DNA from: Phormidesmis sp. | GTDB taxonomy: Bacteria; Cyanobacteriota; Cyanobacteriia; Phormidesmidales; Phormidesmidaceae | DNA: 46,294 nucleotides | Assembly (NCBI GenBank): GCA_041746795.1 | Contig: JBGTGK010000097.1 | Span: forward strand, 1 to 46,294 | Reading direction: 5' to 3' | Shown here: piece by piece, positions 1-46,294 of the stretch | Position numbering within the stretch: position 1 is the stretch's first letter | Layout: each line of letters opens with the position of its first letter | Made by a program: the position numbers and the translations under genes | Notes under the pieces: model-generated | What the model was told of the DNA's origin: nothing | The model's input: the letters and a program-made list of their open reading frames with translations, nothing else | Database searches by the model: none

Positions 1-360
1 CAGACGTGATTTTTATCTCAACTTGGAACGAGTTTGCTAGGTTTCAGCCATTCAAAGAGGTAAGTCAGATTTGACCATGACTTGAGACGAACGAGAAATC
101 AAGGGGTTTGGGCGTACGTAGTCTGGAATTTGGAATTGCTGTTTAGCTGCTAGCTAACACCCTAATCGTAGAAATTATTTGGTTTTTACCTTTTGTTTTT
201 GCGCGATTAGCTGTTAACTAGCAGTTTTTTAGTGGGCAGTCGGTTGATGTCGAGCTATGGCAAAAGCAAAAATGACAGATTGCATAGGTGGCTAAGGCAT
301 TTCAATTCATGCTACATTTGTTAGGCCGAAATGGGCACTCGCTCCTATAAGGCAGGTTAC

Positions 361-432
361 GGCTCTGTAGCTCAGGGGTAGAGCAGGGGACTCATAAGCC
401 CTTTGTCGCAGGTTCAAATCCCGCCAGAGCCA
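361..432 (+). tRNA. trnM: tRNA with CAT anticodon, most likely elongator tRNA-Met (Ile2 not fully excluded)
   Basis: Acceptor GGCTCTG/CAGAGCC + discriminator A, anticodon loop CTCATAA, T-arm GGTTCAAATCC. G1:C72 pair argues against initiator. No encoded CCA. Confidence 0.9.
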
Positions 433-449
433 TTCAATTCTTAGATTTA

Positions 450-1829
450 TCAGCGCACTTTCAGCGTAGCTAGAATGCCGTACTCAGGTCGCAGCGTAAT
501 GGAAGACTGCGGAATAATTTTGTGGCCAAGCTCAAGGTCGAACTGGTATTTTTGGGCGATGGTCGCTAAAAGTAGGACGGCTTCCATCAGGGCGAAGCCC
601 TTACCGATGCAAATGCGAGGGCCGTCGCCGAAGGGAAAGTAAACGCCTTGAGGCAGTCTTTTTTCTAGCGGTTGTTCTCCTGAGGTCTCTAGCCAGCGCT
701 CGGGCTGAAAGGCCTCTGGCTGATCAAAGTACTTAGGGCTATGGTGCATTACCCACTGGCTAATAATCACCACGGTGTTTTTTGGGATCAAATAGTCGCC
801 GATGACAACGTCTTCGGTTGCTTCTCGGCCTAGAAGAGGAACGGGCGGATACACTCGCATGGACTCTTTGATTACTGCGTTGGTGTAGGGCAGCTTTTGC
901 ATGTCTTCGACGGTGGGCGATCGCCCCGCAAGCACTTGCTCAAGTTCCGCGTGCAGCTTAGCTTCAGCCTCTGGATGCTGAGCTAGCAGCATCCACGTCC
1001 ATGAAAGGGTGTTGGCCGTTGTCTCATGGCCCGCGAGCATCAGCGTGGCAATTTCATCACGCAGCTGCTGGTCGCTCATGCCGCTACCGTCATCCTCATC
1101 ACGAGCGGCCATCAGCATAGAGAGCAGGTCACCAGGGTCTTCGCCGCTTTCCCGTCGCTGTTGAATAATGCTGTAGATAGTATCATCCATGGCCCTGATC
1201 GCATTTCGATAGCGGATGTTTTCAGGGCGAGGAAACCATTCCACAATGAAGGAGTTTTGACGGCGTTTGCTGTCAAACCAGTTCATTGCTACGTCTAGCG
1301 CATGGGCGACCGTCTCGGCTTCGCCGGTCGAAACATCCTGATCAAAAATGGCCTTCATGACAATGTTGAGCGTTAGCCGCATCATATCGGCGTGAATGTC
1401 GCGAGGGGTATCGGGTTGCCCTTCACGCTGCCAGTCATCCAGCATTTTCTCGGTGTAATCCACCATAATCCGCCCATAGCCTGCGATGCGCCTACGCTAA
1501 AAGACCGGCTGAGCGAGTCTTCTTTGGCGGAACCAGGAGTCGCCTTCGTTGGTGAGCAAGCCGTTTCCTAGCAGCCGGTGCAAAGCATGAAAGCCCCGGC
1601 TTTTGACAAAAGAGCCTCTGTTTTTAAGAACGCTTTCAATCAGGTCGGGATGGGTGATGAGGCAGGCGGCAGTGGGGCCGAGGTGCAGCGGGACAATGTC
1701 GCCGTAGTTGCCATCGCACTCCGTCAAAAAAGCTAGCGGGTTCTTGCCCAGATCGCCCAGATTCCCAAGCACAGCGCTACCGGCAGGCCCTTCCAATTCG
1801 AAAATGTTTTGTGCGGCAGTTTGGCTCAT
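450..1829 (-). pseudogene. Cytochrome P450 interrupted by a single in-frame TAG (1497-1499)
   Basis: ORFs 1497..1931 and 450..1466 share a frame: ...QPVF-TAG-RRRIAGYGRIMVDY... Motifs AGHETT, ESMR and FGDGPRICIG (heme Cys) are intact. Likely start ATG 1829 (MSQTAAQ), giving 459 codons. Confidence 0.88.
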
Positions 1830-2032
1830 GTGTATAGGCTTCCTAACAACTGAAAGCTGAGCAGCTAGTGCTTCAGCTTGTAGGTACTCTACGGTATCTA
1901 TTTTTGCTGACGAACAAGAGGAAACCCGCAAATTTATATCTATAGGCAGAGTCTGCGGATAGACAGCTTAATATTCGGGGAGCCGTCTCCTGTATTAGGT
2001 TGTCTTAATTAACAAAATAAGTTGATGTATAC

Positions 2033-3184
2033 TCATTTTCGCCTGAGCTGCAAGATAGCAATGCCGCCTCCCATAGCGAGCAGACCCAAGATGCTGATGG
2101 GTTGTAGAAAGCTTTTTGTGCTTTCTTTGGTGGTTTTTTGGGTGGTTTTTTGGGTGGTTAGAGTGCTGAGGGCAAGCTGGGCGATCGCGCCATGTCCTGC
2201 CTGTGTCGGATGAACATCATCCCAGAATAAGAATTCATCTGGATGCTCACAAATCCCGTCAAACACAAATCCTGATTTGAAGTGGGTGAGACAGGGGTCA
2301 GTTATGTTTTTGAATTTAAATTGGTCAGGGTTAGCAGTCACTGAAGCCAACAGACCGTCTAAATCAAGCTGAATAATGTGAACCCCAGTCGTAGCCGATA
2401 GTGCTGTGAGCTTTTGTGCCAAGAGCTGATTGTGCTTTGTCGATAGCTGAGTCAGGATTGCAGAACTCCGAGGATTGATCTGATCGAGCGATTTGGCATA
2501 GGGGTCTCGGCCTAAGTCAGGCAGGTTACCTACAACTAAATGCCTAGCGCCTGCACCGATCAGATCGGCGGCGGCCTTTGTCAGGTTATCAGTCACTTGC
2601 TCGGGGAGGTCGCTTAGCGTAGAAGTGGTAGATGCAGCAGGGTGAGAAGCAGCATGACTAGAGACCGCAGAATTATAGTCATTGCCGCCCGCTAGCAGCA
2701 GAAAAAGAGCACTGGGGATAGGGGGAGTCGTTTGAGCGAGTTTGACAAATGTTATGATTTGCTGACTCAGGCCCGGTAGCTGCGGCTCAAGGTTGAGTTC
2801 AGAACTCAAGCTACCTGCTAGCGCGAAGTTGATACCTTCGGATGGCAAAGTTGCTTTACCGTTGGGCTTGTCTGGAACCACAGCAATTGACAAGACGGGA
2901 GAGAGGCTTAGCCGATCGGCTAGCTGCTCAACCCAAATCGGGCCGTTAGAAAACTTTTGGGCATAAGGGGGAGAGGGTGGCACCCCAGCGATATGAAACA
3001 GATTGCCTGCATCCATCAGGCTATCGCCGAAAATGTTGATGCCAGAGTAAAGGCCGGAGTAATCTTGAACCCTCCCCTGGAGTGACTGCGCTATGGGCTG
3101 AGGCGATAGCAAAAAAACGAAGGCGGTAGCCCCGGCAGCGAACCAAGCTATCTGTGCCGATGTTAATAAACCCATTTTATTCAT
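2033..3184 (-). CDS. Secreted SGNH/GDSL-family lipase/esterase with degenerate PEP-CTERM-like tail
   Basis: FGDSL, FSNG, GGNDY and DDVHPT blocks. Hydrophobic N-terminus. C-terminal QPISILGLLAMGGGIAILQLRRK. Confidence 0.85.
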   Translation of the reverse strand: MNKMGLLTSAQIAWFAAGATAFVFLLSPQPIAQSLQGRVQDYSGLYSGINIFGDSLMDAGNLFHIAGVPPSPPYAQKFSNGPIWVEQLADRLSLSPVLSIAVVPDKPNGKATLPSEGINFALAGSLSSELNLEPQLPGLSQQIITFVKLAQTTPPIPSALFLLLAGGNDYNSAVSSHAASHPAASTTSTLSDLPEQVTDNLTKAAADLIGAGARHLVVGNLPDLGRDPYAKSLDQINPRSSAILTQLSTKHNQLLAQKLTALSATTGVHIIQLDLDGLLASVTANPDQFKFKNITDPCLTHFKSGFVFDGICEHPDEFLFWDDVHPTQAGHGAIAQLALSTLTTQKTTQKTTKESTKSFLQPISILGLLAMGGGIAILQLRRK

Positions 3185-3206
3185 CTGGTTTCTCCAAGTC
3201 TACCGA

Positions 3207-3249
3207 GGGCTATCAAGGGGCTATTCAGGGGCTATCGGGGGCTATCAAG
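3207..3249 (+). repeat. Four GGGCTAT-core direct repeats, 10-11 bp period
   Basis: GGGCTAT at 3207, 3218, 3229 and 3239, in the divergent intergenic region between the lipase and peroxiredoxin genes. Confidence 0.8.
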
Positions 3250-3359
3250 CAAAATTGCCACGGGTATGACGGTTCATCAATGTTAATATTTATGTTATGC
3301 GTCATCGCCGCTAAGCCACCACAAAACTCAAAACTGAAGTTTTTAACAGGAAGGAATTC

Positions 3360-3965
3360 ATGAGTGAGCAGAACCAAGGATCCCTCAGAGTGGGCCAGAG
3401 CGCACCTGACTTTACCGCAACGGCTGTTGTAGACCAGGAGTTTAAAACGATTAAGCTCTCTGGCTATCGTGGCAAGTACGTTGTGCTCTTTTTCTATCCT
3501 CTAGACTTCACCTTTGTTTGCCCTACCGAAATCACCGCGTTCAGCGATAGCTATAGTAGCTTTAGCGATATCAATACCGAAGTGCTGGGCGTCTCGGTAG
3601 ATAGTGAGTTTTCTCACCTAGCTTGGATTCAAAGCGATCGCAAGTCCGGCGGCGTTGGCGATCTTAACTATCCTTTGGTTTCCGATATCAAGAAAGACAT
3701 CAGCACTGCCTACAACGTGTTAGACCCTGAGGCTGGCGTTGCCTTGCGCGGTTTGTTCCTGATTGATAAAGAAGGGGTTGTTCAGCACGCGACTATCAAC
3801 AATCTCTCCTTTGGTCGCAGCGTCGAAGAAACCCTGCGCGTGCTTCAAGCCGTTCAACACGTACAGTCTCATCCGGACGAAGTTTGCCCCGCCGGATGGC
3901 AGCCTGGTAGCGCGACCATGAACCCCGATCCGATTAAGTCTAAAGAGTTCTTTGCCACTGTTTAA
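3360..3965 (+). CDS. ahpC: 2-Cys peroxiredoxin (AhpC/Prx1)
   Basis: [14 protein letters not shown] and EVCPAGW motifs. Confidence 0.96.
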
Positions 3966-4149
3966 GTGCTCTGTCTAGCTGTCTAGGTGCTTCTCTCTAG
4001 TCCAGATCTTTCTAGCCCGGATTGTTAGTTCAGGCTGTAAGTTTAGACTGTTGAGAGGCCTAACGCGCTCATGCTAAAGCCGCCAGGCGTCAGAAGGCTG
4101 ACCTCTAGCGGCCTTTTTTTCTTTAGCAGCTTTTTTGCTATTTGTGCCT

Positions 4150-4689
4150 ATGCAGCTGACTTCTCGCGATTTTCGTGGCTTGATTAACCGGCGATTCTTT
4201 AAAAACTTCGCGCCTATTCCAGCTAGCTGTCGGTTTCAGCTCGGTGAAAAACTGCCCAACTTCAGCCTGCCAGGTGTGGACGGCCAAAATCACCAGCTTT
4301 CTAGCTACCAGGGCAGGCCCATCGTACTCGCGTTCACCCGAATTTTTACAGAAAAACAGTACTGTCCTTTCTGCTATCCGCACATTCTGGCCATGGCAGA
4401 ATCGCATCAGCAGTTCGTTGGGCTCGGAGCCGTTCTGCTGATGATTACCAGCACTTCTATGGCGCAAAGCAAAATGGTTCAGCAGGATCTATCGCTGAAG
4501 ATGCCTTTACTGGTTGACCCAACCTGCCAGAGCTTTCGCCGATATGGTACCGGCCAGGCGTTGGGCGCGCCTTTGCCCGCACAGTTCGTCATAGACGCAC
4601 AGGGCCAGCTGCGGTTTCAGCACCTGTTTTCGTTTGCCCATCACAATGCCACCCCAGCTAGATTGCTGTGGGCAGTGCGGAATCTGTAG
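4150..4689 (+). CDS. Peroxiredoxin-like AhpC/TSA (thioredoxin-fold) protein
   Basis: LPNFSL...LSSYQG...CPFC motif and QFVIDAQG. Start placed at ATG 4150. Confidence 0.8.
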   Translation: MQLTSRDFRGLINRRFFKNFAPIPASCRFQLGEKLPNFSLPGVDGQNHQLSSYQGRPIVLAFTRIFTEKQYCPFCYPHILAMAESHQQFVGLGAVLLMITSTSMAQSKMVQQDLSLKMPLLVDPTCQSFRRYGTGQALGAPLPAQFVIDAQGQLRFQHLFSFAHHNATPARLLWAVRNL

Positions 4690-4739
4690 CGTTAAGAATC
4701 TATAGGCTAAAACTATAGAATCAAATAGGCTCAAACCAA

Positions 4740-4828
4740 CGGAGAAGGAGGGATTCGAACCCTCGATGAAGTTTACACCCCATAACTCCTTAGCAGGGAG
4801 CCGCTTTCAACCGCTCAGCCACTTCTCC
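4740..4828 (-). tRNA. trnS: tRNA-Ser (GCT)
   Basis: Reverse complement GGAGAAGTGGCTGAGCGG...CTGCTAA...long variable arm...GGTTCGAATCCCTCCTTCTCCG. Confidence 0.96.
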
Positions 4829-4901
4829 AAGTGAAGAACCATGATACCAAGAACTCTGCGAAAGCTCTAGCAATTTTTGACTTAAATCTTGATCCAATAT
4901 T

Positions 4902-6188
4902 TTATCTGATACTTTTTAGATCGGCTGAGCTAGCCTCTGGCCTATTCTCTAGTTCGGTTTTTTGCCCCACAAGCTGAACTGTGGCGGCGAGCGGCGCATC
5001 CGACTGAATGCGCGGTAGCCGATGCTTAAAGCCACATAGGATCTCCCAGGAAATGCTGCCGGCCATCTGTGCCCACTGGTCTGCACTAAGCGTGTGGCCT
5101 CCCGACTGGCCAAGCAACGTCACAATGTCTCCCTCTTGCACCTGACTCAACTCAGAGACGTCCAGCACGAGCTGATCCATCGTGATCGCGCCAATTTGCC
5201 GAATTCGTTGGTCATGAACGATAGCCTCCATTTTATTGGACAAAATGCGAGGAACGCCGTCGGCATAGCCAATCCCAACAATGGCAATTTTCATAGGCCG
5301 CTGCGCTACAAACTGATGGCTGTAGCTTACGCCTGCGCCTGCCTGAATGTTTTTGACGTGGGTGATGCGGGCTTTCACTTCTAAAACGGGTCGTAAGCTG
5401 ACGGTACTTTGCAGGTGAGGGGCTGGATATAGGCCATAGGTACAGAGGCCGACGCGCACCATGTCGTAGTGCAAAGACTGATTGGCTTCAGTGGCGATCG
5501 CAAGAGTAGCTGCTGAGTTGGCTAGGTGCAGGCGAGGGGGCAGCAGGTTTTTGCTTTTGAGGGCGGCGATCGCCTCTTGAAATCGCTCGTGCTGCTGGTT
5601 CATCACGGTAGGATCAGGGCTATCTGCCGTCGCCAGGTGAGAATAAACGCTGACGGCTTCTAAGTGAGGCAGCTGCCGCACAAAGCGGGCAAATTCTACC
5701 GCTTGCGTCCACTTAAAGCCTAGCCGAGACATGCCGGTATCGAGCTTGAGATGAACGGGAATAGACGGTGAAATAGACGGTGAAGTGGAATCAGCGGCTA
5801 GCGTTTCTGAAAACACCAGCGCCTGCTTAGGATCAACGATAGTCGGCTGTAGCTGCCAGCGGGCGATCGCGACAATTTCCTCGGGGTCACTCACTGCCCC
5901 CATCACCAAAATAGGCGCATCCAACCCAGACTGCCGCAGCTCTATTCCCTCTGGCACCGTCGCGACGCCCAGCCAGCTCGCACCCGCCGCTAGCGCCGTG
6001 CGGGCAACTGCGATCGCCCCATGGCCGTAGGCATCCGCTTTAACCACGGTCATCACATCAGTGCCTTCAGGCACCAGTGCCTTTATCTGTCGCACGTTAT
6101 GGGCTAGGGCCGACAGGTTAATTTCTACCCAGGCCCGACAGCAGCGCATGGGCGAAAGGGCAGGCGTTTTATCCCAGCTAAGCATCAC
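4902..6188 (-). CDS. alr: Alanine racemase
   Basis: VVKADAYGHG (PLP Lys), HLKLDTGMSRLG, ANSAA, IGYADG and MDQ motifs. Start may be ATG 6185. Confidence 0.96.
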   Translation of the reverse strand: MMLSWDKTPALSPMRCCRAWVEINLSALAHNVRQIKALVPEGTDVMTVVKADAYGHGAIAVARTALAAGASWLGVATVPEGIELRQSGLDAPILVMGAVSDPEEIVAIARWQLQPTIVDPKQALVFSETLAADSTSPSISPSIPVHLKLDTGMSRLGFKWTQAVEFARFVRQLPHLEAVSVYSHLATADSPDPTVMNQQHERFQEAIAALKSKNLLPPRLHLANSAATLAIATEANQSLHYDMVRVGLCTYGLYPAPHLQSTVSLRPVLEVKARITHVKNIQAGAGVSYSHQFVAQRPMKIAIVGIGYADGVPRILSNKMEAIVHDQRIRQIGAITMDQLVLDVSELSQVQEGDIVTLLGQSGGHTLSADQWAQMAGSISWEILCGFKHRLPRIQSDAPLAATVQLVGQKTELENRPEASSADLKSIR

Positions 6189-6315
6189 GAATCCTCACAC
6201 ATCTTGAGGGAACAGTGTAGCAGCGCTCAAACCGCCGTAAAACTTTGATTGTGCTAGTATTTAATGTAGGATTTCAGCACGTTGCATCAGTACGTTACAT
6301 AGATGAGTATGGGCA

Positions 6316-6816
6316 ATGAGTAAGGTTCTTGTTCTAAATGCTTCTTATGAGCCGCTCAACATTACCAGCTGGCGACGAGCGGCTGTGTTAATCATCAAAG
6401 GCAAAGCTGAGCAAATAGAGCAGCGAGAACAGCTGATTTATCCCGACTTTCCAATGCCGACTGTCATCAGGCTGAGGCATTATGTCCGCATTCCTTACAA
6501 AGACATTCCCCTGACCCGGCGCAACCTGCTTCATCGAGATAGCCACACCTGCCAGTACTGCGGCTACGAAGGTGATGGCCTAACCCTAGATCATGTAATT
6601 CCGCGATCGCGGGGTGGCGGCGACTCCTGGGAAAACATCGTGAGCGCCTGTGTTCGCTGCAACGTCAGAAAAGGAAGCCGCACTCCCAAAGAAGCAGAAA
6701 TGCCGCTGGCCAATCCTCCCCGGAAGCCTCACAGCAGCCTTTACTTTGAAATTTCTCGGCATGTCAGGGGCGGCGTTCATCAGGAGTGGAGACGCTACGT
6801 GATTGGACTAAGCTAA
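6316..6816 (+). CDS. HNH endonuclease family protein (McrA-like)
   Basis: VLVLNASYEPL N-terminus. CQYC...TLDHVIPRSRGG...W.N.V.AC..CN motif. Confidence 0.9.
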   Translation: MSKVLVLNASYEPLNITSWRRAAVLIIKGKAEQIEQREQLIYPDFPMPTVIRLRHYVRIPYKDIPLTRRNLLHRDSHTCQYCGYEGDGLTLDHVIPRSRGGGDSWENIVSACVRCNVRKGSRTPKEAEMPLANPPRKPHSSLYFEISRHVRGGVHQEWRRYVIGLS

Positions 6817-7007
6817 GCAGCTTTGACTCTCGCCGCTTACTGTCGCAGCTTGTAGCCGAAAGTTCAGGAAAACATTACTAATGACGCTGATTCTCTGCCC
6901 CTAAAGATAGCGGTAGGGATAGGTAGATCTTGTAGCCGACTGCTAGATTAGCAGCTCTCAAGTTAATTTTCATCTCACCCGCACAATGACACCCCCGTAA
7001 CCGCATT

Positions 7008-8312
7008 TTGTTAAACGACTACTCATCTCATCAAGATTTAGAAGACATCACTGACATCACTACGGGAGCAGACGTCTTGGGCGAGGATACCTTGGCAGAA
7101 CAGATGACAGAGCAGACTTTGGCAGAGAATACCTTAGCAGATCACGCCTCAGACGATCAGCTGCTGGGCAAACAGACGGCTGCCCTTAGACGCACAGCAG
7201 GTCTCGACTCCTATCCTGCAGCCCTAGAACAGCTGCTCAGAAAACACAGCGGAACCCGGCAAATAGTGCTCCTTCAGGACTTTCCAGATCCTGATGCCCT
7301 GTCATCGGCGTGGGCCTATCGCCTGATTGCCAGCGCTTACAACATTCAGTGCGACATTTACTACTCAGGCACGCTCAGCCATCAGGAAAATATTGCCCTG
7401 GTTAAGCTCACTAACCTACCGGCGAAGCGATGGCCAACGCAGGAAGAGGATGCGCCTGACATTTCTCAATATCAGGGCTATGTCCTGGTTGACACGCAGG
7501 GCACCACCAGCCACCTGACCAAAAAGGTAGAAGACGCTAAATTGCCGCTCATTTTAGTGGTTGATCACCATGCTTCTCAGGGCACGCTCGACGCTGAAAT
7601 GGCCGATATTCGTCCTGAAATTCACGCGACGGCCACCATTATGGCTGAGTACTTGAAGGCGGGTTTGATTAAGCTGGATCGAAGCAATAGCAACCATGTG
7701 AAGTGCGCGACGGCCCTAATGCACGGCCTGCGGTCGGATACTAGCCAGCTGATGCAGGCCTCTGAGCCTGATTTTTTGGCGGCGGCTTACCTCAGCCAGT
7801 ACTACGATGCGCAGCTGCTGAGCGCGGTATTGCAGGCTTCTCGGTCGCGTCGGGTGATGGATGTGATTGAGCGATCGCTGCGCAACCGTCATATTCAAAA
7901 CAACGTTTCTATCGCAGGCGTAGGCTACCTCCGTTATGAGGACAGAGATGCCATTCCGCAGGCTGCTGACTTCCTAATTACCGAAGAAAACGTGCATACG
8001 GCTGTGGTGTATGGCATTTTGCACGACGAAGACGAAGAAAAAGAACTCGTGGTGGGCTCTTTGCGCACGAACAAAATCACCTTAGATCCAGACGAATTTA
8101 TTAAGGAGGCTTTTGGGAAAGACGCTCAAGGCCGATTCTTTGGGGGCGGTAGATCCACAGCGGGCGGATTTGAGATTCCGGTGGGCTTTCTGTCCGGCTA
8201 CTACGAAAATAGTGACTACAACCGGCAAAAGTGGGAAGTGTTTGACAAGCAAATTAAGCAAAAGCTTCAGCGGCTGGTTAATCCAGAGAATGGCGTACTC
8301 AATAGCGACTAG
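7008..8312 (+). CDS. DHH-family phosphoesterase (NrnA-like oligoribonuclease/PAP phosphatase)
   Basis: PDPDALSS, LVDTQ, VDHH, SDT and GGGR..AGG motifs. Start uncertain. Confidence 0.85.
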   Translation: MLNDYSSHQDLEDITDITTGADVLGEDTLAEQMTEQTLAENTLADHASDDQLLGKQTAALRRTAGLDSYPAALEQLLRKHSGTRQIVLLQDFPDPDALSSAWAYRLIASAYNIQCDIYYSGTLSHQENIALVKLTNLPAKRWPTQEEDAPDISQYQGYVLVDTQGTTSHLTKKVEDAKLPLILVVDHHASQGTLDAEMADIRPEIHATATIMAEYLKAGLIKLDRSNSNHVKCATALMHGLRSDTSQLMQASEPDFLAAAYLSQYYDAQLLSAVLQASRSRRVMDVIERSLRNRHIQNNVSIAGVGYLRYEDRDAIPQAADFLITEENVHTAVVYGILHDEDEEKELVVGSLRTNKITLDPDEFIKEAFGKDAQGRFFGGGRSTAGGFEIPVGFLSGYYENSDYNRQKWEVFDKQIKQKLQRLVNPENGVLNSD

Positions 8313-8375
8313 CTCAACAGCGACTAGAGCCTTAGACTGAAGCGATGCCTATGATATTGAATCAAGTCGCTTGCC

Positions 8376-8418
8376 CACAGCCCTGAGGACAGTCCTAAGG
8401 ACAGTCCTCAGGGCTGTG
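8376..8418. promoter_or_regulatory. 43-bp palindromic array of the GTCCT-N-AGGAC motif upstream of sixA
   Basis: CACAGCCCTGAGGACAGTCCTAAGGACAGTCCTCAGGGCTGTG equals its reverse complement except at three spacer positions. Same motif as the 21.8-23.4 kb arrays. Confidence 0.75.
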
Positions 8419-8451
8419 TTCATCGCACAGCATTATTTTGTGAGGCAATCC

Positions 8452-8997
8452 TTGTCTGTTACCGAGGTTTATTTCATTCGACATGGGATTGCGGTAGATC
8501 GCGCCCTAGGGGAGGACGGTGAGGGGCGATCGCTCACCCCCAAAGGCATTGCTAAAACCCAGCTAATTGCCCAGCGGCTGAGTGACCTTAATCTCCAATT
8601 CGACACGCTGCTGACCAGCCCTCTGGTGAGGGCACAGCAAACGGCGGACATTTTGCGCTCAGCAGGGCTCGCCGCACGGGTACAGGATTTTCTGCCCCTG
8701 CGTCCGGGCGGCCAACTAGCCGACTGGCTCACTTGGCTAGGCGAATGGCGCTTGGTGATCGCCCAGCCGAATCACACAAACGCTGAGCTACCCAAGAATT
8801 CAGTCAATCCGTCCGTGGCCTTGGTTGGTCACGAGCCTGACTTGAGTCAGTGGGCACAGCAGCTCGTTTGCGGGCAGTGTCAAGATAACTGGACGCTCAA
8901 AAAAGCGGGCATCATTGGACTACAGGTTCCTGCTGCCGATCGAGCAGTTGGTGAAAGCCAGCTTTTTTGGCTATCATCCCCACGTTTTTTGCTGTAG
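8452..8997 (+). CDS. sixA: Phosphohistidine phosphatase SixA
   Basis: YFIRHG, TSPLVRAQQTA, LVGHEP motifs. Start moved to TTG 8452 (GAGG upstream); the ORF-track N-terminus is just the translated repeat. Confidence 0.9.
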   Translation: MSVTEVYFIRHGIAVDRALGEDGEGRSLTPKGIAKTQLIAQRLSDLNLQFDTLLTSPLVRAQQTADILRSAGLAARVQDFLPLRPGGQLADWLTWLGEWRLVIAQPNHTNAELPKNSVNPSVALVGHEPDLSQWAQQLVCGQCQDNWTLKKAGIIGLQVPAADRAVGESQLFWLSSPRFLL

Positions 8998-9129
8998 CCT
9001 TTTACTCCGCTAACCTCGTACGGGTTTATGCTAAAAATAGCCACCGCTTTAAACTAGCCGCTAGCTCAATCTCTAGTAGCCTTTAGGCTCACCCTTCAAC
9101 GCCCATTCTTACATCAGGAGCCCAAACAG

Positions 9130-10290
9130 ATGACGACATGCGATTATGTGCCAGGCTTGGAAGGCATTCCGGTCACGCAGTCGAGCATCAGCCATGTCGA
9201 TGGCAAAACCGGCATTTTAGAATATCGCGGCATCAAGATTCAAGACATTGCGCACCACAGCAGTTTCTTAGAAACGGCTTATCTGCTGATTTGGGGCGGG
9301 CTGCCCACGCAACAGCAACTGCAAGAGTTTGAGCATGAGGTGCAGTATCACCGCCGCCTAAAGTACCGCATTCGCGACATGATGAAGTGCTTCCCCGAGA
9401 GCGGCCATCCAATGGATGCACTTCAGGCTTGTGCAGCGGCTTTAGGTTTATTTCACTCGCGCCGTGAGCTAGAAGATCCGACCTATGTGCAAGATGCTGT
9501 CGTCCGACTGCTGGCCAAAATACCGACGATGGTGGCAGCCTTTAAAATGATGCGGAAGGGCAACGATCCGGTTCAGCCGCGAGACGATTTAGGCTATGCG
9601 GCTAACTTCCTTTATATGCTGAACGAGCGAGAGCCCGATCCGCTCGCAGCCCGTATTTTTGATGTCTGCTTAATTCTCCACGCCGAGCACACGATCAATG
9701 CCTCCACTTTTTCGGCCATGGTAACGGCCTCTACCCTGACGGATCCCTACGCAGTAGTTGCCTCAGCCGTTGGCACCCTAGCAGGCCCGCTGCACGGCGG
9801 CGCAAATGAAGAAGTGATCGCCATGCTGCAAGACATTGGCACCATAGAAAATGTACGGCCCTATATTGAGCAGCGCATTGCTAACCGCGAAAAAATTATG
9901 GGTTTTGGCCACCGCGTGTACAAAGTAAAAGACCCTCGGGCGGGAATTTTGCAGGGGCTGGCTGAGCAGCTTTTTGACAAGGTGGGTCGCGATGCCTACT
10001 ACGATATTGCCTTGGAGCTAGAGCAGGTCGTTGAGGAAAAGCTAGGTCACAAGGGCATTTACCCCAATGTTGACTTTTATTCTGGGCTGGTGTATCGCAA
10101 GCTGGGGATTCCGACTGATTTGTTTACGCCTATTTTCGCGATCGCTCGCGTCGCTGGCTGGCTAGCCCATTGGAAAGAGCAAATCGGCAAAAACAGAATT
10201 TTCAGGCCCACACAAATTTACGATGGCCCCCACAATCAACTCTATACGCCGTTAGAGAAACGCCCGCAAATGTGGGAAAAACAGCCGTAA
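9130..10290 (+). CDS. gltA: Citrate synthase
   Basis: HAEHTINAST, GPLHGGANE, MGFGHRVYK, YPNVDFYSG. Confidence 0.97.
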   Translation: MTTCDYVPGLEGIPVTQSSISHVDGKTGILEYRGIKIQDIAHHSSFLETAYLLIWGGLPTQQQLQEFEHEVQYHRRLKYRIRDMMKCFPESGHPMDALQACAAALGLFHSRRELEDPTYVQDAVVRLLAKIPTMVAAFKMMRKGNDPVQPRDDLGYAANFLYMLNEREPDPLAARIFDVCLILHAEHTINASTFSAMVTASTLTDPYAVVASAVGTLAGPLHGGANEEVIAMLQDIGTIENVRPYIEQRIANREKIMGFGHRVYKVKDPRAGILQGLAEQLFDKVGRDAYYDIALELEQVVEEKLGHKGIYPNVDFYSGLVYRKLGIPTDLFTPIFAIARVAGWLAHWKEQIGKNRIFRPTQIYDGPHNQLYTPLEKRPQMWEKQP

Positions 10291-10365
10291 AACAGCTCAC
10301 AGCATGGCTTATAGCTTACTTAGCCAGGGCCTTGAAATCTCGCTCGCACTTGGTAAGATAAAGCG

Positions 10366-10510
10366 ATTCATTATTCCGCTAATTCAGTAGCACTACAGAG
10401 GTGATGGGCGTTACCCCTCTTGGCAATACGTAAAACTCGCACGACTATACGTTCAGTGACGATTTTCAGGAACTCCAGCCCCGCCGACATTTTTTGTCGG
10501 CGGGGTTTTT
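10366..10510 (+). ncRNA. Candidate ~145-nt sRNA between gltA and ndhA
   Basis: TTGAAA(10332)-N16-TAAGAT(10354, TG-extended) promoter, internal AGAGG...CCTCT hairpin, strong terminator, no convincing ORF. Confidence 0.45.
10478..10510 (+). terminator. Intrinsic terminator
   Basis: GCCCCGCCGACA-TTTTT-TGTCGGCGGGGT stem followed by a T run. Confidence 0.85.
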
Positions 10511-10612
10511 GTATATAGACCGAAAGAGCATACAGGCGCTGATTAAGCGCTAGAATTTGTGAGAGAAATTACCTATGCGCAGATCTCCTAGATAAGAGGC
10601 CTTGTAAAAAGT

Positions 10613-11731
10613 ATGAATCCAGGCATTGACCTTCAAGGGAGTTTTGTTCGAGCCCTGATCGATTTAGGCCTGCCCTCGGGGGTAGCTAAAACCGTTTGGA
10701 TCCCGCTACCAATGCTGCTAATGCTGATAGCAGCGACCGTGAGCATCTTTATTTGCGTGTGGTTAGAGCGTAAGATTTCAGCGGGCGCTCAGCAGCGAGT
10801 CGGGCCAGAATATGTCGGGCCGCTAGGGGCCTTGCAGGCTGTTGCTGATGGCGTAAAGCTGGTTTTCAAGGCCGATATCACACCCGCCAAGTCAGACCCT
10901 TGGCTATTTGCCCTTGGCCCTGCCATTGTGGTGATTCCAGTTTTCCTATCTTTTTTAATTGTGCCCTTCGGTCAAAATTTGATCATTACCGATTTGGGCA
11001 TCGGCATTTTTCTATGGATTGCCCTCTCCAGCATTGCCCCCATTGGCTTTTTAATGGCGGGCTATTCCTCTAATAACAAGTATTCACTGCTAGGCGGACT
11101 GCGGGCTGCGGCTCAATCTATCAGCTATGAAATTCCTTTGGCCTTAGCCGTACTAGCTGTCGTGCTAATGAGCAACGGCCTCAGCACGATTGATATTGTC
11201 AATCAGCAGACTGGCTACGGCATTTTAGGGTGGAATATTTGGAGACAGCCCGTAGGATTTATCATCTTTTGGATTGCGGCCTTAGCCGAATGTGAGCGCT
11301 TGCCTTTTGACCTTCCAGAGGCGGAGGAGGAGCTAGTTGCAGGCTACCAAACTGAATATACTGGCATGAAGTTTGGCCTGTTTTATGTGGGCTCTTACGT
11401 TAACCTGATGCTATCAGCGCTGATTGTGTCGGTACTTTATCTGGGCGGTTGGAGCTTTCCGATTCCGGTAGAGGCGATTACAAGCCTGCTAGGTGTAAGT
11501 GAAAATGCGCCCTGGGTGCAGCTGATTGCGGCTTCACTAGGGATCGTAATGACGCTGCTTAAGGCATATCTGCTGGTATTTCTGACCATCTTGCTGCGGT
11601 GGACGGTACCTCGCGTTCGAATCGACCAGCTGCTTGATTTGGGCTGGAAGTTTCTACTGCCGGTTTCGCTGGTTAACCTACTGGTTACGGCGGGGCTAAA
11701 GTTGTCTTTTCCCTTTGCTTTTGGTGGGTAA
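10613..11731 (+). CDS. ndhA: NDH-1 subunit NdhA (NuoH)
   Basis: [52 protein letters not shown]. Confidence 0.97.
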
Positions 11732-11841
11732 TTCTTGACACCTAATCCTTAACCTCTCGGATGGTGAGCAACGAGGAGATTTCGTTTATTCGATAGGTTT
11801 TCTTGGGTGCTCGCCCTACAGTTCTCTCCTTTTTTCTTGTC

Positions 11842-12480
11842 ATGCTGAATTTTCTCAAGCAGGTCGGCGACTACGCAAAAGAAACCGCTCAGGCGGCGAA
11901 ATACATTGGCCAGGGTCTTTCAGTTACCTTTGACCATATGAAACGCCGCCCGGTCACGGTGCAATACCCTTACGAAAAAGTGATTCCCTCAGAGCGGTAT
12001 CGCGGTCGTATCCACTTCGAATTTGATAAGTGCATTTCCTGTGAAGTGTGCGTGCGAGTTTGCCCAATTAACCTGCCGGTGGTGGACTGGGAATTCAATA
12101 AGGAAGCTAAGAAAAAGACGCTTAACCACTACAGCATTGATTTTGGCGTCTGTATTTTTTGCGGTAACTGCGTAGAGTATTGCCCTACTAACTGCCTGTC
12201 AATGACTGAGGAATACGAACTCTCTGTCTATGATCGCCATGATCTTAACTACGACAGCGTAGCGCTAGGCCGGTTGCCTTATAAGGTTACTGACGATCCA
12301 ATGGTGACGCCTCTGCGAGAGTTTGCCTACCTGCCCAAAGGCGTTATGGATCCTCATGATTTGCCAGCAGGCAGCCAGAGGGCCGGTCGCTTGCCTAAAG
12401 ATATTTTGGCTGAGCTAGAAGCGAAAAAAGCTCAGAAGGAAGCCCAAAGTGCTCCCGTCGAAACCGCTGACAAAGGATAA
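11842..12480 (+). CDS. ndhI: NDH-1 subunit NdhI (2x4Fe-4S)
   Basis: [12 protein letters not shown] and [12 protein letters not shown]. Start set at ATG 11842 (MLNFLKQV). Confidence 0.97.
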
Positions 12481-12552
12481 TCCTAGAAAGATAATTCTGT
12501 ATGTGCGCAAGGCTAAGACCACAAAAGAAAACATCGTGAGGAGAATATTGCT

Positions 12553-13155
12553 TTGAATTTGGCAGAAGGTGTACAGCTAGTCTCATTAGGCATTCTTGGC
12601 CTGATTATGGTTGCCTCAGCTTTAGGAGTCGTCCTACTTTCTAATATTGTGCACTCGGCTTTTTTACTGTGTCTAACCTTCATTAGCATCTCTGGGATGT
12701 ATATTCTGCTTAACGCCGGGTTCGTAGCGGCGGCTCAGGTGCTGATATACGTGGGGGCGGTCAATGTGCTTATTTTGTTTGGAATCATGCTGGTGAACAA
12801 GCAGGAAGACTTTGTTCCGCTTAAAAACGGCTGGATTGGCAAAGCGGCGACTGCGGCAGTTTGCACAGGCATTTTTGGCCTGATCGGGACGATGGTGGTC
12901 TCTCATCCCTGGGCCATTTCTTCTGCGCCTGCTGCGGGTGACAAAGCCATTGAGGTGATTGGCCAGCACTTTTTTAGTGACTATCTGCTGCCGTTTGAGC
13001 TCGCCTCTATGCTGCTGCTGATTGCTTTAGTTGGCGCGATTATCCTGGCTCGCCGCGAGTTCATTCCAGAGACAGTAGCTCCTCAGCAAGAGGCGCTAAC
13101 GCTGCCAGAACGCCCTCGTGAGCTGGTGGCCGCTGGCACGCGAGACGACAATTAG
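12553..13155 (+). CDS. ndhG: NDH-1 subunit NdhG (NuoJ)
   Basis: AAQVLIYVGAVNVLILF and LLPFELAS. Operon position. Confidence 0.96.
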   Translation: MNLAEGVQLVSLGILGLIMVASALGVVLLSNIVHSAFLLCLTFISISGMYILLNAGFVAAAQVLIYVGAVNVLILFGIMLVNKQEDFVPLKNGWIGKAATAAVCTGIFGLIGTMVVSHPWAISSAPAAGDKAIEVIGQHFFSDYLLPFELASMLLLIALVGAIILARREFIPETVAPQQEALTLPERPRELVAAGTRDDN

Positions 13156-13218
13156 GTCAAGCGTCCTTATTCAACGGATCTATTCAACTGTCCCTACCTG
13201 ACGTATGAGCGACTTTTT

Positions 13219-13524
13219 ATGCAACTTGAGTATTTTTTACTGCTAGCCGCTGCCCTGTTCTCCATTGGTATTTATGGCTTGGTCACCAGCCGTAACGTCA
13301 TTCGCGTGCTGATGTCTATTGAGCTGATGCTCAATGCGGTCAATATCAATTTGATGGCGTTTTCTAACTATCTAGACCCTAGCGCTATCAAAGGGCAGGT
13401 ATTTGCGGTGTTTGTGATTACGATTGCAGCGGCTGAGGCGGCTGTAGGCCTGGCGATTGTGCTATCTATTTACCGCAATCGCGATACGGTGGATATGGAA
13501 CAGTTTAATTTACTCAAGTGGTAA
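13219..13524 (+). CDS. ndhE: NDH-1 subunit NdhE (NuoK)
   Basis: [12 protein letters not shown] and [12 protein letters not shown]. Confidence 0.97.
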
Positions 13525-13573
13525 GAGCTTAAGAACCGTATGCCACAGCCGCACACAACAGGGGAGCCTTTGC

Positions 13574-14494
13574 GTGGAGCTAAAGCAAGTCATTATCGTA
13601 TATAAGGCAGGCAGTTCGGCTAGTAAAAGCTGCGCTGATAAGTGTGCTCGCCAGCTAGAGGTCTTGGGCGCGAAGGTGATGATGGGGCCAAGCGGGGCTC
13701 AGGACAATCCCTATCCGGTTTTTTTAGAGTCAACGCCTGCGTCGATCGATCTGGCTGTGGTGCTGGGCGGTGATGGAACGGCTTTGGCGGCAGCGCGCCA
13801 TCTGTCGGCTGATGATATTCCTATGCTGGCGGTGAATGTGGGCGGGCATTTGGGGTTTTTGGCGGAGTCGGCAGATGAGATTGATGCGTTTGAGCAAGTG
13901 TGGGAAAGATTGCTCGGCGATCGCTTTGCCGTACAGCAGCGCATGATGCTTCAGGCCAGGGCGCACAAGGGTGCTTCGGGTAATATTGAGCCGATGAGCG
14001 ATCGCTACTTTGCGCTCAACGAAATGTGCGTAAAACCGGCTTCGCCCAACCGCATGATCACCTCTGTTTTAGAGGTGGAAATAGACGGCGAAGTCGTCGA
14101 TCAATACCAGGGCGACGGTCTGCTGATTAGCACACCGACGGGCTCTACAGGCTATACCGTTTCGGCAAATGGCCCGATTGTACATCCGGGAATGCAGGCG
14201 CTGATTGTCACGCCTATTTGCCCGATGAGCCTGTCTAGTCGGCCCATTGTGCTGCCGCCAGGGAGCACAGTTAGCGTGTGGCCGCTGGCAGATACGGAAG
14301 GCAATACCAAGCTGTGGACAGATGGCGTTTTAGGGACGGCTATCTGGCCGGGTCAGCGGGTTGATGTTCGGATGGCTAGCCACCTAGCGAAGTTTATTGT
14401 TTTGAAGGAGAATCAGTCTTACTACCGGACGCTGCGCAATAAGTTGCAGTGGGCCGGGGCACGGGTGAACTATCGGAACGATCATCGGAAGTAG
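13574..14494 (+). CDS. nadK: NAD(+) kinase
   Basis: LGGDGT, GHLGFL, ALNE, DGLLISTPTGSTGY. Start set at GTG 13574. Confidence 0.94.
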   Translation: MELKQVIIVYKAGSSASKSCADKCARQLEVLGAKVMMGPSGAQDNPYPVFLESTPASIDLAVVLGGDGTALAAARHLSADDIPMLAVNVGGHLGFLAESADEIDAFEQVWERLLGDRFAVQQRMMLQARAHKGASGNIEPMSDRYFALNEMCVKPASPNRMITSVLEVEIDGEVVDQYQGDGLLISTPTGSTGYTVSANGPIVHPGMQALIVTPICPMSLSSRPIVLPPGSTVSVWPLADTEGNTKLWTDGVLGTAIWPGQRVDVRMASHLAKFIVLKENQSYYRTLRNKLQWAGARVNYRNDHRK

Positions 14495-14584
14495 GCTTCG
14501 GCTACGCTCAGCCTACCAACTATACTTGGCCTACCAACTAGGCTCAGCCTACATCAGGAGCTGGTGGCTAAGCGCAGCCGAAGT
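14495..14584. repeat. REP/MITE-like inverted-repeat element between convergent genes
   Basis: Arms GCTTCGGCTACGCTCAGCC (14495-14513) and GGCTAAGCGCAGCCGAAGT (14566-14584), with a duplicated GCCTACCAACTA between them. Confidence 0.65.
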
Positions 14585-16359
14585 CATCCGACGCTCCAGG
14601 GTAGCCGCACCATGAGTTGATTGCGGCCTCGACGTTTGGCTTCATATAGGCCCAGGTCTGCGGTATCGACAAGCGTGCTGATGGGGATGTCTGGATTGGG
14701 TGTAAGGGTAGTCACGCCCAGACTAATGCTGACGTAAGGGGAAACCTGAGAGGCTTTGTGCTCCATCTGTAGGGCAAGGACGTTTTCAGCGGCGTCTTTG
14801 GCGATTTGCTGTGCGCCTTCGGAGGTGGTGTTGGGCAGCAAAATGACGAACTCTTCTCCACCATAGCGAGCGGCCAAATCATCGGGGCGACGAGCGGCCT
14901 TACCAATGGCTCTGGCCACCTGCTTCAGGCATTCGTCGCCTTAAGGGTGGCCGTAGGTGTCGTTGTAAAGCTTGAAGTAGTCTACGTCGCAGAGGATAAG
15001 TGATAGCGGAGTGTGCGATCGCAATGCCCGCTGCCACTCCTGCACCAAATGCTCTTGAAAGGCGCGGCGATTGGCCAGCTGAGTTAGGTCATCCACTTGA
15101 GAAAGGGCTTGCAGACGGTTGATCTTTTGCAAGCGCGTGATAATGGGCGCGGCACATAACGATAGGCTCACGGGCACCACAGGTAGCCACCAGCCAGAAA
15201 CAACTAGCGCCAAATAGCCCAAGCCAACTATCCCTGCTAAAGTTAGCCCCAATAGCTTCAGGCGATGAAAATCATTTCTGCCAAATTGGTAAAGGCAGAT
15301 GCCCAGCCCCGCAGAAATCGCAATCAGCCCAACTTCCATAGGCTTTGGCAGCGTCTGAATAACGGGCCTTTGACCAAAAGCCGCGCTAATGATTTGGCTG
15401 GCCATGCTGGCATGAACTTCAATACCGTGACTGGGCAGCAGACCCACCCCACCTTTGCGGCTGCTGTAGGGCGTAAAAAAGACGTCAGCATCGCCTGACT
15501 GCCTGCTGCCGACCAGCACAATTTTATCGCCCAGGGTGCCCGGCGGAACGGTGCCTTCTAAAATATCTCGGGCGCTAAACGTTTGAAAGGTGGGGTCGGC
15601 ACGCCAGTTCATAATTAGCTGATAGCCGCCCGCGTCGGCATTGTGATAGCCACCAGAGTTTTTTTCAAAAGGGGGCAGTCTGACAAAGCCTAGCTCCAGT
15701 ACATCAGCATTGGAACTGGGCTTAATATCAAGGCTCTTTAGGTACTCTAGGGCGACGCGAAAGGCGAGGCTTTCGATCACGCGATCGCCCGACGCGCTCG
15801 GAAATAAAAACCCCCGACGAATCCGCCCATCTACATCCACAATCAAATCGCTCGCAGCCACCCTGTCGTTCTGCACCAGCACTGAATTTCCAGATACTGA
15901 AGAGAGCGCTGCATCATCCACAACCTTCTCAATGCCAATGAGGTTAGGCGTTTCAGCAAAAATTTTTTGAAGTCGCTCGTATCCCTCATCGTGAGGTACA
16001 TTGCGAAAAAGATCTATCCCGATTACCGTAGGATTCTGCTTCTTAACTGCTTCAATAACATCAGCGAGCATTTGATCTGAAACGACAGCCTGCCCATATC
16101 GCACAATATCCTGCTCATCAATCCCGATAATAACCACCCGCGTATCCGGCTGCTCAGTGATCCGGTGGCTCATCATCCAGTCAAAGGTATGTAGCTCCCA
16201 AACCTGGAAAGCCCCCGTCCCTCGAAGGGCCATTATCCCCCCAGTTGCAATTATCCCCAGCAGCGACGACACATATTTCTGACTGATCAACCGTCGCCGC
16301 CAGCTATTAAGGACATTTGTCCATTCCATGGCAGGCGACTTGCAAGGCTTGTCCACCAC
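14584..16359 (-). pseudogene. CHASE2-domain diguanylate cyclase interrupted by a single in-frame TAA (14941-14943)
   Basis: CHASE2 ([24 protein letters not shown]) + 3 TM + GGDEF domain. Reads NDTYGHP-TAA-GDECLKQVARAI...RPDDLAARYGGEEF in one frame. Confidence 0.88.
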
Positions 16360-16661
16360 GTAAAATCTGTTCCTCTACCGTTTTCCTCATCTTTTGCAAT
16401 ATGGTGTTGCATAGGGCAAAAAAGAGGCAGCCTTTGTAAAAACGCCTCGAAAGACACCCCGGCAAATCGCTGCGTGAGGTGGTAATTCTTACCTTTATTA
16501 AACCCACTCAATCCGCTAGAGATTCATCTACACGGGCACGATCAGTATGGATCATGAACTAGATAAGCTGAAGGCGTTATTAAAACAGAAACCCTTGCTC
16601 CAAGCGATTTCTCAAAGCAAAGGTCTATAAAATCAGCGCTCTTTAAAGCGGTCGGAAAAGT

Positions 16662-17408
16662 CTAAGAAGCTAAGGCTCTTGCTAAAGACAGGTCTAGAGG
16701 CACCTCCGTATGGGCTTGGTTTAGCAGCTCGCAAATCTCCAGCAGCGTGTTCATCTTTAGGTCTGTGCGGTATGCTGCGACTAACGTATTAAGCGCATCG
16801 TACCAAATGCCCTTAGCAGCATAGGCATCTGCTCTTTCTATCGGTGTCATGAAGCCAACCGTAGCCGCTAGCTCCCTGTCGGCGACTCGCTCTATAAAGC
16901 TTCGAGCGTGAACTTCATGGGCGCCGCCATTGCAGGTAGCAACCACTGTCCATCGGTAGCGCGCACCTACTTCTAGAGCGACTGATTTAGGTAAGGATAA
17001 CTCAATTAACCCTGAGTTAGCTCTCACATGCTCGATATACACCGGGACTGCTTGATCAGGATGAGAAAGAACAAACTCCATGTCAACCTTTTGATTGCTC
17101 TCTAAATACCAGGAAAGCGTAGGCCGAGCCTTAGTTGTCAGACCTGTAGTGCCGTCAGGGACTAGCAGCGTCACTGCCGGATCAGGAACGAGAGAATCTA
17201 AGGCGCAAGCTGAAGCCGAGATACTCCTACGGCCTCCCGACAGCGTGCTCGAAGCGCTGCCTCGATCGGGATTGGGTGTCCAGCGAACGTTGGCCTGAGC
17301 AGCAGCGCTAATTTGCAGATTGCCTGCTTGATGAGGTGTAGCAGGAACGTATGTGCCTGACCAAGCAGCCAGAGTTAAAAATGCGCCGAGAACGTGATAT
17401 TTGCTCAC
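16662..17408 (-). CDS. DUF928 domain-containing exported protein
   Basis: Signal-like N-terminus, GGRR...C, GLTT..RPTLSWY, YRWTV, YA..GIWYDAL. Adjacent to a CHASE2 gene, as usual for this family. Confidence 0.85.
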   Translation of the reverse strand: MSKYHVLGAFLTLAAWSGTYVPATPHQAGNLQISAAAQANVRWTPNPDRGSASSTLSGGRRSISASACALDSLVPDPAVTLLVPDGTTGLTTKARPTLSWYLESNQKVDMEFVLSHPDQAVPVYIEHVRANSGLIELSLPKSVALEVGARYRWTVVATCNGGAHEVHARSFIERVADRELAATVGFMTPIERADAYAAKGIWYDALNTLVAAYRTDLKMNTLLEICELLNQAHTEVPLDLSLARALAS

Positions 17409-17710
17409 TGTGAAGTCCTTACGGTTTTGTGATATCCACTGAACAGCTACCTCAGCAGGCTATTGTTTGCGGTATAAATTTATACTGGCTTTAGAGACAG
17501 AATCCGCAACATTTGAAATAAGCTTTTAGTGAAAGCAAGCGCTCTTTACTTAAAGTTTTAGTAGGTAATCGGCGGTAAAGTTAGAATCTAAAAAGATCCG
17601 TTCAAAGCGCTGTTTCATCTTGATCGCGCTTATCAAGATCAATGACTCTAAGCGCTGATGTCTATAAGTGAGACATTCTCATAATCGGTTTGAGCAGAGT
17701 AGTTAGGGCG

Positions 17711-18169
17711 CTAGTAAACCCTGCCATCTCTGTGCTCGAACTGACGATTCCCATCAGTCGTCGGCACGCAGACCAGATCCTCGTCAGGATATTCAGCGCG
17801 ATCGGGCGTCGATTTATCCCCAATTTCTAAATAGGTTGCGATCGCATCAGAGCGGTTTACAAGGTGATGGCCGTTGGCTCTACCTGCTACAAAGCCCGCC
17901 ATGTCTCCAGGGGTGAGCGTTTGCTCGCCTTCGTCAGTAATAAGCACTAGCTCGCCCGATGCAACGTATACAAACTCATCTTGGGCAGAGTGCCAGTGCC
18001 TTAGAGCAGACTGGCTGCCGGGTGCGAGCGTGGTTAAATTGACGCCAAAGTTTTGCAGACCGGCGGCTTTGCCAACTCGCTGACGCGATCGCCCCACCAC
18101 CGCCATCTGAAACGATTCGGGATAATTAGAGCCTGTTTCAACCGGAACCGCCGATAAATCGATCTGCAT
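17711..18169 (-). CDS. Cupin domain protein
   Basis: FGVNLTTLAPGSQSALRHWHSAQDEFVYV...GHHLVN. Confidence 0.88.
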   Translation of the reverse strand: MQIDLSAVPVETGSNYPESFQMAVVGRSRQRVGKAAGLQNFGVNLTTLAPGSQSALRHWHSAQDEFVYVASGELVLITDEGEQTLTPGDMAGFVAGRANGHHLVNRSDAIATYLEIGDKSTPDRAEYPDEDLVCVPTTDGNRQFEHRDGRVY

Positions 18170-18214
18170 TTACTTCACCTACAAAAAAACTTTGCCTAAG
18201 TTAATCAGTGATAA

Positions 18215-18841
18215 TCATGCCTTCGGCTGCCAGCTCGGCTCTAAGGGCGTAGCTTGAAAGGCTGGCAGTGCCTCAGCCCGTCCGGAAAGTGCAGATAGCG
18301 CAGGGTAGCGACGGCTATCAATAACATCAGCAACAATGAGCTGAGTAAACTGCCAGGCGACGCAAACGCTGATATCGGCCTGGGTTAGAGCATCGTTGAT
18401 TAACCAGCCAGACGTTTCAGCGGCATAGGGTTCGAGTAAATCGTAGGCGGCGACTAGCTGAGATTGAATGCGATCTTGCCAGGGCTGATACTGCTTTTCG
18501 TCTGGCCGCTGGCGCTCATATACTATCTGCACACTTTTGTCGCAGGCGTTTATGGCTAGGCCAATCAGCCGCGTGGCTTGCTGATAGTAGGAGATCGCCT
18601 CAGGCATTAGCGACTGACCTGAGAGTTTTTCGAGGTAAGCCAAAATCAGGGTTGAATCCATCAGCACTTCGCTGTTATCACACACTATCGTGGGTGCTTT
18701 TATCAGCAGGTTTATTTGGCTGAACTCGTCTATGTTGCGAAAGACGGACAGGGAAGCATGGTCGAAGGGGATGTCGAGAGAGTGGAGGGCGATCGCCACG
18801 CGCCGAACATAGGGAGAATCGAGCATTCCAATCAGCTGCAT
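18215..18841 (-). CDS. Glutathione S-transferase family protein
   Basis: GMLDSPYVRRV, KAPT..., LMDSTLI, TQADI. Confidence 0.9.
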   Translation of the reverse strand: MQLIGMLDSPYVRRVAIALHSLDIPFDHASLSVFRNIDEFSQINLLIKAPTIVCDNSEVLMDSTLILAYLEKLSGQSLMPEAISYYQQATRLIGLAINACDKSVQIVYERQRPDEKQYQPWQDRIQSQLVAAYDLLEPYAAETSGWLINDALTQADISVCVAWQFTQLIVADVIDSRRYPALSALSGRAEALPAFQATPLEPSWQPKA

Positions 18842-18975
18842 AGCACTTTGCCTCTATTCATTGACCTTTTACGTTAACCCTTATAGACAACCACATATAT
18901 AGACTCGCTCCATATCTATTAAATATATGAGCGCCATCATTTCAATAGATAAATCTGAGTCCTCACGCCCGCCGT

Positions 18976-19488
18976 TTACGTGGGCAGCATTTGAAAAATG
19001 TTCTCTACGAGCGCCTTGGTTTTATCGTCTAGCTGCTGCCAATCTACTTCACCCGCTTCATCAAACAGGCTGCTATCAGCATCAATCGCACCGTTTTTTT
19101 GCGCCGCCAGCACGACATCATCCAACGCACATACCCGGTAGCACATGGCCCAAATATCTACCGTTTGATCGGGATAGTTCGCCTTCGTCAGCCTAAGTGT
19201 GTACAGCGGAGAAGGCTGCGGTAGCTGAGACATCAAATTAGCGACCCGATCGTGCTCTTCGGGCGGAACGCCATGTAGCAGCTTTTGCAGAGCAGCGTAT
19301 TCTTGCTGCTGCGCGGGCGTTGTTCCCTCGGGCCAAATCAGCTCTTCCTCATATTTACCTTGCCAGTCAGTGAGATCTAGCTGCTTGCGAATATTGTCAA
19401 TGACTCGAATCAACGCGGGCTGCATTAATTGCTGCACTTGGGCTCTGGCTAAGGCCGTAGAAAATTGGGGCGTAACCATTGGCGTCAT
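18976..19488 (-). CDS. Conserved cyanobacterial hypothetical protein
   Basis: 170-aa ORF whose start overlaps the ruvC stop. LMQPALIRVIDNIRKQL...VDIWAMCYRVC...VDWQQLD. Confidence 0.75.
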   Translation of the reverse strand: MTPMVTPQFSTALARAQVQQLMQPALIRVIDNIRKQLDLTDWQGKYEEELIWPEGTTPAQQQEYAALQKLLHGVPPEEHDRVANLMSQLPQPSPLYTLRLTKANYPDQTVDIWAMCYRVCALDDVVLAAQKNGAIDADSSLFDEAGEVDWQQLDDKTKALVENIFQMLPT

Positions 19489-19985
19489 AGCTCATCCATC
19501 CGAAACCAGGCGGTTAGCGCAACCGCTAGCCCATCGGCAGCATCGTCGGGCTTAGGGATGCTTTCTAGCTTTAGCTCACGGGTAATTGCATCTTGCACAT
19601 CTGCCTTATCGGCGTTGCCATGTCCGGCGACAGAAAGCTTTATTTGAGCAGGCGTAAACTCCACAAAAGGCAGGTTGCGCTGAGCCAATACCAGCATCAC
19701 CACGCCCCTGGCCTGAGCCACCAAAATGATGCTGCCCATCTTGTAAGAAAACAGCTTTTCAATGGAGACCAAATCTGGCTGGTACTCGTCAATGACGCTG
19801 TGCAAGTCGTCATAAATAGTACATAGCCGCTTGCCAGTGTCGGTGCGAGCTGCCGTTTTTACCACGCCGTAGTCCACCGTTTTAATTTTAGGTGAGAGCG
19901 ATCGCATCTCGGCAGGGTCGTATTCAATCACCCCAAACCCTAAAATAGCCAGCCCTGGGTCAAGCCCCAGAATACGTTTGGTCAT
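19485..19985 (-). CDS. ruvC: Holliday junction resolvase RuvC
   Basis: ILGLDPG, SIEKLF, QARGV, KPDDAADGLAVA. Confidence 0.95.
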   Translation of the reverse strand: MTKRILGLDPGLAILGFGVIEYDPAEMRSLSPKIKTVDYGVVKTAARTDTGKRLCTIYDDLHSVIDEYQPDLVSIEKLFSYKMGSIILVAQARGVVMLVLAQRNLPFVEFTPAQIKLSVAGHGNADKADVQDAITRELKLESIPKPDDAADGLAVALTAWFRMDEL

Positions 19986-19994
19986 CCTAGCTTT

Positions 19995-21077
19995 CTATCT
20001 CACACCCGCTGGCTGACGACCGTTGGCAGACATGATCGGCTCGGCAACACCAAACGCCTTGCTGAAAGTTTTCTCTACCTTAAAGCCAGAGTCAATCGAC
20101 TCCAAGGGATCCTTCCGCAGTCGGTGGCGCAGACATAGCGCAATCACCTTTTGAATATCTTCAAGCGTTACTTCCGTGCGGCCTTCATAGGCGGCTAGGG
20201 CTTTAGCAGCGCGATTGCTAACAATATCGCCCCGCAGACCATCCACGTCTAGCTTAGAACATACTTCGGAAATTTTGACTTGAAACTCGCGCTCTAGCAC
20301 CACGCTGCTCAGACGGTTTTGAGCGTCAATAATCTTTTGCTGGAGGGCATCCTGTTCAGCCTGGCACTTAGCGGTAAATTCGTCTGGATTTTGGTCAAAC
20401 TCGGTGCGCTGCTCGACGATTTGGACGCGCATTTCAGGATCGCGCACGGTACGAATCTCGGCGTGCATACCAAAGCGATCCAGCAGCTGAGGACGCAGCT
20501 CACCTTCCTCCGGATTACCGGAGCCAATCAGGACGAACTGAGCCGGGTGACGAACCGAAATGCCCTCACGCTCTACGGTATTCCAGCCGGAGGCCGCAGA
20601 ATCGAGCAGGACATCTACTAGGTGATCGTCTAATAAATTAACTTCGTCTACGTACAGCAGGCCGCGATTAGCCTTGGCAAGTAGGCCCGGCTCAAAGGCT
20701 TTAATGCCTTCTGACAGGGCTTTTTCAATATCAATGGTGCCGCAAACGCGATCTTCAGTGGCACCCAGCGGCAAATCAACCATGGGCACTTTTTTCGCTG
20801 CGACTGGAATGTCCTGTCCTTCGTAGTCTGACTTTACATCGAGATCGTCAGGGGCGCGGTTGTAGGGGTCGCCAGCGGTCACTTCAATTTTGGGGAGAAG
20901 GTCAGCAAGGGCGCGAATGGTGGTGGATTTGCCCGTGCCGCGATCGCCCATAATCATCACGCCACCAATCTTCGGATCGATCACGTTTAAAATCAGCGCT
21001 AACTTCATGTCCTCTTGGCCAATCACCGCAGTGAAAGGAAAGACGGCGCGGCGGGCTAGGGGCTTGGCGTTACTCAC
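19995..21077 (-). CDS. chlI: Magnesium chelatase ATPase subunit I
   Basis: [59 protein letters not shown]. Confidence 0.97.
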
Positions 21078-21400
21078 AGGCTTGATCTATGTATTTTAGG
21101 TGTTTATACATTGTGCCATAGGAGGCTTGCGCGACGGCAGCTAATTGCCGCCGATCGCTTTGCCACCGATCGCTCTACTGACGTAATGAGACTTTCCACA
21201 GCGATTACACGATCCGAAAAATAACTGAGATCACCGCACAGCGCCATAGGGCACTATTCAGATAATCAGTCTTTTGAATCTTACAAATGAATCGCTTAAT
21301 CTCAGTGCTTGGGACAATTGCTTTTATCGTTGTCGGTCTTTATATCTGTAGAGCTGCGCTGTATGTGACGTAGGATGTATTTAACGAACTTTATTATTTT

Positions 21401-21490
21401 ATGCGCCACGGACTGCTGCCTAAGCTAGTTTGGTTTGCGGTGATAGCCGGGGTGTTGTATATCCTCTTTGGGCGAGGCGATCGCCTTTAG
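21401..21490 (+). CDS. Putative 29-aa single-pass membrane peptide (below ORF-track cutoff)
   Basis: MRHGLLPKLVWFAVIAGVLYILFGRGDRL*: an uncharged hydrophobic stretch flanked by basic residues. No clear RBS. Confidence 0.4.
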   Translation: MRHGLLPKLVWFAVIAGVLYILFGRGDRL

Positions 21491-21551
21491 AGCACAATTT
21501 ATAAAGAACAATACACGCACTATCGCCTTCAGCAACATTGCCTTCCATGAC

Positions 21552-21580
21552 AAAAGCCGCCCTTAGTAAAGAACGGCTTC
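21552..21580 (-). terminator. Intrinsic terminator downstream of tRNA-Pro
   Basis: Minus strand GAAGCCGTTCTT-TACT-AAGGGCGGCTTTT. Confidence 0.6.
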
Positions 21581-21608
21581 GAGTCTTATATGCTAATTAA
21601 TCTAGCCA

Positions 21609-21682
21609 TCGGAGCGACAGGATTTGAACCTGCGACCCCTACTACCCCAAAGTAGTGCGCTACCAAGCTGCGCTACGCCCCG
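21609..21682 (-). tRNA. trnP: tRNA-Pro (TGG)
   Basis: Reverse complement CGGGGCGTAGCGCAGCTTGGTAGCGCACTACTTTGGGGTAGTAGGGGTCGCAGGTTCAAATCCTGTCGCTCCGA. Confidence 0.96.
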
Positions 21683-21827
21683 AAGCGTTAATTTGCCTAT
21701 AAAGAATAGCATAACCCTGCACTGCGTTAGGGCGATTTTTCATAGGGAAAGGGCTTGTGACTGCGCTAAAAAAAAGATCAGGCAAAATAGATATTGATCT
21801 CCACTAGACCAAGCAGTCCATAGACCA

Positions 21828-21844
21828 GACAGTCCTAAGGACTA
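21828..21844. promoter_or_regulatory. GTCCT-N-AGGAC motif copy
   Basis: GACAGTCCTAAGGACTA. Its first 15 bp are identical to the centre of the sixA array. Confidence 0.65.
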
Positions 21845-21965
21845 TTTTCCCAAACAGTGAATTAATGAACTTGAGCATAATCAAAAATGAGCGTTGGCAA
21901 TCAAGAATTGCAGCAGGTCAGGCGCTTAGAACCTAGCTTTATCTACCTTACACGAGAATTTTCGC

Positions 21966-22027
21966 ACTATCCTGTGGACTGTCCTGAGGATTATTTTGCA
22001 GACATGTTGGCGGACTGTCCTGAGGAC
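21966..22027. repeat. Five in-phase 12-bp units (consensus ACTGTCCTGAGG)
   Basis: ACTATCCTGTGG|ACTGTCCTGAGG|ATTATTTTGCAG|ACATGTTGGCGG|ACTGTCCTGAGG|AC. Units 3 and 4 are strongly degenerate but keep the phase. Confidence 0.75.
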
Positions 22028-22028
22028 A

Positions 22029-22037
22029 TGATATACT
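22029..22037 (+). promoter_or_regulatory. Extended -10 element TGnTATACT
   Basis: TGATATACT immediately after the 12-bp array. Predicts a transcription start near 22044. Confidence 0.55.
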
Positions 22038-22043
22038 TTGAGC

Positions 22044-22401
22044 AGCTAAAAGACTTGAGGGTTTAGGGGGAACGGCTTCCACTGGTAGGTAAAGCCCCTG
22101 CTGGCGTACAAAGGCCAGAATGACTAAAAGTCCGCCACTTTAGCAGCTTGGTAAGGACACTTTAACAGGTGTGTAAATGTCAAGAAAATGCAAAAAGTGG
22201 TGCCAGTGCTAACCTCAGTATCACTATCAACGTCATCACCGACACCACCGCCAGTATCACCAATACCTAATAACTGCGGCTATAAGCTGCAATTAATCGA
22301 TGAGTGTATCAGCTGACGGCAATCAGCCGGTACTCACCGGTGCTCAATGGCTACATACTAAATAGATTTTTAGAGCTGACAGAAATGTCGGCTCTTTTTT
22401 T
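22044..22401 (+). ncRNA. Candidate structured non-coding RNA (folded core ~22054-22184)
   Basis: Promoter upstream and terminator downstream. Closing helix CTTGA..TTTA/TAAA..TCAAG with internal hairpins GGCTT/AAGCC, CTGGC/GCCAG, GACT/AGTC, ACAC/GTGT. No ORF of 60 aa or more. Confidence 0.55.
22372..22401 (+). terminator. Intrinsic terminator with GAAA tetraloop
   Basis: AGAGCTGACA-GAAA-TGTCGGCTCT ending in a T run. Oriented for a + strand transcript although no + strand gene is called upstream. Confidence 0.85.
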
Positions 22402-22427
22402 AGCTGTTTTTTATATTAGCGCCTCTG

Positions 22428-22997
22428 TTACCTTTTAGAGACCAACCAAGCTACCTCACCGCCCGAGCGAAAGCCTGCTCGGTTGAATACAAAGCCCGCC
22501 TCGTAAAAAGTTTGGCCATATCGACTAATTTCAGCAGGGTCTAGCTTTAGCAGATCTGCTAGTTCAGAGGTTCTGAGCTTCCAGCCATTGCTAGCTGCGC
22601 GCTCTAGTGACTCGTAGTAAGCCAGCGGATCGGCAGCTACAGCGGGCCGCATTTGGGCAGTGAGTTCGGCAGCGATCGCACTCACCAGCTTCACCATATC
22701 CGACTGGTTAAGCGCTAGCCCGCCAGCACCTGACGCCTGGTTGAAGTCACTGGCAGACTGAGTGTTCACATCTAAACCCTTACGGGTAATGAACTCGGCG
22801 ACATTGCCCCCAATTTGGATGAAGTCATGCAGTTCATCGAGCAAAGCAGCTTGCTCACCGCTGATGTAGGCGCGGTTGCCAATTTTTTCTCGTTCAATTC
22901 CCAAGTCAGACATGCGCTTGTATACAGCGCTTCTGGCAAGGTCGTAGCGATCGCTCAGCTGGTTAACCGGTATGCGATCAACATTTTCGCCACTCAT
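22428..22997 (-). CDS. Uncharacterised DNA-binding protein, N-terminal winged HTH plus possible second C-terminal HTH
   Basis: PVNQLSDRYDLARSAVYKRMSDLGI-EKIGNRAYIS fits a MerR/Xis-like wHTH pattern. C-terminal RTSELADLLKLDPAEI...FVFNRAG...AWLV. Paralog is adjacent. Confidence 0.75.
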   Translation of the reverse strand: MSGENVDRIPVNQLSDRYDLARSAVYKRMSDLGIEREKIGNRAYISGEQAALLDELHDFIQIGGNVAEFITRKGLDVNTQSASDFNQASGAGGLALNQSDMVKLVSAIAAELTAQMRPAVAADPLAYYESLERAASNGWKLRTSELADLLKLDPAEISRYGQTFYEAGFVFNRAGFRSGGEVAWLVSKR

Positions 22998-22999
22998 TG

Positions 23000-23023
23000 C
23001 CTATCCTCTGGACAATCCTCAGG
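23000..23023. promoter_or_regulatory. Two 12-bp motif units overlapping the RBS of the 189-aa HTH gene
   Basis: CCTATCCTCTGG|ACAATCCTCAGG. Minus strand reads CCTGAGGATTGTCCAGAGGATAGGCA-ATG. Confidence 0.65.
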
Positions 23024-23109
23024 AGATTAATTAGGTATACCACACATCCCTTCACCTCCGTATGACCTCATAACAAGCTGGCTGTTCTTTACTCCTATTT
23101 GTCGTTGTC

Positions 23110-23355
23110 CTAGCTGTCATCGTTGGTATCTAGGCCATTGTAAAAAATAAATTCGGCGGTCGTTCCGCCACCCTGAATAAACTCGTGCAGGGCGTCTAGC
23201 AAGGTCAGCTGTTCGCGACTGACGTAGGCACGTATTCCAATTTTTTCTGTCTTGATACCCAGATCTTTGCGGCGCTTGTAGACGACACTTCTGGTGAGCT
23301 TGTAGCGATCGCTCAGCTGACTGACAGGCGTTCGACCAAACGGTTCTAAATTCAT
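23110..23355 (-). CDS. Short paralog (81 aa) consisting of only the winged-HTH domain
   Basis: From ATG 23355 it aligns without gaps to the first 81 aa of the 189-aa protein (51/81 identical by hand count). Confidence 0.75.
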   Translation of the reverse strand: MNLEPFGRTPVSQLSDRYKLTRSVVYKRRKDLGIKTEKIGIRAYVSREQLTLLDALHEFIQGGGTTAEFIFYNGLDTNDDS

Positions 23356-23440
23356 TATATCCTCAGGACTATCCTTAAGAAGCAAGTATACAGTACATAG
23401 ATACTATACACACTTTTCCTCCAGACTGTCCTGAGGACTA
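23356..23440. promoter_or_regulatory. Two clusters of the 12-bp motif upstream of the short HTH gene
   Basis: TATATCCTCAGG|ACTATCCTTAAG (23356-23379) abuts the ATG. CTTTTCCTCCAG|ACTGTCCTGAGG|ACTA at 23413-23440. A minus-strand TATACT lies between them (23385-23390). Confidence 0.7.
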
Positions 23441-23454
23441 TATATTACTTCTAT

Positions 23455-24660
23455 TTAATAGCCATAGCTCCAGCGGGCGTAGTAGCCGCGAGTGTCTATG
23501 TGCGTGAAGATGGAGGAGCTTGCCAGCCCACCGCGTGAGCCCCACCAGCGATTGAGATTGTCATATACGGCATAGGAATTTACACCTACTACCACAAAGT
23601 CAACGGCATCGCCGGACATATGACGAGAGTAAAGGGCACCCCCTGCCGCGCGGTTGCTAGCCGGGTCGCGATACCATGAATTGACGGTGATAACGCGATT
23701 GTCCATCCTGGCGCGAACTTCTTCTAGTGCCCCAGCAACTCGAATCATGCCATAAACGATGTTGCGACTCTCTGGAATCCGACCACCGTTTCTGGTAGCT
23801 TCTGCCCAGGTAAAATGTCCGTTTGGAATGATCGGCTCTGAGAGATAGAAAGTGCTGCTAAAGCCGGGCAGACGGAACGGGCCGGTAGGTTTATCAACAG
23901 GCGCAGGCGTCGGATCGGGTACTGGCGTAATGGGCGGGGTGGGATTAGGCGTGTTATTGGGTGGGTTGCCTTCAATAGTGATGTCTGGGGCGTAGGCATA
24001 CCAGGTTTTGAGATCGCGATCGCCTAGCCCCGTCGCCACCAGCGTAACGCGCACATGGTTACCAACGGCATTTTCGCTGTCTACTATTTCAAACTCTGTA
24101 CCATTTTTTACAAACACCTTTTCATTGGGAGCAAGCTGAGAGGACAGCACTGGCCTGAGCTTAAACAGCGTATCGCTAATGACCTTGAGTTTGACGGTAG
24201 AGCCACTGACCCTGACATCAGGCTGATAGACGTACCAGGTATTAAGATTGCTGGGGCCTAAAAACTTATTAGCGAGGGCGACTTTGAAATGATTGGCCGC
24301 TGCTGGTAGATAGGACTGCAAATCGAACTGGGTGCCGTTTTTGACAAACGCTTTTTCTGCATCAGATAGCTGAGAGGACAGCACAGGACGCTGCTTGAAC
24401 AGCGTGTCGCTAACGACCACTAGCTTGACGGGCGATGACTCAATCTCAATATCAGGATTGTAGGCGTACCATATCTTTTGGTTGTTACCCAGGGTCTGAT
24501 TGGCTAGTACGAGCCGGGTGTGGTCGTTTTCGGCATCTGAGTAAGAAACCAGCTCAAACTCAGTTCCATTTTTGACAAAAACCTTCTCCGAATTGGATAG
24601 CTGACTCGACAGCTTAGGGCTGAGTTTAAAGAGCGTATCGCTCACTACTTTGACTTTCAC
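23455..24660 (-). CDS. Peptidase M15A (D-Ala-D-Ala carboxypeptidase-like Zn peptidase) with three N-terminal ~76-aa repeats
   Basis: Three SDTLFK..P.LSSQL...EK.FVKNGT.F...WY.Y.PD units, a Pro/Thr linker, then SWYR..N...GGA..SRHM.GDAVD...FTHIDTRG. Confidence 0.85.
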   Translation of the reverse strand: MKVKVVSDTLFKLSPKLSSQLSNSEKVFVKNGTEFELVSYSDAENDHTRLVLANQTLGNNQKIWYAYNPDIEIESSPVKLVVVSDTLFKQRPVLSSQLSDAEKAFVKNGTQFDLQSYLPAAANHFKVALANKFLGPSNLNTWYVYQPDVRVSGSTVKLKVISDTLFKLRPVLSSQLAPNEKVFVKNGTEFEIVDSENAVGNHVRVTLVATGLGDRDLKTWYAYAPDITIEGNPPNNTPNPTPPITPVPDPTPAPVDKPTGPFRLPGFSSTFYLSEPIIPNGHFTWAEATRNGGRIPESRNIVYGMIRVAGALEEVRARMDNRVITVNSWYRDPASNRAAGGALYSRHMSGDAVDFVVVGVNSYAVYDNLNRWWGSRGGLASSSIFTHIDTRGYYARWSYGY

Positions 24661-24859
24661 TGTAGACTCAGCTCCCTAATCGTAAATATGAACAGCGCTG
24701 TTAAGCTCGATTATCGCCTAAAGGACACTCTAACCGTCGCTAGAGGACATCTTAGTCTTTTCAAAGGACACTCTAAACCTTTGCTACCTCAGATAAAATA
24801 GCAAAAATTGTTTTATTTACAAACCCTGCCAGTCAAAAGCCGGTCAAAAGGCCAACGTT

Positions 24860-25225
24860 TTAAGTTTTTTCAAGCTTTGCTAGCGCCTCCAGCACAGCGG
24901 GAACTAGGCCGGATGGCCATTCACCTTCGGCCCTACGTCCGCTGAGCAAGATAAAGCGTAGGCTGTAGCTAGCAGGGTAGCCTTCAGCCTCCAGCCAGAT
25001 TGTCTCGGTTTCCTGCTCGCAGGTCAGGCTTTCCTCTTCCATCAGCTGCTCAGCCATATCTGCCATGGTGCTGTGCAGCTGCCGGGCCACCCGACAAAGG
25101 TCTAAAAACTCAGCCACCGTTAGCTCAACTGCCCAACCACTGCCCGCTACTAAGCCACAGAATTCCTCAGCAGCCGGATTCCAACCCACTCGCCAGCCTT
25201 CTCCACACTCAACCTTTTTAATCAC
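24860..25225 (-). CDS. DUF1818 family protein
   Basis: GEGWRVGWNP...FCGLVAG..WAVELT..EF...GRRAEGEW. Confidence 0.8.
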   Translation of the reverse strand: MIKKVECGEGWRVGWNPAAEEFCGLVAGSGWAVELTVAEFLDLCRVARQLHSTMADMAEQLMEEESLTCEQETETIWLEAEGYPASYSLRFILLSGRRAEGEWPSGLVPAVLEALAKLEKT

Positions 25226-25330
25226 GGCTTGGTTCCGAATTCATCAGCGATCGCAAAAAAGGTTGCAGACACAAACGCCAGCAACCCTCATAAAGTCAGC
25301 AACAGCAGCGACTTTTATTGAAATTCAAGC

Positions 25331-25555
25331 CTATTCACCAATAATTTCAGGCTGGGTTAGCTCATCAGACATTTCAACGATGGCTCGCAGTACAGGCTTC
25401 ATTTTCGACTCATCCAGGCTATCGAATTCTTCAAAACGGCGGCGCTGGGCGCGGTTAGCTACTTGCACAGTGATGCGATAGCGGTTCGAAGCCGCGCTAA
25501 TAAGATCTTCGGTGCGGCGCATGACTTGCTGGCTATCAAAAGGAAGTCGCTTCAT
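25331..25555 (-). CDS. rpoZ: RNA polymerase omega subunit (Ycf61)
   Basis: [14 protein letters not shown] and [20 protein letters not shown]. Confidence 0.93.
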
Positions 25556-25617
25556 AGTGTTCGTAGTGAATTACGCAATTGTTCAGCATAGCAAATTGAG
25601 GTCATGAATGGCGCGAT

Positions 25618-26592
25618 TCAGCTGTCTGAGCTATCTGAATCTACTATCTGAATGCCTTGGGAAGCAAAAGGCGCGGCCTGTAGCTGAAGGTCACGGTCAT
25701 TCACCTGACTGCGAACAGCGTGCAAAATTTGGCTCGCCTGCTCAGCCGTTTCACATAGCGTAAACACCGTCGGGCCAGAACCTGACATCATCGTGCCGAT
25801 ACCGCCCGCGTGAGCTGAGGCTGCGGTCATGATTTCTTTGAGCTGAGCGACTTTGGGGTGAGCTGGGAGAACGACCTTTTCGAGGTCATTGTGCAAGTGG
25901 CTGCCGATCGTAGCCGATGAATGGGTAGCCATTGCCCTGACCATTTCGCCGGAGTGAATTCGCGCCTGCCGTTCTTCTAAGCTGGCCGTGTTTTTGAGAG
26001 ATAAGTAGGTGCGCTCAAACTGCTGACGGTAGGTTTTATAGGCCCAGGGGGTAGAGACTGAAAGGCTGGTGTATTTGGCCAGTACAGCGCACAGCGGCGG
26101 TACTTTTGGCAGTGAGTCAATATTTTCACCGCGACCAGTGGCGATCGCACATCCCCCCGCCAAACAAAACGGCACGTCCGACCCCAGCTCGGCTCCTAGC
26201 TCCTGAAGCTCAATTCGAGTTAGCCCTATCTGCCACAGCACGTTTAGCCCAAACAGCACTGCCGCTGCATTGGCCGATCCGCCCGCCAGCCCAGCGCCCA
26301 CGGGGATTTTTTTATCAATCGTAATTTCTACGCCGCCCGCCTGGTTTGTCCGGTTGGGAAATCGCTTTTGCAGCAGCCCCGCCGCCCGATACGCCAGGTT
26401 GGTAGGGTCACTGGGCACCTGCGGATGGTCGCAAATCAGCCGAATGGCCGGTACTTTTAGCGGCTTTAACGTGATCCGATCGGCTAGCGCAACGCTTTGC
26501 ATGACCATCACCAGCTCATGGAAACCGTCGGGTCGGTTGCCGATAATTTCGAGATACAGATTAATTTTGGCGTTAGCCAGCAGCGTCATCAT
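25618..26592 (-). CDS. ispE: 4-diphosphocytidyl-2C-methyl-D-erythritol kinase
   Basis: AKINLYL, KKIPVGAGLAGGSANAAA, LGSDVPF, MSGSGPTVF. Confidence 0.96.
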   Translation of the reverse strand: MMTLLANAKINLYLEIIGNRPDGFHELVMVMQSVALADRITLKPLKVPAIRLICDHPQVPSDPTNLAYRAAGLLQKRFPNRTNQAGGVEITIDKKIPVGAGLAGGSANAAAVLFGLNVLWQIGLTRIELQELGAELGSDVPFCLAGGCAIATGRGENIDSLPKVPPLCAVLAKYTSLSVSTPWAYKTYRQQFERTYLSLKNTASLEERQARIHSGEMVRAMATHSSATIGSHLHNDLEKVVLPAHPKVAQLKEIMTAASAHAGGIGTMMSGSGPTVFTLCETAEQASQILHAVRSQVNDRDLQLQAAPFASQGIQIVDSDSSDS

Positions 26593-27482
26593 GAGGGCAC
26601 GTCTACCTCTGTTGTATCAACCGCATCTGTATCGACCGCATCGTCCACTGCATCACTGAGCGCAACCCAATCCGCCACGCCCAGCCCCTCCGCTCGAATC
26701 TGAGGATTAATCAAGAGCCCTTCTAAAACCTTCGTCAGCAGGGCACGATCCAAAATACCTTGCAGATTGTTGCGCAGCATCTTCCGCTTTTGCGCGAACC
26801 CTACCTTCACAAGTTGAGCCAGCCGAGCCGGATTTTTTGCAGGCGTTGGGAATGGCCTTGGCCGCAGCCGAATCACCGCCGACTCTACCTTCGGCGGCGG
26901 CTTAAACGCAGTTGGCGGCACCAGACAAATCTCTTCACAGGTCGCCAGGTATTGAGCGCGAATAGTGAGGGCTCCATTGGCACGAGTACCCGGTTCGGCG
27001 CAGAGGCGATCGCTAATTTCCTTTTGTACCAGCAGCACAATATCGCTAAAGGGATGCAGGCTAGGGCTCACAATCGTGCCTAACAGCTTTTCCAAAATCG
27101 GCGCAGTAATGTAGTAAGGAATATTCGCTATCACTTTATTAGGCCGCGTCAGCTCGAAGTCAATCAGCGCCTGATCGAAATTTAGCTTCAAAAAATCTGA
27201 CTCAATCAGTCGAAACTGACCAGAGGCCATCGCCGCAATGAACTGTTCGCTGAGCTGCAAACACAGGTCACGATCAATTTCGACAGCCAGTACTTTAGCG
27301 GGCGTATCTAGCAAACGCTGCGTTAAAATCCCTTGCCCTGGGCCAATTTCCAGCACATGATCGCCGCTCGTCAGTTCGCCAGCCGTCACAATCTGGTTGA
27401 GGATTTGATCATCGCGAAGCCAGTGCTGCCCAAATCTTTTGCGGGCTCTAAAATTGGTTTTGGAAGTGCCGAGAGAAGCCAA
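26589..27482 (-). CDS. rsmA: 16S rRNA dimethyladenosine transferase
   Basis: KRFGQHWL, VLEIGPGQG, ANIPYYIT, FKPPPKVES. Confidence 0.96.
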   Translation of the reverse strand: MASLGTSKTNFRARKRFGQHWLRDDQILNQIVTAGELTSGDHVLEIGPGQGILTQRLLDTPAKVLAVEIDRDLCLQLSEQFIAAMASGQFRLIESDFLKLNFDQALIDFELTRPNKVIANIPYYITAPILEKLLGTIVSPSLHPFSDIVLLVQKEISDRLCAEPGTRANGALTIRAQYLATCEEICLVPPTAFKPPPKVESAVIRLRPRPFPTPAKNPARLAQLVKVGFAQKRKMLRNNLQGILDRALLTKVLEGLLINPQIRAEGLGVADWVALSDAVDDAVDTDAVDTTEVDVPS

Positions 27483-27566
27483 TGACGAAGTTATCCTTAG
27501 ATATTTCCTTAATCTTTAAGGAGGGCGCAACTTATTTTAGAAGGGAAGCAGTCCCACGTAAACTTA

Positions 27567-27983
27567 ATGAATGACGCCGCCCGCGTCACCCTCTCCCAAA
27601 CCATTATGGAGAAACGACCTTTGGAAAAGCCTCACCTTCCTAACCTCAGCACCCCAGATCAGAGCAAACTCTCTGCTACGCCCCTCCGCTGCTTTACTGG
27701 CGCACTTACGGCAGGTGCCTTCTCACTGTTGGCCTACCGGCTGACGCTATCGGTTGCAACTAGCTTTGCTAATAAGCCCGTCACCTCTTCAAATCCGGCA
27801 GTTGTCAATATTTCAGCGGCAGTCCGCACGCTGGTGGTCGGCATGGTGGCTTTGGGCGCGAGCGTGTTTGGCATTGCAGCTTTGGGCCTTGCAGCCCTGG
27901 GTATTCAACTGCTGTTCAAAAAGTTTCAGAAAACAGAGTCTTCGGCAGTCGGTTTAGAAAAAGACACCGAAACCAGTGAATGA
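27567..27983 (+). CDS. DUF3082 family membrane protein
   Basis: PLRCFTGA...NISAAVRTLVVG..AL...VFG; two hydrophobic helices. Confidence 0.75.
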   Translation: MNDAARVTLSQTIMEKRPLEKPHLPNLSTPDQSKLSATPLRCFTGALTAGAFSLLAYRLTLSVATSFANKPVTSSNPAVVNISAAVRTLVVGMVALGASVFGIAALGLAALGIQLLFKKFQKTESSAVGLEKDTETSE

Positions 27984-28101
27984 AGACAGCCTAAAAGCCT
28001 GATAAACGTTCTAAAACGTTCCAATATGCCTGCTCAATTCACCCGTGCTGACGTTCGTAAAGTAAGGTAGTCTGGCGATAATCATTGACCTATTCAAGCA
28101 T

Positions 28102-29463
28102 ATGGCACAGATTTTTATCTCGGCGGGTCACGGCGGCATAGAAAATGGCAGGCTCGACACGGGTGGGCGAGCGGGTAGCACCACCGAAGCACAAGAGATG
28201 ATTGCGCTGCGAGATTTGATTGTGCCAGAGCTGCGATCGCGCGGCTATGACGTGCTCTCTGTGCCCGACGACCTCAGCATGAACCAAAGCATTGATTGGA
28301 TCAATGCGCGCGCCCGTGCTGGAGCCGTCGCCTTAGAAATTCACGCTGAAGTATTTGGGAACACGGCCACGCGCGGAGCGACGGTTTATTACATTGCGAA
28401 TAATCGCGATCGCCGTGATCAGGCCGAACTAATCTTGCTCAACCTGCTTAAAGAAGTGCCCGAGCTGCCCAGCCGAGGCGTCAGCCCTGATACCGCAGCA
28501 GGCACCGGCAGTCTGACCTTTGTCCGCCAAACCGTACCGCCCGCACTGCTGGCCGAAATCGCGTATCTCACGAACCCCAAAGACTTTGCCCTGCTCACCC
28601 AGCGGCGGCGCAACTTCGCAGTTGGCCTCGCCAATGGCCTTGCAGCCTGGAGCAAAGCGGTCACTGGCAGTAGCCCCACCCCGCCTGGGCCTGAAGGGCC
28701 TGAATATCCAACCATCAATATTGAGTTCAACGGCACGCCCTACCAAGACAAAGGCATCATCATTAGCGGCAACGCCTATATACCAATAGATTTGGCCAGC
28801 TTGCTCGGCACAGATCTAGCCGGTTCTGACAGTGTCCGCCGGGTTCGCTATCGCGGTGTCGTGTATATCAAAGCGGTTGACCTTAAGCCTTTTAGCGTCT
28901 CCGTAGGATGGGACGCCGCAACTCGAACGCTGAAGCTTCGCTCTGCCGCCATGCTCAACATCTGTCCTGGCACCATTGATGTGATTATGAGTCGCGGCAG
29001 CACCACCGAAACCCAGCTTGCCATTTTCCTCCGGCAGGGCAATGGCAGCGCGCTCGATCAGTTTCCTGACCTGCCCAAAATTTATCGAGAGGAAGCCACC
29101 GCCGAAGGTGTCGACTACGACATCGCCTTTTGCCAAATGTGCGTAGAAACCAATTTTTTACGATTCCCAGGTCTGGTAAAACCCTTTCAAAATAACTTTG
29201 CCGGGCTAGCCGACGGGGCGGGTAACCTGGCTAGCTTCGAGAGTGCCCGCATCGGCGTTCGCGCCCAAATTCAGCACCTCAAAGCTTACGCCAGCACAGA
29301 GCCCTTAGTTGGTGAGAAGGTCGATCCCCGCTTCGACTTTGTAAAGAGGGGCATCGCACCGCTGGTCGATCAGCTTAGCAACCTATGGGAGGCCGATTCG
29401 CTGTATGGAGAGAAAATCCTGGCCCGACTGCGAGAGCTATATACGACGGCTGGACTGCTATAG
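28102..29463 (+). CDS. N-acetylmuramoyl-L-alanine amidase + glucosaminidase-like domain (TftA-like cell-wall hydrolase)
   Basis: IFISAGHGG, TEAQE, LEIHA, LLAEIAY (Amidase_3). C-terminal AFCQMCVETNF, QNNFAGL, QHLKAYA. Confidence 0.85.
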   Translation: MAQIFISAGHGGIENGRLDTGGRAGSTTEAQEMIALRDLIVPELRSRGYDVLSVPDDLSMNQSIDWINARARAGAVALEIHAEVFGNTATRGATVYYIANNRDRRDQAELILLNLLKEVPELPSRGVSPDTAAGTGSLTFVRQTVPPALLAEIAYLTNPKDFALLTQRRRNFAVGLANGLAAWSKAVTGSSPTPPGPEGPEYPTINIEFNGTPYQDKGIIISGNAYIPIDLASLLGTDLAGSDSVRRVRYRGVVYIKAVDLKPFSVSVGWDAATRTLKLRSAAMLNICPGTIDVIMSRGSTTETQLAIFLRQGNGSALDQFPDLPKIYREEATAEGVDYDIAFCQMCVETNFLRFPGLVKPFQNNFAGLADGAGNLASFESARIGVRAQIQHLKAYASTEPLVGEKVDPRFDFVKRGIAPLVDQLSNLWEADSLYGEKILARLRELYTTAGLL

Positions 29464-29635
29464 AGGTTATTGGGCTGCACTTGTTAGGCGCTGTACTTGT
29501 TAACCGCTGTACTTGTTGAATACAGAGCGATCACATGAGCCAACCAATAAACTGCCACCCAGCACACTTTGAAAGGTTCAAATTTTAGAGACTGTTGGGG
29601 AACGCTGAAAAATATCTTGATTAGTCACAACCTTT

Positions 29636-30877
29636 ATGGCCATGCAGACATCTTCCGCCGCTTTTGTCTTTTCTCCTACCTTCTGTAAAAGCTGGCTCTT
29701 CAGTTTGACCACATCTCAGCATAACCCTCAGCCTGCTAGATCAGTCTTTAGCCAGCGCTTACGGCGGGGACTGGTTTGGGGCGGCGGGTGTCTGCTTTGG
29801 CTGGCGCTAGTGTTGCCTGCTCATGCGGCGGTAGAGCTACGGGTGGCGATCGCCCAGGGCAAGGAGGCCATTAGCGTCGGCAGCTCTACTACGGGCATTA
29901 TCAGCAACGGCGGCAACCAAGCGCTGTATCAGCTACCCAAGCTTCAGGGCATTACCCTCAAGGCAGACACGAACGGGGTAGACCTGACAAATGGCAGCAA
30001 AACACTCTCTGAATCGAATGCGTTTTGGCTAGCGCCATCTGAAGATGGCTTTGTGTGGATTGGCGATAAATGGTATCGCGGTCGGGTGATGGTGACGCTA
30101 GAGAACGGCGAGCTAACCGCCGTTAACTACGTTAATTTGGAAGACTATCTATACAGCGTGGTGGGTAGTGAAATGCCGACCAGCTGGCCCCAAGCCGCCT
30201 TGCAATCCCAGGCAGTCGCGGCTCGGTCTTACGCACTTTATAAGCGCTCCAAATCTTCTAGCCCTTTGTACGATCTTAATAGCACTACGGCTTCTCAGGT
30301 ATACAAGGGCATCGTCCAAGAGGCTCCTAGCACCATTGACGCTGTAAAAACCACGGCTAATGAGGTCGTCACCTACGACGGCCAGGTAATTGAGGCGATC
30401 TTCCACTCTTCTTCGGGTGGACATACTGAAAACGCTAGCGAAGTATGGAGTAGCGACGTGCCTTATCTACACGGCGTTGAGGACTACGATCAAAACGCGC
30501 CTGTGTATAAGTGGGACAAAACCTTTAGTCTGGACGATTTCAGTCGCAAGATAGGCAGTGTAGGCACCGTGCGTAGCCTTGGCACACCCCATCTGACTAC
30601 TCAGGGCCGCGTCGTTTCTATGAGCATCACTGGCGATCAGGGGGCTCACACCTTTAAGGGCAGTGACCTCCGTTCGGCGCTAGATTTGCGCAGCACTCGC
30701 TTTACAATTCAAATAGACAAAAGTTCAGGTCAGGTAAAGATTTCAGGGTTCGGCTTTGGCCATGGCGTGGGGATGAGTCAGTGGGGGGCGCGGAGCTTGG
30801 CTGAGCAGGGCTGGAACTTTGAGCAAATTTTGGAGCACTACTATCAGCGGACGGCGATCGCGCAGCTCGCAGGATAG
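29636..30877 (+). CDS. SpoIID/LytB domain protein
   Basis: LEDYLYSVVGSEM, QAVAARSYA, QVYKG, GFGHGVGMSQWGA, ILEHYY. Start uncertain. Confidence 0.92.
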   Translation: MAMQTSSAAFVFSPTFCKSWLFSLTTSQHNPQPARSVFSQRLRRGLVWGGGCLLWLALVLPAHAAVELRVAIAQGKEAISVGSSTTGIISNGGNQALYQLPKLQGITLKADTNGVDLTNGSKTLSESNAFWLAPSEDGFVWIGDKWYRGRVMVTLENGELTAVNYVNLEDYLYSVVGSEMPTSWPQAALQSQAVAARSYALYKRSKSSSPLYDLNSTTASQVYKGIVQEAPSTIDAVKTTANEVVTYDGQVIEAIFHSSSGGHTENASEVWSSDVPYLHGVEDYDQNAPVYKWDKTFSLDDFSRKIGSVGTVRSLGTPHLTTQGRVVSMSITGDQGAHTFKGSDLRSALDLRSTRFTIQIDKSSGQVKISGFGFGHGVGMSQWGARSLAEQGWNFEQILEHYYQRTAIAQLAG

Positions 30878-30941
30878 CCTCTCTTTTTGACGTCTGCCTT
30901 TTTAACGCCTAAAGATAACCACGTCGGTATTTTAGCGCTGG

Positions 30942-31679
30942 CTATTGAAGGGCGCTCATCAGCGATTCCCAGGCTTTCACGGCTTGCAGAATAGTGCGGT
31001 AGCCAAGCGCATTAGGGTGGAGACCATCGGCATGGAGGCGATCGCCCACCCATCCCTCATCTTGGTGCGCCCACGCCGCCAGCAAATCTAAGTAAGGCAC
31101 CTCATGCGCCTCGCATAGCTGCCGGGTCACGTCCCGATAGCGAGCTTGCTCTGCCCGACTAAAGTACAAAATATTGGCAAACGGCATAGCAGCTTCGTTC
31201 ACTGGCACCATACCGATAAAAAAGACCGGACAAAGCTGACGGGCGCCAGACAGTAGCCAATCAAGCTTTTGCCCGAAGGTTTCTATATCCGTAACCGGGC
31301 GACCCGTAGGACGACCCGCTCTTGCCGAATCGTTGATGCCAACCGACAGAATCAAAACGTCAGGGGTGCGGTGGCGAAGCTCGCCGCGATCGCGAAACTC
31401 CTGCTCTAATCGCTTAGCAACCTGCGTAACGCCATCTCCACGCACGCCCAGGTTGTACAAAATCGGCCCTGGCTGCTCAGGATTCATCCAGCCCAGTCGC
31501 AGCCTCTCTACCCAGCCGCCGCCCTCACTGTCGCCATAGCCGTATATCAGGCTATCGCCAACGGCAATCACTTTTTTCGGATGAATTGCTGTCGTTTTTT
31601 GGCCGGGTTGCCAGGTCAGCGGCGAGGGAAAAGTTGCTGTCATAAAGCCGCTTTTGATAAAAAATCGATTAAAACTCAT
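30942..31679 (-). CDS. SGNH/GDSL hydrolase
   Basis: VGDSLIYG, NLGVRG, GINDS, DGLHPN. Confidence 0.88.
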   Translation of the reverse strand: MSFNRFFIKSGFMTATFPSPLTWQPGQKTTAIHPKKVIAVGDSLIYGYGDSEGGGWVERLRLGWMNPEQPGPILYNLGVRGDGVTQVAKRLEQEFRDRGELRHRTPDVLILSVGINDSARAGRPTGRPVTDIETFGQKLDWLLSGARQLCPVFFIGMVPVNEAAMPFANILYFSRAEQARYRDVTRQLCEAHEVPYLDLLAAWAHQDEGWVGDRLHADGLHPNALGYRTILQAVKAWESLMSALQ

Positions 31680-31807
31680 CTAGAAGTAGCATAAACCTGA
31701 GTGGCTTTGCAAATCTTCACATTTCTATCCCCATTTCTACTTGGAGAAGCTGGCCAGATGAATTTCTCGGCCTGATCAGCCCTAGCAAGATTTTTAAAAT
31801 GGGCTAG

Positions 31808-33358
31808 TTACGCCAGATGTTGGGAGACGGTCGCCGCTAGCTGATCTGTCCAGTGATTCACCAGCTCTGCGCTAGCTGCCTCAACCATCACGCGAACGAG
31901 TGGTTCGGTACCAGAAGCACGAACCAGAACGCGGCCCTGGTCTCCCATCGCAGATTCTGCCTGCGCGATCGCCTGCTGCACCGCGTCGCAGGTATGCCAG
32001 TTGCGGCGCACGGTAGGATCTTCTACTCGCACGTTCTTTAGCCGCTGGGGATAGGTTTCAAAGCTTTGAGCCACCAGCTCTGGGAGCGAGCAGCCTGCCT
32101 GCTTGAGCAAATCGGCCAGGTGCAGGGCCGTGAGAATGCCATCGCCCGTCAGGCTGTAGTGGTGGCAAAGAATATGACCCGACTGCTCCCCGCCGAGCAT
32201 GGCCCCTTGATTGACCATCTCTGCAAAGACATGCTGATCGCCCACAGGGGTGCGAACTAGCTTGCCGCCCTGCTTTTCCCAGGCTCTCTCAAAACCTAAG
32301 TTCGCCATTACGGTAGAGATAATGGTGTCGTTGGGAAGCCTGCCCGACTGCTTGAGGGTTTGGCCCCAGAAGTACAGGATGTAGTCGCCGTCGATCACTC
32401 GGCCTTGGGCATCGACAGCCATGACGCGATCGGCGTCGCCATCGAATGCAAAGCCAATGTCGGCGTTGAGGTCGGCGACGGCGGCGGTAAGCGGGCCTAA
32501 GTGGGTGGAGCCGCAGTTTACATTGATGCGATCGCCATCCGGCAGTCCATTCAAAATCACTACCTCTGCGCCAGTAGACTCAAACACCTGCTTGGCCACT
32601 CGGGTCGCTGCGCCCCAGGCAAGATCTAGCACAATTCGCAGGCCGCTCAAATCAGGATGCGGTTGAAAAGGCTGATGGAGAAAGTCTATATAGCGCTCTA
32701 CTAAGTCGGGGCGCTGGTAGGTACGACCCCACTGAACTGTTTCAGGAACGGTATTAGCTTCTGGCAGATCTGGAGAAAAGCCCTCGCCGCCCAGCCTCTG
32801 CTCCCGGAGCGCTAACTCAATTTGCTGCTGAATGGCCACAGAAAGCTTGGTGCCATCAGAGCCAAAAAACTTGATGCCGTTGTCGGCAGGAGGATTGTGG
32901 CTAGCTGAGATCATAATGCCACCCGTATTGCCCAGGGCCAAATGCGCTACGGCTGCGGTGGGGCAAAGGCCCATATTCCATACTTCTAACCCAGCGGTGG
33001 TAAGACCTGCTGCCAGACCAGCGGCCAGCATATCGCTGGAGGTGCGCGAGTCTTGGCCGACGATGACTGGGCCGACTTCGCCGTGGCAGCGCAGCACCTG
33101 GCCTGCCCAAAAACCGACTTGAGTCGCTAAAGAGGCCGTGAGCAACGTGCCCGCTTCGCCGCGAATGCCATCAGTGCCAAAAAGGGGCGTGCTGGGCAGC
33201 GGCTGCGTTAAGCACCTAGCAGCAAGAGCAGGGTTAAAGCCTGCTTTTTTAGTCAAAGACTGCGCCTGACCAGTCGCGCCTCTACTCTCAATTTGATGCT
33301 TAGCTTGATGCTCACTTTGACGCTTAGCTTGACTGCTTTTTAACGGAGAACTCACCAT
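31808..33358 (-). CDS. glmM: Phosphoglucosamine mutase
   Basis: [36 protein letters not shown]. Start ATG 33358 with AAGGAG upstream. Confidence 0.95.
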
Positions 33359-33518
33359 CTTTAACTCCTTACACACCAATTACTTTGTTCTTGTTACGTT
33401 GTTGATCACTCCATGTAAGAGTGGAGGATATCACCTCAGACTCAGGAACGCTGGCTAATATGCCAATTCCTACATAAGAAGGACAGTATCAACAAAACTT
33501 GAACCAACGTACCCCACT

Positions 33519-33938
33519 ATGCCCACTTCCTCCCCCAATGGCCTTTCAGGGGATCTTTCTCCTGAAAATGCTTTCAAGAAAGGCGTTGACGAATTCAACC
33601 AGCAGGCATTCTACGCCTGTCACGATACGTTAGAGGCCATTTGGATGGAGGCTGAATTTGCTGAGAAGGCTTTTTATCAAGGAGTCTTGCAGATTGCTGT
33701 GGGGTTTTATCACTTGGGCAATCTTAACTGGCGCGGCAGCGCAATTTTGCTGGGGGAGGGCATCAACAAGCTGAGGCAATTCGAGCCTATCTATAAAGGC
33801 ATCGTGGTGGATGAGCTGGTGGATCAGTCGGCGGACTGGCTGACGTTAGTGCAGGCGGCTGGCCCCGAAGGGTTAGAGGCGATGATGGCCAATTTACCGC
33901 AGTCGCTCCCTCAAATTCAGTGGGAGACGGGCTCATGA
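33519..33938 (+). CDS. DUF309 domain protein
   Basis: FN...FYACHDTLEAIW...FYQGVLQIAVGFYH...N.RG. Confidence 0.88.
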   Translation: MPTSSPNGLSGDLSPENAFKKGVDEFNQQAFYACHDTLEAIWMEAEFAEKAFYQGVLQIAVGFYHLGNLNWRGSAILLGEGINKLRQFEPIYKGIVVDELVDQSADWLTLVQAAGPEGLEAMMANLPQSLPQIQWETGS

Positions 33939-34009
33939 AGCTGCCTCATGAAGCTGCCTCATGAAGCTGCCTCATGAAGCTGGCCAATGAAGCGGGCTAG
34001 TTAAGCGGG
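33932..34009 (+). repeat. 13-bp tandem repeat CTCATGAAGCTGC
   Basis: Three perfect copies from 33932, one with a single mismatch, then two decaying copies. Overlaps the DUF309 stop codon. Confidence 0.9.
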
Positions 34010-34132
34010 CCAATTCAAAAAGTAGGCTGCTATTTGTGCCAAATCCTAACGCCAGCGACTACTGTGGAAATAGGTTTATTGATACGGCGGCGGCGCGATC
34101 GCCTCTTATGAGTTCTGAGATGAGTTTTAAGA

Positions 34133-34699
34133 ATGCACCATCGGCAGTTAAATCGTTTACTTCTATATAAAAGCGCTATCCGCTTCACGCTTGTTTTGGT
34201 GCTTTCCGCCACGATTCCTCCCCTTGTGCAAGGGCTCTGGCCCGCCTCATTATCCCAGGCTAGAGCCCAGTCTACGGGAGGCTCAGGCGGAGCGATTCAA
34301 ATGAAGGCCAGCCGCGTAGAGGCCAACTCCAACAGCGGCGTGGTGACCGCGACAGGCAACGTCCGCATCGACTACCCTAGCCGAGATATCCACGCAACCT
34401 CTGCGCAAGCTCAGTACTACAGCCGCGAGCAGCGAATTGTCCTGAGCGGCAATGTAGACGTATTGCAGGAGGGCAATACGCTGCGAGCCGAAACAGTTAC
34501 CTACCTGATTACAGAAGGCCGCTTTGTGGCAACGCCGGATGCTAACAAGCAGGTAGAAGCCGTCTATATTTTGCCCGAAGCGCCAGCGCCTACGCCGAAT
34601 GCAGGCGCACCTCAAGCGCCGCCGCCAGTGTCTATTCCGGCTGTGCCCGATGAGCTACCCCGTGAGCTTGGCCCCATCGACAGTCCTAGCGGCTTTTAA
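34133..34699 (+). CDS. lptA: LptA/OstA family LPS transport periplasmic protein
   Basis: Signal peptide, VTATGNVRI, IVLSGNVDVLQEGNTLRAE. First gene of the lpt cluster. Confidence 0.85.
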   Translation: MHHRQLNRLLLYKSAIRFTLVLVLSATIPPLVQGLWPASLSQARAQSTGGSGGAIQMKASRVEANSNSGVVTATGNVRIDYPSRDIHATSAQAQYYSREQRIVLSGNVDVLQEGNTLRAETVTYLITEGRFVATPDANKQVEAVYILPEAPAPTPNAGAPQAPPPVSIPAVPDELPRELGPIDSPSGF

Positions 34700-34716
34700 C
34701 CAGGAGGGATAAGGCC

Positions 34717-35499
34717 GTGACTTCTTTGGCAAAATCTGCGCGAGCCCACTCAGATAATGGCAGCCCGGCCTTAAAGCTGGTGCTCGAAAATGTTCAAAAA
34801 ACCTATGGCAAACGGACGGTTGTAAAAGGCGTCAATTTGTCAGTTGCTCAAGGTGAAATTGTGGGCTTGCTGGGGCCAAACGGCGCAGGCAAAACGACCA
34901 CCTTTTACATGGCGACCGGACTGGTTAAGCCGGACATAGGCAAGGTGTTGCTAGCAGGCCAAGACATTACTAGCCTGCCAATGTACAAGCGGGCCAGGTT
35001 GGGGATTGGCTACCTGGCGCAGGAGGCGAGCGTTTTTCGCAATCTCAGCGTGCGAGATAACCTAGCACTTGTCATGGAGCAAACGGGGGTGCCTGCCCAC
35101 GAGCGGGAGGAGCGCCTTTTTAAGCTGCTCAAGGAGTTTCGCCTGGAGCAGGTGCAACATTCGCTGGGCATTCAAGTCTCTGGCGGCGAGCGCAGGCGGA
35201 CAGAGCTGGCACGAGCGCTCGCTTCAGGCGCACAGGGGCCGAACTTTTTGTTTTTGGATGAGCCGTTCGCGGGCGTTGATCCCATCGCGGTTTCGGAGAT
35301 TCAGACGATTGTGGCAGAATTGCGCGATCGCAACATGGGCGTCCTAATTACCGACCACAACGTCCGCGAAACGCTGCAAATTATCGATCGAGCTTACATC
35401 ATGAGCGATGGACAAATTTTAGCCTCAGGCAGCGCTGAAGACCTCTCAGACAACCCCTTGGTTCGCCAATACTACTTGGGAGACAGTTTTCGGCTATGA
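34717..35499 (+). CDS. lptB: LPS export ABC transporter ATPase
   Basis: GPNGAGKTT, YLAQEASVFR, SGGERRR, DEPFAGVDP, ITDHNVRET. Confidence 0.95.
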   Translation: MTSLAKSARAHSDNGSPALKLVLENVQKTYGKRTVVKGVNLSVAQGEIVGLLGPNGAGKTTTFYMATGLVKPDIGKVLLAGQDITSLPMYKRARLGIGYLAQEASVFRNLSVRDNLALVMEQTGVPAHEREERLFKLLKEFRLEQVQHSLGIQVSGGERRRTELARALASGAQGPNFLFLDEPFAGVDPIAVSEIQTIVAELRDRNMGVLITDHNVRETLQIIDRAYIMSDGQILASGSAEDLSDNPLVRQYYLGDSFRL

Positions 35500-36659
35500 C
35501 CCCTAGCACAGCTCCTGATTTCACCCAAAAGATTGCCCGCTGGCTGCCCCACCTGCCCATTATGGATCGCTACATCAGTCGCGAGCTAACGCTTCCTTTT
35601 TTATTCGGCGTGGGTGCCTTTTCCTCTATTGGGGTCTCGGTTGGGACGCTGTTTGAGCTAATTCGCAAGGCCACTGACTACGGCCTGCCCTTTGCCTTGG
35701 TCTTTGAGGTCTTTCTGCTGAGCCTGCCTCAGTTCGTCGTGCTGGCTTTCCCTATGTCTACGCTGCTCGCCACGATGATGACCTATACACGGTTCTCTAG
35801 CGACAGCGAATTAATTGCGCTACGAGGATGCGGCGTCAGCGTGAAGCGCATTATTGTGCCTGCTGTGGTGCTCAGCTTGCTGATTACCGGGCTGAGCTTT
35901 GCCGTCAATGAAGTGGTTGCCCCTGCCAGTACGCAGCGAGCTAAGCTGCTGCTGTCTCAGGCGCTAGACGAGGAAACACCTGCTTTTAAAGAAGGCAACA
36001 TTACCTTTAAGCAGGAAGAAGACGATGAGCTGGTGCGGTTTTTCCACGCTCGCAGCTTTGACGGCACCGTGATGCGCGGCATTACCGTCGTAGATTTCTC
36101 CCAGGAGGACAACGAAGATGGCCTCAAGCAAATTATCAGCGCCGACACCGCCACCTGGGACTTTAACCGAAACCTGTGGGAGTTCACTGACGGCACTATT
36201 TATGCGGTGTCGCCAAGCGGCTCTTTTCGGCAGATTATTCGCTTTGGGAAGCAGGACTTGCAGCTGCCGCGTACGCCTTTGGACTTGGCAAAAACCACTA
36301 AAAAAGACGAAGAGATGAATATAGCTGAGGCGAAGGATTATTTAAAAATACTGCGTCAGACGGGGGATGAAAAGGCGGTGCGCCAGCTTCAGGTAAACAT
36401 TCAAAACAAATACTCGGTGCCCTTTGCCTGCGTTGTGTTTGGCCTGGTCGGCTCGGCAGTGGGCGTTCGCCCCCAGCGCACCGGAAAAGCTACCAGCTTT
36501 GGCGTCAGCATTGTGATTATTTTTGGCTACTACGTGCTGAGCTTCGTGCTGGCAGAGATGGGCGGAGCCGGTGTTATCAGCCCGTTTGTGGCGGGGTGGC
36601 TGCCGTTGGCATTGGGGTTGGGGGCGGGAGTCGTATTGCTGTCCAGAGTATCCCGCTAG
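35496..36659 (+). CDS. LptF/LptG family permease
   Basis: MDRYI...PFLFG, SSDSELIALRGCGVS, six TM helices around a periplasmic domain. Overlaps the lptB stop. Confidence 0.92.
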   Translation: MTPSTAPDFTQKIARWLPHLPIMDRYISRELTLPFLFGVGAFSSIGVSVGTLFELIRKATDYGLPFALVFEVFLLSLPQFVVLAFPMSTLLATMMTYTRFSSDSELIALRGCGVSVKRIIVPAVVLSLLITGLSFAVNEVVAPASTQRAKLLLSQALDEETPAFKEGNITFKQEEDDELVRFFHARSFDGTVMRGITVVDFSQEDNEDGLKQIISADTATWDFNRNLWEFTDGTIYAVSPSGSFRQIIRFGKQDLQLPRTPLDLAKTTKKDEEMNIAEAKDYLKILRQTGDEKAVRQLQVNIQNKYSVPFACVVFGLVGSAVGVRPQRTGKATSFGVSIVIIFGYYVLSFVLAEMGGAGVISPFVAGWLPLALGLGAGVVLLSRVSR

Positions 36660-36672
36660 CAAGAGTATTCCG

Positions 36673-37278
36673 CTAGTTCCCCTCAAGTCGCGGCTGAAGC
36701 GTCCAGGGCCGATACCCAGCGCGGGCGCACTGCGTCAGAGCCGTATCTACGGCTACATCAGTAGCATCGACAATATCTACAACGCAGCTACTGTAGCGGG
36801 TGGGCATCAGGCTGCGGCCACAGTTTTGCAGTACCTCAGCGGAAGGCTCGGTTAAAAAGGCTTTGTGGATGTCGATAGTGCAGCTGGACACTTCTTTAGG
36901 GCGGCGCGATCGCTCACACACAAGCAGCGCACTATTGGCCGTTAGCCCTGTCAATTCGTTAACACCAACCACACAGGCTCCGAGATCTCCCGGATAGCGA
37001 GCACCAGCACAAGCGGCGATCGCATCTGCTTGGGCCACGCCCGAGCTGGTCATATCGGTGGCACAGCCGCGATAGTCAGGATTCCCGGAATAGCTGGGGG
37101 TCGCGGCCAGGGCGGTAGTGCTGCCAACCGTGCCTAAAGCCACAAGGCTAGCTGGAACCGCTAGTGAAAAGGCACTCGCTGTCGAAATAGCCGTCAGCCT
37201 AAAGGCAGTGGCCTTCAGATTGGCGGTCATGCGCTTTAGGCACAATAAGGAAGGCGAATAGGGAGGAATCATAGACAT
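36673..37278 (-). CDS. Hypothetical exported protein with Cys-paired ~31-aa repeats
   Basis: Hydrophobic leader, then recurring C...P.....C..I/V units (8 Cys in the mature part). Start uncertain. Confidence 0.7.
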   Translation of the reverse strand: MSMIPPYSPSLLCLKRMTANLKATAFRLTAISTASAFSLAVPASLVALGTVGSTTALAATPSYSGNPDYRGCATDMTSSGVAQADAIAACAGARYPGDLGACVVGVNELTGLTANSALLVCERSRRPKEVSSCTIDIHKAFLTEPSAEVLQNCGRSLMPTRYSSCVVDIVDATDVAVDTALTQCARAGYRPWTLQPRLEGN

Positions 37279-37533
37279 CTTTCAAAGGAGCCTTATTGCT
37301 AGGAGAGTGCTCTAAATCTAATTTACAGTGAATAGAGTGAAGATAACGATACGTACCCTCAACGTTCTGCCGCAAAAGCATACGCTTGAGAGTGTTAATG
37401 AGTCACATCATCTTTGTACTGTGAAGGTCTGGCAAAATCATGCGAGTTTTGTCAAGGATCACGCAGGCCCAAGTCCAAGCGGCCAGCAAAGATGTAACCC
37501 AACTGATAACAGCCGATTAAGAGAGGATTTGAT

Positions 37534-39447
37534 ATGCATCTGAGTGAAATCACCCATCCCAACCAGTTGCATGGCCTGTCGGTCACCCAGCTAGAAAAGA
37601 TTGCTCAGCAAATTAGAGACAAGCACCTGCAAACTATAGCCGCTAGCGGCGGGCATCTGGGGCCAGGGCTAGGCGTCGTTGAACTCACGCTAGGACTCTA
37701 TCAAACTCTTGACCTTGACCGCGATAAGGTCGTATGGGACGTAGGCCATCAGGCTTACCCTCACAAGCTCATCACCGGTCGCTACAAAGATTTTCATACC
37801 CTGCGTCAGCAAAACGGCGTAGCGGGCTACCTGAAGCGCACAGAGAGCCGGTTCGATCACTTTGGGGCAGGACACGCTTCTACCAGTATTTCAGCGGCTT
37901 TGGGGATGGCGATCGCTCGCGATCTCAAAGGCGAAGACTACAAAGTGGCCGCGATTATTGGCGACGGTGCCCTCACGGGTGGCATGGCCCTAGAAGCCAT
38001 TAACCACGCGGGTCATTTGCCCAACACCAATCTGGTTGTGGTACTCAACGACAATGAAATGTCGATTTCTCCCAACGTCGGTGCGATTCCGCGCTATCTC
38101 AACAAAATGCGCCTGAGCCCGCCCGTGCAGTTCCTCTCTGACAACCTCGAAGAGCAGTTCAAGCAGCTTCCCTTTGGCGAGACTCTAACCCCTGAGCTGA
38201 GCCGCTTCAAAGAAGGCATGAAGCGCTTAGCCGTGCCTAAAGTAGGCGCTGTGTTCGAGGAACTCGGCTTTACCTACATGGGGCCGATTGATGGACACAA
38301 TATCGCTGAGCTAATCAGCGCCTTCAAGGAGGCTCACAAACACGGCGGGCCAGTGCTCGTCCATGTCGCAACGATCAAAGGCAAAGGCTACGAAATCGCC
38401 GAAAAAGATCAGGTTGGCTACCATGCTCAGTCGGCGTTTGACTTAGAAACGGGTCAGAAAATTCCTGCCAATAAGCCCAAGCCACCCGACTACTCAAAGG
38501 TGTTTGCTGAAACGCTGGTGACGCTGGCCGAAAAAGATCCTACCATCGTCGGCATTACAGCGGCTATGGCCACAGGCACCCGGCTCGATTTGCTTCAGGC
38601 TAAGCTGCCTAATCAGTACATTGATGTGGGCATCGCTGAGCAACATGCGGTGACGCTGGCGGCGGGCCTAGCCTGCGGCGGCATGAAGCCAGTGCCGGTG
38701 ATTTACTCTACTTTCTTGCAGCGGGCCTTCGATCAGATTATTCACGACATTTGCATTCAAAAGCTGCCGGTTTTCCTTGCCCTAGATCGCGCTGGCATCG
38801 TTGGCGTAGATGGGCCAACGCACCAGGGTATGTACGACATTGCCTACCTGCGCTGCATTCCCAACATGGTGCTGATGGCTCCTAAAGATGAGGCTGAGCT
38901 ACAGCGCATGGTGGTTACCGGGGTTGAATACGACGGCCCCATTTCGATGCGCTATCCACGGGGCAGTGGCTACGGCGTGCCTCTGATGGAGTCGGGCTGG
39001 CAGCCACTGGAAATCGGCAAGGCTGAAATTTTGCGCCAGGGTGATGACGTTTTGATAGTGGGCTATGGCGCAATGGTATATCCCGCGATGCAAACCGCCG
39101 AAATCTTAAGTGAACACGGCGTAGAAGCCACGGTGATTAACGCCCGCTTCGCTAAGCCGCTAGATACCGACCTGATGCTGCCCTTGGTCAATACCATTGG
39201 CCGGGTAGCCACGATGGAAGACGGCTGCTTAATGGGCGGCTTTGGCTCTGCGCTGGCCGAAGAGCTGTTCGACCGGAAAATGACGCCTGAGCTATTGCGC
39301 CTGGGCGTCCCCGATCAGCTGGTAGATCATGCGACGCCCGATCAGTCTAAGGCGGCGCTGGGCCTGATGCCAGCGCAAATGGCTGAGCGTATTTTAGAGC
39401 GGTTTGAGCTGGGGGCAGCTAGTCGTGAGCTGGCAGGGCAGATGTAG
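37534..39447 (+). CDS. dxs: 1-deoxy-D-xylulose-5-phosphate synthase
   Basis: [46 protein letters not shown]. Confidence 0.97.
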
Positions 39448-39520
39448 CGGGCACTCTGGTAGGCGCGTCAGTAAGCGCGTTAATGGGCGTTAGTGGGCGT
39501 CAGTGGGCAACCCGTAGGCG

Positions 39521-40090
39521 TCAGCGGGCAGTCACTTGGGCAGGCTTGCGCTTTTTCCATTGATGCTTGATTTGGGTCATTGCTTTGCCGATAGAATGGC
39601 CTAAAGAATCGCCGCCGCTGTTGCCCTGCATCAGATCAATCAAAATGCATCCCGTGCCTGCCAATAGGCCTGCGGTGCCGATGGTGAATAAAACTAGGGC
39701 AGCGGAGATGAGGCTATCGAAGGAGAGGAGCGATCGCAAGGCCAAAGCCAGCAGGCTGACGCTAAACACCAGCAGCACCACATGCAGCATCAGCATACCG
39801 ATGTGGCTCCATAGGTATTGAGTGTTAAGGCGCTGGCGATCGCTCCGCATCTTTTTGAGGCTTGCCTTAGCATTTGTTTTCTTCAGCGCTGCTGACGGCT
39901 CAGATGGGCTTTCAACCCCATGAGCAATGGCTTGGTAGCGCGCCCGTAGCTGATGCAGCTGCTGAGAGAGCATATTTTGCCTGAGCCAGGCTCCTCCTAG
40001 CAGCGTCGCTGACAAAAGCATCATCAGCACCGAGTTCAAAATTAGCAAAATTAGCTGGTTTGTTTGTTCGATAGTCATTTCGATAGTCAT
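39521..40090 (-). CDS. Hypothetical membrane protein (3 TM)
   Basis: 189-aa ORF with three hydrophobic segments and a basic loop. Confidence 0.65.
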   Translation of the reverse strand: MTIEMTIEQTNQLILLILNSVLMMLLSATLLGGAWLRQNMLSQQLHQLRARYQAIAHGVESPSEPSAALKKTNAKASLKKMRSDRQRLNTQYLWSHIGMLMLHVVLLVFSVSLLALALRSLLSFDSLISAALVLFTIGTAGLLAGTGCILIDLMQGNSGGDSLGHSIGKAMTQIKHQWKKRKPAQVTAR

Positions 40091-40247
40091 AGAGTTCGCT
40101 TGGTGACGGCTGCATACAAATAAATAGGCTGATTCAAATGTACTAAAAACAGGCTGTTAGTTCAAGTGGTTTGATACTGTAAGTTTGATAAAGACAGCGA
40201 CGCTTCGCCCATGCCTCTTCCTTTCGCCCCTCTCGTGTCCCCCTCTC

Positions 40248-41000
40248 ATGTCCTTAGACGCCAATCGACCTCGCATTCCCCTCTTTTTTGCTATAGGCCT
40301 TGGACTGAGTGTATTAATGGCCGCGCTAAAGGCGGTAGCCGCTGGTTTAGCTGAAGCCTACCTTTACTCCATACCTTGGGTAGGCGGCTTCCTACGTAGC
40401 ATTGAGCTAGCAGAAATTTCTAATTGGCTGGTGTTTGCCCTGCTGGGTAGCGGTATTGGCGCAGCGACTTTTTACCTGCCCGATCGATGGAATATCTGGG
40501 CCAAAATGGGCTTGCTGCTGGCGGTAAGTCCCTTTGTTTTTAGCGCTAGCTACATGATGCAGCAGCACCTGTGGATACAGAGAGTCGCGACCAGAGCAGA
40601 TATTTCCTACGATGAAGCCCACAATTTAACCATTGCCTTTTTGGAGCGAGAGGCTGGCAACGGTGGCTTCTTTGGGTTCTATCCTTTCAGCACTGAAGTC
40701 TCAGAACTGCCCACCCAGCGCCAGGATCTTGAGTCTGAGCAGCGGGGTAACCCCAATAAGATGTTGACCCAAGAGCTTTCTAGCTACAACGATCCTAAAG
40801 CTGACATCGTGGCCTATGTTTTCGAGCGGGTAGGATGGCTAATTCGATTTATGTACATGGCCCTTGCCACGCTGACCGGTCTGATTTATTACTTTAAGGG
40901 ACAAGAATGGGCTGACAACAGACGTCGCACCAGCCTTGAGGCCAATCCTGAGGCCAAAATTAAGCCCAAGCCCCCGCGAAAAAACAATCCCCCCCTCTAA
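40248..41000 (+). CDS. Hypothetical membrane protein
   Basis: Long ORF with about four hydrophobic segments. Start placed at ATG 40248 (the ORF track begins at 40185). Confidence 0.65.
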   Translation: MSLDANRPRIPLFFAIGLGLSVLMAALKAVAAGLAEAYLYSIPWVGGFLRSIELAEISNWLVFALLGSGIGAATFYLPDRWNIWAKMGLLLAVSPFVFSASYMMQQHLWIQRVATRADISYDEAHNLTIAFLEREAGNGGFFGFYPFSTEVSELPTQRQDLESEQRGNPNKMLTQELSSYNDPKADIVAYVFERVGWLIRFMYMALATLTGLIYYFKGQEWADNRRRTSLEANPEAKIKPKPPRKNNPPL

Positions 41001-41064
41001 TCTCTGTGCTCCCTTTGCTTAATGAGTGACGGATTAAATAAGTAATGGACGAAGCGATAGACCC

Positions 41065-41817
41065 GTGGTAAACCAGCCCAAAACGGTCTCAAAAACAGTT
41101 TCAGAGACCGTACCTACCCTTTCAGCGATCATTTTGGCGGGTGGGTACAGTCGTCGTATGGGTCGTGACAAGGCGCTGCTAACCCTGCCGAATGGTCAGA
41201 CACTGCTGTATCACACGGCTCAAGTTGTTCAGCAGCTTGCTTCAAACGTGGTGGTCGTCACGCCTTGGCCCGACCGCTACCAGTCGGCCCTACCGCCCAA
41301 TGTTCAGCTTGTAAAAGAATTGATACAGCCTGACCCATCTGCTAGTTCATCCACTGGGCCATCTGCTGGGCCGCTAAGTGGCTTCGCACAGGGGCTGAGG
41401 AACATCTCCTCAGAATGGTGTTTGCTGCTGGCCTGCGACATGCCCTACTTACAGAGTGTACCTTTGCAGAACTGGTGGGCTTGGCTAACGCCGCAGCTTC
41501 AGAGGCAAACGCTGGAGAGGCAAACACTGGTAGCTTCACTCGTCTCCAGCCCCGCTTCTAACGATAGGAAGCGCTGGGAGCCGCTCTGTGGCTTTTACCA
41601 TCGCAGTTGCCTGAGCGCACTTAGCCAATACTTAAGCGACCCACCGACTGCTGTCAAACTCCAACTTAAGAAGCCTTCTGGATCTCACTCAGGAATTTCC
41701 TTTCAGTCCTGGCTGAAAACCTTACCTGTTGCAGCCTATACAGACCTTCCTCCACAGCTTTTGTTTAACTGCAACACACCCGATGACTGGGTGAGTACTC
41801 AGCATTTTTTTGAATAA
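41065..41817 (+). CDS. mobA: Molybdenum cofactor guanylyltransferase
   Basis: ILAGGYSRRMGRDKALL, GPLSG, LLACDMP, WEPLCGFY, LFNCNTP. Confidence 0.92.
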   Translation: MVNQPKTVSKTVSETVPTLSAIILAGGYSRRMGRDKALLTLPNGQTLLYHTAQVVQQLASNVVVVTPWPDRYQSALPPNVQLVKELIQPDPSASSSTGPSAGPLSGFAQGLRNISSEWCLLLACDMPYLQSVPLQNWWAWLTPQLQRQTLERQTLVASLVSSPASNDRKRWEPLCGFYHRSCLSALSQYLSDPPTAVKLQLKKPSGSHSGISFQSWLKTLPVAAYTDLPPQLLFNCNTPDDWVSTQHFFE

Positions 41818-42054
41818 AACGGAATAAAACAAATGTTTCAAAATATGAGTTTTTTGATTAAAGTAGGTAACGATGTTAGCGACTAAAGATCGGTCAACCA
41901 ACCTATCTCTAGATGCCGAAGCCTTTACCTGTGGCACTTCTGTTAAATATTAAGCTGTGTAAGGATTTCCTCAGATTCCCCTGGATGAATGACCTAGCTC
42001 CTTTATGATGAGTGAATATTTGCAGCTGTTTACATGAGTGTTGGAGATTCAAGC

Positions 42055-42834
42055 GTGGCTCTTCCGTTATTGAATTACCCCCCTAAAAGCCAAAATCAGA
42101 GGGTTGAGGGGTTCATAGTCCAGGGCGACGATCAGCCCAGAATTTATAGCGCTGAGGCTCTCCTTGAGTACAGCGAAATGACGGAGCTGATCGAAGCTGC
42201 CTACCGTCAGATTTTCTTTTATGCCTTCAAGGCTGACCGCGAAGCGCCGCTGGAGTCTCAGCTGCGCAACAGCCAGATCACCGTTCGCGAGTTCATCCGG
42301 GGTCTGCTGCTCTCAGATACTTTTTTGAGCAACTACTACGCGAAGAATAGCAACTATCGCTTTGTAGAGCAGGTTATTCAGCGAGCGTTGGGCCGCGATC
42401 CTTACAACGAGCGCGAGAAAATTGCCTGGTCTATTAAAATTGGTACCAAGGGTGTCGCAGGCTTTGTTGACGAGTTGCTAGATAGCGACGAGTACATGGA
42501 GAACTTTGGCTACGATATCGTGCCTTACTATCGCCGTCGCATTCTGCCGGGTCGCGAAATTGGCCAGCGTCCTTTCGATATCAAGTCGCCTCGCTACGAC
42601 GAGTATTATCGCGGCATTTTGGGCTTTCCCCAAATCATTTGGCAGGATCAAGTTCGTGGATTCAAGCCTCAGGAAAAAAAGGCAACCGCTGGCAATCCTT
42701 CGCTTTACCTCGATATGGCTCGCAGCGTAAACCCTCGTCCGGCAACGACGCCTCGGGTGAACACGGCCACTATCAACATTGGCGCGGCTGTTCCTTTCCG
42801 TAAGCTAAACGTGCCGATAAACGGCAACAGCTAG
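42055..42834 (+). CDS. cpcG: Phycobilisome rod-core linker CpcG
   Basis: [41 protein letters not shown]. Hydrophilic C-terminus (not CpcL). Start GTG 42055 after GGAG. Confidence 0.93.
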
Positions 42835-42876
42835 GCTCAGTAGCTAATATATTGTTCTTTCCTCAAAAGGTTATCT

Positions 42877-42908
42877 GTCGGGGTGGTTTTACCGCTCCGG
42901 CTTTTTTT
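42877..42908 (+). terminator. Intrinsic terminator after cpcG
   Basis: GTCGGGGTGGT-TTT-ACCGCTCCGGC followed by T7. Confidence 0.8.
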
Positions 42909-43090
42909 GGCTATGGCCTCTGTCGAGTTGACCTGTTCCGAGATTCCATAGACGAGATTCCATAGACGAGCAGAGCGCTCAGCGTCGGCCACAATCAGGT
43001 TGACGTTAGGATGTTTGAACAGTGGTCTGTCTTTCCTTTGAACTTTCTGCTGGTAGAAGCTTGATTGCTTGAAAGGGGTGCCTTGACTTG

Positions 43091-44038
43091 TCAGCTAGAG
43101 GGCGATCGCAATTTCCTCAGCAGCTTTTCTAAGTGGTCAGGTAGCGGTGCCTCCCTGCTGATGAGAGCTTGAGTAATGGGATGCCTGAGGGTGAGGCGAA
43201 AAGCGTGAAGCGCCTGCCCTGGAAGTTTGATGCTAGCTAACCTCACCGAACCATAGTCTGGATCGCCTACAATTGGATGCCCCATATAAGTGCTATGAAC
43301 CCTAATTTGGTGGGTGCGTCCTGTTTCTAGCTGAAACTGCATCAGCGTGTAGTTGCCCAGACGTTCGAGCGTTTTCCAATGCGTAATGGCCGCTCGTCCA
43401 CCGGCTTCTATAGGAACGATGCCCATTTTTTTGCGGTGCTTGGGATGACGCCCCACCGGCTGATTGATAGTGCCTTGCTCTGCTTTTGGCGCGCCGTTAA
43501 CGATGCCTAAATATTCGCGCCTAGCAGTTTTGTCCTGAATTTGGCGCTGCAAGCTGTGTAGGGCAATTTCTGTTTTGGCGACGACCATTACCCCAGTGGT
43601 GTTTTTATCTAGCCGGTGAACAATGCCAGGTCGCTGAACGCCGCCTACGCCCGTCAGCTGTTCTCCGCAGTGAAACAAAAGCGCATGAACTAAAGTACCT
43701 GTGCTGTGACCGGGCGCAGGATGAATGACCATACGAGCAGGTTTGTTGATCAGCAGGAGCTGATCGTCTTCGTACAAGATGTCGAGGGGAATATTTTCGG
43801 GCGTCAGCTCATAGGGGACGACTTCGGGAATGTTGATTTGGATGCGATCGCCCAACCCCACCAGCGCCTTCTTTTGCTCGCACCGCTGCCCGTTCACCTG
43901 CACGGCTCCTTGCGCAATCAGCCTTTGCGCTCGATTGCGCGATAGGTTCTCGATCGTTTGCGAAATCCAGCTATCTAGCCGGATCAAAATCGTACTCTCC
44001 ACCGTTCTTTCGAGCGTCTTTTCTATGGCCTGCCCCAA
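43091..44038 (-). CDS. RluA/RluD family pseudouridine synthase
   Basis: S4-like N-terminus, INKP, GIVHRLDKNTTG, LETGRTHQIRVH, QALHA. Confidence 0.94.
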   Translation of the reverse strand: MGQAIEKTLERTVESTILIRLDSWISQTIENLSRNRAQRLIAQGAVQVNGQRCEQKKALVGLGDRIQINIPEVVPYELTPENIPLDILYEDDQLLLINKPARMVIHPAPGHSTGTLVHALLFHCGEQLTGVGGVQRPGIVHRLDKNTTGVMVVAKTEIALHSLQRQIQDKTARREYLGIVNGAPKAEQGTINQPVGRHPKHRKKMGIVPIEAGGRAAITHWKTLERLGNYTLMQFQLETGRTHQIRVHSTYMGHPIVGDPDYGSVRLASIKLPGQALHAFRLTLRHPITQALISREAPLPDHLEKLLRKLRSPSS

Positions 44039-44053
44039 GTTATCTGCTCCGGC

Positions 44054-44962
44054 TTAGCTGTCTATCTTATTCTCCTCTATTTCGCTGAGTGGCAGACGTT
44101 GGATAGCAGACCAGTGCTCGCTATGTATAGGCGATGCGGGTGCGAGCTGCGCTTGCAGCTCAACGACTTTACCGACAATGGCGATCGCAGGCGCTTGGAA
44201 CTCACTCAGCTCAACCTTCTCAACAATATCGCCCAAAGTGCCAACCAATTCTTCCTGTTCAGGTCGGGTGCCCCATCGAATCAGCGCGATAGGCGTCTTT
44301 TCAGTAAGTCCAGCGCCGATGAGCGACTGGGTGATGTTCGGCAAATTATGCACGCCCATGTAAATCACGATGGTTTCTGAGGCTTGCGCGATCGCTCCCC
44401 AATTCACCTGTGGCCGGTACTTACCTGCCGACTCATGGCCCGTCACAAACGTCACCGAAGAACTATACCCCCGATGAGTCACCGGAATCCCTGCGTAAGC
44501 TGGAGCCGCAATGCCTGCCGTAATCCCCGGTACGACTTCTACCGAAACTCCCGCTGCCATCAGGTCAACCATTTCCTCCCCGCCTCGGCCAAATACAAAC
44601 GGGTCGCCCCCCTTTAGCCTGACCACAACTGCATGCTCATAGGCCTTTTCGTACAAGAGCTGCGTAATATCCACCTGGGACATAGAGTGTCTACCTCGCC
44701 GTTTACCCGCACGAATGCGCTCAGCGCGAGGATTAATTAGGGCCAAAATAGGCTCACTCACCAGCGCATCAAACACCACAACATCGGCGCACTCTATCAG
44801 CGTCTTCGCTTTTACGGTCAGCAGCCCTGGATCTCCCGGCCCGGCTCCCACCAGATAAACTTTTCCTGGCATCTTTCCTGGCACCTTTTCTGGCATCTCT
44901 AGAGACAATGCATCTGGCATAGAGTAATCAGCAAGCATAAACGGAGTCGGGGCTGGTGACAC
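44054..44962 (-). CDS. cobA: Uroporphyrinogen-III C-methyltransferase
   Basis: VYLVGAGPGDPGLLT, RLKGGDPFVFGRGGEE, VVPGITA, FVTGH. Start uncertain. Confidence 0.95.
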   Translation of the reverse strand: MSPAPTPFMLADYSMPDALSLEMPEKVPGKMPGKVYLVGAGPGDPGLLTVKAKTLIECADVVVFDALVSEPILALINPRAERIRAGKRRGRHSMSQVDITQLLYEKAYEHAVVVRLKGGDPFVFGRGGEEMVDLMAAGVSVEVVPGITAGIAAPAYAGIPVTHRGYSSSVTFVTGHESAGKYRPQVNWGAIAQASETIVIYMGVHNLPNITQSLIGAGLTEKTPIALIRWGTRPEQEELVGTLGDIVEKVELSEFQAPAIAIVGKVVELQAQLAPASPIHSEHWSAIQRLPLSEIEENKIDS

Positions 44963-45033
44963 AGAAAACTTAACCCTTATAAAAGGATAGCTGTTGCCAA
45001 CTACGATACGGTTCTATCAGGCTAAGCACGGCC

Positions 45034-45912
45034 CTAATGAATGAGTTCTACTGCCAAATCAGCAACTTCATTCGTCGCGCCTAGCGTCGGCAGCAGTCGA
45101 AAATTCACGCTAGGGAAACGCTCGGCGAGTTCTTCCGTGCGATGGACAATAGCATCCGTAATACCCCCTGCAAACAAAAAGTAAGGCAGGATAGTGAGCT
45201 TTTGGCAACCCTGCTGCATCAGGTCAATCACCTGCGTTTCGATATCTGGTGGCGTCGCCCAATACGCCACAGCTGTACCCAATCGCCCAGCTAAGCCCTT
45301 AATAGCCTGATTGCCCTTAGGCCTACGACTCCCGTGGGCAACTAAAAGCGAGCCCTCTGCACGGCCCTTTACACGACTATTCTCTATACCGGCCTCTATA
45401 CCAGCAGAGGCCAGCCGACTAGCGAGCACTGCGGTTATTTTGCTGTGGCTACCTAAATGCGGGCACAGCGTCAGCTTAAGCAAATCATCCTTCAGCAGCT
45501 CTCTGGCCGCGTCTACTTCGGCAGGAATATCCTTTATAACATGTACTCCCGGCATCAAAAACATCGGTAGCAGCTTAAGCTCGCTCACGCCTGCGGCTTT
45601 CAATCGAACCGCAAAGCGATAAATTTGCTCACTCAAAGAAAGGGGGGCTAGCTCCAGGCAAGCCGTTCCGACAATGACTTCCGAAGGCGTAGCGGCTGGA
45701 GCCTTCACATGAGGTCTTGTTAATAGAGTCACCTTCCCAGCGGAGCTTTGTTCGCGCTCAGCATTTGGTGAGAGAACAGGCTTTACTTCGCTGGCTGTCT
45801 CCAGATGCTTGCGCACTAAGTCGGCCAATCGATTCATGGCCTCTTGGGGGCGCGGGTCTCGGCTGCCGTGCGAAATTAGTAAATATGCAGTAGACGCAAC
45901 CACAGGTTTCAA
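45034..45912 (-). CDS. Sirohydrochlorin chelatase (SirB/CbiX family)
   Basis: Two HGSR motifs, PMFLMPGVHVIKDIP, PYFLFAG. Upstream of cobA. Confidence 0.9.
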   Translation of the reverse strand: MKPVVASTAYLLISHGSRDPRPQEAMNRLADLVRKHLETASEVKPVLSPNAEREQSSAGKVTLLTRPHVKAPAATPSEVIVGTACLELAPLSLSEQIYRFAVRLKAAGVSELKLLPMFLMPGVHVIKDIPAEVDAARELLKDDLLKLTLCPHLGSHSKITAVLASRLASAGIEAGIENSRVKGRAEGSLLVAHGSRRPKGNQAIKGLAGRLGTAVAYWATPPDIETQVIDLMQQGCQKLTILPYFLFAGGITDAIVHRTEELAERFPSVNFRLLPTLGATNEVADLAVELIH

Positions 45913-46218
45913 AAAGACACCTCTTTATTGAGAATGAAGTTTATTGAGAATGAAGGAATAGCGAACAGCCCTTTTCTATTGATAGCGAACTTGAAGCATT
46001 TTGAATAATTGATTTTTCATTGTCCAAGATTTAGTTAGTAAAAGGCTGTATCGGAAGTTGCAGTTTGTGCCCTACCCTAATTAATCCCAACGCAGGTTTG
46101 CCCTCAGCCGCTGTTTTATTTAGCCGGCGTAAAAAATTGGCAAAACTAGGCCGAAAGAACTGGCACCGAGTAAAAAAACGATGGTATACTTGGACTCCAG
46201 TTGCATACACATGCACAT

Positions 46219-46292
46219 GGCGAGCGTGGCCAAGTGGTTAAGGCAGTGGATTGTGATTCCACCATTCGCGGGTTCAAGTCCCGTCGTTCGCC
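46219..46292 (+). tRNA. trnH: tRNA-His (GTG), with encoded G-1
   Basis: G-GCGAGCG...TTGTGAT anticodon loop...GGTTCAAGTCC...CGTTCGC-C. Confidence 0.96.
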
Positions 46293-46294
46293 CT

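What the first reader, a model, noticed from the sequence alone, without database searches (positions are those of the whole stretch)
21828..23440. Candidate undescribed system: paired winged-HTH genes + 12-bp-period palindromic arrays + convergent structured RNA
Seen: two paralogous small genes with a wHTH pattern. Five clusters of (GTCCT-N-AGGAC-N)n lie within 1.6 kb, placed over the RBS of both genes, upstream of the short gene, and over the promoter of a convergent terminator-bounded non-coding transcript. A further copy sits 13 kb away before sixA. Established: staphylococcal pSK1 Par is a single wHTH protein that binds 12-bp repeats upstream of its own gene as a centromere-like site, and Bacillus RacA binds dispersed palindromes to anchor the chromosome. 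Inference: these proteins bind the arrays cooperatively, autoregulate and control the RNA. They may form a chromosomal centromere-like/nucleoid-organising module or a small regulon. No ParA/ParM ATPase, Rep or integrase is present. HIP1 sites at the same position in both genes suggest long residence in cyanobacteria.
Basis: partly seen in the sequence, partly recalled or inferred. Interest (0 to 1): 0.85.

Follow-up and report, generated by a model that had tools for sequence, protein, structure and literature searches.

The report
Repeat-binding protein with new switchable RNA
Many filamentous cyanobacteria carry a small gene for a predicted DNA-binding protein, likely of plasmid origin, flanked by its own 12-base repeat and faced by a structured RNA found in no RNA library; the protein likely binds the repeats to control itself and that RNA, and in one genus extra repeats cluster around the gene as if marking a chromosome region.

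Summary
The GTCCTNAGGAC repeat is rare genome-wide (4 of 5 exact copies lie in this window). It recurs at the gene start, inside the gene's linker and at the RNA promoter in relatives. The convergent RNA (about 22044-22402) is a structured family with no Rfam match: 99.8% of cells paired, ten two-sided changes, two mutually exclusive conserved helices and a possible pseudoknot. It was found in seven cyanobacterial families, with the gene convergent in 75 of 78 cases. The protein has a RacA/pSK1-Par/MerR-type winged HTH and a C-terminal domain shared with cyanobacterial RNase HI. Distant plasmid members often carry their own different repeat. Best reading (inferred, no binding or expression data): the protein binds the repeats, represses itself and gates the RNA promoter. 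The centromere-like idea is partly supported. In this genus, distal sites fall at eight positions within about 45 kb of the gene, some inside coding DNA, and the RNA was lost repeatedly while gene and sites stayed. But the locus is not origin-linked, other lineages lack distal sites, and Par/RocS/RacA defining features are missing. sixA is not the target.

The parts
22428..22997 (-). Long gene, 189 aa: MerR/RacA/Par-type winged HTH (about 7-75), disordered linker (78-123, with one low-confidence helix 98-114), C-terminal winged-helix-like domain (122-189) shared with cyanobacterial RNase HI
23110..23355 (-). Short paralog, 81 aa, DNA-binding domain only; optional in relatives, under purifying selection
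22044..22402 (+). Predicted non-coding RNA; 5' end inferred from the -10 element, 3' end from the terminator
22049..22135 (+). RNA core: three-way junction with five covarying helices; near-invariant loop at 22079-22086
22134..22225 (+). Predicted switch: strand 22196-22201 pairs either with 22134-22139 or with 22220-22225; 22203-22208 is complementary to the core loop (possible pseudoknot)
22372..22402 (+). Intrinsic terminator of the RNA, conserved in relatives
22007..22037 (+). RNA promoter: perfect site 22017-22027, extended -10 at 22029-22037, and a -35-like hexamer at 22007-22012 with a 19-bp spacer
21969..21991 (.). Two-unit repeat upstream of the RNA promoter
21816..21842 (.). One perfect unit (21832-21842) and a degenerate one 16 bp away
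23003..23025 (.). Two-unit repeat over the ribosome-binding region of the long gene
23359..23381 (.). Two-unit repeat over the ribosome-binding region of the short gene
23416..23438 (.). Two-unit repeat upstream of the short gene
8380..8414 (.). Distal three-unit repeat between the DHH-family gene (name from recall) and sixA; a site in this gap is seen in 12 genomes of the genus, mostly without sixA

Best explanation
This is a chromosomal three-part module, a protein, its 12-bp repeat and a convergent structured RNA, in which the protein likely binds the repeats through its N-terminal winged HTH, likely represses its own gene and likely gates transcription of the RNA, which is predicted to act in trans and to flip between two folds. 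Shown by sequence: the linkage of gene, sites and RNA, the covarying RNA structure, and the fixed position of the last site one base before the extended -10 element. Inferred: binding; repression at the gene starts, where sites cover the ribosome-binding region; control at the RNA promoter, where the invariant register leans towards MerR-like activation from the spacer, though repression is possible. Also inferred: descent from a cyanobacterial plasmid family in which each gene carries its own repeat before and inside itself, and binding of RNA, RNA:DNA hybrid or a host partner by the RNase-HI-tail domain. The short paralog likely competes for the sites. In genus g1 the same protein likely also gathers distal sites into a local DNA domain.
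For: Site-gene co-occurrence in g7: 22 of 35 with motif, the 13 others lack a close gene; the reversed control pattern gave 0 hits in 38, 40 and 35 genomes. 77 of 78 RNA cores have a site within 60 nt upstream and 75 of 78 a convergent gene within 1.2 kb (the set holds some duplicate genomes). 72 of 74 distinct promoters read site-x-TG-n-TAnnnT. RNA core: 99.8% of 816 cells paired, 10 of 24 pairs with two-sided change, 0 of 500 shuffles, slid controls 34-53%, many G-U changes fixing the + strand; folding z -3.2. Two exclusive helices are 92.7% and 94.4% paired over 39 distinct triples, 0 of 5000 partner shuffles each. Fold of N-domain: RacA Z 8.4 (rmsd 2.3, 66 aa), SoxR Z 8.0, pSK1 Par Z 7.7 (rmsd 1.1, 53 of 53 aa). 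A family HMM without RNase HI sequences hits the RNase HI tail (35-39 bits; E about 1e-8 to 1e-10 per genome). Cognate repeats: over 23 members under 50% identical, upstream/linker 8-mer sharing is 4.7 cognate against 0.8 non-cognate, 0 of 100,000 permutations. 38 plasmids carry relatives; the RNA-linked genes form one branch (85/81) among plasmid members.
Against: No binding or expression data. The RNA was lost at least five times in genus g1 while gene and sites stayed, so regulating the RNA is not the protein's only job. A good -35 hexamer at the 19-bp spacing is present in only about 9-10 of 74 promoters; elsewhere another repeat unit lies there. The pseudoknot rests on complementarity and near-invariance (72 of 75), with no compensatory change. 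The shuffle tests ignore relatedness, and the downstream helix register was picked as best of 13. 8 of 23 family members, this window's gene included, show no cognate linker repeat, and a cruder version of the test failed. The tree branch is below the starred level and rooted only at the midpoint. Z-scores near 8 can reflect a common fold, and several MerR proteins tie with RacA and Par.
Confidence: 0.55

Rival explanations
1. The main job is positional: the protein is a single-protein, centromere-like DNA organiser, as proposed for pSK1 Par, RocS or RacA. It would stabilise plasmids in the ancestral state and gather a chromosomal region of about 90 kb in genus g1; the RNA would be an accessory or a scaffold.
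For: Distal tandem sites in genus g1 fall at eight distinct positions, all within about 45 kb of the gene by same-contig distance or synteny. They include coding DNA of a thioredoxin-like gene, glmM, dnaK and alr, and gaps after stop codons; one further site (G010:C22) did not map (gene names from recall of the sequences). No tandem site of 18 bits or more lies outside this contig in 4.2 Mb. Gene and distal sites persist where the RNA is lost (G035, G059, G116, G051). 7 of 8 whole plasmids examined have no ParA-type Walker A motif. In-gene arrays lie in 23 of 29 relatives.
Against: Gene-dnaA distance is 0.12, 0.91, 0.91, 1.10 and 1.44 Mb in five genomes. Only 1 distal site among 22 g7 genomes and none evident among 18 f6 genomes with the motif; a shorter pattern found two far-off sites. 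Usually only one or two distal sites per genome. The thioredoxin-like site codes a peptide motif that may favour it. DUF536, a long coiled coil and a terminal amphipathic helix are missing. The plasmids were chosen small and no control set was run; another has an AAA ATPase plus ribbon-helix-helix pair 2.4 kb upstream.
Confidence: 0.25
2. The RNA is a message or leader for a short peptide read from its C/A-rich tail (tmRNA-tag-like or start-less), or one half of a toxin-antitoxin pair.
For: The tail has three-base periodicity, several indels are multiples of three, and one frame begins with the same few residues in most members.
Against: Open-frame length runs from 10 to 110 codons with no conserved stop or C-terminus. 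The distance from the core varies by non-multiples of three, so there is no shared upstream start. The conserved part is explained by base pairing. Five of five relatives have an ordinary tmRNA.
Confidence: 0.08
3. The protein is an excisionase-like accessory of a tyrosine recombinase, and the locus is the remnant of an element integrated at tRNA-Pro.
For: tRNA-Pro is adjacent. Tyrosine recombinases lie within about 4 kb of the gene in 5 of the first 8 plasmid regions. Excisionase models hit 2 of 87 members weakly.
Against: The gene sits beside tRNA-Pro in 9 of 9 genus regions and in other contexts in other genera, with strong purifying selection (dN/dS 0.05). No integrase was recognised in the window. 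Xis folds score only Z 4.5-4.6.
Confidence: 0.07
4. The motif is a genomic repeat unrelated to the protein, and the RNA an ordinary intergenic hairpin region.
For: As a bare 11-mer, 5 copies in the assembly is within the range of permuted palindromes (0-27).
Against: Clustering, co-occurrence with the gene, fixed promoter register, cognate variants and covariation.
Confidence: 0.02

Closest known systems
pSK1 Par (Staphylococcus aureus single-gene plasmid partition; PDB 8csh) and RocS
   Same: MerR-type winged HTH (rmsd 1.1 A over all 53 residues, Z 7.7); single gene with repeats at its start; plasmid-borne relatives often without a ParA motif.
   Different: Par and RocS have a central coiled coil, DUF536 and a C-terminal amphipathic helix (PMC11500499, passages). 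Here: a disordered linker and a folded RNase-HI-tail domain ending in a beta strand; repeats also inside the gene; a linked RNA.
Bacillus subtilis RacA with ram sites
   Same: Best fold match of the DNA-binding domain (Z 8.4, rmsd 2.3, 66 aa); palindromic sites clustered in one chromosome region, some in coding DNA (genus g1).
   Different: RacA has a coiled coil and binds the polar anchor DivIVA; its sites surround the origin (recalled). Here there are few sites, no origin linkage and no coiled coil.
MerR-family regulators (SoxR, GlnR, TnrA, cyanobacterial CvkR)
   Same: Same domain fold (Z 6.8-8.0); a palindrome between the -35 and -10 positions, with a 19-bp spacer in this window (the 19-bp rule is recalled).
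   Different: No Pfam MerR match for the window protein (1 of 87 relatives); no rigid dimer helix or known sensor domain; tandem 12-bp arrays; most promoters lack a -35.
Regulator-plus-adjacent-sRNA pairs (GcvA/GcvB, SgrR/SgrS, OxyR/OxyS; recalled) and PMM1637/Yfr2 (search listing only)
   Same: A dedicated transcription factor with a site on the promoter of a non-coding RNA.
   Different: The RNA here is convergent, has a three-way junction, a predicted two-state switch and pseudoknot, and matches no Rfam family.
C-terminal tail of cyanobacterial RNase HI (rnhA)
   Same: Homologous domain of about 70 residues; the copy in this genome is at G000:C114:8025-9080.
   Different: Here it is fused to a DNA-binding domain, not a nuclease. 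The review passages I read on RNase H do not mention the tail (PMC10989914); its function is not established from what I could read.

Membership tests
pSK1 Par / RocS | N-terminal MerR-type winged HTH | tested here: met
   8csh_A Z 7.7, rmsd 1.1, 53 aligned
pSK1 Par / RocS | Central coiled coil | tested here: not met
   residues 78-123 under pLDDT 50, one 17-residue helix; linker length and sequence vary. Monomer model only
pSK1 Par / RocS | DUF536 and C-terminal amphipathic helix | tested here: not met
   DUF536 not among Pfam matches of the window protein or the 25 families listed for 87 members; the C-terminus is a beta strand at pLDDT about 90
pSK1 Par / RocS | Repeats upstream of own gene | tested here: met
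pSK1 Par / RocS | Stabilises a plasmid or segregates DNA | not testable with these tools
   needs a stability assay
RacA/ram | Many sites clustered around the replication origin | tested here: not met
   one or two distal sites per genome; 0.12-1.44 Mb from dnaA
RacA/ram | Sites clustered by position regardless of gene context | tested here: inconclusive
   met in genus g1, not in g7 or f6
MerR activators | Palindromic operator in a 19-bp spacer between -35 and -10 | tested here: inconclusive
   present in the window and about 9-10 of 74 promoters; fixed register to the extended -10 in 72 of 74
MerR activators | Long dimerisation helix joined to an effector-binding domain | tested here: not met
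   disordered linker; the C-domain has only weak winged-helix matches (Z <= 4.2)
Rfam RNA families (riboswitches, sRNAs, tmRNA) | Match at gathering score | tested here: not met
   tRNAs only; best 30.8 bits against 44, driven by the terminator
tmRNA | tRNA-like domain and tag frame with conserved end | tested here: not met
Excisionase/RDF | Cognate integrase and attachment sites beside the gene | tested here: not met
   stable synteny, no integrase recognised; att sites were not searched separately
ParABS / ParMRC / TubZRC | Linked NTPase gene | tested here: not met
   for the chromosome (by eye); for 7 of 8 plasmids (motif scan)

The most novel reading that the evidence does not exclude
A plasmid-born, motor-less DNA-positioning protein was captured on the chromosome together with a switchable RNA. 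The protein coats 12-bp repeats through one end and grips the RNA or its R-loop through a domain shared with RNase HI, building an RNA-containing anchor for one chromosome region: a bacterial ribonucleoprotein centromere-like body.
Probability: 0.15. Interest if true: 0.92.

Novelty: new variant of a known kind. Interest (0 to 1): 0.74.

Why it matters
It gives a new family of complex bacterial RNA with its promoter, terminator, regulator and binding site all predicted, so it can be tested directly. It also exposes a large unnamed protein family (931 clusters at 50% identity) on cyanobacterial plasmids and chromosomes. There each gene often carries its own repeat, a candidate answer to how small cyanobacterial plasmids without ParA are kept, and a possible stability part for shuttle vectors. 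It ties the unstudied tail of cyanobacterial RNase HI to a second protein context.

Tried and rejected
Family libraries: Pfam, NCBIfam and PHROGs gave no match above a curated cut-off for the window proteins and only scattered weak HTH hits among 87 relatives. The protein atlas, searched with a 74%-identical homologue, returned unnamed clusters, one mostly viral. Foldseek gave nothing at E <= 0.001 for either model; the C-domain alone had no match above Z 4.2. The profile comparison with the RNase HI tail is circular, as the alignment held that tail, and is not used. Viral contigs: no protein relative confirmed, no RNA pattern hit. Sequencing runs: no RNA holder listed. First unanchored alignment of the downstream region was uninformative. 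First cognate-repeat test, picking a motif from upstream DNA alone, mostly picked irrelevant repeats and showed no diagonal; the k-mer test replaced it. tmRNA idea: this draft has no tmRNA hit over cut-off but 5 of 5 relatives do. Peptide-coding tail not supported. sixA regulation rejected. Origin linkage rejected. Five non-cyanobacterial pattern hits failed the RNA model. Literature: seven searches listed no description of this protein family, repeat or RNA; I saw listings and abstract starts only, except where stated. The two primary pSK1 Par papers were not held, so its repeat structure is recalled. The supplement of the 202-genome cyanobacterial RNA screen (PMC12873609; abstract, outline and passages read) could not be read and might list this RNA. 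Earlier scan findings: none by sequence or words; the five by place concern the neighbouring chlI gene.
Full report
OBSERVATION. The window is contig C97 of a 4.25-Mb draft genome whose close protein relatives are labelled Phormidesmis. Between tRNA-Pro (21608-21683) and a peptidase M15 gene lie two minus-strand paralogs, 189 aa (22428-22997) and 81 aa (23110-23355), 61% identical over the first 85 residues. The palindrome GTCCTNAGGAC occurs 8 times in the window with at most one mismatch, against 0.95 expected; 4 of its 5 exact genomic copies are here. There are six small clusters in 21816-23438 and a triple at 8380-8414. A tandem matrix trained on other genomes finds no site of 18 bits or more in the other 4.2 Mb, and six within this contig. 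The motif is thus local, not a genomic repeat.

THE PROTEIN. No curated family claims it. It has relatives in 120 of 151 genomes of the order, on 38 plasmids, all named organisms cyanobacteria, and in 931 clusters at 50% identity. The model shows an N-terminal winged HTH, a low-confidence linker (78-123) and a second folded domain. The first domain matches RacA (Z 8.4, rmsd 2.3, 66 aa), MerR proteins (Z up to 8.0) and pSK1 Par (Z 7.7, rmsd 1.1 over all 53 aa); these rows are tied within about one Z unit. The second domain folds confidently alone (pLDDT 91) but has only weak winged-helix matches (Z <= 4.2). A family profile without RNase H sequences matched 58 of 150 phylum genomes; in many the only hit covers the C-terminal half. 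Where I looked, that hit is the tail of RNase HI: this genome's rnhA and three loci. Three other such hits were fusions to unrelated N-terminal parts. The short paralog has only the DNA-binding domain in most cases (74-122 aa in 10 loci), is under purifying selection (median pN 0.32, pS 0.78; only 3 unsaturated pairs) and is absent from many relatives.

COGNATE REPEATS. In 23 of 29 relatives from the genus the motif also lies inside the gene, in the DNA coding the linker; this window's gene has lost that copy. Distant members carry other repeats at the same places, for instance a four-fold 12-mer in the Moorena plasmid gene. Over 23 members under 50% identical, upstream and linker DNA share 4.7 8-mers in cognate pairs against 0.8 in non-cognate pairs, 0 of 100,000 permutations; 15 of 23 have any cognate sharing. 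A cruder first test failed. In genus g7 the 22 of 35 genomes with the tandem motif are those with a close gene. This is what a site-specific binder evolving with its site would leave; binding itself is inferred.

THE RNA. The gap downstream of the long gene is conserved in relatives down to 45% protein identity. The core (22049-22135) forms a three-way junction: 99.8% of 816 cells paired over 34 sequences, 10 of 24 pairs with two-sided changes, 0 of 500 shuffles, slid controls 34-53% (structure drawn by me from these sequences, which favours it over slid versions). Frequent G-U changes fix the + strand and point to RNA, not DNA. Rfam has nothing at gathering score. A covariance model finds it in 75 of 150 genomes of the order, 4 of 150 of the phylum and 14 of 150 of the class, in seven families. 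An exact pattern over the genome collection gave 85 stretches, 80 with DNA. I searched 79 of them (one overlap left out) plus three earlier loci: 78 cores in 77 loci, and the five failures were the non-cyanobacterial records. Of the 78, 75 have the gene convergent within 1.2 kb, two have it about 0.8 kb away on the other side and one has none on its short contig; 77 have a site within 60 nt upstream. In 72 of 74 distinct promoters the last site is followed by one base and TGnTAnnnT. A terminator closes the RNA in most members, giving roughly 190-430 nt. It was not found in the 8 plasmid regions tested.

A PREDICTED SWITCH. After the core, one six-base strand has two conserved partners: the strand right after the core (92.7% paired) and a strand about 24 nt downstream (94.4%, best of 13 registers), over 39 distinct triples; partner shuffles reached neither value in 5000 tries (relatedness not corrected). 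Folding favours the upstream partner (0.7-1.0 in four examples). In that state the hexamer CCAGTG (72 of 75) is free to pair with the near-invariant core loop; in the other it is held in a hairpin loop. No compensatory change backs this pseudoknot. No gene lies downstream on the same strand before the terminator, so the RNA would act in trans. The C/A-rich tail has three-base periodicity but no conserved stop, and relatives have a normal tmRNA.

CHROMOSOMAL CONTEXT AND DISTAL SITES. The gene lies beside tRNA-Pro in 9 of 9 regions from the genus, and in other contexts on chromosomes of other genera, so it is inherited, not a fresh insertion. Among 38 genomes of the genus, 34 have the tandem motif and the reversed control has 0 hits. 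Distal hits fall at eight positions: the gap before sixA or gltA (12 genomes, mostly without sixA); inside a thioredoxin-like gene (4 read, 5 more inferred from matched sequence); inside glmM, dnaK, alr and two other genes; and 3-4 kb from the gene. All lie within about 45 kb by contig distance or by mapping onto two 120-kb references; one more did not map. In this genome the thioredoxin-like gene lacks the site. Against a general centromere role: g7 and family f6 have sites almost only at the locus, a shorter pattern found two far sites, and dnaA is 0.12-1.44 Mb away.

HISTORY. In a tree of 56 proteins the 28 RNA-linked and 6 RNA-less chromosomal genes form one branch (85/81, not starred) among plasmid and other members; four plasmid labels are inferred from small contigs and several long branches are unsure. 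The RNA was lost at least five times in the genus while the gene stayed. Seven of eight whole plasmids examined (15-42 kb, chosen small, no control) lack a ParA-type motif.

MECHANISM. Most likely (0.55) the protein binds the repeats, represses its own and the short gene, and gates the RNA promoter; the RNA is a switchable trans-acting molecule, and the RNase-HI-tail domain is the best candidate for contact with RNA or a hybrid. The positional, Par/RacA-like job (0.25) is compatible with this and best explains the plasmid family, the in-gene arrays, the distal clustering and the retention after RNA loss. Peptide-coding (0.08), excisionase remnant (0.07) and chance (0.02) fit worse.

RELATION TO KNOWN SYSTEMS. 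Par, RocS and RacA share the MerR-type winged HTH but have a coiled coil, and Par and RocS have DUF536 and a membrane helix (PMC11500499, passages); these are not met here, so this is not a member, though it may work like one. Seven literature searches listed no account of this family, repeat or RNA; the library lacks most subscription papers, and the supplement of a 202-genome RNA screen could not be read.

VERDICT. Real, conserved, apparently undescribed; mechanism inferred. Interest 0.74.

Noticed in passing
G000:C114:8025-9080; L105-L108: Cyanobacterial RNase HI carries a conserved C-terminal domain of about 70 aa behind a long linker. Some genomes show the hit in open frames of only about 95-135 aa, suggesting a stand-alone form, and others have it fused to unrelated proteins (L094, L097, L098, L102).
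   Followed up: partly
G000 whole assembly: No tmRNA over cut-off in this 94%-complete draft, while 5 of 5 relatives have one; probably an assembly gap.
   Followed up: partly
window 8453-8998: sixA is present here and in G059 but missing from the same gap between the DHH-family gene and gltA in most relatives read.
   Followed up: partly
L197 (G150:C39), L149, L125: Tandem duplications of the module: two full-length genes in G150; two RNA copies with a split gene in L149.
   Followed up: no
L194 (G017:C39): The RNA is placed divergently from the gene, with another repeat cluster after its terminator.
   Followed up: no
L059 (G031:C1), L207-L209: RNA variants with long insertions in the core helices (up to about 100 extra nt), showing which loops tolerate insertions.
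   Followed up: no
window 23455-24660: Peptidase M15 protein with N-terminal repeats of about 75 aa and a proline-rich linker; it neighbours the module in genus g1 and lies about 3 kb away in two g7 genomes.
   Followed up: no
L036 (Synechocystis PCC 6803 pSYSM 30677-31183): A family member with its own repeat variant sits on a plasmid of a model strain, a ready test case.
   Followed up: partly
One atlas cluster close to the protein by features is 77% viral, although no relative was confirmed in the viral contig scan.
   Followed up: partly
window 22079-22086: The near-invariant RNA loop resembles the centre of the DNA repeat used by several distant family members (L056, L083, L090); an operator-mimic role is a weak, untested idea.
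   Followed up: no
G000 contigs C80, C173, C245, C250, C254, C267, C294 and others: A repeated insertion-sequence-like end sits near many contig ends and contains GGACAGTCC; it appears unrelated to the module.
   Followed up: no
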